The notes beneath the pieces are model-generated. The model made no database searches. It worked only from the letters and a program-made list of their open reading frames with translations, and was not told the DNA's origin. From NCBI GenBank assembly GCA_937625935.1, contig OW569353.1:548121-612120 (forward strand): DNA of 64,000 bases, read 5' to 3'. Numbering within the stretch: position 1 is the stretch's first letter; the number at the start of each line of letters is the position of its first letter. This document shows positions 1 through 64,000 of this stretch, piece after piece. Source of the stretch: Tetramitus jugosus. Lineage: Eukaryota; Protista; Heterolobosea. The translations under genes were made by a program, and so were the position numbers.

Positions 1-407
1 ATGAGAAATGATGTCAGTAGCAGAGAGAGAACAAGAATTGTTGTGAGTGCTTTGTGAAGACACGAATTGTTGTGTTGTTGCTGTTGTTGTTTGGTGGGAG
101 TGGTACCAGTGGATGATGATTTTTTGGTCGTCATCGATGCTGCAATTGATTTCTGAGAGGAAAGCTTTCTTTTGTTGTTTTCTTTGGGGTGTTTGGCTGC
201 GAAATCTATTCTCCTGACATTATTCTCCTGACTGGTTGGCGCCGAATTATGTCAACGTTTTTGGCGCGAGGACTGTTCGCAACTTTTTCAGTTCTGTTCG
301 CACATGAACTTCACTTCCAGAATAAAGGCAAGAAATTTGCATGATCAGAAAAAATTAAACAACAAACAAAAACAAAACAAAAGCAATAGAACAAGAACGA
401 AAAAACA

Positions 408-788
408 ATGGTCAAAGTGTATGAATCTTCAAACGGTCTCAAGATGACCGTTGGTCAGAATGCAGTCGAAAATGATCAAATCCGCAAAAGTGCCTCACAA
501 AAGGACATGTGGTTCCATTTGGAGAATGTGGCTTCTCCACATGTGATTCTCTCTGCTCCAAAATCTGGGTCCTTCTCGAGACAAGATATATCCGAGGCTG
601 CACAATTGTGCAAGTACTACAGTAAACAAAAGAGCGCGCCAAAATCCAGTGTCATCTACATTAATGTCAAGAGAGTGAAGAAGGTGCCTGAGATTGATGG
701 ACGGTGTGAGTTGGCAGCAAAACCGGAGCAGCTGTTTGTGTTCCACTCGGACGAAGATTTAATCGAGGACGTGAAACTCATTTCTTAA
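408..788 (+). CDS. NFACT RNA-binding (DUF814/CCDC25-like) domain protein
   Basis: VGQNAVEND...DMWFHLENVASPHVIL...AAQLCKYYSK pattern typical of NFACT-R; ATG preceded by a CAA-rich leader. Confidence 0.8.
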   Translation: MVKVYESSNGLKMTVGQNAVENDQIRKSASQKDMWFHLENVASPHVILSAPKSGSFSRQDISEAAQLCKYYSKQKSAPKSSVIYINVKRVKKVPEIDGRCELAAKPEQLFVFHSDEDLIEDVKLIS

Positions 789-878
789 GAAGTGTTGGTG
801 TTTAGGTCGTATACTGATTATCTGAGTATTATCGTGAATAGAAGAAGTCCATGTTGCTCAACAGAGTTATGTGTCGTA

Positions 879-1709
879 CTATTCCTCAATGTCAAAGTAG
901 ACATAGTTGATGAAAAAGGCCGAGCTGAATAACAGTGCCTTGTCTTCTGATGAGGAATGAATTGGAAAATCGATAACGAGTGGATCAATGCCAACTGAAC
1001 TGGCATTCTTGTTCATCATTGGATTAAAGTCTCTCTTTTTCTTCTGAATTGTACCAATGATCTCTTCTGGATTACTTTCTGGTGATATGTTCATTCTCCG
1101 TGTGAAACAACCTCCATGCAGTATGAATAGTAATTGATTAGCATAGTCCCGTACTTCGACAAATCTCTTTCCAAAGCTTGCTCTTGTTGATATAGTACCA
1201 AGTAATTCCTCGCTGTTTTGTGATACTTTGTGATGATAAACTTGCATGATTTGTTTTCCGAAACTGAACTTTCTTTTGAGTGTTAGAAGCTTCCTTGTCT
1301 GTTCCCGAGCATTTGAGACTTCCTCTTTGTTCCTTTGTGTGACAACACACAGACCTATTGTAATAGAAAAAGATCTTCTTTGACCGAGGAAGAACCTCGA
1401 AATTGGTGAGGATTCTTCTTCAGCTGTGAGATAGACGTGTTCCCGAAGATGGCTAAACTCGATCAGGAATCGACTCTCTGGTTGAACATTCTGCATCAAT
1501 TCACTTGGACTTATCATTCTCTTAATAAAACAACTTTGGTTCTCCGTTTTCTCAACAAGCGATCCCATTTGATGTTTAAATATCTTGTCAAAAACAGGCA
1601 ACGTATGGTCCATGATAGCCTGGACAACTTCCTCTTCCTGAGAAGAAGAAACACTCCAGCTCGAATCAGGCGGACAGATATATTGAGCTCCAGATTCACT
1701 AATCCTCAT
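879..1709 (-). CDS. Phospholipid scramblase-family protein
   Basis: Scramblase-like motifs YLTAEEES..ISRFFLGQRRSFSI, IGTIQK, IDFP....EDKALLFSSAFFINYVYF. Confidence 0.7.
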   Translation of the reverse strand: MRISESGAQYICPPDSSWSVSSSQEEEVVQAIMDHTLPVFDKIFKHQMGSLVEKTENQSCFIKRMISPSELMQNVQPESRFLIEFSHLREHVYLTAEEESSPISRFFLGQRRSFSITIGLCVVTQRNKEEVSNAREQTRKLLTLKRKFSFGKQIMQVYHHKVSQNSEELLGTISTRASFGKRFVEVRDYANQLLFILHGGCFTRRMNISPESNPEEIIGTIQKKKRDFNPMMNKNASSVGIDPLVIDFPIHSSSEDKALLFSSAFFINYVYFDIEE

Positions 1710-1834
1710 CTTGTTGTGACCAATAAGTATACAATGTTGGTTGCTTGTTTCCGTGGATTCAGTGTTCTCTTCACTTGAAAAACTCCTCCACCACGAAATT
1801 CACGAACAACAAACACGCGCCAAATCAAACGAAC

Positions 1835-2440
1835 ATGACCACGCCACAGTTTACGGAACGGGACGAACGGTTCATGAAACAAGCACTGATCGCAGCGGAG
1901 AATGCGCTCAAAGAAGGTGAAGTACCCGTTGGTTGTGTCATTGTGCACAATCCAACCAACAAGGTGATTGGAACTGGTTGGAACAAGACTGTAGAAAAGA
2001 GAAATGGGACGAGGCATGCGGAATTTGAAGCTTTTGATGAGATTTTGGAAGAAAAGGGATATGAAGCTTCCATTTTCCAAGAATGCACACTGTATGTGAC
2101 TGTGGAGCCTTGCATCATGTGTGCGAGTGCATTGTTACTCATGCGAATTCAAAGAGTCATTTGTGGATGCATGAATGACAAGTTTGGAGGCTGTGGATCC
2201 ATTTATCATGTTCATGAGCATTCACAGACGACGGGACACGATCCTACTGACAACAACAATAGTAACTTGTTGAAATTTTCAAATTATGAGTGTGTGAGTG
2301 GATTGTTTGCTGAGCAGGCGATTCAATTGTTGAAACGATTCTATGAACAGGAGAATCCATTGGCACCGAAACCGCAACGCAAAAAGAGAAAGACGGAAGC
2401 AACAACGACAATGACTGGGAAAGAAGAAGGTTTGCTGTGA
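1835..2440 (+). CDS. ADAT2: tRNA-specific adenosine-34 deaminase catalytic subunit (Tad2/ADAT2)
   Basis: EVPVGCV, HAE and LYVTVEPCIMC zinc-deaminase motifs, NDKFGGCGS, ENPLAPKP C-terminus; first plausible ATG at 1835. Confidence 0.92.
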   Translation: MTTPQFTERDERFMKQALIAAENALKEGEVPVGCVIVHNPTNKVIGTGWNKTVEKRNGTRHAEFEAFDEILEEKGYEASIFQECTLYVTVEPCIMCASALLLMRIQRVICGCMNDKFGGCGSIYHVHEHSQTTGHDPTDNNNSNLLKFSNYECVSGLFAEQAIQLLKRFYEQENPLAPKPQRKKRKTEATTTMTGKEEGLL

Positions 2441-2516
2441 TTGTTGTTGAACAGCAGCAACGAATGAGATTGGTGTAAAAGGGTGTGCAAGATGAGGTAC
2501 TACCAGTAAAAACCGT

Positions 2517-3443
2517 TTAATGTTGACACACAATGATGAGATCCGTGCGAAAATGCGAATCGATAAATGTATCCCAACTAATTTGCTTCTCTGACCACAA
2601 ACTCTGAATACGGTGTCTCTGTGGCAGTGCAAGCCCCATGCTTGTAGTTATGACCTGAATGGGATTATCGTGGACACCCAGTGTATAAGTCATGCATGAA
2701 TGTTCTGTGCAGTGTACATCAATGAGACTCCTCGTATGGTCGTAAGGAGCAGTGGGAAACCAAAATTTGAGTATCTTGCCAATCTCGGTCCGATCGTAGC
2801 TGGGTTTCGCTAGTGCGACCATGTTAAAGTTGCAGCGGGACGCATGATCTACAAATCCTTGTTTTCGCTTCAACTCAATGAAGTCCACCAAACAACGCGA
2901 GGTGCTCCACAAAAGTGTGCAATTGGTTTGCTCAGTCAACTCCTCCGTGTTGTCCTGTATCAACGAAATGGATAGCACTTGTGTTCCGTGTTGGTTCTGG
3001 AGAAGATGTCCAATATTTTGCTCCATTTTTCTTGGAGAGTGTGCATAGTAGAGGATAATGGTCGCGAACTGAATATCATCACCGATTCTACCGATCCAGG
3101 TCATTGGTACGCCCGAGGTATTCTTTAAAATGTCCTCAGCTGAGCATGTTACTGCGCCCTGAAGCATTGCAGGAATGAGACCTCCTGCATTGGTCAATAA
3201 TGGTGTCGTAGAACATGTGCCCTCTTCTTCCGCTGTAGATATGGACTTTTCTCGATCGAAGGGTGGTACACGATGCACCATTGCAAAGAGCGTCTCGCAA
3301 AAGTCCCGATTAGATGAATAGATGTGGATGTAGCGCCTACAGGTTCGGAGATGAAGCAACAATTGTTGTACAAAGTGCGTCCCAATGGGTGAGTTCAGCT
3401 GAGTCACAGCATAAAGGGAGAAGTTATTTCGTGGGAAGAGCAT
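2517..3443 (-). CDS. Hypothetical protein (308 aa)
   Basis: ATG-initiated uninterrupted ORF filling the space between neighbours; no recognised motif. Confidence 0.55.
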   Translation of the reverse strand: MLFPRNNFSLYAVTQLNSPIGTHFVQQLLLHLRTCRRYIHIYSSNRDFCETLFAMVHRVPPFDREKSISTAEEEGTCSTTPLLTNAGGLIPAMLQGAVTCSAEDILKNTSGVPMTWIGRIGDDIQFATIILYYAHSPRKMEQNIGHLLQNQHGTQVLSISLIQDNTEELTEQTNCTLLWSTSRCLVDFIELKRKQGFVDHASRCNFNMVALAKPSYDRTEIGKILKFWFPTAPYDHTRSLIDVHCTEHSCMTYTLGVHDNPIQVITTSMGLALPQRHRIQSLWSEKQISWDTFIDSHFRTDLIIVCQH

Positions 3444-3513
3444 ACTTGGTTTTTTGTTTTTTTGGGTTGTTCCACGAAGTCGGTTTTCGAAACGGGATCA
3501 CACTAACTGTTTT

Positions 3514-5835
3514 TTACTGTGAAGTGGGTGCATTCATTTGCCTAAATGTGGCATCGACGATACCTGTCCTCGTCTCATAGACAAACAATCGCATGATACG
3601 ATTGAAGAAGGTGATTTCATTGGGATTTTCTAGGTATTCCTCACGATTCTCCAGTCCCGATATCTTGACAATACTTATCTCTGGCACCACTTTTCGAATA
3701 ATGTTCAAAACTTCAGTCTCTGATGGATAACTGTATCCGTGTTTGAGCTCTAATTGTGACACAACATCTGAGATGATGATGGCCACATTTTGCAATAATC
3801 CCATGACAGGGTTCTTCTTCTTCAAGTTTCGCTCCATCCAATCACTCAACTTGTCAAACACTTGCCTATGGTAGATCATTTGATAAATCATTTCCTCTTG
3901 ATCGATTCTGGATGGGAAGAACAAGTCACCCTTCAGTATTCCAAAATTGAAGATTGTGAGAACTTGCCCCAGTATATTACATGCTCTGACCTTGTCTCCA
4001 TTGCAATTGCCTTCAGCAATGACATCACAGATCCGGATCAGTGATGTCCACAATTGCTTCCAATCTGTCACAAATCGGATTCGGAATTTCTTTGCAAGAC
4101 ACAATATGGCATGTGTCGCTGAGAGAGCCTTACTGTACATTTCCATGGAGAAGTGATGGCGAGTCATGTGATGATTCAAGAATTGAATCAACAATTCAAA
4201 CACAATCTTTGCCAATGAACCATGGCCATCACATGATCGCACAGTGAATTGTCCCTTCTCTTTGAAGAATAGTGTAAAATCAAGCTTTACATTATTATCA
4301 AACATGAAGGATCGGAACACTTTCTTATCGACGAGGCACAGTATAATGATCAGGCAAAAATGAGAATAATACTGTGTCGATATGTCTTCGTTTGATGAGT
4401 TCTGAGTCGCTGTTATTTGTGTATTGTTCGCATTCTTCACATAATTATTAATATAGTGAGGTTCCTGGAACAAGATGGAGCAGTACTTTAGAAACTGTTG
4501 CAGAATGAGAGGACAACCCCTAACATTTCCACCTCTACCGCGCTCATCCAACCGATCCATCACATCAGCACTCGTCTCTCTTTCGATTCTTCGTTGATTG
4601 TCTTCATTCGCTGCAATACTCGCAAGAGATCGAGTCAACAATCCCACAAAATTCTCATTGACATGAATGAGCTCGTACAACATGAGAAGCATGGCACTCA
4701 CTTGTTTGACATCCTTTGGTTTTGCAGCTCCAGCACTAGCGCTACTCGTCGTTGTCGTCGCAGTCGCAGAAGAGAACAAACTGTTCCAAACATAGGTAAA
4801 AATCGATGCATTCGCTGCTACAGTCATCTCAAACGAACTTGTCCACACGCTCAAATATCTCGTAATCACATCACTAAACGCCATCAACACTGCAGGCTGC
4901 TCAATCTTCTTCAAATGCGCCAAATAAATATTCTCCTTCATACTCTCATACTTTCTATAATTGACTAGAATGCTGAGACAAACAAGCGCATTCTTCTTCA
5001 TCTTCATACTCGTCTGTTGTGACATGAGAACATGAACCAAACTGTCGTACACATCAACCAACATGAAATAATCAATCAACGCATTCTGATTCACATTCTC
5101 CTGACCCGTCAACAAAATGACAAACAGTGCCAGAGCCAACTGCTGCACCTTACTATTCTTCTCCTGCACAATACACTCACAACACTGAACAATCAACTTT
5201 TTAAAATAATCATCTGCATTCTGCAATCCACTCACCATATTCAAAATGTTCAGCACTGAAAAGGAAGAAGATGAACTACCACCACCACTAGAGCTACTAC
5301 CCATATTCGAACTTGAAAAATTCGAAGCCACAAATGAATTTCCACCTTTTCTAAACAATGACTGAAACAAGACACACAGAGTCAACAGTGCATTGATGCG
5401 TCTCGTATAAGACACATTGACCACATGTTTCAACAAGTTTAAAAACAGTGGATTCAGTATGCTTCTCTGCATGGACAACAATTCTTCTTCACTGGTCAAC
5501 TGGATGCAATCTTCGAGGTATTTTGTGTTGACTTTGAGCAGAAAAAGTTCATCCCAAAATTCAACATTTTCCACCCTGTGATGATTGTCGTTATCACCAT
5601 TTGATGATAATGATGAAGGTTTTTGAAAGATGGGTTGATTGTTGAACAATTGTTCATAGATGCTTACGAATTTTTCCTTGTGTGAGGAGGCACTGGGAGG
5701 TGAATCACCTGTTATGCTTGTGGTGGTTGACGACGCCGCGTTCGTGGAGTGATCCGAATGGTTACTGCTGTTACTCAACAGACCGAAAATCATGATTGTC
5801 GTTCGTTGGTTGGCTTTTTTTTTCTCGTTGAACAC
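3514..5835 (-). CDS. ARMH3: ARMH3/C10orf76 (DUF1741) armadillo-like helical protein
   Basis: FWDELFLLKVN, NQNALIDYFM, LVNYRKYE..NIY, IFNFGILKGDLFFP motifs; the ORF track starts at a non-ATG codon, so the true start is probably slightly downstream. Confidence 0.8.
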   Translation of the reverse strand: MFNEKKKANQRTTIMIFGLLSNSSNHSDHSTNAASSTTTSITGDSPPSASSHKEKFVSIYEQLFNNQPIFQKPSSLSSNGDNDNHHRVENVEFWDELFLLKVNTKYLEDCIQLTSEEELLSMQRSILNPLFLNLLKHVVNVSYTRRINALLTLCVLFQSLFRKGGNSFVASNFSSSNMGSSSSGGGSSSSSFSVLNILNMVSGLQNADDYFKKLIVQCCECIVQEKNSKVQQLALALFVILLTGQENVNQNALIDYFMLVDVYDSLVHVLMSQQTSMKMKKNALVCLSILVNYRKYESMKENIYLAHLKKIEQPAVLMAFSDVITRYLSVWTSSFEMTVAANASIFTYVWNSLFSSATATTTTSSASAGAAKPKDVKQVSAMLLMLYELIHVNENFVGLLTRSLASIAANEDNQRRIERETSADVMDRLDERGRGGNVRGCPLILQQFLKYCSILFQEPHYINNYVKNANNTQITATQNSSNEDISTQYYSHFCLIIILCLVDKKVFRSFMFDNNVKLDFTLFFKEKGQFTVRSCDGHGSLAKIVFELLIQFLNHHMTRHHFSMEMYSKALSATHAILCLAKKFRIRFVTDWKQLWTSLIRICDVIAEGNCNGDKVRACNILGQVLTIFNFGILKGDLFFPSRIDQEEMIYQMIYHRQVFDKLSDWMERNLKKKNPVMGLLQNVAIIISDVVSQLELKHGYSYPSETEVLNIIRKVVPEISIVKISGLENREEYLENPNEITFFNRIMRLFVYETRTGIVDATFRQMNAPTSQ

Positions 5836-5918
5836 GTGGTTTGTGTTTGATGTGGGTAAGTTTTTTGGTTGATGACGGTTTGGGAAGGTAATGAGTGTAG
5901 TGGTGATGTGAATGTTTA

Positions 5919-6290
5919 TTATACAATGTTGGACTCCTTCTCTTTGTAGTCTAGATAGGTTCGCATGATTCCATCCGAGTAGTTCTTTTCTGGGAGAGGT
6001 AGGTGAGCTCGTTTTTTCAAGTATTTGGTCATACCCTTACTGAGTTGCTTGGCTCTTTGATACACGACCAAGCCAGCTAATTTGTTTGCTGAGAAGGAAC
6101 CTAGGTTGCAAATGTGGATTTGGGAGAACAAAGTTCTCTCTTCGTCAATCTTTCGCAATGTATATACAATGATATCTTTCATCTCACAAGTTGTTCCTCC
6201 ATCTGGGATGTAGGGCTTTGCTATGCTCACTGCCTCGTGTTTCTTTACTCGATACTATAATGTAAAGATGGCATCCCTTGGAGGAAGTAA
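5919..6290 (-). pseudogene. START/lipid-transfer-like domain fragment (truncated or pseudogene)
   Basis: Frame reads LLPPRDAIFTL*YRV...YTLRKIDEERTLFSQIHICNLG, resembling the C-terminal half of a START fold; in-frame TAG and no ATG start. Confidence 0.35.
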
Positions 6291-6401
6291 AAAACGAGAG
6301 AATAGAAAGAAGGGGAAACAATAGATGGGTTCAGATCAAAAGCGGACAGCTATTTACAAAAAAGGGATCGAAATTGGGCGAGTTCTGGCTAAATATTTCC
6401 T

Positions 6402-7316
6402 TCAGAGCTCCAACAGCTGACTAACAACTTTTGTTAGATCACCAGCATTCTTTTGGAGGAGGAACTTGTTGAAGTCGACATTTGGGAAGCCCATGGCGAC
6501 GAGAGAGTTGAGTTGATTCTCATATTCGAACACTTCTTCAGTGTCCATTTGTGGCTCATCCATAACGATTTCATTGGTCTCTTCAGTTGCCTCCACTGGA
6601 GTTTCTTCTCTTGCTTCTTCTGGTCTTGTTTGAATGTTCTCTTCCATAGATACATCCTCGTCAACCAAGTGATTGTCGTTGACCACAGTAGGGATGTTAA
6701 CAGGTTGCACTTCTTGGACAGTCTCCTTCTCCATGTTCTTCTTCTTTTCAGCTCTATTGAAACCAAAGCGATGACCACGTCTTCCATGACACATGAACAA
6801 TGGACGGTCATTCACATCCATGTTTCTTGGTGGCATACCAGTGTGTGGTCTTGGGTGACCATGATGGCATCGATTGACAGAGTGTCTGCCATGGTGGTGG
6901 TGATGAGCATGATGATGGTGAGGATGATGCTGAGAGTGGTGCGGGTGATGAGGATGGTGGTGTGGGTGGTGCGGGTGATGCTGGTGATGAGGATGAGGAT
7001 GGTGGTGACCTTCATGACCATTCTCCTTGGACAAATAGTGGCACTTGAACTTCAATGTCTGAGAGTTAGAAGCTTGTTGCATAGTGTTCAAAGCAAAGTT
7101 CCACTCTGCCTCAGTGGAAATGGTCACCCATTCAGATTCCTCATCCAGATATTGAACGTTTGTGTCATAATTGGCTGCACGAGTATAGAAAGGAGCACTT
7201 TCATACATGTCTCTCAATTGTTTGACGAATGATTGGAATGAGTCTTGAGTGTTCATCTGAATTCTTCTAATGTCATTTCCAGGGTGCAGGTAAATCTTGG
7301 TGTGTACGAGTGGCAT
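6402..7316 (-). CDS. PB1 + His-rich linker + UBA protein (p62/NBR1-like ubiquitin receptor)
   Basis: N-terminal DIRRI...QYLDEESEWVTISTEAEW (PB1 OPCA motif); C-terminal LVAMGF....NKFLLQKNAGDLTKVVSQLL (UBA). Confidence 0.8.
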   Translation of the reverse strand: MPLVHTKIYLHPGNDIRRIQMNTQDSFQSFVKQLRDMYESAPFYTRAANYDTNVQYLDEESEWVTISTEAEWNFALNTMQQASNSQTLKFKCHYLSKENGHEGHHHPHPHHQHHPHHPHHHPHHPHHSQHHPHHHHAHHHHHGRHSVNRCHHGHPRPHTGMPPRNMDVNDRPLFMCHGRRGHRFGFNRAEKKKNMEKETVQEVQPVNIPTVVNDNHLVDEDVSMEENIQTRPEEAREETPVEATEETNEIVMDEPQMDTEEVFEYENQLNSLVAMGFPNVDFNKFLLQKNAGDLTKVVSQLLEL

Positions 7317-7610
7317 GGTTGTTGTTATTCTAAGTTATTGGTGTGTTGGGTTGTTATCTTTTGTTGTTGCAGTGTTGTGAATCTCAAAACCAATTTATAG
7401 TGAGTGAGAAGGTTGAAGAGAGCCTCCACGAACTGTGCGTTTTTCTGCCATTGCGGGAATTGCAGGAATTCCTCGGAAAAAACCAAAAATAACTTGGGAC
7501 ATCCATTACCAAACTGGACGACAGGTTTCCCTGTACGGAAAAAAATATTGAGCGCGATTTGATCAATTATCTCATCTTACAACAACAATTTCATTGAATA
7601 TTATTACTCT

Positions 7611-9167
7611 CTATTCTGCCAACAGCCAACGAGGAAATCCAAACAGAATCAGGGAAGCTCTTACAACTAGAGCAATCATTGAGAGGAATAGAAACATCAA
7701 CATGAACCAAGCAACCAAGCGTTGAGTAATTTTTCTCTTTGGAAATCCACCTGTGACAAGACTCCACTTTGTCACGTAGTACAGGAGAAATGATACAGCA
7801 CCAGATAAGATACCAATTCCTGCCTTGATTGGTGAAAATCCACCCGTTAGTTCGAACATCCTAAGCACTGAAGGATGTCCACCAATTATGATGACAATGA
7901 CTAACAATATGAGAGCAATGGTAAACTTGATTCCACCAATACCCAAAACAACGGCCACAATTGTTCCATTCAAGGAAGAAGTCACTAGAGGTGTACCATG
8001 AAAGAGAGTATCATTGGTTGTTGTCGGAGCGTTGACAAGAGACTCTATGGTATCGCCACCATACATTATCATTGGTAGCAAAGATCTGGAAATCGCCAAG
8101 GTGATTGACAAAATGGCTAACAATAAGTTGTTTAGCATTAAATCTCTTGTGATTACACAACTGGCAAACACGACCACCCAAGTGATAAAAGAGACATTGT
8201 ACAGTCGCTTTCCATGAGTCGAATCCATATCCAGAGGCGTTGTCATTGATCCATACTTGAATGTCATAAAGCATGAAAACAGTATCCACGCCTGTAAAAA
8301 TACATTAGCAATCATGTACCACTTTTGATCTACATAGTTAGCCAAACCACAAATAATCAAGGAGAAACACATGACTGTTGTAATGAGGTAACTTCCTGCA
8401 TCCAAACATTTCCTCTTGATCATGTACGTCTCTTGAATTGGCACAAAAGGTGGCTGGACTTTTGGATTCACGAACATCCAGGTCAAAATTCTCACATAGC
8501 TCAAAAGCAAATGCACTCCATCCAGCAAAACATCCAAAAAGGTCAAATCAGCATCTTCATCCTCCTCAGTCTTCTTCTCGTCACTCTCTGCACCTTCTTC
8601 ACCATTCCACCCATCTCCTATCTTTTCATAACCAGCACTATTGTAGTATTTGCCTTTGGTTGCTCTTTTACGCCTTCTCCTTGTCGAATACAGCGAATTC
8701 TTCCAATTGTAAAACTCCATTGCTCTACTCACATAAATATCTCGATAATTGCGGTCTCCAATTCGAATCACATGATCTCCTTCATTCATATCCTTTAGTT
8801 CTTGTTGATTGGCAGTCGCCGTATGATTCGATCCATAATCCACTGATATCCACGACAAATCACCACCCTGCTCATCAGCATTCTGCATCATTTCTCTACC
8901 CTCATTCACTGCAGAAGGGTTTTCTCTTGTTTCATCTACTGCTTGAGTCGATTGACTGCCATCTTGCATCATGTTCACAAAATCAGATTCCAACAAGCTC
9001 TTCCACAGAGAATTATTCCCATTGTTGTTTGTTGCATCAGTCAAGCAATGATAAAAGTGTCTATTGGTGCAAGAGAGAGCACAAACATCTCTTCCTCGAA
9101 CAAATGTCAACATGTTGTCAATGACCAAGTGATCTGGCAAATCTTCCAGTTGATCCAATGTGTCCAT
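7611..9167 (-). CDS. F-box protein with multiple C-terminal transmembrane segments
   Basis: LEDLPDHLVIDNMLTFV..RDVCALSCTNR F-box motif; many hydrophobic helices in the C-terminal half. Confidence 0.7.
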   Translation of the reverse strand: MDTLDQLEDLPDHLVIDNMLTFVRGRDVCALSCTNRHFYHCLTDATNNNGNNSLWKSLLESDFVNMMQDGSQSTQAVDETRENPSAVNEGREMMQNADEQGGDLSWISVDYGSNHTATANQQELKDMNEGDHVIRIGDRNYRDIYVSRAMEFYNWKNSLYSTRRRRKRATKGKYYNSAGYEKIGDGWNGEEGAESDEKKTEEDEDADLTFLDVLLDGVHLLLSYVRILTWMFVNPKVQPPFVPIQETYMIKRKCLDAGSYLITTVMCFSLIICGLANYVDQKWYMIANVFLQAWILFSCFMTFKYGSMTTPLDMDSTHGKRLYNVSFITWVVVFASCVITRDLMLNNLLLAILSITLAISRSLLPMIMYGGDTIESLVNAPTTTNDTLFHGTPLVTSSLNGTIVAVVLGIGGIKFTIALILLVIVIIIGGHPSVLRMFELTGGFSPIKAGIGILSGAVSFLLYYVTKWSLVTGGFPKRKITQRLVAWFMLMFLFLSMIALVVRASLILFGFPRWLLAE

Positions 9168-9454
9168 GGTGTTCTCGCTTTTGTTGTTTGTTTTTGGGCA
9201 GTTCGCTTGTGGGCGAAATAAGATCTCCTCGGGTAAAAAAAAACACTTGGCTCACAATGCGAACTTCATTCCATGAGGCAATTGGAAGGTATTCGAATTG
9301 TCATTGGTATGTCCAGATAAACGTGAATGATTGTATAAAGTACTCTGATCTCCATCCATCCATCCATACACTCCAACAACCCAAACTTGCAAGTTAATTT
9401 TGGTTTCATTCAAAAAAGAATCATAAAAACAGAAACAAACAAAAGGAATCAATC

Positions 9455-11230
9455 ATGACTTTTCCATCGTCGTCAACCACTGTCTCACTGGTATCACTAC
9501 TACTTATTGTAACTATTGTTTTATTGTCCGTTGCTGGTACTCATCATCAGCAACAAGATCTTGAGCAACAACAACACCCGTATCAAAATATCAATGAAAT
9601 GATTGGTGATCCAAATGCAGGTGCTGCTGACATGATTCACCACACAAGCCAAAGGGACTCCTTCATGATGATGGACGACAGTGTCTTTGAAGCTAGTGTC
9701 TTGAATACTCTTGCTTCACAATCAAAGGCTCACAGCAGTAGTAGTAGTTCATCGCCAACAGAGACGACAAGAACCATTTGGAAACACTTTTTCAATCTGT
9801 CTCGTATCCCTCGTCCCAGTACCGATACAGCAAGGGTCAATCTGTATCTACGCGAGTTTGCAAACAAGCACGGGTTTTCAATCGAGGAAGACTCGGCTCA
9901 GAATGTGGTGATTCGAGTGCCTGCAACTGTGCCTGAATTGGTCAATGCACCTAGTGTTGTCATTCAAGCACATTCGGATATGGTGCCAGAGGCTGATCAG
10001 GGAATTGATTTTGATTTTCATCGTGATGCTATTCGATTGATGTTGTCAGAGGATGGTCAGTGGTTGACAGCCAATGGCACAACTTTGGGAGCAGACAATG
10101 GAATTGGTGTCGCTGTTGCACTTGCGTTGGCCACTGATGTCAGTGTGAAGAGAGGTCCGTTGGAATTGTTGATTACAACAGATGAAGAGATTGGTATGGT
10201 GTCGGCAATGAAGATGAAACCGGGAATGTTGTCCAGTCGGTTCATGATCAATTTGGATACGGATGAGAGAGATGCTTTTTATATTGGATGTGCAGGTGGA
10301 GTGAGTAACAAGGGAATATTGAGTTTAAAGACAGAGTTGATAACAGATCAGAGCATGACTCCATACCAATTGACTGTGACGGGTTTGCTGGGAGGACACT
10401 CGGGTGTCGATATTCACTTGCAACGTGCCAATGCGATCAAGGTCATGACTCGATTACTTTCTGGAATGCAAGACGATAGTATCGAATATCAAATCGTTTC
10501 AATTAATGCTGGATTTGCTCACAATGTGATAGCACGTCAAAGTTTTGTCACTCTTGTCATGCAGGAGAAGAACGAGTCGAAGTTGAAATCAATTGTCCAA
10601 AAATTGTTGGAAGAGGTGAAATTGGAGTATGCTCACACTGATCCAGATTTACATATCATGTTTGAGAAAGACAGCACCACTGTTCGTCCCATTACTGCAT
10701 TCAAATCCTGTTGCTCGAAGAAACTTGTTCGATTGTTGAGTGCATTGCCTCATGGAGTCATTCGTATGTCTCTAGACATGCCTGGACTGGTAGAAACGAG
10801 CACTAATCTCGCAGTAGTGAAAACTGAAGGCAATACTGTCACAATTGTTACATCACAAAGATCTTTTATTCAATCTGGCAAGGTGGACACTGCTCAATCA
10901 GTACAAGCAACATTTGCTCTGGCTGGAGCTGATGTGCAAACTGAAGGTGACTACCCTGGATGGAAGCCAAATCCAGATTCCAAAATTGTAAAAATTAGCA
11001 AAGAGGTGTTCCGCTCAAAGTACGGCAAAGATCCTCGTTTGTTGGCCATCCATGCCGGTTTGGAAACTGGTGTATTTTTCGAGCAGTATCCAGACATGGA
11101 TATTATTGCCTTTGGACCTGAACTTCAAGGAGCTCACAGTCCATCAGAGAAAGTCAAAATTGAAGATGTACCTTATGTCTATGACCTTGCAAGAAGTATC
11201 ATTGAACACATATCCAACACTAACCTATAA
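9455..11230 (+). CDS. pepD: Aminoacyl-histidine dipeptidase (PepD-type, peptidase M20C) with N-terminal signal peptide
   Basis: IPRPS, QAHSDMV, TTLGADNGIG, DEEIG, GGHSGVDIH, VETSTNL, HAGLE, AHSPSE motifs. Confidence 0.9.
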   Translation: MTFPSSSTTVSLVSLLLIVTIVLLSVAGTHHQQQDLEQQQHPYQNINEMIGDPNAGAADMIHHTSQRDSFMMMDDSVFEASVLNTLASQSKAHSSSSSSSPTETTRTIWKHFFNLSRIPRPSTDTARVNLYLREFANKHGFSIEEDSAQNVVIRVPATVPELVNAPSVVIQAHSDMVPEADQGIDFDFHRDAIRLMLSEDGQWLTANGTTLGADNGIGVAVALALATDVSVKRGPLELLITTDEEIGMVSAMKMKPGMLSSRFMINLDTDERDAFYIGCAGGVSNKGILSLKTELITDQSMTPYQLTVTGLLGGHSGVDIHLQRANAIKVMTRLLSGMQDDSIEYQIVSINAGFAHNVIARQSFVTLVMQEKNESKLKSIVQKLLEEVKLEYAHTDPDLHIMFEKDSTTVRPITAFKSCCSKKLVRLLSALPHGVIRMSLDMPGLVETSTNLAVVKTEGNTVTIVTSQRSFIQSGKVDTAQSVQATFALAGADVQTEGDYPGWKPNPDSKIVKISKEVFRSKYGKDPRLLAIHAGLETGVFFEQYPDMDIIAFGPELQGAHSPSEKVKIEDVPYVYDLARSIIEHISNTNL

Positions 11231-11431
11231 ATGGTCCTGATTGGGACAAGTGTTACTTTTCTTTCACAGTGTTGTCATTCACTCGATCGCGGAGATTTTG
11301 TGTCCATTCAAGCGATTCCTGCATATACCTGCAGTCTTCCAAAAATTAAGGTAAGATCTTATCTCACACAACGTTTGCAATTAGCAACAATATCTGAGAC
11401 AACAAGAGGGGAATGAGGAACAAAACCCAAA

Positions 11432-11551
11432 AGCCTACATTACTGAGGGTTCTCGAGTAGTCTCCTATCTCAATACTAACTCAGCCAGATGGTGCTTAAC
11501 TTCTCTATTCGAAATGGGAAGAGGTGGTTCCACCATTGTATGAACGTAGAC
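11432..11551 (-). rRNA. 5S rRNA gene (single copy in this window)
   Basis: Reverse complement GTCTACGTTCATAC...GAAGTTAAGC...GTTAGTA...GGAGAC...TGTAGGCT follows the eukaryotic 5S consensus; about 120 nt, paired ends, followed by an oligo-T Pol III terminator. Confidence 0.93.
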
Positions 11552-12287
11552 ACTCTATTGGTGAAAATGAACTATTTCCACGTTTTTGGGTCGCGTAGCT
11601 GGTTTTTGGCGTAGTAGCGGGCTAATAAATGCCAAATTGAATTATTTCTAGGTTTTTAACCGATGGAAGAGCTGCTGGTAGGACTAGTGGGTAAAGAAGA
11701 GGATCAGAAGGAGGTACTGATGAAAGAAATGGTAGTGTATGGCCGCAAGAAGAGGGAAACCAAAGTTAAAGATTAGTTAATGCAATGGAAAGATCTTGCA
11801 TCAAGCGAATGTGTAAAGTCTGGAAAGACTCGATAGCGATGAGGCCTGTACGACATCTCAATACTGTGAGTATTGAATAAAGTGGCAACAACTGTTGTAT
11901 GGAAAAAACTTGAGGTACCTTCTAGTGTCATTGTTGTAAAATAAATAAATAACAAAAGCAAAAGCAGAACAGTAAAGACCTTTTTTGATCTCCAAGTGTG
12001 CAAATTCTTCTGTTTATTGGGATGAAAAATGGGACCACAACTCGGAATAGAGCGTAATCCCACGAGCCACTTTGTGACTCTGAACTGTGAGGCAGTTACG
12101 ACAGAATCAGTAAATATGTTGCTTTGTTGTGTTGGGTAGAAGATCATCGTTATCGTTCTCTATTTTATCTCACCACTTTTTCTGCACCACCATGGTTTTT
12201 GATGTGGGATTGGCGAGAAACTCATCTTCCAAGATTACAGGAACTTGAACTTTGGTAAACGAAATAAACAAAATTGAAAAAAACAAA

Positions 12288-12938
12288 ATGACAAGTCGAC
12301 CATTACTGCCTGCATGGAAAGAAAGAACTGAAACAACACATTCCTCCATTGTCCAGCATCTCTCATCCGAGACGGGAAAGAATTCTGAGGTGCTTCTCCT
12401 GGGAGACAGCATGCTGGAGCGATGGAAAACAACGGGAGCACCTGTTTGGCAAGAGCACAACATGGATCAGTATCATATCGCGAATGCTGGTGTAGGAGGT
12501 GACGGAACGCAACATGTTCTGTGGAGAATGCAAGAGGGAAAGTTGTTGGACTATATCACTCCTCAAAAGGTCATACTGTTGTTGGGTACGAACAATGTCG
12601 AGAGAGATCAAGAGCAAGACATTTGTAGTGCGATTGAAAAGGTCATTGATCTGATTCAGGAGCGATTTCCTCAATGCAAGATTGTCTTGTATGGTGTACT
12701 GCCTCGTGGCGATAAGAAGCAAAGACAGAAGATAACGAACAAGATTAACAACTTGAACAAGTTGTTGAGCGAGATTGAGAGACCGAATCTCAGTTACAGG
12801 TACTTTGGAAACAAGTTCTTAACGGAGAATGGCGAGTGGAATGAAGAATACTTTGATGATCATGTTCATCTTAATGAACGTGCTCATCGCGAGATATACA
12901 TTCATGAACTGTTGACCGATGTTCGTGCAACAGAGTAA
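12288..12938 (+). CDS. SGNH/GDSL hydrolase, PAF-acetylhydrolase Ib-like
   Basis: LLGDSM, NAGVGGD.TQHVLWR, LGTNN, DHVHL blocks. Confidence 0.88.
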   Translation: MTSRPLLPAWKERTETTHSSIVQHLSSETGKNSEVLLLGDSMLERWKTTGAPVWQEHNMDQYHIANAGVGGDGTQHVLWRMQEGKLLDYITPQKVILLLGTNNVERDQEQDICSAIEKVIDLIQERFPQCKIVLYGVLPRGDKKQRQKITNKINNLNKLLSEIERPNLSYRYFGNKFLTENGEWNEEYFDDHVHLNERAHREIYIHELLTDVRATE

Positions 12939-12989
12939 GAAATCTTGGTATCAATAAAATGGATCATGTGAACCTTCGAGGAAGATTTC

Positions 12990-14995
12990 TTATATTGAGA
13001 ATTTACTTGGTGTTGATCCTTGATTGAACAATATCTGCTTTGTGGGCGACGAAAGAGTCGATGAGGGGCTTTCTGTCTTTGATGCTGAACTGCTTGGCAG
13101 TAAATCGGAAGACCGAGAGGGAGTGGTGCTTGATTTGTAAGTTTCATAGAGTGGTCGATATGGTGAATCATCAGTCTCGGGCGATATCCTCCTTGGAACA
13201 GATTGACTTGATGTATAGGTCGATGTTGATTTCAGAGGAGTTGTTCGTATCACGCTAGGTGTGAAGGACGACTTTGGAGGAGGAGAGAAATTGGATGTGA
13301 ATGATGTGTACTTTGCTACTTCTTTCTCCTTTTGGTCATTCTGCTTCACCATTTCGTACATTGCCTTCTGGAGACGCATTTGTTCATTGTTTAAATCGTT
13401 CTTTTGCTTCTCTAATTGTTCAATTTGTTGATTCAATTGTTCAATATGGTTCTCATGCTCCGAATTCAATTGTGATACTTCATTCAGTTGATGAGAATAC
13501 TTCTCTTTCGTTGCTCTTAGTTTCGATTCCAATTTCCCAATCTTTTCTGCCAGCTTCTTTGCTTGTTGTTCTTTTTCAGATACTCTAGTCTTGTACTCTT
13601 TGAACTGTTGCTTATTTAATCTAATGGTAGAATCTAGCTTGACAATAATTTCATTGGCTTTCTGTAATTGCCTCGACTGTTCCTCGTATTTGTCCTTAAC
13701 CTTTTGGATTTCGTACTCATAACTTGAATTAGTTTTCTCCAAAACTCTACATCTATCCTTCGTATCGTCAAGGGATACTTGCAGTTGTTGAACAATATCT
13801 TCTTTATCTTTCACTTTTTGGTTGAGAGAAACGATCTGCAACTGATTAGAATCTAAATCCTTCATCTGGGTTTGGCTTAAGGTGTGATTCTCGTTCTCCA
13901 ATTCCAAGTTTCTCTCTCGTATTGACTTGTTCTCGGCTATTAATTCGTCGATTTTTTTATTAAGTTCCCGAATCTGCTTCTTGTATTCCTCCTCGATGAT
14001 CTTTCTCTGTACTTCACTGTCTTTAAAAATCGATTCCTTTTCTTTCGAATGAGAGATATTAATATCTGATAGTGTTGTCGTATGCTCATTCTTCATTTCA
14101 TTGATTCTGTTTTGGTAGATCAACTTCATCTCATTCAATTTCTCGATTAGTTTTTGCGACTCTTCGCTCTTTCTTTGAAGATCTTCAGATAGGATGCGGT
14201 TCGTTTGTTGAAACTGTCCATTGTCGTTCTTTAATCGCGATATCTCGTTCGCTAAAAACTGTTTAATCGAACGATCATTTCCAGCTCTTATGTTCAGAGA
14301 AAACATTGGTATCTCTCGAAAAGAATCATTCTTTACAAATCGTACTTCAGCCTCATTCGAGTTGTTTGTTAGTATTAATTTAACAATAAAGTTTTCGTTC
14401 GTCAGTCCATTGGATAATCCGTTCCTCTCATTATCCTGATCAGCGGATATACACTGGTGAAGTAAACTAATCAACTTAGATTCTATGCTATGAAACTCGA
14501 AATTTAAATTCAATTCCCCTTTCAATCGAGCAAAACCTTCCTCATCTAGTCTCATTGACCATTAGTAACAATAAAATGAATATCTCATGAAAACGAACAA
14601 ACAATCATACCTATAGACACACTGTACAAGAAAAATAGATCAGAATCGTTTGTCAACCGGACATTAAGAGTTTTTGATTTGAGAATGGAGCTCGTAAACA
14701 CCATTTTCTCTTCAGGGTTGCCTTTCACAGAAGAACTACCGTGCATCGACCCACTTGAGCTCAGGAATGAGCTTGTATGATTGGAAGAGCTAGAAAAACC
14801 ATCAGACTTCATGAGAACTTGAGGATGAGTACTAACAGTGGACAATTGAATGGTCAAAATCACTCTATTTCCCTCATAGCTTTTTGGATTAGAGAAGATC
14901 CAAACTGGGACTTGTTTCTCAAAAATTACATTCTGGTTTGTGTCAGCAGAGGTTGAACCATGATTGGAAGAATTAACATCGAAAGGAGAAGTCAT
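12990..14995 (-). CDS. SAS6: Centriolar cartwheel protein SAS-6 (2 exons; intron 14546-14610)
   Basis: VRLTNDSDLFFLYSVSI/DEEGFARLKGELNL..F...LISLL..C and FREIPMFSLNIRAGNDRSIKQFLA head domain, then a long coiled coil; GTATGA...TACTAAT...AG intron restores the frame. Confidence 0.88.
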
Positions 14996-15116
14996 TTTTC
15001 CTCGTTAAATGATCACAAAATCGTGAAAGCTGAATCACACAAATTTTGGCGGTTAATCGTAGCCCGACCGCATAAAACGCCGATGACGTTACTGACTCTA
15101 CAGAAGAAAGGAAAAT

Positions 15117-16038
15117 ATGGCAACATTTCTAAAATGCTCTCCTCAATTGGTTATTGATCATTACTTTTATTCCATAAAGTATGTTATGATGGCTATAGAG
15201 CTTGTCTCTTTTTGTTATGCACCACTAACCTTCAACAATCTGAAGAGAAGCTGAAAGGTATCGGATCATCGAAGAGAAAGCAGCAATACGGATTCAGACA
15301 TGTTTCCGAAGGTACATCCATCAAAAGAGTTATAATATTAAACAGTACGTACTGATTCGTGTTGATTGTCGCTTTGCTCTGGCTCTAACCAAGTATTTCA
15401 TGTAAATCACTAGCTTTGCAGCAACTCAGATACAGAGAGTGTACCGAGGATACAAGTATGGCAAAAAGGTGAGAAATCAATTATTAGTTGAGAGAGCTGA
15501 ACGACAAGAAGGTTTGTTGTTTGATTACTATGCTTCTCAGATACAGAAGATGTTCAGGGGATATTGGAGCAGAAAGTACGTTCATAATTTCGCAGTTCGA
15601 AAACAGTACTTGAACTCTGTGGCCAGGAAGGGAGAAGAAGTGTTGGAATATGTTGAGAAGTGGAGGAGAAAACAACAAGCCCTTCGACAAGAGGAGAAGG
15701 AAATTAAAGAGTTTGAACAATTCGAGAGAGTCACTGAAAACCTTCATCACTTGGTTAGCACGAAGACCATTCCAGGTGTATACAAACGATTGGATCAAGT
15801 ATACTCAGAACCGACGATATATGATATTCCGATTGAAGATCATCTACGAGAAGCATCTAGGGTATGTTCTCTGATATTATTTCCTCGATTCAATTGGAGT
15901 TTGCTCACCTTTTTCATATAATAGACTCGGTACATCCAGACCTTGACCCAACCGCGACCAAAATCAAGCTCTATTCGACCGAACAGTGCTGTACGATTAC
16001 CACCTCTAAACCGGTCCTTAAATCGGAAGCATCATTGA
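15117..16038 (+). CDS. IQ-motif protein, SPATA17-like (ciliary); multi-exon
   Basis: Three IQxxxRG motifs, FRGYWSRKYVHNF and HHLVSTKTIPGVY; GTATGT/GTACGT intron donors near 15179, 15345 and 15862; exon boundaries approximate. Confidence 0.75.
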
Positions 16039-16144
16039 CCATTGAATAGCTTGTGTTCATTCGATTATTCATGTCCTCCTCGAGCCAGAGACAAAACTGT
16101 AGTACTGAGGGAACAAATGGGTATTGACCTGACTGTTCGACTAT

Positions 16145-17587
16145 TTATTCGCTAAACTGAGCAGGTAAATCCTGTCTAATTACTCCCTGTGGTCCAATGT
16201 GAGATGTTGTCGCATAATTACCCAATGCCACATTGACCAACTCTCCCCTGAGCTTATCTGAGATTGGATTGCGCCAATTCAGCACGTTGAGTCCAACACC
16301 TCTTGCCTTGTCCAACAAAAATCCAGCCAAGTGGTGCTGGCTGATCACTTCGCCCACACCAAATGCACCTCGGACATGCTCTACCCCACGCAACACGGAC
16401 TCATTTCTCCACCACCACTCCTTATTCATGGTACTGAAGTTTGTTATATCATGTCCCGTTTCCAACGAGTTTTGCAAGCAAGCAACAAACTCCGTTATAT
16501 CGTACATTCCTGCGTTCAATCCCTGTCCTGCAATCGGAAGCATAGAATGTGCAGCATCACCCATGACAAATAAACGACCCTCCCATGAATGATACTGATC
16601 CACGTGACTCCTAGTCAATGGGAAAGAGCCCTTTTGCGGTGAATTAAACTTGACAATATTAACTTCGCCCATGTTCCAAATATTGCTGAACATGGTCAAG
16701 ATTTGATCCTCTGTCATATTCCCCATCTCCAAAGCCTTCTCTGCCGAAGTCGTAAACACAATATTATAAACATTTTGATGACTGGTCGAGTACATTGGCA
16801 GCAGTGCCAAAATGCCCTCACTTGAAAATTTTTGCATGGCAACAGGAACGGCGCGATCACACTCTACAGAGCACACAAAACTACGAACAGGATATCGATG
16901 ACTCGTTCCAGAGAAATGACCCGTTTTTCTCACAATGGACTCTTGACCATCACACCCAACAACCAATCTTGCCTTTAACACACTACTACTACTGCTGCTA
17001 GTGCTAGTGCTATTGTTATGGTTTCCTGCATGAGTTAAATGCACCTTTACAAACGGAGAGCTCTCATCCTTCTCTAATCGTGTCACTTGATCAACATTCA
17101 ACTTGTTGACTTGCTCCAAACGATTCCACACTTGATTCAACAAATCATCATTCTCCACCATGGATCCCAACCATTTTGACGGCTCCATTTTCTCTGCATT
17201 TTCTCTTGCATCATCAAATTGGATCATTTCATTGTTGCGATCCCACACTTTCATCGTATTGTACGGCGTACTGGATTGAACACTGTTCCACACTTGAATC
17301 TGCTTCAATAGTTGAATACTGGTGGCGTTGAGTGCGGAGCATCTCAATCCTGGTTGTTCTGGCTTGAATTCATACTTGGAAAACTTTGTAAAATGATTGG
17401 GTCGGTCAATTAATGCTATTTTTAGGTGGTTGGTCAATGGAGAGCATTCGAGTGATTTGGCGAGTGTACTGCCGACGAGACCTGCACCAATGATGCACAC
17501 GTCGTATGGCGTGTTGTTGGTGTGAGCAGCAGTGGCAATGTGTTGCTGTTGTTGTTGTTGGTAGCGAATGAGTGATCGCTTAAACAT
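16145..17587 (-). CDS. COQ6: Ubiquinone biosynthesis FAD monooxygenase COQ6
   Basis: YDVCIIGAGLVG, LVVGCDG..SIVR, FPL, GDAAHSMLPIAGQGLNAG; N-terminus resembles a mitochondrial targeting peptide. Confidence 0.85.
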   Translation of the reverse strand: MFKRSLIRYQQQQQQHIATAAHTNNTPYDVCIIGAGLVGSTLAKSLECSPLTNHLKIALIDRPNHFTKFSKYEFKPEQPGLRCSALNATSIQLLKQIQVWNSVQSSTPYNTMKVWDRNNEMIQFDDARENAEKMEPSKWLGSMVENDDLLNQVWNRLEQVNKLNVDQVTRLEKDESSPFVKVHLTHAGNHNNSTSTSSSSSSVLKARLVVGCDGQESIVRKTGHFSGTSHRYPVRSFVCSVECDRAVPVAMQKFSSEGILALLPMYSTSHQNVYNIVFTTSAEKALEMGNMTEDQILTMFSNIWNMGEVNIVKFNSPQKGSFPLTRSHVDQYHSWEGRLFVMGDAAHSMLPIAGQGLNAGMYDITEFVACLQNSLETGHDITNFSTMNKEWWWRNESVLRGVEHVRGAFGVGEVISQHHLAGFLLDKARGVGLNVLNWRNPISDKLRGELVNVALGNYATTSHIGPQGVIRQDLPAQFSE

Positions 17588-17682
17588 TTTTGTTGTTGTC
17601 GATTTTTTTTTAGTTGTGTTTGTGATCTGTGTTGGGAAATCATGCAGGTTTGCTGTCCGAGGTGTTGCTTAGTTTATGGGTG

Positions 17683-19527
17683 TTACGATGCACGAGTAGG
17701 GCAAAATTGAATGGTAATATCAGACAATGATCCATTCTTGTACTTTTGGAAGAGCTCATGTTGAATGGGCCTGCCTGTTGTGTCCTCTTGAAAACAGAGA
17801 ATTGTCAATCGAAGATCCGTGTCGTGAATGTCGGTGCTCGTACAAGACCGTATCACTTGTTTCTTCTTGAATAAGCTGAGTAATAATGGTTGAGCAGTGT
17901 TGGAAGAGGGAGCATCAGCTGCACACTGAATATAGAGCTCGAAAGAACTAGGATTCGTACGTTCATCATGCACGTTGCGATCACTCTTGACCTGAGTCTG
18001 ATAGATGCAAAAGTCAGTCGTAGGAAACACGTTCCGAACTGTCAACGATCGATCAAACAATATTTCCTTTGGTGTTTGATTAGCCATTGTGGAATAACGA
18101 TGATAGCCTAGTTCTCCACTGGCAAACACTCGACCGCTCTCTGTTGTGAAAAACGAGTTCATCTCACTCAAATCAACACTCACAACACATTCACCCTGAA
18201 ACATTGCCTGATTCATCTTTGTGGGCATGTAGAATGGCAAATTCGTGTCACCCATACCCATCTCTCCGACCTTGTTCTTGCCAAATGCAAACACATTGCC
18301 ATCATCCGACAACAGGGCAACTCTCGACCGAGACCTAGTTGACTGTACCTGTGCGTACTTGAAATGTGAAATATTTTGCGAAATAAACGAGGCTCCACGC
18401 AGTGTCGCTTGCACCAAGGACAAATCCTCGCACAGAAACAGAACTGCATAACTGAATGGTTCCATTGGCATAAATCCAATATCAATCACCTTTCGATCCT
18501 TCAAATAATCGCAGCGTAGTGGACCATCAGACATGCAAATCGGATGAATTATCCAACCAGAGGTGAAGCCAGTAAAATAGTTTGATAATTCTTGTTCACA
18601 GTATCCCATTCGACGAGTGTCTCCACAAGCCCAAACGGCACCCTCATCCGTGATAAAGAATGACACTTGATCCGAAACAACAATCTTTTTGATGCGTACA
18701 CTTGACAATGAAGCACTGTCATTATCGCCATCCATCATCTTCATCAACAATTGTTGTTGATGCTGCATCAAATCACCACCACTATTAGTATCATTACTGT
18801 GATCATCACCGTCAACATCACCATCAATACTCTCCAATGGACAAAACAATAGCCTCACTAACTGACCAGGCACCAAGTCCAACAGTGGATGAACACCAAT
18901 GTGTCCATACTTGGATCGTGTCGTATTATCTCGATCGAAATAATTATGGAAGAACACACGACCACACATTGTCAGCACAAACAGAAAATGATCTGTTGCC
19001 ACAATGTCTCGAATACCAATGACACCTCCAACGCTACCACCAATACCACCAATACTACTACTACTACTATTATAATTTCGATCTGAGAAATTATCATTTC
19101 TCAACTCAACCAGAAACAATTGTTCATCTTCAGTCAACAAATGACACTTCATCAATTCTTCATAGTACAACAATAAATCACTACGGTGCACAATACATGC
19201 ACGAGTACTATAAATGATATTTTTCGAATTTTCTTGCTGATCATTGTCAAGATTTTCTTGTTGAACCATCAAGCAATGATATCTCTCATGATCACATCGA
19301 GGCAAGAAATGAAACATTTCGCTCAATTGTTCTTCTTGTTCAATTGTGGGAGGTGTCGAGGTCGATAGGAGAATCAGAGCACTGGATGGATCACAACTTT
19401 CCTCTGATGGCAACACATGATTCAAAAAGTAAGAATTGCTACGGTGGTAATGAGAAGAAGCTGTTGGTGGTTTACGATCACCATAGCAAACGAGTTGATA
19501 ACCCGAGTCGCTTCGTTCTTGGTTCAT
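17683..19527 (-). CDS. RCC1-repeat protein
   Basis: Repeated SFFITDEGAVWACG / LLSDDGNVFAFGKNKVGEMGMG / SFFTTESGRVFASG blades. Confidence 0.75.
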   Translation of the reverse strand: MNQERSDSGYQLVCYGDRKPPTASSHYHRSNSYFLNHVLPSEESCDPSSALILLSTSTPPTIEQEEQLSEMFHFLPRCDHERYHCLMVQQENLDNDQQENSKNIIYSTRACIVHRSDLLLYYEELMKCHLLTEDEQLFLVELRNDNFSDRNYNSSSSSIGGIGGSVGGVIGIRDIVATDHFLFVLTMCGRVFFHNYFDRDNTTRSKYGHIGVHPLLDLVPGQLVRLLFCPLESIDGDVDGDDHSNDTNSGGDLMQHQQQLLMKMMDGDNDSASLSSVRIKKIVVSDQVSFFITDEGAVWACGDTRRMGYCEQELSNYFTGFTSGWIIHPICMSDGPLRCDYLKDRKVIDIGFMPMEPFSYAVLFLCEDLSLVQATLRGASFISQNISHFKYAQVQSTRSRSRVALLSDDGNVFAFGKNKVGEMGMGDTNLPFYMPTKMNQAMFQGECVVSVDLSEMNSFFTTESGRVFASGELGYHRYSTMANQTPKEILFDRSLTVRNVFPTTDFCIYQTQVKSDRNVHDERTNPSSFELYIQCAADAPSSNTAQPLLLSLFKKKQVIRSCTSTDIHDTDLRLTILCFQEDTTGRPIQHELFQKYKNGSLSDITIQFCPTRAS

Positions 19528-19688
19528 TTTGTTGTTGTTCAAAGTTAACAGTGTTACAGTGTTTGTTGTGATTTCGTTGTTGTTGTTCTTGCTATTTGTG
19601 AACAGAGCTAAGCTCTGTGTTTTTGTTGCAATCAGGGATTTTATGTGATTTTATTGGATGTTTCTGCAGGTGTCGGAGAAAAAATTGT

Positions 19689-20363
19689 TTACAATCCAAA
19701 GAAGCCAATGACGACGGCAATCAACACTGTAGCAATGAGAGTGGATCTCACGTTAAAAGTTGAAGCAGAGCTGAAGCATTTTCCAACGGTTGGATTATCA
19801 TCAACAACAGCAACCCTGTATGTGTTCACGAGTGGAGCCAAGAAACCAGTGCAGAAATCGTTAGAGTTGGAATACTTTTGTCTCACGAGTTGAGCACCAT
19901 CTCCTGTTGGTAGATTGAGGCATGAGCTATACATGGAGTCACAGTATGATTGACACACATTCAACTTGTATCCAACCTTGATATTCAAGATATCAACATA
20001 AGGTAAAACATAGTTGATTTGAGCAGGCTTGCAATGCCAACAGATAAACTTTTCAAGTTGTTGGACACAGGATCGATAGACAGTGTCTGTGACGACCTTG
20101 GTCAAAAAGGAACCAACAGTAGCATTCTTGTATGATCCTGTATTCTTCTCCCAAGTGTTCTTCAATGCAACAGAGTCATCATAGGAGCAGCAAGAAGCAT
20201 CAGGTGAGTTGTACCATGAACACATGGCAAGATTTCTCTTGGCAGGTAGTTGGTAGGTGCACAGACCAACTTCCTTCTTTTCAGCAGAGGCTTGGTGGCT
20301 CATGGTAACCAAGATGATAGCAATGATAGCTAACAGTGTAATGAACAGAGGGGTAGATCTCAT
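19689..20363 (-). CDS. Secreted/GPI-type cysteine-rich protein, folate-receptor-like fold
   Basis: Signal peptide, CSWY...SCC, CWHC, VCQSYCDSMYSSC cysteine spacing, hydrophobic C-terminal tail. Confidence 0.7.
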   Translation of the reverse strand: MRSTPLFITLLAIIAIILVTMSHQASAEKKEVGLCTYQLPAKRNLAMCSWYNSPDASCCSYDDSVALKNTWEKNTGSYKNATVGSFLTKVVTDTVYRSCVQQLEKFICWHCKPAQINYVLPYVDILNIKVGYKLNVCQSYCDSMYSSCLNLPTGDGAQLVRQKYSNSNDFCTGFLAPLVNTYRVAVVDDNPTVGKCFSSASTFNVRSTLIATVLIAVVIGFFGL

Positions 20364-20821
20364 GTCGAGTAAGGTGTTGTGTGTTTGTTTGTTTGTTTGT
20401 TTGTTGTTGTTTTTTGAGTTTGTTTTGAAGCTCTATGATGAGTTAAATGGCCTGCAGAATCTTCTTAAAGTAGTGGTGTGCCTGGACAAACGATGTTTCG
20501 TTGAAGTAGAGGTTTGATTTTTCGCGATGAGAATCCTCTCAAAACGAACGTTCGTTTTGTCTTTTCGTGGGTGTATCGGTATTGAGGATGTGCTCCATGC
20601 CTTTCCAGGACAAGATCGAAAAATTCATTCAACCAGAAGAAAGCATTGTGCGGGAAGAAGGATGACTTACAGGGTCATTGCGACCAGAAAGTCAAAACCA
20701 TGAGATATCGAGTGTCAGAGAGTGTCGGTCAAGAGTGATGGGCGCGACGTCATTCGTCAGATAAAAAAATTCACACAGATTCGACCGTTTATGCTACAGT
20801 GTGGGACTACACTTCGTTTAT

Positions 20822-21607
20822 TCAATTTGTGTCAGCGACCGGAGCAGTTGCAACTTCTTCCCTAGTCACATAGTCCAACGACAACACATCGATTGGTTCA
20901 CTAATCAACGCATTGGTTTGAACAAGCTCCGTGGACCACAATGGCTTCCCGTGTTCATCACCATATCCATCTCTGCCCTCACGGTTCACCTTTCTACCGT
21001 ACTTTGTCGCCAAAGCATCAATAAACTTCAAATGTTCAGGATCACGCAACGTCGGAGCCCAAAACCTGACAAAACTATCACTGGCATTTCTCAACTCACC
21101 TTCCTTGAACATTTCGAGACACATGTGGTGCAAAAAACCGAACTTCAAGTGTTCGAATCCAACCATACCCAAATGCTTCATAATTCTCGTAATTCTCAAG
21201 TAGTTGTGGAACGAATGGTTCAAGTGATTGTAACGAGAGGAATAATTGCTAGGGTTGCGAGCAATTTGACCCGTATTCCTATCCAACAACACCAATCCAT
21301 AAAAATTCAACATGAGCTCATAAGATTGAATCACACGATTCAAAATTTCAACATCATCACGAAACAGTTGAGCTTCGTGCTTTGAGAGAGGAACAGACTC
21401 ATAATTCATTCCACCTTCTCTAATAGGGAACAACCATTGGATATAACCATGATGTCTCTCCAATAAACCGTAGTTGGCGAACCAGGAACGATGAATGGCG
21501 CTCAAAAAATCTCCGTCGGGCACACTTTGAATCTTGTTGCTATAAAATTGGTAGTTGGTCAGCGATTGGGTATCACTTTCTGGGATGGTAGAGTTTTCGT
21601 TTCCCAT
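20822..21607 (-). CDS. Opioid growth factor receptor (OGFr)-like domain protein, likely N-myristoylated
   Basis: LERHHGYIQWLFPIRE, MLNFYGL, HNYLRITRIMK motifs; start MGNENS at 21607. Confidence 0.85.
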   Translation of the reverse strand: MGNENSTIPESDTQSLTNYQFYSNKIQSVPDGDFLSAIHRSWFANYGLLERHHGYIQWLFPIREGGMNYESVPLSKHEAQLFRDDVEILNRVIQSYELMLNFYGLVLLDRNTGQIARNPSNYSSRYNHLNHSFHNYLRITRIMKHLGMVGFEHLKFGFLHHMCLEMFKEGELRNASDSFVRFWAPTLRDPEHLKFIDALATKYGRKVNREGRDGYGDEHGKPLWSTELVQTNALISEPIDVLSLDYVTREEVATAPVADTN

Positions 21608-21896
21608 GATGAAGCTTCGAATAGAGTAAGTACTTTTCTTCTTGATGGACGAGTTCTTGGTTGGTATCCTTGTGGAGTTGGACTTTGGCGTCAAAGCTTT
21701 TTTTGAAATGGTTTGCAGTGTTCGTTGAATTTTGTTCTTGTTTTGCTGCTTGGTGGTTCGTTGCTGTTTTCCTATCTTGCACTGCACGAAACTTCTTTTT
21801 GTTGTTCTTTTCATGTTCACACAACAGGACTTGATATTTTTCTTTGCTTGTTTGTTCCGCGACAGCATCAAGAAAAAGATGGAGTAGAAGAATGCT

Positions 21897-22877
21897 TTAT
21901 TGTGCTGTCGTGGTTTGGTCAACTCTTTGCAGGATGAAAATATTGAAGAGATTAATGAGAGCCATGTCGTTTTGAGTGATCGTCTTATACTTCTTGTACA
22001 CCAAGTATCCATTAAAAGTATCAAAATAAATATCTTTGTAATCCTCGTAAAACAATTGCATGTTATCCAATGATACAACCTTGAATCCATGCTTCTCTGC
22101 AATTTGAATAAAACTGGGAAAGTGAATCATGTATCCATTCCGTTTTACAGGCTCTGTATCAATCTTCAGCTCGTATTGTGTTCCAAATAACGAGAAGCTA
22201 GAGTCTTGAATGCTCTGTTGTTGCTGTTGTGCGGCAGCGAGTTGAGCATGTTGTGATGAAGCAGGAGAACTGCTCAACGATGATGGCGTCGAGTCCAAGT
22301 GAGACAACGAGAGCAAAAAGTTGTTCTTCTTCAGTGGTACAGTATCCATCTTCCGGGAATTGCCCATCTTTGCAACTTCCTTCTGAAACAGTGACCAAGC
22401 ACTCGAACTGTCCAAACAAAAGCCAAAAAAGTAGCCTCCCACCTTGATCAACTTTGCACAGTTCTCAAAAAACTGTTCAGCAGTTTCACTGCTCCTAAAC
22501 ACACTCTCCAATTTGACCGAGTAACACACTGCGTGATCAAACAATTGCTTCTCTGGTTCGCGACTCAAAAATTCTCTTTCCTTGTCTCCCAACGTCTCTG
22601 ACAAATTCTTTGAGAGATCGATACAGTAGAACTCACCAGGCAAGGATCCTCTTGTTCTATCGAGCCATTTCTTCTTGTTATCTCGAACAGAACTCTCATT
22701 GTCATCCATGCAGCAATACCTTGCGATTTTCATTCGAACATATTTACCATGATGTTCAGCAGAGTCTCCAAAAACATCGAGCAATGAACATTGATCAGGA
22801 TGATCAATCAACAACCTGGGCAGAATTTCACATACAGAACTGAGCACACCTCTGAACTGGGGAGCGGAAGTTTGCAT
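21897..22877 (-). CDS. mRNA cap guanine-N7 methyltransferase-like protein (divergent)
   Basis: FRSSETAEQFFENCAKLIKVGGYFFG..LDS, FGTQY, YMIHFPSFIQIAEKHGF, LFNIFILQR resemble the RNMT fold; ATG at 22877. Confidence 0.7.
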   Translation of the reverse strand: MQTSAPQFRGVLSSVCEILPRLLIDHPDQCSLLDVFGDSAEHHGKYVRMKIARYCCMDDNESSVRDNKKKWLDRTRGSLPGEFYCIDLSKNLSETLGDKEREFLSREPEKQLFDHAVCYSVKLESVFRSSETAEQFFENCAKLIKVGGYFFGFCLDSSSAWSLFQKEVAKMGNSRKMDTVPLKKNNFLLSLSHLDSTPSSLSSSPASSQHAQLAAAQQQQQSIQDSSFSLFGTQYELKIDTEPVKRNGYMIHFPSFIQIAEKHGFKVVSLDNMQLFYEDYKDIYFDTFNGYLVYKKYKTITQNDMALINLFNIFILQRVDQTTTAQ

Positions 22878-23225
22878 TTTTTGGCGCTTCGGTGTTTTGT
22901 GTTTCACGTTCCGATCTCGTGTTCGAACCAGCAAAACAAATTGGACTGCATACTTCAACGAGAGAAAAATCCACGTCAGTATCGATGAGACCAAAGTTCA
23001 GTCAAAACCACCCGTTCGCAACCGAAAGAAACCAAAAAAAAGCTCGCACTGTTATCTTTTTCCTCGCCGGTACCCAAAAAAAACCGAAGCAAACAAACAT
23101 ATTGTAAAAAGCAAACATCAACAAAGACCACTCTCTCTCTCAACTCGTTTGAAAGTCGATCGTCTATCTTAGAAGACTAAACCATTTTGTACATATAAGC
23201 TTTGATAGCAACAACAACAAAGAGA

Positions 23226-24992
23226 ATGATACTAAGAAGAAGAAGCAGCAGCTCAAATAATACCATTGCATCACTCCTTCTCATCACCTTACTTGTCATT
23301 ATTTCAACAGTTGTCAATTGTTCTTCACTCTTCATCAACAATGACTCATTTTCATGTTCATTTGAAGTGAAAGATCGGTCACAAAAGAATCGTTTGTTGA
23401 TGAATGGTATTTTGAACTTTCAGTTTGGAACTCGAGGTTCAGTTCAACCTTCATTACAAGCCATGATTCATCATCACACGAACAATGAAAATGAAAAAAC
23501 ATTTGTTTATGATCAATTGATGGTCTATTCGAATTCGGAGTTGAGCACTGATGTTTGTCAAGTCAATAGTGATGATGAAGAATCATCATTAACATTGTTT
23601 CCATCCATTCAAGTGATTCAAGAGACATTGAAACAGGCGAATCATTCGTATTTTGATCATGCAAAGTGGAATGGAGCCATTTATGATAAACAAGTGAATC
23701 AATATTGTGTTTTACCAAAGAGGGACATGTATCTGATGCAAATTATGGGTCAACAATATGTTGTCTGTGTCAATCCTGAGACTAGACTTCCACATGTTGT
23801 CATTGGTCATGAAGTGATGATTCAAATGGGTGCATTCTCACCTGGAAGAACTGTGGAATGGTTGAAGTCAACTGTTTTGCAAAAGGTGAAACAAGTTTGT
23901 GAAAAATCACAGTTGGAAGCATTGTTGACCAATGGACAATTGATGAATCATACCACTACTACTACTACTACCGCAACTGGTACCGAACATAGACGCGAAG
24001 CATGGATGAAAATGTCAATGGCCAATCAGCAGAGAATGATGAACAATCCATGGTTCACAGTGTACGAAGACTCTTGTCGATTCAAGTGGACACGTGATCC
24101 AGTTGTTTGTGAACAGGAGAAGCCATTGAGAGCGAGAGCTGCAGAACCAAAACAAAAGGTTTGCATCTTTTTGCATGGTGTAGGCAATAGTGACGATATT
24201 TCGGGCCCTCCAGTTCATGAATTCCCTGATTATTGGGGCAATGTTCATGAGTATACACCTCAGTGCTCGGAGCGATGGTTTATTCGCGAGGAGACAAAGA
24301 AGAGAGGATGGGATGATAAGGATCTACAGCGTGCCTTCTGTCAATTGGCACTAATCAATGAAACGAGAGGTGACAATATCATTCGTGACAAGGTTCTGTT
24401 TGTTCACTCGATGGGTAATTTGATTTTGTCGGGCGCCATCAGGGATGGTTTCTGTGATATTGATAACGAAACCACTAGTTGGTATGAGATCCAGGGTCCA
24501 TTCGCTGGATCCAAGGCTGCAGGTGAATTGGAAACAATTTGTCTGTTCATGTACAATGGCGAATGGATATCGCATTTTTCACCTCGATTTGTCAAGTGGG
24601 TCGCCACGACTGGTGGCTATTGTGTGCCTGGAACCAATCATAGCTATCCTGCCTATGACACACTTGGACCTGGTTATCCTGGTTTGCACGGTTTGCGAGA
24701 AATTGCTGAACCAAGAATGAAGGGTGCAATGTGTGGTGACTCTGCATATGGACTAAACTCTATTTACAGCGCAGCTCTGCTCAGTTTGTCTGTCTATGTA
24801 GGGTACGGTGATGTGAACGACGGAATGGTCCCTTGGAAGTCATGTCAAAGCGGAAAATATAACTTTTCTTACGACTTTAAGGACTCTTATTATCTGGCAA
24901 CGATCAATCATGCTGATGGTACCTGCAGGAATGGTAATGGTGTTTGGGGTTCCTTTAGACAACCATGCAGCTGGTACACTGATAAATTGTAA
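23226..24992 (+). CDS. Secreted alpha/beta-hydrolase (lipase-like)
   Basis: Signal anchor, IFLHG oxyanion motif, VHSMG nucleophile elbow, NDGMV, NHAD. Confidence 0.75.
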   Translation: MILRRRSSSSNNTIASLLLITLLVIISTVVNCSSLFINNDSFSCSFEVKDRSQKNRLLMNGILNFQFGTRGSVQPSLQAMIHHHTNNENEKTFVYDQLMVYSNSELSTDVCQVNSDDEESSLTLFPSIQVIQETLKQANHSYFDHAKWNGAIYDKQVNQYCVLPKRDMYLMQIMGQQYVVCVNPETRLPHVVIGHEVMIQMGAFSPGRTVEWLKSTVLQKVKQVCEKSQLEALLTNGQLMNHTTTTTTTATGTEHRREAWMKMSMANQQRMMNNPWFTVYEDSCRFKWTRDPVVCEQEKPLRARAAEPKQKVCIFLHGVGNSDDISGPPVHEFPDYWGNVHEYTPQCSERWFIREETKKRGWDDKDLQRAFCQLALINETRGDNIIRDKVLFVHSMGNLILSGAIRDGFCDIDNETTSWYEIQGPFAGSKAAGELETICLFMYNGEWISHFSPRFVKWVATTGGYCVPGTNHSYPAYDTLGPGYPGLHGLREIAEPRMKGAMCGDSAYGLNSIYSAALLSLSVYVGYGDVNDGMVPWKSCQSGKYNFSYDFKDSYYLATINHADGTCRNGNGVWGSFRQPCSWYTDKL

Positions 24993-25633
24993 ACTAGAAC
25001 AAACAATACAACGACAATAAACCATTTTTGAACATAGTAGACGGCTCGTTTGGAATTTGTTGCTTTCAAGAAACAGTTTTTGAAAGTTCAAGGATCCCAA
25101 ATGAACTCTTCATACCTTCTCATCTCCTTTTCATCATAGATGAAGGAGCGGATAAGAAGCAAGGGATCACCCAGCGACTTCGTTCTGAAAACTCTTGAAA
25201 ATCAAGGATTGTCGAAATCACCAACGATTCCTGTTTTATTGTTCTACTCTTGAATTGAAGCAATTCAATTTTTGACCTCAGTTGTCACCGTTCCCGTCCA
25301 CTCAGAACCAGTTTTTCACATAAGAATACAAAGTACCTTGGTACAGAGCTGCATAGAATTCGTTGAGACCTGGAAACACAAAAGGAAACACATACCAAAA
25401 ACACTTGTTTTCACAACTTTATTCTTGTGGAATACAAACATTTTTTCTCCTCCTCACATATGAAACTTCAACACTCCCAAATGAATTTTGCGCCCTTTCC
25501 CGACTCCTTATCAAAATGAGAAAGCAAACCAATAAAAAGTAAGGAATCATCCAGCAACTTCATCTGAAAACTCTTACTCTAAAGAATTGTCGAAGCAACA
25601 ATGATTTCTGTTTTACCATTTTCTTTTATTGGT

Positions 25634-28600
25634 TTATATATTGATGTATCGGTTTGCCTTTGACAAATTGGGCAAGAAGGGATAAGTCATCTTTGGTTCA
25701 TAGGCATTGTCAAACTCGGATGCATAGATTTGCTGTTTGGTTTCCTTGCATCCCAAATTGTTCTCTCTAACTTCGCTCTTTCTCGTTCTGGTCATGAGGA
25801 AGTGAACCAAAGGAATACAGAGGAGACAACAAGCAGCCAACACAGCCAAGACGACTGTATGTGCAACGAATGGTCCTCCCTTTCCTGCAATCTTGAGAGC
25901 ATAATAAATGGTCTGCAAGAATGTGAAAACAAACAAGCTTCCAAATATGAGCTTAATGTTCAGAAGACATCCCTTCATGTGAGCAAGGAAATCCAAGCGG
26001 AATTCGTTTGTTGTTCCATAGAACGAATGATTTCGCTTATGGGTGTAGACATACATTACTCTGTACCTGTCCACAAAGTACTTGTACAAGAAGTAGAACA
26101 GACCACAAACCATGATGACTGGTTGAAGTACAGCAAATGCCAAGATAATAGTTACAATCAAGTGCATGTACGAATATTCCAAACTCAAGTTCAGAGCAGC
26201 ACTCTCCACTGGGTCATATCTTGTGATTGGTGATACGTGCCTGGCGAATGGTGTCTTTTGCCAAAAGCGTCCAGTGAAGCAGTTCTTGATGCCATAAACA
26301 ATCAAGTTGCCAATCATGTAGAGATCCAGAGTATTCTTCAATAGGGCCTGATGCAAAACAAAACTGACAAAGAATGCACCAGATGATGGCAGAAACACAT
26401 TAGCAAACATATTCAAGATGCTCTCTGTTCCTCCAAAGTATTGGAACACTCCATTAACTGCAACGAGTGACAAGCTAGGCAGGATAACAACAGACAGGAT
26501 CAAGTAAATATAGATCCGAACTTGAACCTTTCTCTGAGTCTCGCTATGTGTTGGTCTCTTCTCGGCCATAGTCAAAGCAATGATAACTCTTGGGACGATA
26601 ATGGTTGAAATCATGAGTATCAGAGATGGTAGATATTGGAAGAAGAAGGCACCAAATGCCCCTGTAATCAACCTGATCCAATCAGTACTGACTTTGATAA
26701 CATCCATTGTTAGAATCTCTTGGATGCCAGATGCGGCAGCCGTAGGGGTTGAAACAAATATTAGGATGAATAACAACAGTGCGTAGATGAGTAACGTTCT
26801 CATCACTCGACCCAATGACCCGAGCTGGTTTTGTTGAAAGATTGACATCCAGTTGATATCTTCTGGCTCGTAATCCACCTTTTTCACACGCATAGAACTC
26901 ATACCCAATAGATCTAAACTTGTCAGAGCATTATTTCTCTGCAATGAGTATTCCACTGTTTTTGATCTCTTGACACTGTTGCCAGACTCTTCAATTCTCA
27001 ATTGCTTCTTCTTCTTCTGCCACACTTTCAATGAAGACAGTTTGTCTGAGCTGCCGATTGTCCTCTTGGTAATATTAATTCCTGTTCGTCCATACTTTTT
27101 ACAAAATTGTTTTCTTGCGTCCTTTGAAGTGAACACAATATAGCCAACTCCACCACATCTAGGTGTTTCAAAAATATCTCCTTTAGGAGTGAAGATAACA
27201 GAACTGCTATTTGAAGTCGAAATATCGAGCGGAGCATCATGAGCTGGAAGTGGAATCACTTCATGTTCGTCACGACCGTCTCCAAAACTGGCAACACTTG
27301 TAGACATGTTTTGTTCGAGACATGTCACATATTTGTTGTCCCACAAGTGGGCATCTCTCTCCAGAGTTCGCACTTGTTTATCATAGTAAGCACTAGCATC
27401 GTACTTTCTTCTCAAGCGGAACTTCTTACTACCGTCATATGTGTCTTTTCCACAACAAATCGTTGCAGTTGGCTTCGCATTCTTCTTATGATTCAACAAA
27501 TAATCAACTTGGTCCATGTGTTTATACATGTCCATTAACTCTTGCTCCTTCTCTACGCGTTGAACAAAATTAGGAACCATGACAATTTGAGCTACACTCC
27601 TCTCCAATTGAATCTCCTGCAATGCACCATAGCAAATAGTGTAGAACGAGTTGTGATCCATATCGATCGGAACGCTGTCAATCATCACACTGAACGGACT
27701 CTTGAGCAATGGGGACGAAGAGGGAATTTCAGTCACGGGTGGTTCGATCTTCTTCTCTTCTGCTTGAATTCGTTCAATGATTGATGCAACACTGGCAGTT
27801 CTTCGATTATTCTCAACTGAAACTGCAACTTTTGAGGTTGTATCAGCTCCCATGTAGTTCATCTTTGACACCACCGAGTTCTTCATGTAACGATACACAA
27901 AGAAGAAGGAAAAGACACCGACGAACAAGCAGCTCAAGCATACGTGAACAGCCTGAATTCCTGCTTCGTCGACTCTCATTGCTAAACTAATTCTTTCCAA
28001 TCGAGCACTTGTAATTGACGTACTACTGTCTCCTGTGTGAGATCCCTCGTGAGTTGGTCTCGTTCCTGTCATATGAATCGGTATCAGAACCACACACACG
28101 AGGAGGGAGCATATCAGAATAGAAAAGATCAATTGTTGTTGGAAGATAAAGTAAGTGGCAATGTCTCTTCCATACTCTCGTGCCATTCGTTCTCGTTCCT
28201 GTCGACGATAGGATGGAGCAAAGAGAGATTGAACCGTGTGCCAAAGGAAGCGAATACGATGCCAGTGGAAGCGCAACGGTTGTTGCCACCATACAGATCT
28301 CGTAGCACTCAAATCATTGTGCTTGTCTTTGGGGTGTTCTTTGGTAAGGGTGGAACTATTCTCGATAGGTGAATCCATCGTGACAGCAGGCTTCTCTTGT
28401 CCAATTGTGTGAGCCATTGGTGCAGCGTTGTAATCTTGATTGGATGACAGAATGACCGTGTCTGGTGCTGGAGCGACCATTGTCATTGAAGTTAGAGCAG
28501 GAACATTGGGTTGAAGGAGAGTAGAACCGTTGTTTGCAATTTCAGCACCCTGGATAATCTCGTGTTCCCTGAACAGGGCTTGCTTTTTAAGGCTCTCCTT

Positions 28601-28717
28601 CTTTCTCGTGTTGTAAATCGTGACGCATGGTTGAAGTATGAGGTAGAACAGCAGTAGAAGAACAGCAGCAATAGCTGTGTCTATAATGAGGGTAAGAGCA
28701 ATCGCTTGGAGCGCCAT
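25634..28717 (-). CDS. OSCA/TMEM63 (CSC1-like) mechanosensitive cation channel
   Basis: GRDIATYFIF, VLIPIHMTG, GYIVF, EPEDINW, FVSTP, SGAFFVSFVL, YKYFVDRY motifs and many TM helices. Confidence 0.88.
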   Translation of the reverse strand: MALQAIALTLIIDTAIAAVLLLLFYLILQPCVTIYNTRKKESLKKQALFREHEIIQGAEIANNGSTLLQPNVPALTSMTMVAPAPDTVILSSNQDYNAAPMAHTIGQEKPAVTMDSPIENSSTLTKEHPKDKHNDLSATRSVWWQQPLRFHWHRIRFLWHTVQSLFAPSYRRQERERMAREYGRDIATYFIFQQQLIFSILICSLLVCVVLIPIHMTGTRPTHEGSHTGDSSTSITSARLERISLAMRVDEAGIQAVHVCLSCLFVGVFSFFFVYRYMKNSVVSKMNYMGADTTSKVAVSVENNRRTASVASIIERIQAEEKKIEPPVTEIPSSSPLLKSPFSVMIDSVPIDMDHNSFYTICYGALQEIQLERSVAQIVMVPNFVQRVEKEQELMDMYKHMDQVDYLLNHKKNAKPTATICCGKDTYDGSKKFRLRRKYDASAYYDKQVRTLERDAHLWDNKYVTCLEQNMSTSVASFGDGRDEHEVIPLPAHDAPLDISTSNSSSVIFTPKGDIFETPRCGGVGYIVFTSKDARKQFCKKYGRTGINITKRTIGSSDKLSSLKVWQKKKKQLRIEESGNSVKRSKTVEYSLQRNNALTSLDLLGMSSMRVKKVDYEPEDINWMSIFQQNQLGSLGRVMRTLLIYALLLFILIFVSTPTAAASGIQEILTMDVIKVSTDWIRLITGAFGAFFFQYLPSLILMISTIIVPRVIIALTMAEKRPTHSETQRKVQVRIYIYLILSVVILPSLSLVAVNGVFQYFGGTESILNMFANVFLPSSGAFFVSFVLHQALLKNTLDLYMIGNLIVYGIKNCFTGRFWQKTPFARHVSPITRYDPVESAALNLSLEYSYMHLIVTIILAFAVLQPVIMVCGLFYFLYKYFVDRYRVMYVYTHKRNHSFYGTTNEFRLDFLAHMKGCLLNIKLIFGSLFVFTFLQTIYYALKIAGKGGPFVAHTVVLAVLAACCLLCIPLVHFLMTRTRKSEVRENNLGCKETKQQIYASEFDNAYEPKMTYPFLPNLSKANRYINI

Positions 28718-28974
28718 GATTTGTTCTCGGTAAATTCAAATCTTCAAGTACTCGTAAAGGAGCGTTGTAAATTGACAAAAATTTGATAAAGAATAGAAAG
28801 GTAGTTCAATCTTCTATTCAGCCGAATGTATTTCTCTGGTTTGTTGTTTGGGTTATTGATTGAGATTCTGCCACACCAACTTTTATACACCCAACGAATC
28901 AGCAGACAGAAAAAACATGCACGGTATTTTTTTCGGGAATTCCTTTGGTGTGTATTTCTGGATCCGATAATGAA

Positions 28975-31626
28975 CTACCGACTGCTGGTTGACCTTGTCG
29001 ACAGGTACTGAATAGGAACATTATCGGCTGTGTGCGAGGGTGAATCAGGTTTCTTTTGTCCAAATCTGACAACCTCTATGACTCCTGGTTTTGTGTTTGT
29101 GTCTTCTTGGAAACGATTGCTGCCAGTGAACTTGTTTGTCAGAACGATTTTTGGATAGATGAGTACGGCCCTGTACAGACACATGGTGATATTCTCTGTG
29201 ACCTGCAAGTTGCGTAATCGAGGAGAGCCTCGACTAGACCCTCCTCCAAGGGCTCCATTCAACTGGAAAGCTTTTTTCAAGTACATGAAGATATCTTGAT
29301 CAGATAATTTGTTCTTCCAGTCTGGAAGTGTCCATACATCTATTATTGCCTCAATCATTTGTTGGGTGGGCAATATGGTTGTGGAGCCGCTCATGAGCCT
29401 GTCCCAATACTTAGTAGCATTCACAATCTTCTGTTTTGCAGCATAGTTACAAATGATGATTTGATACTCTTCCTGACTTAGCTCTCCCTCTGAATTCATG
29501 ATTCTCAACACATACATTATCATCTGATCGGTTGACTTTTCAAATAAATATTTTAAGAGACTGGCTCTCGTGATTGGATGCTGCATGTTTAACCTTTCTT
29601 GAATAGATTCGAGCGTTCCCACATTCCGTACATATATGATGGCCAGGGTTTTGGCAGTTGGTCTCAACCCTGAGTACTTCTTTCGTACTGCGTCCCATAG
29701 CGAATACACGTCCTCTATCTTCAAAACTCGAGACATGGTGTTCATCACAGTCTCCGAAGGCATGATATTATCCTCATGTATCATGGTGATAAACAATTGT
29801 TTTGCGTGCCGTCGTAGATAATGCATGAGCAGTTCGTAGGTGACAGCATTGCACTGCACCTTACAAGGTAATTGAACCATGAATTCGTCATCCTCCTGTG
29901 AGTAGTTCTCTTTATCAACATTTCTCATTTGTTGATAAATTCTATAAGCATTGTTGGGCTTTCCAATCAAGCAATATGCTTCAATGAGCAAGGAACAAGT
30001 CACTGTATCGGGTAGCAGAGAATTTTGAAGAGTAAGCTCTTTAAAATACCGCAACATCGTTGTAATTGCCTCTGTTCCTGTTGAGCGCTTGTTCTTGAAT
30101 CGTTTCAACTGATATGTCATGAGTGTATTAAAAGTACAAACATCAACCTTCAATCTCCTATTCTGTATCAATTTTTCTGCCTTGTGTACTTTATCCTGAT
30201 CCAAATAACACTTCAATAAAATGTTTACTGTCGTTTGATCCATCCTCACATTGTTTTCTTTCATCACGTCCACTAATTCATCTACTTGCTTATATCTCTT
30301 ATCCTTTACCAATCCATCCATAAATATGTTGTATTCATATACATCTGGTGCCACATCTTCATCTCCATTCAACTGATATGTCTTGTGCTGCAAATTGAAT
30401 AGATCAAGCGCAATGCGAAGCATAGGAGGATTCGATAAACCACACAATTGGATCCAACTCTCAATCAAAGTAAACGTCAAGAACTCTGCTCCATCAATCT
30501 TCTTTCTCCTTTCCCAAGAAGGTAGTGGATCGGTCGTTCGAATTCTACCTTTGGAATAATCCAAGAATCCCTTAATTAACGTACTGTAGGTCACTGCAGA
30601 CGGCATAACTCCACCAATTTGCATATCAATCAAAGCTTTCAACGCGTCTTGCATCTGACCCTCCTTCGCATACATGCCAATCACCATCGTGTAACTCGCA
30701 ACACAAGGATATATCAAATGCCTCTCCACAACTGTATTAAACAAGTGAATTGCTTCGCGATACATGTGTGTATTGTCGGCACCTTGCAACATGATTCTCA
30801 AAGTTTGTTCATTCGGTTTCATGCGATCCGATTCAATCAACGACCGAAATAATGAAATAATCTTTTCTCCATCACTAAACACTTGCATCAGTGCGTTCAT
30901 GTGATCCAGAGTAATCGATTCTGGTCCACAATACCTCTTCATGAGTTCCAACACAGCAAACAAGCCAATTTCATTCTTTTGATGCGCACAAATCAAAAAA
31001 ACTTCATTCAAAATATCATCACAATCACTCACGTCCAATTCACCTCGATTCGACACTTCTTCAAGCACCCTGAGCGCTGTTTTTGAGTCTGTATGAAACT
31101 GCAACAACAATTTTGCTTTGGCCTTTGATTCCATGCGAGGTTTTGAGTTTATTTTCATTGTTTCTCTGTTTCTCAAGTTGTTGTTGTTGTTCTGGTTGTG
31201 ATTTGTTGTCCATGTTGATGTTGATGATGATGAGTGATTGGATGACGTATCACCAGGGTAATAAAGCTTATAGACTTTATTTTGATCATATTCCTCTCCT
31301 TCTTCATATTCTTCTCTGTGCCTTGATGATGAGCCATAGCGTTGATCATGTGTACCACAGTTGTTGGAGTGATAGGCGCATTTTTGTTGTTGTTGTTGTT
31401 GATTTGTGTGTCTAGATAGAGGTTTGATCGGTGAGTGGTAATAATGGTGGTGGTGATGACGATGATGATGATGATGAAAATATCGATACAGTGATGGATG
31501 AGTGAATGCACGATGAATCATGGCTGACGTTGAGCATTTGGTGAATAGTGATGCTGTGATTTTCATTCTGTAATGTGATGACGGTGCTGCCAAAGAGACA
31601 AGAGTGATGGTGGTGGAGGAATGCAT
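28975..31626 (-). CDS. Pentatricopeptide-repeat (PPR) protein, probably mitochondrial
   Basis: Repeats such as VASYTMVIGMYAKEG, PSAVTYSTLIKG, PDTVTCSLLIEAYC; start codon uncertain. Confidence 0.85.
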   Translation of the reverse strand: MHSSTTITLVSLAAPSSHYRMKITASLFTKCSTSAMIHRAFTHPSLYRYFHHHHHRHHHHHYYHSPIKPLSRHTNQQQQQQKCAYHSNNCGTHDQRYGSSSRHREEYEEGEEYDQNKVYKLYYPGDTSSNHSSSSTSTWTTNHNQNNNNNLRNRETMKINSKPRMESKAKAKLLLQFHTDSKTALRVLEEVSNRGELDVSDCDDILNEVFLICAHQKNEIGLFAVLELMKRYCGPESITLDHMNALMQVFSDGEKIISLFRSLIESDRMKPNEQTLRIMLQGADNTHMYREAIHLFNTVVERHLIYPCVASYTMVIGMYAKEGQMQDALKALIDMQIGGVMPSAVTYSTLIKGFLDYSKGRIRTTDPLPSWERRKKIDGAEFLTFTLIESWIQLCGLSNPPMLRIALDLFNLQHKTYQLNGDEDVAPDVYEYNIFMDGLVKDKRYKQVDELVDVMKENNVRMDQTTVNILLKCYLDQDKVHKAEKLIQNRRLKVDVCTFNTLMTYQLKRFKNKRSTGTEAITTMLRYFKELTLQNSLLPDTVTCSLLIEAYCLIGKPNNAYRIYQQMRNVDKENYSQEDDEFMVQLPCKVQCNAVTYELLMHYLRRHAKQLFITMIHEDNIMPSETVMNTMSRVLKIEDVYSLWDAVRKKYSGLRPTAKTLAIIYVRNVGTLESIQERLNMQHPITRASLLKYLFEKSTDQMIMYVLRIMNSEGELSQEEYQIIICNYAAKQKIVNATKYWDRLMSGSTTILPTQQMIEAIIDVWTLPDWKNKLSDQDIFMYLKKAFQLNGALGGGSSRGSPRLRNLQVTENITMCLYRAVLIYPKIVLTNKFTGSNRFQEDTNTKPGVIEVVRFGQKKPDSPSHTADNVPIQYLSTRSTSSR

Positions 31627-31802
31627 GATGTTATGCACGAAAGCTTTCCACAAGAATTTGATTGTTTTGCGCGCTTTTTTTTCGGTGTTTTTGTTGGTGG
31701 TGGTCTCTTTGTTTGTGCGTCGTGTCTGAATACAATTGTGAATCAACGACAGGGTGTTGTAACCAAAAAAGCTTTATCAAAGAGAGCAGTCACATTCACT
31801 CT

Positions 31803-34800
31803 TCAATCATGGAACAATAAATAACTGATGGAGAACACGGGAGCTGAATTCTTACCTCCTACTAAGCAAGTAAACAGATCGCTCATGATTTTTGAACCAT
31901 CCTTGGCACGACAGCCAACCTTGCATCTAAAGCTCTTACGTGGAGCAGGAGCTGCACGCAACAACTTGGTTAACTGTGAGACGACCATGGAATAAAATTC
32001 TGGATGCACAACATCCTCCCATCTCTCCAATTTCTCAAACAAGTCTGCTGGATCATATCCCAACCGATCGAGCAGCGTCTTGTTCAAACTGATGATTCTA
32101 CCACCAGGGAAACACAACATGATACCAAAGCTAGATGAATCCATCTCATTCTTGTTTTCCATGAGTTGACAGAGCTCAATATAACTCTTTTCAACATTGT
32201 TTGGTCTTCGTTCTTGAGAATTTAAAGTTCCGGGCTCTGCTGGAATCGATACGTCGCTGAATGATGCTGATGGTGGTGCTGAACTACTAGCAGAAGTACC
32301 TGGAGCACCCGTGCCTCTCTTGAGGGTGATAATCATCTCCTCCAATTGAACTCGCATATTTTCGTTCACTGCCGTTAGCAATGCAATTGCATTTGACTTT
32401 CTACCAGTTTCATATCTCAACTGCATATTCTCTCTTCGCAAGTGTTCAATCTCTTCATCCTTATCCTTGAATATAGTTTTCATTTGTTGTTCTTCTCTGC
32501 TCTTGACAATTTCTTGTTGTTGATGACTGTTTTGAAGCATGAGTGACGAAGCAAAACCCTTGTTCACAAATTCAATAAATGATAATTGACTGCCACCTGT
32601 GCTCTTTGGTTCTCCGTTGCTGTCAATTTTCTCCATTGTACGAACAGATTCCTCGACAATCTTTTTGATTTCGCTGTCTACTCCCTTCATGACTGCCTCA
32701 GTTGTCTTCATCTTTTGTTCAAGACTAATTCCTGTTGAGTCTGCTGCAACAACTGAACCGCTGCTACTAGTGCTGCTACTTGGTGCTTCAGTGCTGCTCG
32801 ATGGAACCTCACTAATCGCATCTTCAATAGCATTCAAGTCAACAGTATGCTTGTCGCTCGGTGGTACTTGGCGAGTAGGTAAGGCAGTGGTGGATTTATC
32901 CTCTGCAACTGGCGGAATGACATTCGCAGGTCCTGAACTGGGAATCTCTGCAACGCGATCTGTTGTTGTTGATGGAGCAGATGGAACGACTGGTGGTTGA
33001 AGCATTGCAGCTCCTTGATCCGGTGCAACAGGTTTGTACACTGGCTGTGGATAATTCATTTGAGACAATGGAGGTGAAGTCAAATCGATTGGCTCATTTG
33101 CATGATTCATAGATGCTAAACTAGAATTGGATTGTGATGCCTTCAAGGCGTTGTCTTCACTATTGACTGATGATGAAGGTTCAGTGTCTGCATCAGTGTT
33201 TAACGACGAGAAAATAAAGTTAATGGGAGATAGAGAACCAAAGAAGGCACTGTCTTCCAGAAAGGCACCTGGTGATGGCAAATTACTGAGACTCAAATCC
33301 GACGGTGTTGTCGCTCCGTCTCTCTGCGGACTATATCCATCGAACACTGGTGTACCAAACATGCTGCGCTCTCCAGTTCCGGTACTTGCAACATTCAAAT
33401 TCGGATTGTGAATATAGAATGTGTCATGAGAGTTCATGAGAATGGATGCGAGTTGTTGAATTTCAGGAGGTTGATTTTGGAATAGTGATGCATCGATCAT
33501 GGGTACAGACGATTTTGGTTGTTGTTGTTGTTGTGGAGGCATTGTCATCATGTTTGCCGGATACATTGTTGATTGCAGTGATGAGTGTTGTTGTCGTTGC
33601 AATGGGTGCGATTGCTGATGTTGTAGTTGATGCGGTTGAAGAGACATGGGACCACCAGCACCAGAAATCATCATTGATGGTGGAATATTGTTCATACTAC
33701 CATTGTGATTATTCATGTTTGATGGTACGACATTCATCATATTGTTCGACTGTTGTTCAGCATAGTTTGAAGGAGCTGATGCTGTCAATGCTGTTGTTGT
33801 CGTTGCTGTTGCGATTGATGTGGATGCATCGACATTGTTTTGTACTTTTCTTCTCTTTTTTGCAGATGATGATACTCCATCGGTAACACTACCAGAATCA
33901 GATGAAGTCACTGTTGTTGTTGCCTTCTTCTTGGCCGATCCTCGTTTCTTGACTGGTTTTGTGCTCTCTGATGAATCATTGTCGCCTAATGCTGCGACCG
34001 ATGAAGGTGATGCATCATCTGCTGCTCCATCATCCTTGTCAGCCTTCTTTTTCCTGCCTCTCTTCTTGCCCTGAACATCGACACATGGAAGACCGTGTGC
34101 CATACATCTGGAACAAGGTCTCTGGTCCTCGCAACACGCATGAGCTTTTCTACAATTGACACAGGCTAATTTTGCGACTCTTCTCGGCCTCTTCAATGAC
34201 ATGTCAGAATTTAAATCTGAAGTGGGAGAGTCTGGTGGTTGACTGTGAGGAGAAGGTGTATCATTATTTCTTGATACAGCAGCAGCAGAAGCACTTGTAG
34301 CATTAGTAGGAGTACCATTGGTGGTCAATGGTGTTGGTGTTGTTGTCGTAGAAGAAGCACTCAATTGTTGAGATATCATTGCCATTGATGAAGGCGATGA
34401 TGACATGGGTGGTAATTGTTGTTGCACAAAGTGTTGTTGCTGTTGTTGTTGAGGAGAGTGAGAATAAGAAGCAGAAGAAGAAGAAGGAGGATATGGATGA
34501 TTACCATGAACGGAAGAATTGAGTGATGGTGGAGGTGGAGGAGCTCCACCATGGCTGCTCAAGTGTTGTGTATGATGAGAATGAGGATGAGGAGAGTGAT
34601 GAGGATGATGATGGTGCGGAGGAGAGAGATGGGCATGAGGATGATGTGAATGATGAGAGTAAGAATGTGGTTGCGGTTGTGGTTGTTGTTGTTGGTGGTG
34701 GTGATGATGATGAGAAGGATGGTGATGAGTTGTTGTTGTTGATGGATTCAATGAAGAATACAGTTGTTTGGATGGTGAAACATTACTACTGCTAGTGCCA

Positions 34801-35081
34801 CTACTACTGCTACTAGGTTGAGAATAAGAGGATGAGGAGGATGAAGACGTTGGTGGCATTGATGAATGATGATAATGACCACTACCACTACCACCTCGCT
34901 GCTGTTGTTGTGCAAAAATGTATGGTTGTTGATTGGGTGGTATGTACATGTTGTGAGGTGGAGCAGCAGCACCTATTGTACCATTACTACTATTGTTGTT
35001 GTTGTTGTTGTTACCCTCATGTTGTTGTTGATGATGAGTATGGTGTTGTTGTTGTTGTTGTTGAAGGTGATGGTTTTGCAT
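31803..35081 (-). CDS. Zn(II)2Cys6 binuclear-cluster transcription factor with coiled coil and C-terminal PAS domain
   Basis: ACVNCRKAHACCEDQRPCSRCMAHGLPC; C-terminal GRIISLNKTLLDRLGY...WEDVVHPE...KDGS PAS; Q/H/S-rich low-complexity regions. Confidence 0.88.
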   Translation of the reverse strand: MQNHHLQQQQQQHHTHHQQQHEGNNNNNNNSSNGTIGAAAPPHNMYIPPNQQPYIFAQQQQRGGSGSGHYHHSSMPPTSSSSSSSYSQPSSSSSGTSSSNVSPSKQLYSSLNPSTTTTHHHPSHHHHHHQQQQPQPQPHSYSHHSHHPHAHLSPPHHHHPHHSPHPHSHHTQHLSSHGGAPPPPPSLNSSVHGNHPYPPSSSSASYSHSPQQQQQQHFVQQQLPPMSSSPSSMAMISQQLSASSTTTTPTPLTTNGTPTNATSASAAAVSRNNDTPSPHSQPPDSPTSDLNSDMSLKRPRRVAKLACVNCRKAHACCEDQRPCSRCMAHGLPCVDVQGKKRGRKKKADKDDGAADDASPSSVAALGDNDSSESTKPVKKRGSAKKKATTTVTSSDSGSVTDGVSSSAKKRRKVQNNVDASTSIATATTTTALTASAPSNYAEQQSNNMMNVVPSNMNNHNGSMNNIPPSMMISGAGGPMSLQPHQLQHQQSHPLQRQQHSSLQSTMYPANMMTMPPQQQQQPKSSVPMIDASLFQNQPPEIQQLASILMNSHDTFYIHNPNLNVASTGTGERSMFGTPVFDGYSPQRDGATTPSDLSLSNLPSPGAFLEDSAFFGSLSPINFIFSSLNTDADTEPSSSVNSEDNALKASQSNSSLASMNHANEPIDLTSPPLSQMNYPQPVYKPVAPDQGAAMLQPPVVPSAPSTTTDRVAEIPSSGPANVIPPVAEDKSTTALPTRQVPPSDKHTVDLNAIEDAISEVPSSSTEAPSSSTSSSGSVVAADSTGISLEQKMKTTEAVMKGVDSEIKKIVEESVRTMEKIDSNGEPKSTGGSQLSFIEFVNKGFASSLMLQNSHQQQEIVKSREEQQMKTIFKDKDEEIEHLRRENMQLRYETGRKSNAIALLTAVNENMRVQLEEMIITLKRGTGAPGTSASSSAPPSASFSDVSIPAEPGTLNSQERRPNNVEKSYIELCQLMENKNEMDSSSFGIMLCFPGGRIISLNKTLLDRLGYDPADLFEKLERWEDVVHPEFYSMVVSQLTKLLRAAPAPRKSFRCKVGCRAKDGSKIMSDLFTCLVGGKNSAPVFSISYLLFHD

Positions 35082-35381
35082 GATTGTGTGGTGAAGCAGA
35101 AGTCACTTGTTTGTCTGTCGTCACACTGTGTCGTCGTAGTAGTAGTGTTTTGTTGTATCAAGTGCGAGAACGTGTGCGAGACCTGCTGTTGTTGCTGTGC
35201 TTTTTTTTTGATTTGTTGTTATTGCGGTAGTGCGCAAGTTCATCTTGGGTTTTTTTGATTCCGACGGGCGTTGGTGATTGATTGATTTGTACAGGTGGTG
35301 TGAACTCCGGATCACATACTTTTGTATAAACCGTTTTTGACGAATGGATTTGAATAAAGAAAAGTTCTGCTGCTGAGCGAT

Positions 35382-36980
35382 TTAATTCAAATAGGTCTCA
35401 CTGATAAAAGGCTTGGCAACATTCCACACTTGACCTGTCCGGATAAGCTCATGCACTGCTTCGATATCTGGAGTCATGAATCTATCCTTGTCATAGTATG
35501 AAACCTTGCTTCTGACCAAGCTGTAAACAGCTTCGAGTGCTGGTGATGTCTTGAGAGGTCTGTGGAAATCCAAAGCCTGGCATGCACACAACAATTCAAT
35601 GGCAACCACGTACTCGACATTCTCGACGATTTGAAGTGCCTTGACAGAGCTGAATCCCCCCATGGAAACGTGATCTTCTTGAGAAGCAGAAGTGGAAAGA
35701 GTGTCATTGGATGAAGGATGCACCAAAACCTTATTCTCTGAAGTAAGTGCAGATGCTGTACAGTGAGCAATCATGAATCCAGAGTTGAGTCCACCACTCT
35801 TGACCAAGAATGCTGGCAGCTCGCTGAGTGAGGAATCTAGCATTCTTGCAATTCTTCTCTCTGAAATATTGGCAATCTCCTGAATTCCAATGGCTCCATA
35901 GTCCATGCATTTGGCTGGATACTCACCATGGAAATTACCTCCGGACACAATATGCTCATTCCATCCTTCAATCTCACTTCCATTTACATCGCTAAACACC
36001 ATAGGATTATCAGTTCCACTGTTCAATTCTGTCTCCAATATACCCTTGCAGAATGCAATTGTGTCATGAACGATACCATGAACTTGTGGTGTGCATCTGA
36101 GTGTGTAGGCATCTTGAACACGATTGCAGTTCTTGTGTGACTCTGCAATCTCTGATTGCTTTGAATTCTCATCAAATAATAGGCATCTTAATCTACCTGC
36201 CACTTGTTGTTGTCCGTTGTGTCGGCGAGCACGATGTATTCTAGCATCAAATGCCTTGTTGCTTCCCTTGAGAGCTTCAATGCTCACACCAGCAACAACA
36301 TCAGCTTGCTTTGCGCACAAATCAGCTCTGTAGAGTGCCTCTGCTCCCAATGCAGCAATAAATTGAGTTCCATTAATCAATGCCAATCCTTCCTTTGCTT
36401 CCAATGTAATTGGCTTCAAATTGTTTTGGGCCAATACTTGATCCGCTGGTTCATATTGTTGTGACAATGGGTTCCACATTTTGCCCTCTCCCATCATACC
36501 CAATGCAACATGACTCAAAGGTGCCAAATCACCACTCGCACCCACAGTTCCCTTCTCCGGAACAAATGGAATGCAATTCTTGTTCAGTGCATCCACCATT
36601 CTCATCATTGTTTCCAAGCGAATACCAGAAAAGCCCTTGGCCAAAACATTGATTCTCAATGCCAATAACATTCTTGCTCTCTCAACAGTCAATGGCTTAC
36701 CGACACCTGCCGCATGACTTCTAATTAAATTTTGTTGCAGAGTTTCAAGGTCCTGAGGGTTGATGGTCACTCGGGCAAACTGACCAAAACCAGTATTGAT
36801 ACCATATTTGACAATGTCCTTGTTCAAAATGTCTTCAATGACCTTTCTTGACTCAATGACCTTGTTCTTTGATTCTTCCGATACGGAAACAAGGGTATGA
36901 TGATAGCCAATGTGATAAAGCTCTTCGCAGGTCAGGTCTTCACCATTCAATAGAATAATTTCTGTGGATGAGGATGGCAT
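35382..36980 (-). CDS. HAL: Histidine ammonia-lyase
   Basis: [20 protein letters not shown] (MIO Ala-Ser-Gly), [34 protein letters not shown]. Confidence 0.97.
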
Positions 36981-37530
36981 GGTGATGTGTTATTATTATT
37001 ATTTGTGTTTCTGTTGTTGTGTGGGTTGCTTATGTTTCTTTTTTATTTTGATTGAGTGGATTTTTTGGGGAGATTAGCGCACGTGTTCTGATTTGGAATG
37101 CCCGCGCTTACAACTGGAATGTTTCCGGTCAGGTGAGCTAAATCGTTGGTGAGTAGGAGTCACGGCGAATGAAACTATGGGTATTTGGATGTGAGAATAC
37201 ATTGCGTCGACGCATGTGAGTTGAGCATTGTTTGCCATGACAAATATGTTTTGGAATTCGCTCAAAAAATCAAGCATGTATTTCAAGGACGATTGTCCAC
37301 CAAGACATCACAACACTCATCAATCAGCTTCCAGATTCATTTTCATTCAGTTCTACATGAGGTGATAAGCGACAAACATGTTGCACTCTTGTCATTGCTT
37401 TCCGCCAAGAAGAAACGCAAAAAACATTTGTTGAACGTTCAATGAACATCAGGTTGGTCAACCAAAAATTCGCAAAACGAAATTCAAAAAAAACAACAAA
37501 AGAGAAACAAACAAAGCCACAACATTAATA

Positions 37531-37875
37531 ATGGTATGTTATTTTATTTTTCACTTCATGGACGAGATCCATTTCATGAATGAACAGTCATTAATCCATG
37601 TGTTGCGTCACGCTCAATAGGGATTCCTCGAAGAAGATTTACTCTATCCATCTGCTCAAAACGAAGCAAGAAAGCACAAGTTGAAGAGATTGGTACCAAA
37701 GCCAGACTCCTACTTCATGGATGTCAAGTGCCCAGGATGCTACGCAATCACCACCGTTTTCTCCCATGCTAAGACCGTCGTTCTCTGCGGAAGCTGCTCC
37801 ACTGTCTTGTGCCAACCAACTGGTGGTAAGGCTAGATTGACCGAAGGATGCTCCTTCAGAAGAAAGCCAGAGTAA
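37531..37875 (+). CDS. RPS27: 40S ribosomal protein S27 (intron 37534-37620 right after ATG)
   Basis: [23 protein letters not shown]...[22 protein letters not shown]; ATG|GTATGT...AG. Confidence 0.96.
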
Positions 37876-38038
37876 ATTCTGATTAAAAATTGTCTTTTCC
37901 ATTTATTTGCATCTCACGATTATTCTTCTTATGATGTTGTTGGCTCTCTCTGGACCCGAAATTTTGCGTTTTCACATGGAAGATTCTACCTATGCTCGGT
38001 TGGAACAACGCGTTTATTAAGAGTCAGTTTATTTATAT

Positions 38039-39206
38039 TTACAGGATTTCCCTCAACTTTTCTTTCTGTTCTTGTGATAGATACTTTGGGAATATGATGT
38101 TGAACTTGATGATCAAGTCACCTTTCTTGCCTGGTTCCTTGGATATTGGCATGCCTTCACCCTTGACAACCTTCTGATAGCCAGGTGAGACAATTTCATT
38201 GATTGGTATGCGCAACATTCTATCGTCCAGTGTGGACAGTTCAACTGTAGTTCCGGTCAGTGCCTCTGCCAGTGTAATATTTCTTGTGTGGATCAAATCG
38301 TTCTTCTCTCTGACAAAGCGGTCATGAGGCTTCTCGTGCAATTCAAAGACAATATCAGCGGGTATGACGCCTGGAGCTTGATCTCCCTCCTTTTCGAATC
38401 GAACTTTGGTTCCCTTCTTAAATCCAGGCTTAATCGTAAAGGTCAACACCTTCTCTTGTGGAGATGTAGAGTTGTCAGGATTCAAAACTTTCTTTGTCAC
38501 TTTTATCCTCTTTGTTTTACCCTTGTACAAATCCTCCAATGAGCAATTGAGTGGATAGACAACTGCAGGTGCTTGTTTTGGGGCTTTTGGTTGACCGCCC
38601 ATTCCGCCCATACGAGCTCCAAATGGATGACCACCTCTACCACCCATGCCTCCCATTCCACCCATGCCGCCCATACCACCAAACGCATCCTCATCATCCA
38701 TTCCAAATCCACCTCCACCACCAAACATGCCGCCAAATGGACTGGAGCCACCAAAGAATTGAGAAAATATTTCATCGGCATTTCCTCTGGTAAATGTAAA
38801 GGAGGCACCACCTGGTCCACCGCCTCCCATTCCACCCATACCTCCCTTCAATCCCTCTTCACCATACTGATCATAAATGGACTTTTTCTTTGAGTCACTG
38901 AGAACTTCATAGGCCTCACCAATTTCTTTGAATTTGTTTTCCGCAGCTTCCTTATTGTCTGGATTACGATCGGGATGCCACTTCATTGCTAGCTTACGGT
39001 AACTGGATATAGTAGTAAACAGATCGATTCAAAATGAAAGAGACAAAAAACATCATCATGATGTACAATCAGTTAGTTTGACACAAATTGTTTTTGCGAT
39101 CGCTATATGACAAGCTAAAAGCTATCGATATTACATACGCTTTCTTTATCTCTTCTGGAGTAGCTGATCGCTCAACTCCGAGAATCTTATAATAATCTAG
39201 ACCCAT
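38039..39206 (-). CDS. Class II Hsp40/DnaJ (Sis1/DNAJB-like); intron 39003-39138
   Basis: [10 protein letters not shown]...KKA|[14 protein letters not shown]-domain, G/F-G/M region, C-terminal substrate-binding domain. Confidence 0.93.
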
Positions 39207-39835
39207 TGTATTGTTTGTTGTTGATCTGTCTTGTATATATCTATTGTTTTTTGCTCAGAGGTTATCTCACAATGTTCTTTTTGTGATATAGATCGTGTTC
39301 TTCTGATGTGCTAGCTTCTCTGATTGTCGGCTTCTGTTCTCGCGAGTGTGCCAAATTTTTTTGCTTCACAAGAGCCAATGTATTTTTAATACGACAACTT
39401 CCTCGGAATTTTGATCGGAAAGTAAAGATGAAATGAGCTCCGGGCTACCACATGATGTTCTTCCATGGTTATGTGAAGAGACAATATGATTGGAAATTGC
39501 TGGTCCTTAGTTCTGAGATGTTTGAAGAATTCCGTTTAACACCTTGGTCTGGATATCATATCGAAACGGTCTGGATCTACGGACAGTTTTCATCTCAACC
39601 TTGTGTTCTCTTCATCCCAAAGCTCTAGAGAGCATGCTTGCCAAACATTTGTGACAACATCATGTTGCATCGTCGTTCCTGTCCTAAACATGCACATGGC
39701 TCACAAAAAAAATTTGGTGAAATTTCAACGAGTTGACTCATCGAACTCATTGAACGAAAGTCAACCGAGCAAAATTTTCCAAAAAATCAAACAAACGAAA
39801 AACAAAGTCATAAACCAACAACAACATCATACACA

Positions 39836-40440
39836 ATGGTACGTTTTTTCTGTGTGGCGTGAAAAAAGAATCGGTATTGGCTGTTCAAAACACATTTCAC
39901 ACTTGTCACTTCTTCATCAACCGAAAAACCAATACCGATTCTCTATGTTCTTTGTCAAATGAAACATGTTTGCTGACTTTCGAAATATTTTAGGGCAGAG
40001 TCAGAACTAAGACCGTCAAGAAGGCATCCAAGGTTATCGTCGAAAAGTACTACAGCGTTCTCAACCTTGACTTCCAAAACAACAAGAAAGTCATTGATGA
40101 AGTCGCCATCATTGCTTCCAAGAGACTCAGAAACAAGATTGCTGGATTCGTCACACATTTGATGAAGAGAATCCAAAAGGGTACTGTTAAGGGTATCTCC
40201 TTGAAGTTGCAAGAAGAAGAAAGAGAGAAGAGAATGGACTTTGTCCCTGAAGTCTCCGAAGTCGACAAGACCATCCAACAAGGAATCAATGTTGATGACG
40301 ATGTTGCTAACATGCTTGCTGCCATCGGTTTCAAGAATTTGGAACAAGTGACAAAGCTCAAGGAACAAAGAAAGGGCAAGAGAATCGAAAGAGGACCAAG
40401 ACCACAAAAGAAGGAAACTGAAGCTGTTGCTCAAGAGTAA
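39836..40440 (+). CDS. RPS17: 40S ribosomal protein S17 (intron 39839-39993 right after ATG)
   Basis: M|[12 protein letters not shown]...[36 protein letters not shown]. Confidence 0.96.
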
Positions 40441-40745
40441 GCTTCTTCTTATAAACCCATTATGTTTCTAATCCCATGATCTTACCGTTTTTTACGTTTA
40501 TCCTTTTCAGAAAAACTTTATTGACCCGGTATCTGTGAGTTCGGTTCCTCTTGACTGAAACATTGGTCCTCGAGGATCGCGTGCAGTGAGCTTTACGATT
40601 TTTGCGCGGACAGTGATTCGCACAAATTGCCAAATTATTGCTGTTTTCTACCACTCAACCATCCAACAAATGAGTATGTATTGCTACCACTTCCAACGTG
40701 TCACTTCCAATGTTGCTCTCAATTTAGAGGTTGAATCTCACACGT

Positions 40746-43700
40746 ATGAATCCCAAAGGTAACAACGCAAAGGAAAAATCGAGGATCAAAGTCTTCGTGC
40801 GATGTAGACCTCTGACTGAAGAGGAAGCCGAGAGTGGCACTTGTGTCGCTATTGATGATAAAGAGAACACCATTAAAGTTAAGAGGTCTGCGTATCATAC
40901 AAAGGACTTTCAATTTGATGGTATATTCGGTTCCAATTCAACCCAGGAGTCCATTTATCAGGCAGTCGCTAAAGAAGCTCTGGACGATGTATTCAAGGGG
41001 TATCATGGCACAATTTTTGCTTACGGTCAGACAGGTACTGGCAAAACTTTTACGTATGTGAGATCCTAGCACGATTGTTCATCTCCTGTTGGTCATTGCA
41101 ACTCACTAGTCTCCATTCTATTCATACGATGTAGTATATCATGCCAACAAAAAGGTTTCGAAGGTATTATACCCAGAGCAATAGATGACATTTTTCACCG
41201 GATTAGAAGTGACACAGAGAATGATTACACTGTTCGAATGAGCTATGTCCAAATTTATATGGAAATGGTATGTTTTTATTTGTGTCTCGAATAATTCAAA
41301 AGCAATTTGACTAAGTTACCATGAGTACAGATACAAGATTTGTTGAATCCAGAAAACAATTCTCTTCAAATTAGGGAGGATCCTGTATCGGGTGTATATA
41401 TTGCCGGAGTGCATACGCAAGAGGTGAAAAATCCAACAGAGACATTGCAGTTCTATAATATAGGTGATGAGAATAGAGTGACAGCACTAACGAAAATGAA
41501 CGCTACCTCTAGTCGAAGTCATGCATGTTTAATCTTGAATATTGAGAAGAGATCGAGAGTTAATGAACAGGAGTACTCGGAAGAGATGGATAATAAGCGC
41601 GTTACGCGAGCTAATCTATTCCTTGTGGATTTGGCTGGGTCTGAGCGGTTGAAGAAAACTGCAGCAACTGGAGTTCGAAAGATGGAAGCAAAATATATTA
41701 ACCTGTCATTAACAACTCTTGGAATAGTGATCAACGCATTGGAATCATGTTTGTCTCATGTTCCATTCCGAGACTCAAAATTAACGAGACTTCTTCAAGA
41801 TTCTTTGAGCGGAAATGGAAAGACACGAATTATTGTGACAGTAGGTCCAAGTACAGGAAATTGTCAAGAAACTGTCAGCACACTCCAATTTGGACAAAGA
41901 GCTATGAATGTTCAAACTGTTGCAAAGGTGAATCAAACTGTGGACTATAAGGTAATGTGTATGAAGTTACAACAACAACTAGAGGAACTCGAAAATAGAT
42001 ACAGAGGTGTTCAATCGGACTTAGAGGAGGTTCTGAACGAAAATGATAGATTAGAGAGGGATTTGTCTGATCAAAGAGAGAAGGTTGCAACACTGAATGA
42101 CATGCTTAAGTTGACATCTCAGTCTGTAGAAACAGAGAAACAGGAACTACTAAAAATGATTGAGTCAGATTTAGTAACAGCAGAGAGAAACAAGTTTCTT
42201 GTGGAAGAGCTAACTAAACAGATTGAAGAACTTCGATCTAAACATGAAAACGAGATTCAAGATACAGAGGAGGAATATAGAGCACAACAAGTTTCTCAAG
42301 AGAGGGTTATATACACATTAGAGGAACAAATGCAAGAAAAAGAGAGGGAGGCAAGTATTCTGTCCACTGAGAATCAAAATCTTTCAGAACATGTGAACAG
42401 ACTTAATAATCAACTCCTTACAACTAGTGAAGAATTGAATAAACTTCAAAGTGGATATGATAATATCAGAATGGAACAACAATCACTCGCTGAGGAGAAT
42501 AGTAGAGAAAAAGCGAGGATTTCAGAGCTCGTTAAAGACAATGAAGAACTGAAGTTAGCCGTTCGAAAATTGACAGATGGTTCTCAACTGCTGGAGAAAC
42601 AGAGAATAGAAGACAGCACTAGTATTATGCGTCAGGAGCATAGAATATCGGAATTAACACAAGAGATTCTAAGTCTAAACAGTGAACTAGATGTTGCGAG
42701 AGATGAGATAGTCAAGTTGAAAAATGACAATGAAACTTTACTGTCTCAGAAGGAAGATTTGTATCATAACAATATTCAGTTCGTTTCAGAGAGTAGCTAC
42801 CTAAGTGAGGAGGTGAAGAAACTCGAAAATGACGTCAAAAATGCAGAGGTAATGAATAAGCAGCTCAGAGATGAGTTATCTGAAGTGAAGTCACAGTCAA
42901 AAAGTACCACAGATCGACTGTCTTTAGCAAACAGTGAACTTAATGAAAAGGATAATAGGTTAAAAAATAATGAGACGACCATTCAAGATCTATTGTCTGA
43001 AACTAGCGATTTGAGGCAAAAGTATGAAGAGTCTTGCAAGATTATCACGAATCTTCAAGCTCAATGCTCAAGTATAATTGACATAACGTCTTCTTTTGAG
43101 ACCACCAGTGTAGACGTGGAGTCTTCTACTGAACAGGGAGAGGATTCATCTGCCCCATCTCCGATCTCTCGGATTATAGAAGATCTGAAAACAAAGTACA
43201 CCAATGCCCTCAAAGCTTCTGAAGAAGGAAAGAGCATGCTCGATCGTTTGCGCTCAATTGTAAAGCAATATTGCAACGAAAAGATCATTAACAACGAAAT
43301 TTATCTTCTAGGGAAGGTGATCCATTCTGTTGTTGAAAATTTAGATGGAGATGATATAACCAAAGTAGTTCTAGACTCATTGAGCCCTTACTTGAAGCAT
43401 GACCTCTCTGGTGATGAAAAATCGCACAGCACGACGAACGAAATAAGTTGGAGAACTCAAATCGAGGAGACAATCCAATTTACAAGAAGTCAAGAAACAG
43501 AAGCATTGCCTTTATGCCCTGACGAATCTGTTAATGCTTTTATCAGCTCAATCATGAGAAATCAAGCTTCGATTGAGCCTCCAGTCTTCAAACCATTGAG
43601 CATTGAAGAGGAATATTCTTCGAGTTGCTTCAAGTTCACGAACTACCAAAAGGAGTTGATTTCGGATATATCTTACTCAAGTGTATATAATCAAGCATAC

Positions 43701-44747
43701 CAAAGATTAGTAGTTCGGCAAGAGAGTTTTAAGAATGTCCAAATTGATGACTCACAGAGTGACCCAAATCAACTGCTAGATACTCTCGAGGAATATTTGA
43801 AACATGATTTGGATTTGTCCCTACTATCTAATTGTTGGCTCAATACATCATGGGTCCTATTGTCATTGATGGCGAAAAGAACTGATCTATCAATTAAGAA
43901 CGACCACTATTTGAGAGTATTAATTGCACTAACAAACGATATTTCAACCCAATTGCTCGGTTCTGGTACTCATGCTGGTAGAATGAACCGAGTGTTATTT
44001 GAGTGTGCTATTGAGCTGTCAAAGCACGCTGGTTCATTTAATGCTTTGCAACAGAAGATTGAGATTAAGTTTAGAAGTGAAAGAGCAGCAAGAAAAATTC
44101 AGAAATTGTGGAAGGGATACAAGAAGAGACAGAATACAACTCAAGAAAAGAAATTGGTAGAAGAGAACCAAAAAGCTATGAAGAAGATTGCAGAGCTAAG
44201 TCGTTCAAAGGAGGCACTGGTCAGTCGGCTCGAACAATCGAACGTGGAAACTGGTCAGATGTTAATGAGGCAATCGTATCAAGAACTGGAGAGTCTGTTT
44301 GAGACAATGAGAAAGTATTTCTTGTGGGACGTACCAAAGAAGACCCCAGATTCACCAAGTTCCTCCCTTGGAACACCTACCTCAGGATCCAGCTTCTCCA
44401 GTCCTAAAACGCCAGAGGAACAAAGAAAGTTGAAACGACACTCTACAACAGTTGCACAAAACTATGGAGAACAGAGAAGTAGGTTCTTTGGTGAGAGCAT
44501 GGTGAATATGGATGATTTCTCGATGGGCAGTACCTCTCCAACCAACACACCAAGTCCCATCAACAGACACAGATCTTCCACGTCGTTCATGAGCTCTCCA
44601 TTGCTGAGATCCAATAGCTATACTGGGATCACGTTGCCATCTGCTATGCGGTCCCAGAGAAATCGTTCTTCTACGAATGTGCTGGCAAGAGATGCAAATC
44701 TTCATCGATCTCCTTTTGAGGAGAGTAGTAGTAGTAACATGGACTAA
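40746..44747 (+). CDS. N-terminal-motor kinesin with long coiled coil and C-terminal IQ motif (two introns near 41054-41134 and 41268-41330)
   Basis: RIKVFVRCRP, FAYGQTGTGKT, MNATSSRSH, LVDLAGSE, HVPFRDSKLTRLLQDSL; RKIQKLWKGYKKR. Confidence 0.92.
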
Positions 44748-44827
44748 TCGGTCACCCTGTTGCAACAATAACAATTATACAAGTAAATAGTACAAACATG
44801 TTTCTTTATGAGTTTTGTTTCGGCAAT

Positions 44828-45349
44828 TTATACTTGCTCCAATTCAACCAACACACCATTGCAATCCTTTGGGTGCAAAAAGATGACAGGCTTACCATGA
44901 GCTCCAATCTTGATCTCGCCCAATGTTCGAACACCCTTGCCCTTCACTTGTTCAACAGCAACATTGATATCATCGACTTCGAGACACACGTGATGAATTC
45001 CACCAGACTTGTTCTTCTCCAAAAAGTTTGCAATCGGCGATTTTTCACCCAACGGATGCAACAATTCAAATTTTGTGTTGTTCAAGTTGATAAAAACAGT
45101 GATTACACCGTGTTCTGGTTGATCAAAAGGTTCTCCTACCTGAGCACCCAACACATCTCTATAGAATTGAGATGCTTGTTCAAGATTAGGCACTGCAATC
45201 GCAACGTGATTCAATCGACCCACTTTGAGCAAGTTGGAAGGAACTGAAGCATCACTACCACTAGTTGCAAATGATCTCGTGAAGGTTTGCTTGATGATAT
45301 TTCTATTGTTGTTGACTGCTGTTGTCGTTTGTAGAATTCTGCGTAGCAT
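44828..45349 (-). CDS. MCEE: Methylmalonyl-CoA epimerase, mitochondrial
   Basis: GRLNHVAIAVP, GGIHHVCLEVDD, KIGAHGKPVIFLHPKDCNGVLVELEQ. Confidence 0.95.
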   Translation of the reverse strand: MLRRILQTTTAVNNNRNIIKQTFTRSFATSGSDASVPSNLLKVGRLNHVAIAVPNLEQASQFYRDVLGAQVGEPFDQPEHGVITVFINLNNTKFELLHPLGEKSPIANFLEKNKSGGIHHVCLEVDDINVAVEQVKGKGVRTLGEIKIGAHGKPVIFLHPKDCNGVLVELEQV

Positions 45350-45493
45350 TGTGATCAAGTTGTTTTTTGTTTTTTGCTTTTTGTGTTTGTGGTTGGATTT
45401 CTGAGCGCGGTAATTTATATTTTTGCCGCTTGTTTTTTGACGTTTGAAGCAGGCGGGTTGGAAGAAAAACCACCAGATTCCAAAGAAACAACA

Positions 45494-46063
45494 ATGACCA
45501 TTGACTATTGTTTAATTGCCGCTGGAGATCCATTGTACAGAGTAATTCAACACCCGAAACAATGCCCCAACATTGACGATTCCATATCGACCGTTGTCAA
45601 CAAAGTGGATGCCTCTACGCCTCACAAGCGCACGCTCAACAGTGACTCTCTATCGATTCATTACCAAGTGACAAACAAGGTGTTGTTTCTGTGTGTGACA
45701 TCGCGAGACACTCCCATTCGAACTGCATACCTACTGTTGGATGAATTGGCAGAACTAGTGGCCAAAAACAGAATTCTAGTCGTGGATGGCAACGGTGGAG
45801 TCACCTCGGTGGATCACTCGACAAAAAAGTTTTTAAAGGAGAGGCTAAAGTATTACAATGATCCTTCCAATGATAAATTACAAAAATTGAATGACAAGGT
45901 CAATGAGTTGAAGGATGTCATGGTGCAGAACGTGGATCAAATTGTGGAAACGCTGAGCAAGTCTGACGTTCTAGAGAATCAGAGTAAGCAATTGGATGAG
46001 TCAGGTGTTGATTTTGCTCGAGGTAGCAAATCGGTTCGGAACCGTAGTTGCATCCTGTCATAA
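45494..46063 (+). CDS. Longin-domain R-SNARE-like protein with C-terminal CaaX and no TM anchor
   Basis: FLCVT....PIRTAYLLLDEL longin; DKLQKLNDKVNELKDVMVQNVD synaptobrevin coil; ends CILS. Confidence 0.8.
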   Translation: MTIDYCLIAAGDPLYRVIQHPKQCPNIDDSISTVVNKVDASTPHKRTLNSDSLSIHYQVTNKVLFLCVTSRDTPIRTAYLLLDELAELVAKNRILVVDGNGGVTSVDHSTKKFLKERLKYYNDPSNDKLQKLNDKVNELKDVMVQNVDQIVETLSKSDVLENQSKQLDESGVDFARGSKSVRNRSCILS

Positions 46064-46231
46064 GAAAACGCTTCAATGAAATTCCTCTCGCGTGTACTTT
46101 AAAAACTCCGCCTCCCTTTTTGCCAAAACATTCCTTGACAAAAAAACGCGTGATTTGTCTCTCTGTTCTTTCGTTTTCGCGCAATCATTGCCTCATCTTT
46201 GTTGTCCTACTACTATTTAGCTCTCTGAAAA

Positions 46232-46744
46232 ATGGTCGTTAGAAACAATGTAATTCTTCTCTATGGATGCACCGTTCCAGTCTCACTACAAAAACTGGAC
46301 CAACTGATGGAACAACTACTAGAACAGCAGCAAAATTCAAATCTTGACAAGAGCAATGCAGAGAATTGGACCCGGTTGCAACAGTACATGAAAAATCGAA
46401 AGTCAACCGCTCATTGGACACTGGACGAAAGAATTGTCAATCAATTTTTAAAGTGCATGAATGTTCAATCAGATGTTTGTCTGTTCAATGATAAAAATGG
46501 ACGATTTTACATTTATCTCAAGAGAATCTATGTGCATGAATGGAATATGATTGCGTTTGATTTTGATCATGACAAGAAGGAGATGTTGCACTGTGATTTC
46601 TGTGGTGACAATTCAAAGCAATTTGATCAGAGATGTGCTGTTCCGACCAAGGAGGAACTTGGTCATGTGAAGGACGCCGTTACAAAGTTTCATGATGGTC
46701 AAATGTATAATGTGGCTTACATGTCTGTTCATTATACATCCTAA
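46232..46744 (+). CDS. Hypothetical protein (170 aa)
   Basis: ATG-initiated ORF filling the intergenic gap; no recognised domain. Confidence 0.55.
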   Translation: MVVRNNVILLYGCTVPVSLQKLDQLMEQLLEQQQNSNLDKSNAENWTRLQQYMKNRKSTAHWTLDERIVNQFLKCMNVQSDVCLFNDKNGRFYIYLKRIYVHEWNMIAFDFDHDKKEMLHCDFCGDNSKQFDQRCAVPTKEELGHVKDAVTKFHDGQMYNVAYMSVHYTS

Positions 46745-46894
46745 GTATAAGTGAGTGCCAAAGTATGATGCATTCATGTGAAGGAGAGTTTTTGAACAGT
46801 ATATAGACACATACATGAGCGAGTGTGAACACGAATAAAGTTGTCGTTGTTGTTTTTGTTGTTTAGATATGAGATTGGCAATTGCACGTTCACC

Positions 46895-48796
46895 TTAACA
46901 GACTGGTTTGAAGCCGAGGTACAACTTATCCTTAATGTCCATCACTGTCGAATAAACACCGAGGCCACCCATCAGTGCAGTTGCCAAACCAATAACGATG
47001 GCGACACTAAATACAATGAGAAAAGTAATCCTGAATCTTCTGGCAGGATATCCAATGACAATCTGACCCAACAAGCTGCTCAAGAATCCAATTATCATGA
47101 ACCAGAGACCATAATCCCATGGCAATCGTTTCAAGATGATATACTGAGCTGTTGTGATCGATGATGTGAAGAACACCATGATTGATGATGTAGCCGACGC
47201 TACACTACCATCCATTCCCATTTCTAGTAGCAAAGGACCCTTGATCATTCCACCTCCGATGCCAAGAAGTGCGGCCATAATACCAGCAACGAAGCAAAAC
47301 ATTGGATACAAGGTCACAGTTTTAAGTGTCCAAATGATGTCATCTGTGCTCTCTTGTTTCTGAGAAGAGAGCAATTGTGTCTTCTCTGAGGATAGATGAA
47401 CTACTGACTCTTCTGGATATTGTACGTCATCATTTTGCGATACATCTGTTGTGTCTTGTGCAACAACATTCACTGCGTCGTCACTCTTCTTTCTTATCTT
47501 GTTTCTATCTCTGTAAACCAAAAACGACCCAATAATGGTACAAATTGTGATGAATATAGGGAATTGAAGGCCAAACAATGTCCAGTACACAGGTGAACAA
47601 GGTTTCACACCGGCAACTGAGTCTGCACCATGACCACCTCTCAACAAACTCATTGTAATGATGATGCACCAGCAAAAGATCAGAATACCAATCTTTGATG
47701 ACAGAGATAACCAAGATTTCCATCTGGGAGTCTTCTGGGCTACCTGTGTAATACTACTAGCGGTACTGTTGACTGAGGAAGAAGCAGCCTTTTGACTCTT
47801 CTGCTTCAATTCCTTTCTCATGGTTGAAAAACCCTTTTGGAATGTTCTCACTGTTGTGAATCCCAGAATGAGAAACAACAATGACACAGTAAGCCACTCA
47901 GGGAACGTAATGTTACAAATCACACCAACAGTCGTACCAATCAGAGTAAACGGTTCAAACACGAGTGCGGCATCATAATTGATCAATGGCTTCGATGGAT
48001 CTTCCGGATGAGTTTGGAATGTCATTACTATAACATTCAACAATGCTCCACCAAAAATCATTGCCTTTGACAATGGAATAGCAACCGTAGGAGGGAATTG
48101 ACCCAAGAGCTGCAACAATGGAACGAACAATCCACCACCTCCAATACCTCCTGCTCCACTCAGCACACCACCTACGAAATTTGTAGACGTAGCCAAAATG
48201 TCCCACACTGAGAAACCGTCCTTGAACAAATTCTTGTGTTGACAAATGCGCGGCTCCACTTCAACACCACTGAGACGACTGCTACTGCCACCATCATCCA
48301 AGTTGTTAATATAATAATTGATCGAAGAAGAATGACCCGATGAATAAGAAGACAACAACAGATCAGCATCATCCATATCAACTGCAACAGTCTTATTCTT
48401 GGGAGGTGTTGGTTGTTGCACTGGCTTACACCTGAACGAATCATGAATCTCATGTTCACATTGCGTATTGTTAGAGCAGAATGAACATGTGAGAGTCACA
48501 CGCGAGCAAATCAATTCCTCGCCACAATAACGAATCGTATTGTTGAGTGCACAGGGTTGACCGAGATTGTCTTGCCATGTACCACCATTGCTCTTGCCTG
48601 ATCTCTTATTGAAAATGGTAAAGGGTGCCAAGAGGAAATTAGACAGAGAAAAGGAAGGTTTCTCTGTTGGTGTCTCCACATCCAATGACGTTGTAGTACT
48701 CACCATACTACAGGAGAAACATAAAAGTACAACCAAGAGGATGACGAGGGACAAGGATTTTGAAAGAACGAACCTATTTGCTGTCATGATTGTCAA
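46895..48796 (-). CDS. TauE/SafE sulfite-exporter family membrane protein with Cys-rich N-terminal ectodomain
   Basis: GIGGGGLFVP, AIPLSKAMIFG, PLINYD, LLGIGGGMIKGPLLLEMG, SATSS. Confidence 0.9.
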   Translation of the reverse strand: MTIMTANRFVLSKSLSLVILLVVLLCFSCSMVSTTTSLDVETPTEKPSFSLSNFLLAPFTIFNKRSGKSNGGTWQDNLGQPCALNNTIRYCGEELICSRVTLTCSFCSNNTQCEHEIHDSFRCKPVQQPTPPKNKTVAVDMDDADLLLSSYSSGHSSSINYYINNLDDGGSSSRLSGVEVEPRICQHKNLFKDGFSVWDILATSTNFVGGVLSGAGGIGGGGLFVPLLQLLGQFPPTVAIPLSKAMIFGGALLNVIVMTFQTHPEDPSKPLINYDAALVFEPFTLIGTTVGVICNITFPEWLTVSLLFLILGFTTVRTFQKGFSTMRKELKQKSQKAASSSVNSTASSITQVAQKTPRWKSWLSLSSKIGILIFCWCIIITMSLLRGGHGADSVAGVKPCSPVYWTLFGLQFPIFITICTIIGSFLVYRDRNKIRKKSDDAVNVVAQDTTDVSQNDDVQYPEESVVHLSSEKTQLLSSQKQESTDDIIWTLKTVTLYPMFCFVAGIMAALLGIGGGMIKGPLLLEMGMDGSVASATSSIMVFFTSSITTAQYIILKRLPWDYGLWFMIIGFLSSLLGQIVIGYPARRFRITFLIVFSVAIVIGLATALMGGLGVYSTVMDIKDKLYLGFKPVC

Positions 48797-49151
48797 GGCA
48801 GTGTGGTTGTTGTTGGGTTAGTTCTACCTAGTAGATTGTGTCGCTTTGTTCCGTCTGGGAATTTAATTTCGCGGGAACGAGTTTTGTCAAACTGGTCTTC
48901 CATTTCATAATTTCGCGATTGTATCTTCCGCTCGGACACTTGAAGTTTACAGTGTTATCATTGTGAAGAGGAAGAAGTGCAACACCTACCTCACAAATTG
49001 GTACAACAGATAAGCAGGTATCACCAACATAAACACTTCATAACCTCATCATCGCCGTACCAAAGCGGAATATTATTTCTCCGATTTGGACACTTTTTAT
49101 CACACACAAAAAACCGCTCTTCTTCCCTCTCTGGCAAAGCAAAACAACAAA

Positions 49152-50057
49152 ATGTCATCTACTACAACTGTACTTTTACTCTGCTCAGCTTTGGTGTTGC
49201 TCGTCTGCAGCTTCACTCAAGCAAGTAAACTCAACAAACAAGGTGGTTGTGTCGTCAGAAAATATTCTGGTGAGAATAGACCTCAATTGATCACGACTCC
49301 TCAACCACATCACAACATTCCTCTTGCTGACCTACCAGAGCAATGGGACTGGAGAAACGTTTCCGGTAAGAACTACTTGTCACCTACTAGAAACCAACAC
49401 ATTCCTCAATATTGTGGCAGTTGCTGGGCACATGGTTCCACCAGTGCTTTGGCAGACAGAATCAACATTCAAAAGAAGGGAGTCTGGCCAAATGTCATGC
49501 TCTCTGTTCAACACGTTATTGATTGTGGTGATGCTGGCAGTTGCTACGGTGGTGATGATATCCCAGTCTACGAATACGCAAATCAATATGGTATTCCAGA
49601 TGAGACATGTAACAATTATCAAGCAAAGAATCAAGAGTGCAATGAGTTCAATGCATGTGGAACTTGCACTTCTTTCAGTAACTCTACCTGTAAGCCTATT
49701 ACAAACTATAAGCGATGGAAGGTTTCACAATACGGTAGCATCAGTGGAGAACATGAAATGAAGGCTGAGATTTATGCTCGTGGACCAATCAGTTGTGGAA
49801 TTCACGCTGATGACAAGTTGGAAGCATACACTGGAGGTGTTTTCGAAGAGTTTGTCGCTTTCCCAATGATCAATCACATTATTTCTGTTGTCGGATGGGG
49901 CAAGGAACAATCTTCTGGAAAGAACTATTGGATTGTTAGAAACTCATGGGGTGAGCCATACGGAGAACAAGGTTTCTTCCGTATTGTCACTGGAAGCAGA
50001 TTCTACAATTTGGCTATCGAGACTGAATGCGCTTTTGCTGTTCCTATCGTCGACTAA
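49152..50057 (+). CDS. CTSZ: Cathepsin Z/X (papain family C1A)
   Basis: [15 protein letters not shown] (HIP mini-loop), [18 protein letters not shown]; signal peptide. Confidence 0.94.
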
Positions 50058-50142
50058 GAATTGTAAACAATAATAGTATTCACACTTTTCTTCGGTTGAG
50101 TGTTCGTCATGTTATTTGCTGTTTTTTTATTTTACTAAAGCT

Positions 50143-51303
50143 TTAGTCGTGGAAAATACCGATGGCACCTTCGTCCATTGCCTCTCTCAGTTTGGCAAGT
50201 CGTGCTTGATACTCCAAGTTACCCTTTTCTTTCATGTATGCGTTTTCTGCATCCTGGAGTGCCTCTGCATACTGTCTCTTGTGCAATAATACAATTGATC
50301 TGTAGTGATAAGCCATGGCGTTGTTTGGATTCAAGTCGATAATCATGTTGTAATCCTTGAGAGCAGCGTCATATTGACCCAGTTTCGTATGTGCCATTCC
50401 TCGGTTCACAAGTGACTCAATGTCCTTTGAATCCAATTGTAGTGCCCGAGTAAAATCAGCCACTGCTCTCTTATAGTTCTCCCTAGATAAATGGCACATT
50501 CCTCGAGAGAAAAATGCGATAGATTCATTGCATCCGTTGAATATTGCGTTTGTAAAGTCCAACATGGCCCGATCAAAGTCCCGAATCTGTATGTGAGCCA
50601 ATCCTCTGTTGAACCAGCCTGATGGATCATTGCCATTGATTTCAATTGCCCGTGAGAAGCATTGAATGGCGCCTTCGACCTTCCTACTGCAAATCAATTC
50701 GACACCACGGTTCATGTGATCATTGTATGAGACGAGTCGAGTCGTTGTTGTTGTTCTATTATTATTACTGTTGTTACTGTTGCTGTTGTTGCAAGAGCCA
50801 TTCATTGGATCATCATCTTGATCATTGGGCTCCAACAGGAAGGAAACCGTCTTTGTTTCTTGACTCTTCGTTTGTAGTTCCATGCCATTGCCCAGTGGTT
50901 GTTGCTGGTGATGTTGAGATGGTTTTCTTGGTGGAGGTGCAACATAATCATCACCCAACAATTTTCTATTCAACTCCTCTATTGTCATCCTATTCTTATT
51001 GACGGTGCGAGTTGGCGTCATTGATCCACTACCACCCACACCATTGAATGGTGAACTGGTGGAAGAAACTTTTTGAGGGAGAGGTGTCAGTAGCACGGCT
51101 CTAGCGAGAGGAGCATCTCCACTTTGTCCATCCGATGATTTTGGAATGTGGACACTCAGGTCGGGTTTTGGCCTCTTGCGCAAATTGAGAGAGGAAGCCG
51201 ATGTTTTGAGGCCTCCTGCTCTGCCCCTTGAGAGTTCAGATGTCGTCATTGACGATAGCGTAGGAGTCGATGCTGACTTGTACATGGCCCAATCTCGTTT
51301 CAT
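50143..51303 (-). CDS. TPR-repeat protein with disordered N-terminus
   Basis: About five TPR units (GWFNRGLAH, AFFSRGMCH, SLVNRGMAH, AYHYRSIV). Confidence 0.85.
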   Translation of the reverse strand: MKRDWAMYKSASTPTLSSMTTSELSRGRAGGLKTSASSLNLRKRPKPDLSVHIPKSSDGQSGDAPLARAVLLTPLPQKVSSTSSPFNGVGGSGSMTPTRTVNKNRMTIEELNRKLLGDDYVAPPPRKPSQHHQQQPLGNGMELQTKSQETKTVSFLLEPNDQDDDPMNGSCNNSNSNNSNNNRTTTTTRLVSYNDHMNRGVELICSRKVEGAIQCFSRAIEINGNDPSGWFNRGLAHIQIRDFDRAMLDFTNAIFNGCNESIAFFSRGMCHLSRENYKRAVADFTRALQLDSKDIESLVNRGMAHTKLGQYDAALKDYNMIIDLNPNNAMAYHYRSIVLLHKRQYAEALQDAENAYMKEKGNLEYQARLAKLREAMDEGAIGIFHD

Positions 51304-51867
51304 ACAAAAAAAAATTGAATAATATTGTGCGTTTGTGTGCGCAGCTTGTCACGATTCGGTTCTTGTAGTTGTTGTTTTGTTTTTTTGGAGTCGTTGTTTG
51401 GATGGAATTTTTGTGATACGGGCATCATTGGATTTTGATTGGATCCAGTTCTGTGACTCCGCGAAGCGAATGCGGGGTATGCTCTCAAAGGACTTGTTTT
51501 ATTCCGCTGCTGGTTGGTAAAAAAACCCGAAAGAAAAAGGAATGATATCCTCATGATGTTCGCTTAACGACCATTTGACGAAGGTTTTATGACTCGATTC
51601 TTTTCATTTAGTTCAGTTTTTGGGTCATTATTGGGAGGGCAAGTGGGATCGAAGCATACACAGACAATGTCGCCCATTGAGAAAGGCAAACAGTTGGTCA
51701 GCAAGGTGGTACAGCTTGGTCACTTGCGAGAGCACGGGTCTCAACACTCGCTTCAGCTGCTTTTGCTTCAAACAATGACAAACAGTGGAGCAATAAAGAC
51801 TTGGGGTCCATTGTCAACGAGAGCAGGTCGCTTGCAACGCTTCCATTATTTTTTTTCAGCTGTAAAG

Positions 51868-54602
51868 ATGAATCAAACGGGGTTGGGTTTCTGTCTAGTC
51901 CCTTGTTCATCATTTTATTATTGCTGTTGTTTCATGTCGTCAATCATGTACGTGCAGAAGTTGAACGAAAAAGAATTGCATCCTCTGTTGTTTACTCGTG
52001 GGATAAACGGGTTGCGACATCTGGAATCACCCTCCTGAAGCAACGCCTACCGATTGGGTCAGTTCATTTTTTCACAAGGTCAATATCACATTGATCTCTG
52101 CAGGACAATCTCACTCTGTTGCAGTTGGCCGACAGGAAGATGAACATGGGGAAGTAATTTATGCATGGGGAAGTTTACAGGGTAATATTGTTACTCAGAT
52201 TGCTGTTGGATATTTGTACACAGTCATGTTAACGAATGATTCAAAGATTTATAGCTGGGGTTCAAATAGGTTTGGCCAATTGGGTAGCGGTTCTTATCAA
52301 GATGAACTGGTACCAGTTGCAGTTAAAATGAGTGGTGAGTTATCTGAAAAAACTGCGGTGCAAATTGCAGCTGGAGGATATCACACGGGACGAGGAATTC
52401 AAAAATTTTTCCCGTGATGGTTGACAAAAGTGGAAATTTGAATGAAAAGATCAATACACAAGTCACGTTAGGTTCCCTCTTTGTATTAGCAAGGTCTGAG
52501 GATGGAATGCTGTATTCATGGGGATCGAATACATACGGACAGATTGGTGATGGTTCATATCAAACGAGACGTCAACCTGTGGCTGTTTTCATGGATGGTG
52601 TGTTGAGCGGTAAGACAATTACAACAGGTTCTGCAGGAAGGTTTCATGTTGTCGCTCTTGCAAATGATACCATGATGTACGCTTGGGGATTAAATATTGG
52701 GGGTAGATTGGGAGATGGATCGGCGATAAATCGTAAGAAGCCTGTTTCAGTTGTCATGAAGGGAGATTTGAAGAGAAAGAGAGTAGTACAAATTGCAACA
52801 GGTGATGTTCACACAGTCGCATTGACGAGTGATGGGACACTCTTTTCTTGGGGCTTCAACAGGTGTGGTATGAATGGGAATGAAACCCTAAGACCTGATG
52901 CTGTGAGCATGGGTGGAACATTGAAAGACAAAAATATTACATTTATTACGGCAGGAGAATATCACACAACGATTTTAACAAGAGATGGTCATATTTATTC
53001 TTGGGGTTTGACAGATTATGGTGCTCCTTTCTCCGTTGACGATGTACCTGTCCGAGTGAGTATGAATGGGTTGTTAAACGAAGAGACCGTATCTCAATTT
53101 ATCGTGAATGATTTTGATATGCTTGCTTTGACCAATGGTGGAAAGTTAGGTTATTGGAATATGCAGAGTAACTATTCCACGTGGGTCAACATGAAAAATG
53201 TTGATTCTGAACAAACCTTAACTAGCTTTTTCATTGGTGCAAATACAATGGGATTCCTTGGAGTCATATGTGAGCAAGGGTATTTTGGTAAAGAGTGTAA
53301 TCTTTTCAACTGCTATGACATAGAACGCGAGGATGAAACAAGGGTCTGCTCTGGAAATGGAGTGTGTGTTGATTTCAATAAGTGTGAATGCAATGAAGGA
53401 TTCACCGGACTGAATTGTTCCTATCCTATTTGTCATGGATACTCAAGCGTAGACACAAAAGTTTGTTCATCACATGGAACCTGTCGAAGTCCCAATAAGT
53501 GTTTTTGTGAACATGGATATCATGGTGACACATGCGCCTCTAATCTGAAACTCCTATGGATATTAGTGATCTTTGGAGTGCTTTTGGGTGTGTCTCTTGT
53601 TGTTTCCACTATTGTGATTGGAGTATTGATCAGAAGAAGAAGAAGAGATGAAAGAGTGAAATCAGAATTGCGTGCATGTTTATTGGAGTAGATGAGCGAT
53701 TATGAAGTTACTTCATTTGAAAGAGGAAATATTTTCATTGATATGAGAGATATTAAATTGATCAGTTGTATCTCGGAAGGAGCATTTGGTGTTGTATTCA
53801 AAGGAGAGTGAAAAAGTAACGCCGTGGCTGTGAAAAAGATGAAAGTATCGGATGATGAATCTTTTGTCAAAGAAGTTTCAATTCTTCAGAGGTTGCGTCA
53901 TCCAAACATTCTCTACTTATATGGATATTCTTCTAATGATAATGGAGACATATTTTTGATAACGGAATTCGCTGTGAATGGGAGTTTGGACAAAGTGTTT
54001 CATTCAAGCAATGTCACTCTCAAACCTTTTGATCAGAAGATGAATATCTTATGTCAGATTGCAGATACAATGGCTTATTTGCATGAAGTCCTCGAATTGT
54101 TCACAGAGACTTGAAGCCACAGAATATTTTGTTGGATGAGAATTATCATGTCAGAATATGTGACTTTGGTTTGAGTAAGAGCACCGATACTTCTTTTACA
54201 ATCGGGAGATCCTATGGAACAATTGAGTACTGTGCTCCAGAACTTTTGGCACATGATGAAACGTGTGACACTTACAGTTTTGGAATTATTATGCATGAAA
54301 TTTTTATCTTGGATACTCCCTATTCCCAGCATTCATACTCATCAGTATTTACGCTTGGATTGGATATTGTGAGAGGATTGAGACCACATATACCATCCAA
54401 TGACTCTCAAGCGCTTTTGGACTTCTTCTCAAAGAGTAACACAACGAACATGCCTTCGTCCGACATTCCTTGCGTTGTGCAAGATTTTTACTCCATTGCC
54501 ACACGGTGCTGGAGTGAAGATGCAACCAAGCGTCCATCATTTGAAGAAATAACAACAGAATTGGACAAAATAAAGAGGAGGAGCGAAAACAATAAAAGGT
54601 GA
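51868..54602 (+). pseudogene. Disrupted receptor-type kinase: signal peptide + RCC1 repeats + EGF-like repeats + TM + TKL-type kinase
   Basis: Split over several ORFs. In-frame TAG (53689) and TGA (about 53809, at the W of FKGEW..VAVK), a frameshift just before HRDLKPQN, and frameshifts near 52090 and 52415. Confidence 0.85.
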
Positions 54603-54624
54603 CAAAATTTCAAGAATATCCCAA

Positions 54625-54970
54625 TCGGGAGGTTGGGGTTTATGTCATAAGTCGAGACCCAACCCGAAGAAATTTTTCAGTACAACTTTTAATCATCTCA
54701 ACGAGCTCTACAGGATTAAAACTCGAAGAGAAGATCGCTTCCTACTGTAATTAACAGATTTTCTCTGCAACAGGATTAAAACTGCAACAGACTTTTATGA
54801 AAGATTTTTTCAGATTAACATTGGACTGTATGTTAAGAGAACTGTTCTTTTTTCAAATTTTAGACTAGAATTTTAGACCTCTTATATTCATTTGAAGCAT
54901 TAAGTCTGTTATTTCTGTCATTTTTTGTTGTTTTTTGGCAGATTGAGTTGCATTTCAGTTCAATGGATTT
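54625..54970. repeat. Subtelomeric unit, partial copy 1
   Basis: Diverged direct repeat of 55488-55860 (TATGTCATAAGTC.AGACCCAACCC, TTTTTCAGTACAACTTTTA, CAGGATTAAAACTGCAACAGAC); starts at a degenerate telomere tract. Confidence 0.85.
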
Positions 54971-55487
54971 GTGTGTATTTTGCTTTTATAAACGTTAGGG
55001 TTCGATCCCTTGATCAAATTGTATTTAAAACTTGTGCTTAAAATAATCCAGAAGTGTGGGAGGTTTTTTCTGGTGGAGCTTAAAAGCTCCACCCAACCGA
55101 TCGTGATGAGTTCGAATCCTCAAGCGGGTAAATCCGTATAAACTAAATCCGTAGAAGAAAGGAGGTGGCAAAGGAAGGCAAGGATCTCTTCCAATTGGTG
55201 AAAGGAAGAGAAGCTCAAGGCACCGACTGGTGAAAGGCTGACGAACTCCTACTCAAGCTCACAAGCCTACAACAACAAGATGACAGTTTCTCAAATGGCA
55301 TCCATCTTGGCAGCACTTCTTGCCAGAAATGGTGCTTTTACCTCATTCTGTATTCATCACTGTTTGATGAAACAATCAGAAACAAAATTTCGGGTGGGTT
55401 TGGGTTTGGGACTTTATATTCGTTTCTGAACCGACAAAATATTGCCTTTTATGGAAGGGGAGTGTCTAAATATGGTTTTGGGAGGTT

Positions 55488-56522
55488 TTTGAGTTTGGGT
55501 TTGGGATTTATGTCATAAGTCCAGACCCAACCCAAAGGACTTTTTCAGTACAACTTTTACTCATCTCAACGAGCTCTAACAGGATTTAACAGGATTAAAA
55601 CTCTATCGTCTCGAAGAGACGATCGCTCCCTGCTTTAATTAACAGATTTTAACTGCAACAGGATTAAAACTGCAACAGACTTTAACGACAGATTTTTTCA
55701 TCAAACCATGAGATTAGCACTGGACTGTATGATAAGAGAACAGTTTTTTTTCAGGTTTTAGACTGAAATTTTAGACCTCTTGTATTCATTTAAAGCATTA
55801 AATACGTTATTTCATGTTGTTTTTTCGGCTGATTGAATTGCATTTCAGTACTATGACTTTTGATTCACTTGAAATTCTCTTGACCTGAAGATTTTAACCA
55901 GTTTTAGAGATAATTTGGATACGATGGAGATATTTCGTTGTAGAATGAGATGTTTTCGGTAGAATAGGCTGATGAACGAGAGATTTCATTCTTGAAAGGA
56001 ATATTTTGACATATTGGACAGGCAGAATGAGATTTAAACTTGTCAGTGCATAAGATGAGTGCGGAGTTGCAAGTTCAGATCCAATCTTCATAAAACAAGA
56101 GTAACTCTTGCTTGCTGATAAGAATTCATACCTATGAACGTAAATGACTGTGAAATGTTGCAGAAAACACTATTTTGGAGTGAGATTGGCTCTTGAGAGA
56201 ATATATTTCTATTGTTCTGATTTCCTTGAGTGCAGAGTTGAATACCCAGACCCAACCCATCATAACTGAAGAGAAATAGAAATGACTACTCATTAAAGAT
56301 ATATTGACTCACTAAATTGCCTCCAATCCTTCCAGATTTTGAGCATTGAATGACAGAATTTCTGTTTTCGACAAAGAGTAGGGAGTGAATGTCAAAAGAT
56401 GGATATAGAAATGAACTGAGAGATTTTAGCTTCCATTAATCATGTTTGATCAGATTTTAGATGATAGATCGTTTCTATTTTGAATTTGGATGAAATTTTT
56501 GATTTTTGAGAAAGAAGTTGAC
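55488..56522. repeat. Subtelomeric ~1-kb unit, copy 2
   Basis: Its last ~300 bp are clearly similar to 62920-63210, with weaker collinear similarity upstream; flanked by GGGTTT tracts. Confidence 0.8.
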
Positions 56523-56541
56523 TTGGGTTTGGGTTTGGGTT
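56523..56541 (+). repeat. Short internal telomeric tract (former chromosome end / retroelement 3' junction)
   Basis: TTGGGTTTGGGTTTGGGTT preceded by the same telomere-adjacent sequence as the true telomere at 63211. Confidence 0.85.
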
Positions 56542-56545
56542 CAAA

Positions 56546-56873
56546 CACTCCACTATGGGGCGCGAGAGTGGCGAGTGAGATGTTGTTGTTGTTTGTTAGT
56601 TGTGGTATATTTACGTGCAACACAGGTATTCGGGCTGGTCGCAAATCTAGTGCGGTGCCTAAACATGAGCACTCTACACCACAACTTTATTATTTATACT
56701 AAAAGTGCAGGTCAACTTGGCTGCACAAAAGTCTTGAACCTTGGAAGATTGCAAATGCCCATTGGGCCGATAAAAATGGTCCGTAGGACCATTTTAATTG
56801 GCCGTTGGCGATTTGCACTGTAGTCGGAGCCGTACCCCGTACGGTTTATCCTGACTACGAATCTTATGGTTCA
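56546..56873 (-). ncRNA. Structured 3' UTR of the retroelement (four helical domains)
   Basis: Complementary pairs seen by eye: TGAACC/GGTTCA, AAGATT/AATCTT, AAAATGGTCC/GGACCATTTT, GTAGTC/GACTAC, CCGTAC/GTACGG, GTGCAG/CTGCAC, AGTTGTGGT/ACCACAACT, CACTC/GAGTG. Confidence 0.7.
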
Positions 56874-59800
56874 GTACCACTTGTAGTCCATGCTATCAAG
56901 TTTGCGTTTCTTGATGCGAGGTGCACTCTGCATTAACGTACAACCCTTTGTATCTCTCACTCTCTTAGATACAACGGTTGTATTCACGTTGCAAGAGTCC
57001 CATGTGGACTGTGAAGGAGTTGTTTTGTGTCGTTTGGCCATTGCCGCTTCGACAGCCTCCTTTTCCCTCAAGTACCTCTTATTTTGGGTCTTGGGTGGGT
57101 TTGGGCGCAGGTGCGTTGCTGACTTCGTCAGCATCACGCACCCGCGTGATGTTTTGCGAAGTCGCAATTGCAACTGGCGTCGAATTGTTGAATAACCACT
57201 TCCCCTTTCCGAAAATGATCGGATCAGTCGTTGTGCAGCAAATGAAGTACGCTGCCAACGTCGTTTGTGGTTACCAACAACAACGTCCATCAATGTTCTT
57301 GCCATTTTCTTCTTTTCTTCTTCGTTTGGCATTTGATCACATTGTTGCACCCAAGTGTTGAATTTGGTTTTGCATGCGTGCAGAACTTCCCTAATGTTGG
57401 GAAGTCTGACATTGCAAATGACCAATTCCTTTGGCAAGTCAATCTCATTGAAGAGAGAAATGGCATTTATCAATTGTCGATAATTGATGCCACTGCCAGA
57501 GTGTAACACTTTCCAAATTGGTGGAATTTTTGGTTTGTGTTGCAAGTCCAATTTTTGTTGGTACTTGATCACTCTGGCTTGCCAGTCAATTGATTTGCAG
57601 TATCGTTCAACGAGTGCAAAGTAATTGTTCTTTTTGAACATTCGTTGAACGAAATGGTGGTCATAACCTCTTCGGATTAACCGAGAGGCAAACAATGTTC
57701 GAATTGAATCGAATTGTTTGAAGTGATCAACAAGGCGAGCATATCTTACCAACTCACCTGTGATCAGACCTTTCCTTGCTGCAAATGAAGACGCTGACTT
57801 GTACATGGAGTACATGTACTTGTTCAATGGCTTCTGGTAGACATTGAAGTGAAAGCGCCATAATGGAACTGCAAAGTTCTCATAATACTTTTCCAATTGG
57901 ATGTGCAAATCCAGGAAAACATTATTGTCTGCTTTGCAGAGTTTCAAATCCGAACCATTGTACATGTTGACAATGGTAGGTATGCACTCTTTTGTGCAAG
58001 CAATGAACAAATCGTCAATGTACCTCACTGCAATGCAGTGGGATCTGTTGACTTTGGTCAAGTGTTGCAACTCATAAGCAAGTAGCACAAGGTTGGCTAA
58101 TTCAGGCGCACAATTTGTGCCCATTGGAAGGCCAATTACTTGTTTAAAAATGCTATTGTTGAGTTCCTCACATCTAATGTATGTGCAGGTTAACACAAAA
58201 TGCAATAACAATTTCATTGCACCAATTTCTTGACTTGTCCAAGTGTTTGGTTCAAGTTGTTGCATCATTTCAAAGATGTACTCCATATTTGTTTTGATGA
58301 CGTCATGTCTCAAATTGGTGTACAATGCAGTGAAATCATAGCTGTAGGTTTGCAGCTTTGGATGTACTGTGAATTCCCACGTTGCTCCATTCTGCAAGCA
58401 CCATTTGTTGAGAACCAGTTTCGCTTCATATGAAGATGAAACAATGGGCATTACTGGTAGTAAACCCTGGTCTCGTCTTTGCTGTAGTTGAGTGATCATT
58501 AGACGGAGTCTAATGCTGAGCAGTTTGGATGCTTCAGTGTTGACCCAACTATGGCTGGCGACAATTGGTCGACCTTGGAGTTTGTCTTTGTGCACTTTTG
58601 GCAACAAATAAAACTTGGGAATGGACAATTCATTGATATCCTCAATTTGTCTTGTTTTCCGTAGGTGTTCACCCATAGATGGGTGCAAATTTGAGATCTT
58701 ATCAATGCACCAGTGTGTGAGAATCTTGATTGTTGAGACTGTGTATCTTTTGTTCTCTCTTATGCTGTACACTGGGCTTTCAAGTTGTTTCTTACATTCT
58801 TCAATGTAATTGTCTTTGTGCCAGACAGCGGTGCCCAAGTTCTTGTCTGTGTCACAAATGATCCATTCTTCATTTGTGACGAGTCTCAATAGGGCCTCAT
58901 TGTCAATGCCGTTCAGGTTTTGAACAATTGGAGCATTGTGTCTTTTTCTCCATGCTTCTTGGATCAGAGCACGAGCCGACGAATGGAGGATGTCATTGCT
59001 GACGTCAAGTTTCTTTGTTAATTGCAAAAATGATGAAAAGTCAAGTTCTTGCATGATAAAAGGGTTAATTTTCATTGATGGAATGAACTTTAGGCCTTTG
59101 TTCAACACTTGTACATCTTTAGTCTTGATAGCAGTTGGTGTGAGGTTGAAAATGATGTTTGAACTTGCAGGAACATTGCTGTTGTGCGGTTCAATGGTTT
59201 CTCCCTCCAGCAAGCACTCTTGACGCGTGACGTTGTTTTTCTTCCTTGTTGTGCTGTTGGATGCTTGATATCTTGAAGAACCAGGCCGTGGGAGTTCATA
59301 ATGAAACTCCTTGTGTTTTGGTTCCTGTTGTATGCAGGAAACCATCCTTGTTCTGACAGGTGCGGAGTTTCTTGAAAAACTCCGATTGATCAAACAACCG
59401 TCCAAATGGTGATTTGGATGTCTCCTTGGCATCCTGGTGGATGGACAGCTCATGGATTGCTGATTTGGCTTGGAATCGGTGAAAAATTGGGCATGGATTC
59501 CCCTTTCTTTTGGACCGATTTTTTTCCTCTGCTCTTGGTGGGTTGGTTGGTTTTTTTTGGCTTGTGTTTTTTCCTGTTGTACTTTTTGACGGTCTTCCCT
59601 CATTGATAGAGACCTATTGAAGCTTTCTTTTGGAAAACTGACCACGCCATTGTGTTCCTTGAGGTCACTTGTAGGTGCATGGAGGTTTCTTTTGTTCATC
59701 AAGTGTGTGCTTGTGTTTATCAATTTTGACCTTCGTCCCTCATTCCACAGGGATGTAGGAGAAATATCTTTTGATGCTAATCGCACTGTTTTAGGTTCTA

Positions 59801-60569
59801 TCCATGTAGTACTTGATGATGTATCTGTTGTCTTTCTAGTAGATCCTCTAGTGCTTTGACTGTAGTCAATTTCTAGTTTTCTCCGATATGTTTGAGTCAA
59901 CAGCTCATTCAAAATAAATCGAAATTGCGTGTTCAATGCGCCATTAGATTCAGAAGGTACGAAAGCACCTAGAATGTGTGTAAATGGCATTAATGACTTC
60001 ATTCCTTGTGTGCTGTTTCGATTGGGAAATGAAAAACTCCGATCGAGAATACAACCAATGAGGAAGTTATTTTCATGATTTTTCTTGTCATTATTAGTTA
60101 TATACTGTTTAGTAGAACACCTTTCCAGTTGGAATGACGGTTTTACCTGATGTCCTTGATGGATGGTGATCCATGATAGATTTTTTTGAGTTCCAGGACT
60201 CAACCATTCATTCAAAACATGAATTTTCTTCATTTTGTTTTGAGTTTTCATTATATCATGGTGATAAGTATTGTTAACAGTGGAATAACGAGATTTGTCT
60301 TTGTAATTCCTATCTTTCATTTGTTCGTTAAAATGACAGTCAATTAAATGTCTCAGGCCAAAAAAAAGGTTTTTTTTGGGCCTAACATTTGTGTTCGAAT
60401 GAAATTTTTCAAGGGGATTTCTTTGCGCTTGTTGTAAGCGTTGCTCCTTCACCTTGGCAGACCTGTATTCAAATTGGTTCTGGAGACCAATAACCACCAC
60501 AGGTTGGTGGTGTTTGATGGGAACGAGATGGGAATAGTGGGCAATGGAGCAAATTTTGTCCCATTTCAC
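56871..60569 (-). CDS. Retroelement ORF2: Penelope-like reverse transcriptase (frame open up to 60692; no ATG at its 5' end)
   Basis: VLNKGLKFIP, DTDKNLG, PKFYLLPKVHK...RPIVAS, SYDFTALYTNL, QVIGLPMGTNCAPELANL, RYIDDLF, FLDLHI, VYQKP; basic C-terminus (PRIKKRKL). Confidence 0.92.
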   Translation of the reverse strand: MKWDKICSIAHYSHLVPIKHHQPVVVIGLQNQFEYRSAKVKEQRLQQAQRNPLEKFHSNTNVRPKKNLFFGLRHLIDCHFNEQMKDRNYKDKSRYSTVNNTYHHDIMKTQNKMKKIHVLNEWLSPGTQKNLSWITIHQGHQVKPSFQLERCSTKQYITNNDKKNHENNFLIGCILDRSFSFPNRNSTQGMKSLMPFTHILGAFVPSESNGALNTQFRFILNELLTQTYRRKLEIDYSQSTRGSTRKTTDTSSSTTWIEPKTVRLASKDISPTSLWNEGRRSKLINTSTHLMNKRNLHAPTSDLKEHNGVVSFPKESFNRSLSMREDRQKVQQEKTQAKKNQPTHQEQRKKIGPKERGIHAQFFTDSKPNQQSMSCPSTRMPRRHPNHHLDGCLINRSFSRNSAPVRTRMVSCIQQEPKHKEFHYELPRPGSSRYQASNSTTRKKNNVTRQECLLEGETIEPHNSNVPASSNIIFNLTPTAIKTKDVQVLNKGLKFIPSMKINPFIMQELDFSSFLQLTKKLDVSNDILHSSARALIQEAWRKRHNAPIVQNLNGIDNEALLRLVTNEEWIICDTDKNLGTAVWHKDNYIEECKKQLESPVYSIRENKRYTVSTIKILTHWCIDKISNLHPSMGEHLRKTRQIEDINELSIPKFYLLPKVHKDKLQGRPIVASHSWVNTEASKLLSIRLRLMITQLQQRRDQGLLPVMPIVSSSYEAKLVLNKWCLQNGATWEFTVHPKLQTYSYDFTALYTNLRHDVIKTNMEYIFEMMQQLEPNTWTSQEIGAMKLLLHFVLTCTYIRCEELNNSIFKQVIGLPMGTNCAPELANLVLLAYELQHLTKVNRSHCIAVRYIDDLFIACTKECIPTIVNMYNGSDLKLCKADNNVFLDLHIQLEKYYENFAVPLWRFHFNVYQKPLNKYMYSMYKSASSFAARKGLITGELVRYARLVDHFKQFDSIRTLFASRLIRRGYDHHFVQRMFKKNNYFALVERYCKSIDWQARVIKYQQKLDLQHKPKIPPIWKVLHSGSGINYRQLINAISLFNEIDLPKELVICNVRLPNIREVLHACKTKFNTWVQQCDQMPNEEEKKKMARTLMDVVVGNHKRRWQRTSFAAQRLIRSFSERGSGYSTIRRQLQLRLRKTSRGCVMLTKSATHLRPNPPKTQNKRYLREKEAVEAAMAKRHKTTPSQSTWDSCNVNTTVVSKRVRDTKGCTLMQSAPRIKKRKLDSMDYKWY

Positions 60570-60598
60570 CTTCTTCGTTCCTTTTTGTGTAGAATCAT

Positions 60599-61528
60599 TT
60601 AGTTCCTTTGTTTTGACCCTCGTCTTGACTTTCCTCGTGGTCTGCGAGGGGAGGATGGTTTGCGAGAGGGTTTTTGTTCTTTTTTTCGACCCCTACTGTT
60701 GCTAGGTGATCTTCTGGTCTTAGAGCGACCTCTTTTGGGAGATTTGGATCTCGGTTGGTTCTTTTGTTGTTTTCCTTTCGAAGGAGAACGACTATATGCT
60801 CTTTGGGTCTTTGAACGACCGCGAGATTTAGAACGATTTGAGCGAGCACGAGGTTTGGAATTGTCACGTCTTGGTCGTGATTTGGACCTTGCTCTTGATT
60901 GTTTACCAGCTTGAGCACTAATGCTGATTCTCCAATATGGAGCAGGTTTTGCTGGTACTTGGTTTTCTCCTTCATCGCTCATTGCGTTTTGTTGCTGTTG
61001 GAGAGCAATAATTCTTGTATGTTCTCTTTTTTCCTCTTGTCGTTTTTTGAGTCTTGTGTTCAATTTGTAAGACTGTACTTGAGTGTTCATCTTATTGATG
61101 TACTTGTCAACAGTGGTAACAAATGGACCTGTTCTATGCAATTGTAGTTCTTGTGTAGCTTCAGCAAGTGGTGCATCAGTATTTTTTGTCATTTGGTTCT
61201 TGCAATTGTTAATGAGGTCAGCGACATGTTCTTCAGCAGTCTTGATATATGCATTGGTCAATTGTGTAATGCTGTGATTGAATTTTTCAGACATTTCTTT
61301 ATCAGTAGAGACTGTGGCAGTGGAAGCAATGGTGAGCCATAAGTGTTCTAGCCTTCCTTGGAGGATGGCTGTCAGTTGCATGTTATTTTGCAAGTATTGT
61401 TGTTGCTTCTTCTCGGCAGTGATGGCTTTGCCAATGTTTGTCTTATACTTGTTGATGGCAGATGAGATAATCTTTTCCAGAATAGGATTATTCATTGCTA
61501 CAAGTGACTCTGCTGATGATTGACTCAT
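60599..61528 (-). CDS. Retroelement ORF1: helical/coiled-coil N-terminus plus Arg/Ser/Lys-rich basic tail (309 aa)
   Basis: First ATG at 61528; about 100-aa tail of RSKSR/RSPSK repeats; lies directly 5' of and overlaps the RT frame. Confidence 0.8.
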   Translation of the reverse strand: MSQSSAESLVAMNNPILEKIISSAINKYKTNIGKAITAEKKQQQYLQNNMQLTAILQGRLEHLWLTIASTATVSTDKEMSEKFNHSITQLTNAYIKTAEEHVADLINNCKNQMTKNTDAPLAEATQELQLHRTGPFVTTVDKYINKMNTQVQSYKLNTRLKKRQEEKREHTRIIALQQQQNAMSDEGENQVPAKPAPYWRISISAQAGKQSRARSKSRPRRDNSKPRARSNRSKSRGRSKTQRAYSRSPSKGKQQKNQPRSKSPKRGRSKTRRSPSNSRGRKKEQKPSRKPSSPRRPRGKSRRGSKQRN

Positions 61529-61574
61529 GGTTTGTGAGGAGTTAATGATATTAGTAATGTAAACCACTCAAATA

Positions 61575-62148
61575 GGTTTGGGTTCAAACACTCCACTATG
61601 GGGCGCGAGAGTGGCGAGTGAGATGTTGTTGTTGTTTGTTAGTTGTGGTATATTTACGTGCAACACAGGTATTCGGGCTGGTCGCAAATCTAGTGCGGTG
61701 CCTAAACATGAGCACTCTACACCACAACTTTATTATTTATACTAAAAGTGCAGGTCAACTTGGCTGCACAAAAGTCTTGAACCTTGGAAGATTGCAAATG
61801 CCCATTGGGCCGATAAAAATGGTCCGTAGGACCATTTTAATTGGCCGTTGGCGATTTGCACTGTAGTCGGAGCCGTACCCCGTACGGTTTATCCTGACTA
61901 CGAATCTTATGGTTCAGTACCACTTGTAGTCCATGCTATCAAGTTTGCGTTTCTTGATGCGAGGTGCACTCTGCATTAACGTACAACCCTTTGTATCTCT
62001 CACTCTCTTAGATACAACGGTTGTATTCACGTTGCAAGAGTCCCATGTGGACTGTGAAGGAGTTGTTTTGTGTCGTTTGGCCATTGCCGCTTCGACAGCC
62101 TCCTTTTCCCTCAAGTACCTCTTATTTTGGGTCTTGGGTGGGTTTGGG
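61575..62148 (-). mobile_element. 5'-truncated second copy of the element (pseudo-LTR), 574 bp, direct repeat of 56532-57105
   Basis: No mismatches seen by eye at a constant offset of 5,043 bp; includes the 3' UTR and the end of ORF2. Confidence 0.93.
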
Positions 62149-62220
62149 TTTGGGTTTGGGTTTGGGTTTGGGTTTGGGTTTGGGTTTGGGTTTGGGTTTG
62201 GGTTGGGTTTGGGTTTGGGG
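62140..62220 (+). repeat. Internal telomeric tract capping the truncated element copy
   Basis: About 13 GGGTTT units starting exactly where homology to the full copy ends. Confidence 0.93.
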
Positions 62221-63210
62221 ATACATCCTGGATTCCCCAACCTAAGGAAACGATTTCCTTATATGGTAATTTTTTTTTTGAGATTTTTTATTGCTCTAAG
62301 AGCTTCAGCTGGTTGAGACGAAGAGATTGGCATTGTTTTCAACTCGATTTGAGCTTTATCGGCTCGTAGAGCCGATATATCTGTGCTGTATTTGACATAT
62401 TTTTATCGGCAACAGTGTTAAAACTGCAACAGATTTCAGTCGATTTTGATCCTGTACTGGAGTTAAGACATTCGATTGAGACTTGATTTCTTTAGTTTGG
62501 ATCAGGATATTGAGACAGTATTTGATCATTTTTAACATGATTTTCTTCCAACTATAGTTTTTGCCTCAGTTTTTGAGTACCTGATTTTTCAGAATTTTTG
62601 ACAGACTTGATTTAGTGTTTTTCTGGAGAGAATAGACAGATTTTATTAAATAATCACTGTAGAATCAGATGTTTTATCTAGTAATGAGACTTTTCTACGT
62701 AAAATCCTGTAAGACAGTGAAATATTGAAGTTTCAAATTTGAATCGAGTTTATAGTTGAAACGCCAAACTCAACCCGTCAGAAATCCAGAGTACTAGCTT
62801 TTTCTGAATGAAAATTCATATTTATGAATGTGATAGACTGAGAGTCTTGGAAAAAATTCTTCTTCTGAGATAGATCGGCTCTGACCGAATGAGGGCTCGG
62901 ATTTTGTCGTTTTCGTGCATGCAGAGTTGAATACCCAGACCCAACCCGACATAACTGAAGAGAAAAAGGAATGATTACTCATAAAACGTATATTTACTCC
63001 CTAACTTGCCTCAAATTCTTCCAGATGTTGAGCATTGGACGAGAGAATTTCTGTTTTCGACAAAGAGTAAGGAGTGAATGTCAAGAGATGGATATAGAAA
63101 TGGACTGAGTGATTTGAACTTTCATTAATCTTGTTTGATCAGATTTTAGATGGCAGATCGATTCTATTTTGAATTTGGATGAAGTTTTTGATTTTTGAGA
63201 AGAAAGTTGA
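62221..63210. repeat. Subtelomeric ~1-kb unit, copy 3 (telomere-adjacent)
   Basis: Shares AAAACTGCAACAGA, TGTAGAAT.AGATGTTTT, GCAGAGTTGAATACCCAGACCCAACCC and the final ~300 bp with 55488-56522. Confidence 0.8.

Positions 63211-64000: not shown

What the first reader, a model, noticed from the sequence alone, without database searches (positions are those of the whole stretch)
56532..62220. Intact telomere-extending, endonuclease-less Penelope-like retroelement in a (TTTGGG)n protist
Seen: a 5,043-bp minus-strand unit with ORF1 and an uninterrupted RT ORF carrying PLE signatures (DKN, PKVHK..RPIV, DFTALYTN, GLPMG, YIDD, FLDL, VYQKP). There is no recognisable GIY-YIG, APE, RLE, integrase or RNase H domain, and no target-site duplication or poly(A) tail. 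The 3' end is fused to telomeric repeats and the 5' end points to the chromosome end. Known: PLE RTs are the closest relatives of telomerase RT, and endonuclease-negative PLEs (Athena of bdelloids, Coprina of fungi) attach to chromosome ends by priming on the exposed G-strand. Inference: this is a recently active element that extends eroded chromosome ends and may back up telomerase, possibly a new clade in a lineage where such elements are not described.
Basis: partly seen in the sequence, partly recalled or inferred. Interest (0 to 1): 0.95.

Follow-up and report, generated by a model that had tools for sequence, protein, structure and literature searches.

The report
Telomere-attached endonuclease-less Penelope-like retroelement
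This is a young, apparently still mobile retroelement of a heterolobosean amoeba that copies itself onto chromosome ends instead of cutting into DNA; this lifestyle has been known in rotifers and fungi since 2007, but I found no report of it in this lineage, and this element lacks the usual ribozyme.

Summary
Window 56540-61574 (minus strand) is a 5,035-nt retroelement. It has ORF1, a -1 frame overlap with an A7 slippery site, and an uninterrupted 1,232-codon ORF2.

ORF2 residues 480-1100 fold confidently as a reverse transcriptase, and telomerase is the best structural match. No nuclease was detected.

The element's 3' end always reads ...GTGTTTGAA followed by in-phase (CCCAAA)n. Its 5' end faces the chromosome tip. 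All six young copies (at least 99.5% identical) sit at four chromosome ends in one polarity. The five partial ones are 5'-truncated and capped by telomere repeats. Other strains and metagenomes show further head-to-tail joints.

This is the known Athena/Coprina lifestyle. The host is a heterolobosean (Naegleria-type TTTGGG telomere), and I found no report of such elements there.

Differences from the described clades:
- no hammerhead, although the same test finds one in relatives;
- a roughly 480-aa unassigned N-terminal extension;
- a conserved C-terminal tail;
- a telomere-like internal seed where 565-nt copies end.

It forms a small clade of its own with three relatives that also abut CCCAAA-type tracts. 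"Backs up telomerase" is unsupported: TERT is intact and only 4 ends carry young copies. The scan noted a similar element on another piece of this genome (s1-537737).

The parts
56523..56539 (+). 17-nt telomeric tract (TTGGGTTTGGGTTTGGG) between the subtelomeric unit and the 3' end of the full-length copy
56540..61574 (-). full-length element (5,035 nt), the only full-length copy in the genome
56540..56870 (-). 3' UTR. It is strongly structured (z = -5.9), has no hammerhead, and ends in a hairpin followed by UGUUUGAA just before the telomere-complementary tail. A hairpin with a GGG(G) loop just after the stop codon is kept, with compensatory changes, in two relatives.
56871..60569 (-). ORF2, 1,232 codons plus stop; the frame is open from 60692 and lies in the -1 frame relative to ORF1
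57270..59132 (-). ORF2 residues 480-1100: PLE N-terminal motifs, RT fingers/palm and thumb. It retains every residue that is invariant across the 69-sequence alignment. AF2 predicts it with high confidence, and the best structural matches are telomerases.
56874..57269 (-). ORF2 C-terminal 132 aa: basic (pI 11.4), not confidently folded, but conserved in relatives (FAAQRLI ... SMDYKWY-stop). No nuclease motif.
59133..60569 (-). ORF2 N-terminal ~480 aa: open frame with no detectable family, fold or homologue outside this genome
60680..60686 (-). A AAA AAA slippery heptamer, in phase, at the start of the 94-nt ORF1/ORF2 overlap: candidate -1 frameshift site
60599..61528 (-). ORF1 (309 aa from ATG). 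The last 109 aa are 61% Arg/Ser/Lys (pI 12). It is unique in the genome.
57082..57146 (-). telomere-like seed (CCCAAACCCACCCAAGACCCAAAA, 57082-57105) just 3' of a strong RNA hairpin (57106-57146, z = -5.1); the point where the 565-nt copies end and telomere repeats begin
61575..61582 (+). 8-nt telomeric filler (GGTTTGGG) joining the 5' end of the full copy to the 3' end of the next copy
61583..62148 (-). second copy, 5'-truncated (the 3'-terminal 565 nt, 100% identical), head-to-tail with the first; pLTR-like
62126..62219 (+). (TTTGGG)16 cap on the truncated copy
62221..63210 (.). ~990-bp subtelomeric unit. It is found next to the telomere at most chromosome ends in one polarity, and here it is 100% identical to the C7 end.
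63211..64000 (+). terminal (TTTGGG)n telomere, running to the end of the window

Best explanation
This is an autonomous Penelope-like retroelement without an endonuclease. It multiplies by reverse-transcribing its RNA directly onto chromosome ends.

Shown:
- It has two ORFs. ORF2 lies in the -1 frame, with an in-phase slippery heptamer in the overlap, so a frameshift fusion is likely.
- The RT keeps every residue that is invariant across a 69-sequence PLE alignment.
- Every copy has the same 3' terminus, followed by telomere-complementary repeats in a fixed phase.
- All young copies lie on the C-rich strand with their 5' end outward.
- Five of the six young copies are 5'-truncated and capped by telomere repeats, and head-to-tail joints carry only 1-8 nt of telomeric filler.

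Inferred:
- The transcript carries a short (CCCAAA)n tail next to a terminal hairpin.
- This tail pairs with an exposed G-strand 3' end, and the RT extends that end.
- The end used is probably a critically short one, because only 5-17 nt of telomere lie proximal to the inserts.
- Synthesis often stops early. A favoured stop lies at a hairpin beside an internal telomere-like seed, about 565 nt in.
- Telomerase then re-caps the new end.
- Later recombination with other ends adds the common ~990-bp subtelomeric unit distally.
For: Protein:
- RT identity.
- AF2 model with pLDDT 82.8; telomerases are the top Foldseek matches.
- No nuclease found: Pfam (7), disordered C-terminal tail (47), N-terminus without fold or family (68, 74), and none of the genome's three GIY-YIG matches lies on a contig with a young copy (108).

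Copies and junctions:
- Copy map: full length plus 565 nt (C10), 565 plus 2,475 nt (C3), 2,201 nt (C17) and 1,771 nt (C48). All are terminal, all share one polarity, and all are 99.5-100% identical.
- Eight of eight 3' junctions read GAA|CCCAA(A) in the same phase, with tracts of 5-41 nt. Each truncation point is unique and capped by CCCAAA.
- Other runs show further joints (57661, 59015 and 59092 joined to 56523/4) and a depth gradient from 3' to 5'.

Relatives:
- Elements at 59%, 44% and 35% identity in other assemblies also abut CCAAACCC tracts in the same orientation.
- The -1 frame and in-phase slippery heptamers occur in 6 of 6 related elements.
Against: - No RNA data, so neither transcription nor the RNA's 3' end is shown.
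- Only one full-length copy exists, so its 5' end and promoter are undefined.
- In 3 of 4 ends a subtelomeric unit lies distal to the insert. This needs a second step (recombination), or insertion into internal telomere tracts.
- Older fragments are partly inverted (C21, C29, C12) or internal (C50, C7, C37).
- The hammerhead said to accompany the tail in Athena/Coprina is absent.
- 480 aa of ORF2 are unexplained and could hide an unrecognised activity.
Confidence: 0.75

Rival explanations
1. The element is no longer mobile. Its copies spread among chromosome ends by break-induced replication or recombination started in short telomere tracts, followed by erosion and telomerase healing.
For: Subtelomeres here clearly exchange. 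The terminal ~990-bp unit plus telomere of C10 is 100% identical to that of C7. The unit sits at most ends, with 18-24-nt telomere tracts between units. Truncation plus a telomere cap can also arise by erosion and healing.
Against: - Each truncated copy has a unique length and unique distal context, so none is a copy of another.
- Only one full-length copy exists, although this model predicts full-length donors being duplicated.
- Head-to-tail joints with 1-8 nt of filler, at different truncation points in different samples, are hard to produce by erosion.
- The ORFs are intact and the RT keeps its conserved residues.
Confidence: 0.1
2. It is a site-specific inserter. An unrecognised nuclease, either in the 480-aa N-terminal region or supplied in trans, cuts telomeric or interstitial (TTTGGG)n, as the TRAS/SART elements of Bombyx do. 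Insertion would then be into repeats rather than onto free ends.
For: Three of four young inserts lie proximal to a subtelomeric unit, at the position of an interstitial telomere tract. A large part of ORF2 has no assigned function. Some old fragments are inverted.
Against: - No nuclease family, motif or fold was found.
- The N-terminal region is absent from the closest relatives, which show the same telomere association.
- On C3 the copies lie directly under the terminal telomere.
- All six young copies share one polarity. Insertion into duplex repeats by a strand-specific nick could give this too, so this point is weak.
Confidence: 0.1
3. The element is a co-opted back-up for telomere maintenance, rescuing ends that telomerase failed to maintain.
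For: The telomere tracts proximal to the inserts are only 5-17 nt long. This suggests attachment to nearly eroded ends.
Against: - A complete TERT gene is present, with RBD, RT and C-terminal extension.
- The ends examined carry 0.5-0.9 kb of telomere.
- Young copies occupy only 4 ends, and one groundwater run showed no contigs over the 5' 1.8 kb.
- Nothing shows any benefit to the host.
Confidence: 0.05

Closest known systems
Athena (bdelloid rotifers) and Coprina (fungi, diatom, spike moss): endonuclease-deficient, telomere-associated Penelope-like elements (Gladyshev & Arkhipova 2007, as summarised in PMC8557442 and PMC6431247)
   Same: - No endonuclease.
- Two ORFs, with ORF1 separated from the RT by a frameshift.
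- 3' end carrying reverse-complement telomeric repeats.
- Sense strand on the C-rich strand, with the 5' end outward.
- 5' truncations capped by telomere repeats, and head-to-tail arrays.
- PLE RT motifs, including the DKN motif used to define Coprina alignments (PMC13159263).
   Different: - No hammerhead next to the tail; a plain hairpin sits there instead.
- ~480-aa N-terminal extension and a clade-specific conserved C-terminal tail.
- Motif A is YDFTALY and motif B is GLPMG, against xDVxSxY and GxAMG in the fungal sequences.
- In my trees it falls outside the clade holding the named fungal sequences.
- The host is a heterolobosean with TTTGGG telomeres.
Unnamed two-ORF PLEs from metagenomes and SRA assemblies (P0009, P0238, P0239, P0243)
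   Same: These are the nearest group in the trees apart from the Naiad-type sequences and P0051/P0054. They share the ORF1, -1 frame, RT layout with an in-phase slippery heptamer. Three of the four (P0009, P0238, P0239) have CCCTAA-type telomere tracts at or near the element ends.
   Different: Only 30-34% identical. Two of them carry a canonical minimal hammerhead in the 3' UTR. They have no long N-terminal extension, and their hosts are unknown.
Naiad/Chlamys (PLEs with an N-terminal GIY-YIG)
   Same: They group with this clade in ML and FastTree trees. They share DF in motif A and PMG in motif B, and mostly lack hammerheads.
   Different: They have an N-terminal GIY-YIG, a CxC motif, DKA, and an insertion of 20-40 aa between motifs A and B, and they insert genome-wide. 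This element has none of these (its A-to-B spacing is only about 8 aa longer than usual).
HeT-A/TART/TAHRE of Drosophila and the Y' elements of yeast
   Same: Head-to-tail terminal arrays in one polarity. The upstream copy's 3' end may drive the downstream copy, as in HeT-A. Subtelomeric units separated by short telomere tracts resemble Y'.
   Different: Those are non-LTR elements with poly(A) in a telomerase-less host, or non-retroelement repeats. Here telomerase is present and the RT is of the Penelope type.
Telomerase reverse transcriptase (TERT)
   Same: Best structural matches of the folded RT. It extends a G-strand 3' end on an RNA template that carries the telomere complement.
   Different: ORF2 has no telomerase RNA-binding domain. 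It copies its own 5-kb RNA once instead of a short template repeatedly. The genome has a separate, genuine TERT.

Membership tests
Penelope-like elements (RT) | N-terminal conserved motifs with DK(G/N), then PK.HK...RPIV, then RT motifs A, B and C (YIDD) | tested here: met
   Translation. In the alignment with 68 homologues it retains every invariant residue. Motif table.
Penelope-like elements (RT) | RT thumb region (YQKP.NKY ... ; Pfam HTH_animal/DUF8422 on homologues) | tested here: met
   It aligns through this region and the region folds with pLDDT above 90. Homologues carry PF26215/PF28514. These two models were not matched by the local Pfam scan, and PF26215 is not in the local library.
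Penelope-like elements (RT) | Structural and phylogenetic affinity to telomerase RT | tested here: met
   Seven of the ten best Foldseek PDB matches are telomerases, E 7e-8 to 1.5e-6.
Penelope-like elements | Partial tandem copies giving pseudo-LTRs | tested here: met
   A 565-nt 3' fragment lies directly upstream of the full copy, and also upstream of the C3 copy.
Athena/Coprina-type EN-minus telomeric PLEs | No GIY-YIG or other endonuclease domain | tested here: met
   The N-terminal 480 aa gave no fold with a single-sequence AF2 run, so that part of the negative result is weak.
Athena/Coprina-type EN-minus telomeric PLEs | 3' end followed by reverse-complement telomeric repeats; terminal position with the 5' end outward | tested here: met
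   Eight of eight junctions. All six young copies. Older fragments are mixed.
Athena/Coprina-type EN-minus telomeric PLEs | 5' truncations capped by telomere repeats; head-to-tail arrays | tested here: met
Athena/Coprina-type EN-minus telomeric PLEs | Hammerhead ribozyme fold immediately upstream of the telomeric tail | tested here: not met
   A descriptor scan finds the hammerheads of relatives L054 and L055 and a G8A variant in L040. It gives 0 hits on both strands of window 56300-62300. Rfam missed even the positive control, so its blank says nothing.
Athena/Coprina-type EN-minus telomeric PLEs | ORF1 upstream of the RT, separated by a frameshift | tested here: met
   -1 frame, overlap and in-phase slippery heptamer in this element and in 5 of 5 relatives. 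A coiled coil in ORF1 was not tested.
Athena or Coprina clade (phylogenetic) | RT nested within curated Athena or Coprina reference sequences | not testable with these tools
   No curated references could be imported. Against the named fungal sequences (Puccinia, Rhizoctonia, four ascomycetes) it falls outside their clade. The careful tree did not finish.
Naiad/Chlamys | N-terminal GIY-YIG, CxC motif, DKA, insertion between motifs A and B | tested here: not met
   No GIY-YIG. No similarity to the N-termini of P0113 or P0118. It has DKN, and its A-to-B spacing is 68 aa against 83 aa. The RT grouping itself is suggestive only.
Telomere-specific non-LTR elements (HeT-A/TART, SART/TRAS) | LINE-type RT, APE or Gag domains, poly(A) tail | tested here: not met
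   No poly(A) and no APE. The sequence homologues are PLEs.

The most novel reading that the evidence does not exclude
This is a separate lineage of telomere-attaching, endonuclease-less PLEs in Discoba, belonging to neither Athena nor the fungal Coprina type. It has replaced the hammerhead by a hairpin. It also carries a built-in 'early exit': a hairpin plus a telomerase seed, 565 nt from the 3' end. That exit repeatedly produces short solo copies, which telomerase caps and which then serve as the upstream pseudo-LTR. The element attaches preferentially to ends whose telomere has shrunk to a few repeats.
Probability: 0.25. Interest if true: 0.7.

Novelty: new variant of a known kind. Interest (0 to 1): 0.5.

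Why it matters
Terminal, endonuclease-independent retrotransposition by the closest relatives of telomerase has been inferred from sequence but not reconstituted.

This case offers a small genome (26 Mb) assembled into the telomeres. It has a single intact master copy, a handful of dated daughter copies, and a compact 3' module without a ribozyme.

That combination makes the proposed steps directly testable:
- tail pairing with the G-strand;
- extension by the element's RT;
- hand-over to telomerase.

It also extends the known range of such elements to a heterolobosean. This bears on the idea that telomere-attached PLEs are ancient companions of telomerase.

Tried and rejected
- Rfam scans for hammerheads. 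They were blank, but they also missed the clear hammerhead of relative L054, so I discarded them as evidence and used a descriptor scan with positive controls instead.
- PDB sequence search with ORF2: no match.
- N-terminal 480 aa of ORF2. Pfam, the ESM Atlas, BLASTP against relatives and N-terminal-endonuclease PLEs, and single-sequence AF2 (pLDDT 33) all gave nothing. I found no nuclease, but the negative is weak.
- ORF1: no sequence similarity to the ORF1s of related elements. Only the architecture is shared.
- Phylogeny. MAFFT on full-length proteins timed out. The 'careful' IQ-TREE run did not finish in 706 s, and an LG+F+G4 bootstrap run timed out. No AU test was run. I report only the quick ML and FastTree trees.
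- Taxon names for the nearest unnamed homologues: none on record.
- The ~990-bp subtelomeric unit as a non-autonomous partner of the element. It has no sequence similarity to the element and its structure is equally explained by recombination, so this is left open.
- A tyrosine recombinase next to the older inverted fragments on C21 and C29 (a lead from earlier notes). The ORF lists showed no intact element there, I did not scan those ORFs against Pfam, and I did not pursue it.
- RNA evidence: no RNA run holds the element.
- Gladyshev & Arkhipova 2007 is not held in the paper library. Its content is cited through later papers.

Full report
LAYOUT. The window is the right end of a 612-kb contig of a 26.35-Mb, 56-contig genome. 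It ends in about 790 bp of (TTTGGG)n. Reading inward from the tip on the C-rich strand, the order is:
- telomere;
- a ~990-bp subtelomeric unit (62221-63210);
- (CCCAAA)16;
- a 565-nt 3' fragment of the element (61583-62148);
- CCCAAACC;
- the full-length element (61574 down to 56540);
- a 17-nt telomere tract (56523-56539);
- further ~0.9-1-kb subtelomeric units.

CODING CAPACITY.
- ORF1 is 309 aa from its ATG. It ends in a 109-aa tail that is 61% Arg/Ser/Lys.
- ORF2 lies in the -1 frame. Its frame opens 94 nt before the ORF1 stop, and an in-phase A AAA AAA heptamer sits at the start of that overlap.
- The same -1 relation, overlap and an in-phase slippery heptamer (A AAA AAC, C CCC CCT, C CCT TTT) occur in all five related two-ORF elements I could retrieve. 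A -1 frameshift fusion is therefore the likely mode of expression. Craig et al. draw ORF1 as separable by a frameshift with a pseudoknot in their PLE domain scheme (PMC8557442, read).
- The structure downstream of the slippery site in this element is not significant (z = -1.4).
- ORF2 is open for 1,273 codons; chance gives about 5e-35.

THE RT.
- Residues 480-1100 align with PLE reverse transcriptases and retain every residue that is invariant across the 69-sequence alignment.
- With that alignment AF2 gives pLDDT 82.8 and pTM 0.79; residues 1-621 of the 753-residue model are well folded.
- Foldseek against the PDB ranks telomerases first (Tetrahymena, Candida, human), with Tribolium TERT further down the list. 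Viral RdRps are interleaved from rank 4, followed by DRT2, LINE-1, R2 and group II intron RTs.

THE TWO ORF2 EXTENSIONS.
- The last 132 aa are basic and not confidently folded. They are nevertheless conserved in the closest relatives, with an invariant FAAQRLI and a terminal SMDYKWY-stop. I saw no nuclease motif there.
- The first ~480 aa have no Pfam, Atlas or BLAST relative and did not fold. A decayed copy on contig C21 still matches them at 33% amino-acid identity. The region is therefore coding, fast-evolving, and of unknown role.
- The three GIY-YIG matches in the genome lie on C16, C42 and C47, none of which carries a young copy.

COPIES.
- There is one full-length copy and one ORF1 in the whole genome.
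- All other young copies start at the element's 3' end and stop at different points: 2,475 and 565 nt (C3, directly under the telomere), 2,201 nt (C17), 1,771 nt (C48) and 565 nt (this window). They are 99.5-100% identical.
- All six lie at contig ends with the sense strand on the C-rich strand.
- Every 3' junction reads ...GTGTTTGAA followed by CCCAA(A) in the same phase, with tracts of 5-41 nt. Every truncation is capped by CCCAAA-type repeats. The constant phase is what a templated tail predicts; priming at random microhomology would not give it.
- Proximal tracts of only 5-17 nt (5, 8, 17 and 17 nt at the four ends) suggest attachment to almost fully eroded ends. This is an inference.
- Older fragments (70-92% identical) are mixed. 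Six have the expected polarity, four are inverted (C21, C29 twice, C12), and three are internal (C50, C7, C37). The C50 copy still carries a CCCAAACCC tail.

OTHER SAMPLES. Contigs of two runs of the same organism and of groundwater and soil metagenomes cover the element. They show:
- a depth gradient falling from the 3' to the 5' end, which is only a loose measure in contig data;
- no contigs over the 5' 1.8 kb in the groundwater run;
- additional head-to-tail joints, with truncation at 57661/57659, 59015 or 59092 joined to the tail at 56523/4, mostly with 1-5 letters (25 in one case) between;
- the 565-nt end in a third context.
These are independent events, and recombination would not readily produce them.

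THE 565-NT COPIES. They end inside a telomere-like stretch of ORF2 (CCCAAACCCACCCAAGACCCAAAA) that lies just 3' of a strong RNA hairpin (z = -5.1). A cDNA stalled there would end in a good telomerase substrate. Part of the seed is kept in the 59%-identical relative. This explains the recurrence but remains an inference.

THE 3' MODULE.
- The 331-nt 3' UTR is strongly structured (z = -5.9).
- A hairpin with a GGG(G) loop just after the stop codon is kept, with compensatory changes, in two relatives. With only three sequences this is suggestive, not proven.
- There is no hammerhead. A descriptor that finds canonical minimal hammerheads in relatives L054 and L055, and a G8A variant 25 nt before the telomeric tail of the 35%-identical relative, finds nothing on either strand of 56300-62300.
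- Rfam failed on the positive control and is not used as evidence.
- The literature describes the hammerhead beside the tail as characteristic of EN-minus PLEs (PMC8557442, PMC6431247). This is therefore a real difference.

RELATIVES AND PLACEMENT.
- HMMER against 1.84 billion cluster representatives gives 4,303 hits. Only 17 reach E 1e-30 or better. Beyond a few fragments and P0003, identity drops to about 30-36%.
- The three closest full relatives (59% and 44% from one NCBI assembly, 35% from SRA assemblies) are themselves capped by, or end in, CCAAACCC-type tracts in the same orientation.
- In quick ML and FastTree trees these four form a clade (SH-like support 0.98-1.0). That clade sits in a well-supported set with a group of unnamed two-ORF PLEs, most of them next to CCCTAA-type tracts, and with Naiad-type sequences (N-terminal GIY-YIG, DKA, long A-to-B spacing). 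It lies outside the clade holding Puccinia, Rhizoctonia and ascomycete sequences.
- Long branches are involved, the careful search did not finish, and no curated Athena or Coprina references were available. I therefore claim only a distinct family-level lineage of uncertain position.

HOST.
- The genome's TERT is complete, with RBD, RT and C-terminal extension.
- Its best named match by far is Acrasis kona, a heterolobosean.
- TTTGGG was proposed as the telomere repeat of Naegleria gruberi (PMC3622300).
- The element's DNA turns up in groundwater, soil, hot-spring and freshwater metagenomes.
- The host is thus a heterolobosean amoeba, probably Naegleria or a near relative. This is an inference.
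- Full-text searches found no report of PLEs at telomeres in this group.

THE SUBTELOMERIC UNIT. The ~990-bp unit sits next to the telomere at most ends, in one polarity, sometimes in tandem, with 18-24-nt telomere tracts between units. It has no similarity to the element. Its presence distal to three of the four inserts is best explained by later recombination between ends, since the C10 and C7 ends are identical. Insertion of the element into interstitial tracts cannot be excluded.

VERDICT. It is a new variant of a kind known since 2007, not a new kind. The idea that it backs up telomerase has no support. A first-stage note (s1-537737) had already flagged a similar tandem chain on another piece of this genome.

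Noticed in passing
window 62221-63210; also 54633-56520: A ~0.9-1-kb non-coding subtelomeric unit lies next to the telomere at most chromosome ends, always in one polarity. It is sometimes tandem, with 18-24-nt telomere tracts between units (Y'-like). The C10 and C7 ends are 100% identical over the unit. Whether it spreads by recombination or by reverse transcription is open.
   Followed up: partly
window 57082-57146: A strong RNA hairpin (z = -5.1) lies directly 5' of a telomere-like seed inside ORF2. Three independent 565-nt copies (C10, C3 and a groundwater metagenome variant) end here and continue as telomere repeats.
   Followed up: partly
window 60599-60692; L054, L055, L057, L058, L040: ORF2 is in the -1 frame with an in-phase slippery heptamer in the ORF1 overlap in 6 of 6 related elements. 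In two of them A AAA AAC sits immediately before the ORF1 stop codon.
   Followed up: yes
window 56820-56850; L031 2335-2360; L032 2805-2830: A 7-bp hairpin with a GGG(G) loop just downstream of the ORF2 stop is kept, with compensatory changes, in three elements that are 44-59% identical in protein.
   Followed up: partly
L040 3742-3792: The 35%-identical relative has a hammerhead-like fold with G8 changed to A (CUGAAAA ... GAAAC) about 25 nt before its AAACCCAA end. This looks like an intermediate between hammerhead-bearing relatives and this element.
   Followed up: partly
G000 C50:168599-169749 (L045): A degenerate copy (92% identical) lies in the middle of a 329-kb contig. It has an intact 3' end, a CCCAAACCC tail and then ATTTGAGTAG, which resembles the element's 5' end. 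It could be an internalised old end, or an insertion at a break.
   Followed up: partly
G000 C21:501592-502656, C29:475117-477051, C29:3699-3783, C12:583378-583487: Older fragments of the family lie in inverted polarity close to chromosome ends. On C21 the fragment is followed directly by an 18-nt G-strand tract and a subtelomeric unit.
   Followed up: partly
G000 C47:381807-381908: A weak GIY-YIG match (23 bits, partial) lies about 4 kb proximal to the subtelomeric unit (385568-386551) at the far end of C47. No link to the element was seen.
   Followed up: no
window 63230-63375 and 63861-63920: The inner part of the terminal telomere is rich in TTTTGG variant repeats. A short irregular G-rich block (GGGGT/GGGGTT runs) interrupts the array near the tip, possibly a read-error artefact.
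   Followed up: no
G000 C31:283132-286356 (L034 2633-5857): A single-exon, 1,074-aa TERT with RBD, RT and C-terminal extension. Its best named relative is Acrasis kona TERT (35% identity).
   Followed up: yes
window 53824-54602: A split protein-kinase gene (TKL-like) is the last recognisable host gene before the subtelomeric units.
   Followed up: no

Follow-up and report, generated by a model that had tools for sequence, protein, structure and literature searches.

How was the retroelement at this chromosome end joined to it, and do the telomeric bases at its 3′ terminus belong to the element or to the chromosome? The DNA analysed, here called the window, is a stretch of 64,000 nt at the right end of contig C10, in a genome of 26 Mb and 56 contigs. 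The sequence points to a heterolobosean-like protist as host, whose telomeres are (TTTGGG)n and which has a telomerase gene. A histidine ammonia-lyase gene within the window has its closest matches in Acrasis (70%) and Naegleria (63%), and TTTGGG is the candidate telomere repeat of Naegleria (PMC3622300). The host TERT gene lies on another contig (L063, C31:284128–284511), where a Telomerase_RBD match of 137.6 bits falls within a 1074-aa open frame. The features of the window and the 3′ junctions of the element copies are collected in Table 1.

Table 1. Features of the window, followed by the 3′ junctions scored across the genome with their flank and telomeric tract length.
Feature	Position	Strand	Description
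~1-kb subtelomeric unit proximal to the full copy	up to 56522		
Telomere G-strand remnant beneath the full copy	56523..56531	+	19-nt in-phase tract follows the boundary gttgac
Full-length element	56532..61574	−	5,043 nt including the tail
Structured 3′ UTR	56532..56873	−	342 nt, z = −5.9; includes the conserved AATAAAGT block
Telomere-complementary tail	56532..56541	−	10 nt, sense AACCCAAACC, plus strand GGTTTGGGTT; 3′ terminus of the full copy
Spacer	56542..56545	−	4 nt, sense TTTG (plus CAAA); between hairpin and tail
Sub-terminal inverted repeat	56546..56577	−	CACTC/GAGTG outer stem, conserved CCCCAT-containing loop
ORF2	56871..60569	−	1232 aa, Penelope-like RT; DKN at residue 575, YIDD at 850
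ORF1	60599..61567	−	ATG at 61528; C-terminal part basic, Ser/Arg/Lys-rich
Second tail copy	61575..61584	−	10 nt, GGTTTGGGTT; abuts the 5′ end of the full copy, without extra telomere repeats
5′-truncated distal copy	61585..62142	−	element positions ~4470–5033; 100% identical to the full copy
Telomere repeats	62143..62220	+	~78 nt, distal to the 5′-truncated copy
Subtelomeric unit	62221..63210		~1 kb; related to 55501–56522; terminal at several chromosome ends
Terminal (TTTGGG)n telomere array	63211..64000	+	790 nt
Junction, window copy 2			non-telomeric flank, 10 nt
Junction, C7			non-telomeric flank, 10 nt
Junction, C9L-b			non-telomeric flank, 11 nt, GGGTA before it; within a 16-nt telomere-like stretch
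Junction, C50			non-telomeric flank, 12 nt
Junction, C17			non-telomeric flank, 10-nt variant (GGGTTGGGTT)
Junction, C22			non-telomeric flank, decayed 11-nt version
Junction, C3-B			subtelomere boundary, 7 nt
Junction, window copy 1			subtelomere boundary, 19 nt
Junction, C48			subtelomere boundary, 19 nt
Junction, C9L-a			subtelomere boundary, 26 nt
Junction, C3-A			truncated element (capped), 43 nt

The reverse transcriptase (RT) of the element is of the Penelope type. ORF2 matches the generic RVT_1 family of Pfam weakly, its homologues carry DUF8422 and HTH_animal, and a DKN motif accompanies the RT motifs; DKN, RT and thumb are typical features of Penelope-like elements (PMC13159263). The named homologues are fungal RTs (Puccinia, Phenoliferia and Beauveria, 25–27% identity), some of them telomere-adjacent, and at the Puccinia RT locus a (CCCTAA)n tract comes next. 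A PDB sequence search with the element RT returned a marginal retron match alone, with no similarity to TERT. Pfam detected no GIY-YIG or other endonuclease domain in ORF1 or ORF2, as in elements of the Athena/Coprina type; the N-terminal 520 aa and C-terminal 176 aa of ORF2 match no Pfam family even at E ≤ 10, and a very divergent domain is conceivable there. ORF1 had no match in Pfam, and a search for contigs encoding its product gave no record. Directly upstream of the full copy comes the 5′-truncated one, in head-to-tail order, which is the partial tandem (pseudo-LTR) arrangement of Penelope-like elements. Telomere-specific non-LTR elements (HeT-A/TART, SART/TRAS) do not match in kind, as there is neither an endonuclease domain nor poly(A) and the RT homologues are Penelope-type. 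From the DKN/YIDD-containing RT, its Penelope-type homologues and the lack of a detected endonuclease, we therefore classify the element as an endonuclease-deficient Penelope-like element. The literature searched reports no Penelope-like element from the heterolobosean lineage.

A genome-wide search with the element 3′ end gave 13 matches. Of the copies, at least nine are found within ~10 kb of contig ends that bear a telomere, each with its 3′ end centromere-ward, and truncated 5′ ends carry telomere repeats, as is seen in Athena- and Coprina-type elements; the exceptions to terminal location are old internal relics at C7 and C50 and an inverted fragment at C29. The full-length copy in the window is the only one in the genome, so its 5′ end at 61574 cannot be cross-checked against another. 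Near-identical copies (99.5–100%) are truncated at element positions 2560, 2834, 3264 and 4470, and an older 91% copy at position 3660. The five truncation points and the differing flanks point to retrotransposition events that were independent of one another. The element has apparently been active recently, with copies of 99.5–100% identity on four chromosome ends.

Both copies in the window were said by the initial annotation to share one junction, and the 20-mer GGTTTGGGTTCAAACACTCC does have just two exact occurrences in the window, at 56532 and 61575, against 0.00 expected from shuffles. The second of these was also correctly placed against the 5′ end of the full copy: it neighbours base 61574, with the ORF1 ATG ~46 nt inside. 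The 3′ junctions of all copies, a comparison that the initial annotation had called for, were measured as the perfect in-phase telomeric tract before the first element base. Eleven were scorable, and RT fragments near the contig ends of C49, C30, C35 and C12 were left out of the survey. Beside non-telomeric DNA, four junctions have a tract of 10–12 nt and one has a 10-nt variant; at two others the tract is longer or decayed. Beside telomere remnants it measures 7, 19, 19, 26 and 43 nt, perfectly in phase up to the first element base in every case. The survey thus yielded a short tract of fixed register at non-telomeric flanks and in-phase tracts at telomere remnants.

The cluster at 10–12 nt, its fixed register and the unrelated non-telomeric flanks indicate that AACCCAAACC(C) is copied from the template and that copying starts there. 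The same cluster takes in the head-to-tail junction at 61575, the point at which the cDNA of the previous copy stops. Of the telomere-flanked junctions, the four that are informative are all perfectly in phase, an outcome with a chance of 1/6 each, or ~(1/6)^4 overall, under blunt joining. Extension therefore began with the G-strand end paired to the tail. The short tract at C3-B fits pairing with part of the tail, which is not always fully represented, and C17 and C9L-b hold variant repeats that the tail alone cannot template. The tail is encoded by the element, its junctions with telomere remnants are in phase, and the orientation and location of the element are constant. The earlier proposal that about 10 nt of telomere complement form part of the transcript and anneal to the G-rich 3′ overhang gains support, at the level of sequence, from both the tract lengths beside non-telomeric DNA and the in-phase junctions.

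What kind of end received the element can be read from the flanks. The flank at 56523 had been likened to that of the real telomere, and positions 56088–56521 match 62778–63210 at 81% over 438 nt; both flanks end with gttgac/gttgat and continue as TTGGGTTT. On the plus strand, 56523–56541 is a perfect in-phase 19-nt telomeric tract whose end is overlapped by the tail at 56532–56541, and because the tract is in phase, the boundary between remnant and templated tail within 56523..56541 is not resolvable. The idea that the element was added to a telomere worn down to about three repeats therefore holds as regards a short telomere, but ~3 repeats is an upper bound for copy 1. Telomeres at the contig ends of this genome at present measure 650–900 bp, and the additions occurred on no more than 43 nt, so the element uses critically short telomeres or broken ends. 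The targets are telomeres of at most ~7 repeats, plus broken ends.

At many chromosome ends, the last unique sequence ahead of the telomere is the ~1-kb subtelomeric unit, which is non-coding. Its copies in the window lie at 55501–56522 and 62221–63210, with a partial one at 54633–54965, and others are present at L050, L052, L054, L055 and L047. It always terminates in gttgac/TTGGG and is itself preceded by short telomere tracts, which gives the chromosome ends their layering of tract, unit, tract and element.

We read these data, with a probability of about 0.8, as an endonuclease-deficient Penelope-like element at chromosome ends whose 10–11-nt telomere-complementary tail primes copying onto very short telomeres or breaks. 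At or beside its 3′ end, 4 nt past a small hairpin, the template RNA would carry AACCCAAACC(C), 10–11 nt complementary to the telomere; a template with a defined priming tail would end in ...GUUUGAACCCAAACC(C), and the RNA probably stops physically at the tail, as the junction sequences suggest. The G-strand 3′ end of a critically short telomere would base-pair with this tail, and a broken non-telomeric 3′ end could be used without pairing. The element RT would then extend the chromosome end along the RNA. Since it is the G-strand end that would be extended, the antisense strand continues the G-strand and the 3′ end of the element faces the centromere. The cDNA would often be 5′-truncated, after which host telomerase would cap it with new repeats; that telomerase does the capping is presumed from the repeats on truncated ends. 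This mechanism is already known, and the element represents it in a new group member. Deprotected telomeres or double-strand breaks can serve endonuclease-deficient Penelope-like elements as priming sites, after which telomerase caps the truncated 5′ end with telomere repeats (PMC3846280, PMC13159263), and a passage of PMC8557442 (citing Gladyshev & Arkhipova 2007 and Arkhipova et al. 2017) describes Athena and Coprina as attaching to G-rich overhangs via reverse-complement telomeric repeats.

Two other explanations of the shared junction were weighed. If the RNA ended in ...GTTTG and GGTTTGGGTT had been added earlier by telomerase, the bases would not be encoded by the element. The host does have a TERT, the variant repeats (GGGTTGGG, GGGTAGGG) at C17 and C9L-b look telomerase-made, and tract lengths range from 7 to 43 nt overall; however, the lengths cluster at 10–12 nt with the same starting register beside independent non-telomeric flanks, the full-length 5′ end is followed by a junction of exactly 10 nt, and the contigs of a relative also run into AAACCCAA as shared sequence, which together make an earlier telomerase product highly implausible. 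Inheritance of one junction through subtelomeric recombination or segmental duplication is extremely improbable. It would account for a 574-nt fragment that has an identical truncation point at C10 and C3, and units of ~1 kb are common to the subtelomeres of several chromosome ends, yet flanks and tract lengths differ among the copies, at least five truncation points are present, and extended flank identity across all copies was not seen. The two 574-nt fragments are themselves joined differently downstream, one to a 10-nt tail and the other to a 43-nt tract.

A closer relative of our reading concerns where the template ends. The RNA could read through the tail into the repeats and subtelomere, with the G-strand pairing to an internal CCCAAA and the hairpin fixing the start of the RT, as in telomerase RNA. 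The source copy, the full-length one, is indeed followed by 19 nt of repeat and not by 10; this C-strand tract then gives way to subtelomere. No hammerhead or other processing motif that would form an end was found, and the layout of hairpin, spacer and tail is conserved in a distant relative. Against this, junctions with non-telomeric DNA, including that at 61575, carry 10–12 nt and never downstream sequence, which is simplest if the template ends there, and we consider an internal template decidedly unlikely. Pairing through a terminal tail thus remains the preferred reading.

The sense end of the element has the anatomy initially described, CACTC-GC-CACT, a 12-nt loop, AGTG-GAGTG, TTTG and the tail, with coordinates verified by direct reading. 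Of the terminal hairpin proposed there, the inverted repeat stands but its statistical distinction does not: the last 69 nt of the element have a folding energy of −10.3 kcal/mol (z = −1.67), a value reached by 12 of 200 shuffles. ViennaRNA favours a slightly different register from that first described, alternative registers arising from the repetition of CACT(C). The hairpin can be folded in most family variants, which keep the CACTC/GAGTG pairing and the CCCCAT loop, and covariation analysis gave no convincing compensatory change among them. In a relative with 33% protein identity (P0002), a 7-bp hairpin is followed by GC and then AAACCCAA, as seen in two independent contigs that end there. 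This relative therefore shares the short reverse-complement telomeric stretch, 10–12 nt of AACCCAAACC(C) in our element, that characterizes Athena- and Coprina-type 3′ ends. Its hairpin is unrelated in sequence and the layout is alike, so that architecture rather than folding energy backs the hairpin, which presumably helps the RT to recognise or position the 3′ end.

Every retrotransposed copy continues beyond the AATAAAGT block and keeps the 130 nt downstream of AATAAA. The template RNA is therefore not the form polyadenylated at this signal, and AATAAA may serve a shorter mRNA form. The AATAAAGT block and a GATTTG(C/T)GACCAGCC block (56660–56700 and 56620–56640, minus strand) are common to a relative of 43% protein identity (assembly GCA_037189345.1; L056:2900–2990).

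Hammerhead ribozymes are a hallmark of Penelope-like elements (PMC4209133). A pattern script for the canonical core, CUGANGA...GAAA with helix II, found none on either strand of the element, and ribozyme and processing-motif searches revealed no other 3′-end-forming signal in it. The same script recovers canonical type I hammerheads in the two distant relatives P0003 and P0005 (loci L060:4417–4470 and L062:263–310). Rfam scans of the element and its relatives returned no ribozyme, a negative that carries no weight because the scan also missed the hammerheads of L060 and L062. A heterolobosean lineage of telomere-attaching Penelope-like elements might have dispensed with the hammerhead, its conserved hairpin, short spacer and ~1.5 repeats both setting the RT start and pairing with the chromosome end, a minimal telomerase-RNA-like layout within a protein-coding RNA. 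There might then be two RNA forms, a longer template with the tail and an mRNA whose poly(A) is added at the AATAAAGT block. We offer this scenario tentatively and regard it as rather unlikely. How a template 3′ end would form without a hammerhead matters for the possible origin of telomerase-like priming in such elements. Penelope-like RTs are the sister group of TERT (PMC8557442).

The likeness to a telomerase RNA template that had been pointed out holds in part. About 1.5 C-strand repeats that would pair with a G-strand 3′ end lie beside a helix, as proposed, but reiterated copying does not apply. The element RT would copy the whole 5-kb RNA once, the helix cannot be a template boundary, and the host has a TERT of its own. 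A reiterated short template, a template boundary element and a non-coding RNA, which define telomerase RNA, are all lacking here, as the tail forms the 3′ tip of a coding RNA 5 kb long.

Among described elements, the Coprina clade (fungi, diatoms and Selaginella) is comparable in its telomeric location, a 3′ end at C-strand repeats (Puccinia), the lack of an endonuclease and the DKN/RT/thumb layout; it likewise has partial tandem copies and 5′ truncations that end in a telomere-repeat cap. The closest named homologues by identity are fungal RTs, and the clade is likened here on that basis. Coprina elements typically have one ORF (two in Coprina-1_Alen, PMC13159263), whereas this element has two, lacks a canonical hammerhead, carries a tail complementary to TTTGGG in a single run of ~1.5 repeats, and resides in a heterolobosean-like host. 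Athena and the Terminons of bdelloid rotifers are likewise endonuclease-deficient Penelope-like elements with ORF1 and an RT ORF, short reverse-complement telomeric repeats at the 3′ end, attachment to overhangs or breaks, and 5′ truncation with capping (PMC8557442, PMC3846280, PMC5537684). Compared by description, Athena differs in being rotifer-specific and in having hammerhead motifs beside the repeats. Drosophila HeT-A/TART/TAHRE are also arrayed head-to-tail at chromosome ends, their 3′ ends centromere-ward, and are added to chromosome 3′ ends. They are, however, LINE-type non-LTR elements with poly(A) tails and no telomere-complementary tail, in a host without telomerase. The present locus offers a clean case of end-targeted retrotransposition in a small (26 Mb), telomere-to-telomere-like assembly, and from its series of junctions it is unusually clear that the element encodes the telomere-complementary tip and uses it by base-pairing.

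Further matches and relics were noted in the genome survey. The junction 13-mer has 11 exact matches genome-wide, of which 10 are genuine; that at C29:163919 was rejected as a copy, being a chance match. The match at C9R lacks the final ~40 nt and is without a telomeric junction. The C7 and C50 copies are old internal relics. On C29, a fragment ~2 kb from the right telomere (L066:1182–2083) is 83% identical, inverted relative to the other terminal copies and without a 3′ end; it is probably a rearranged relic. At C50 (L053:5741–5830, compared with L045:6019–6093), ATT comes after the tail and leads into part of a host-gene paralogue; this part starts with TGAGTAG, a start that mimics the 5′ end of the element (TATTTGAGTGG). 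A shared element 5′ end (ATTTGAGT) at this junction was considered and rejected, as the sequence is mostly host-gene paralogue, and the arrangement may reflect microhomology-mediated deletion of a former tandem copy. A pattern scan of metagenomes for the element 3′ end found nothing; in the 80 distant metagenomic RT loci surveyed, the contigs are short and rarely reach 3′ ends.

Several smaller features of the sequence were also recorded. Truncation point 4470 is shared by C10 and C3 in different contexts (~62136–62148, equivalent to ~57099–57111; L044:657–670). It lies at a telomere-like antisense stretch, TTTTGGGTCTTGGGT, and looks like a recurrent stop-and-cap site. The spacer and tail (56533–56546, minus strand) can fold on themselves as GUUUG, a 4-nt loop and CAAAC, a mini-hairpin that would mask the tail and that RNAalifold picked as conserved. 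A variant 3′ end on C8 (L055:3732–3790) has ACCCAAACCC directly after CCCCATAGTT, without the AGTGTTTGA segment. In the terminal array, an irregular G-rich patch of GGGGT/GGGGGT runs at 63866–63918 breaks the regular repeats and may represent variant repeats or long-read error.
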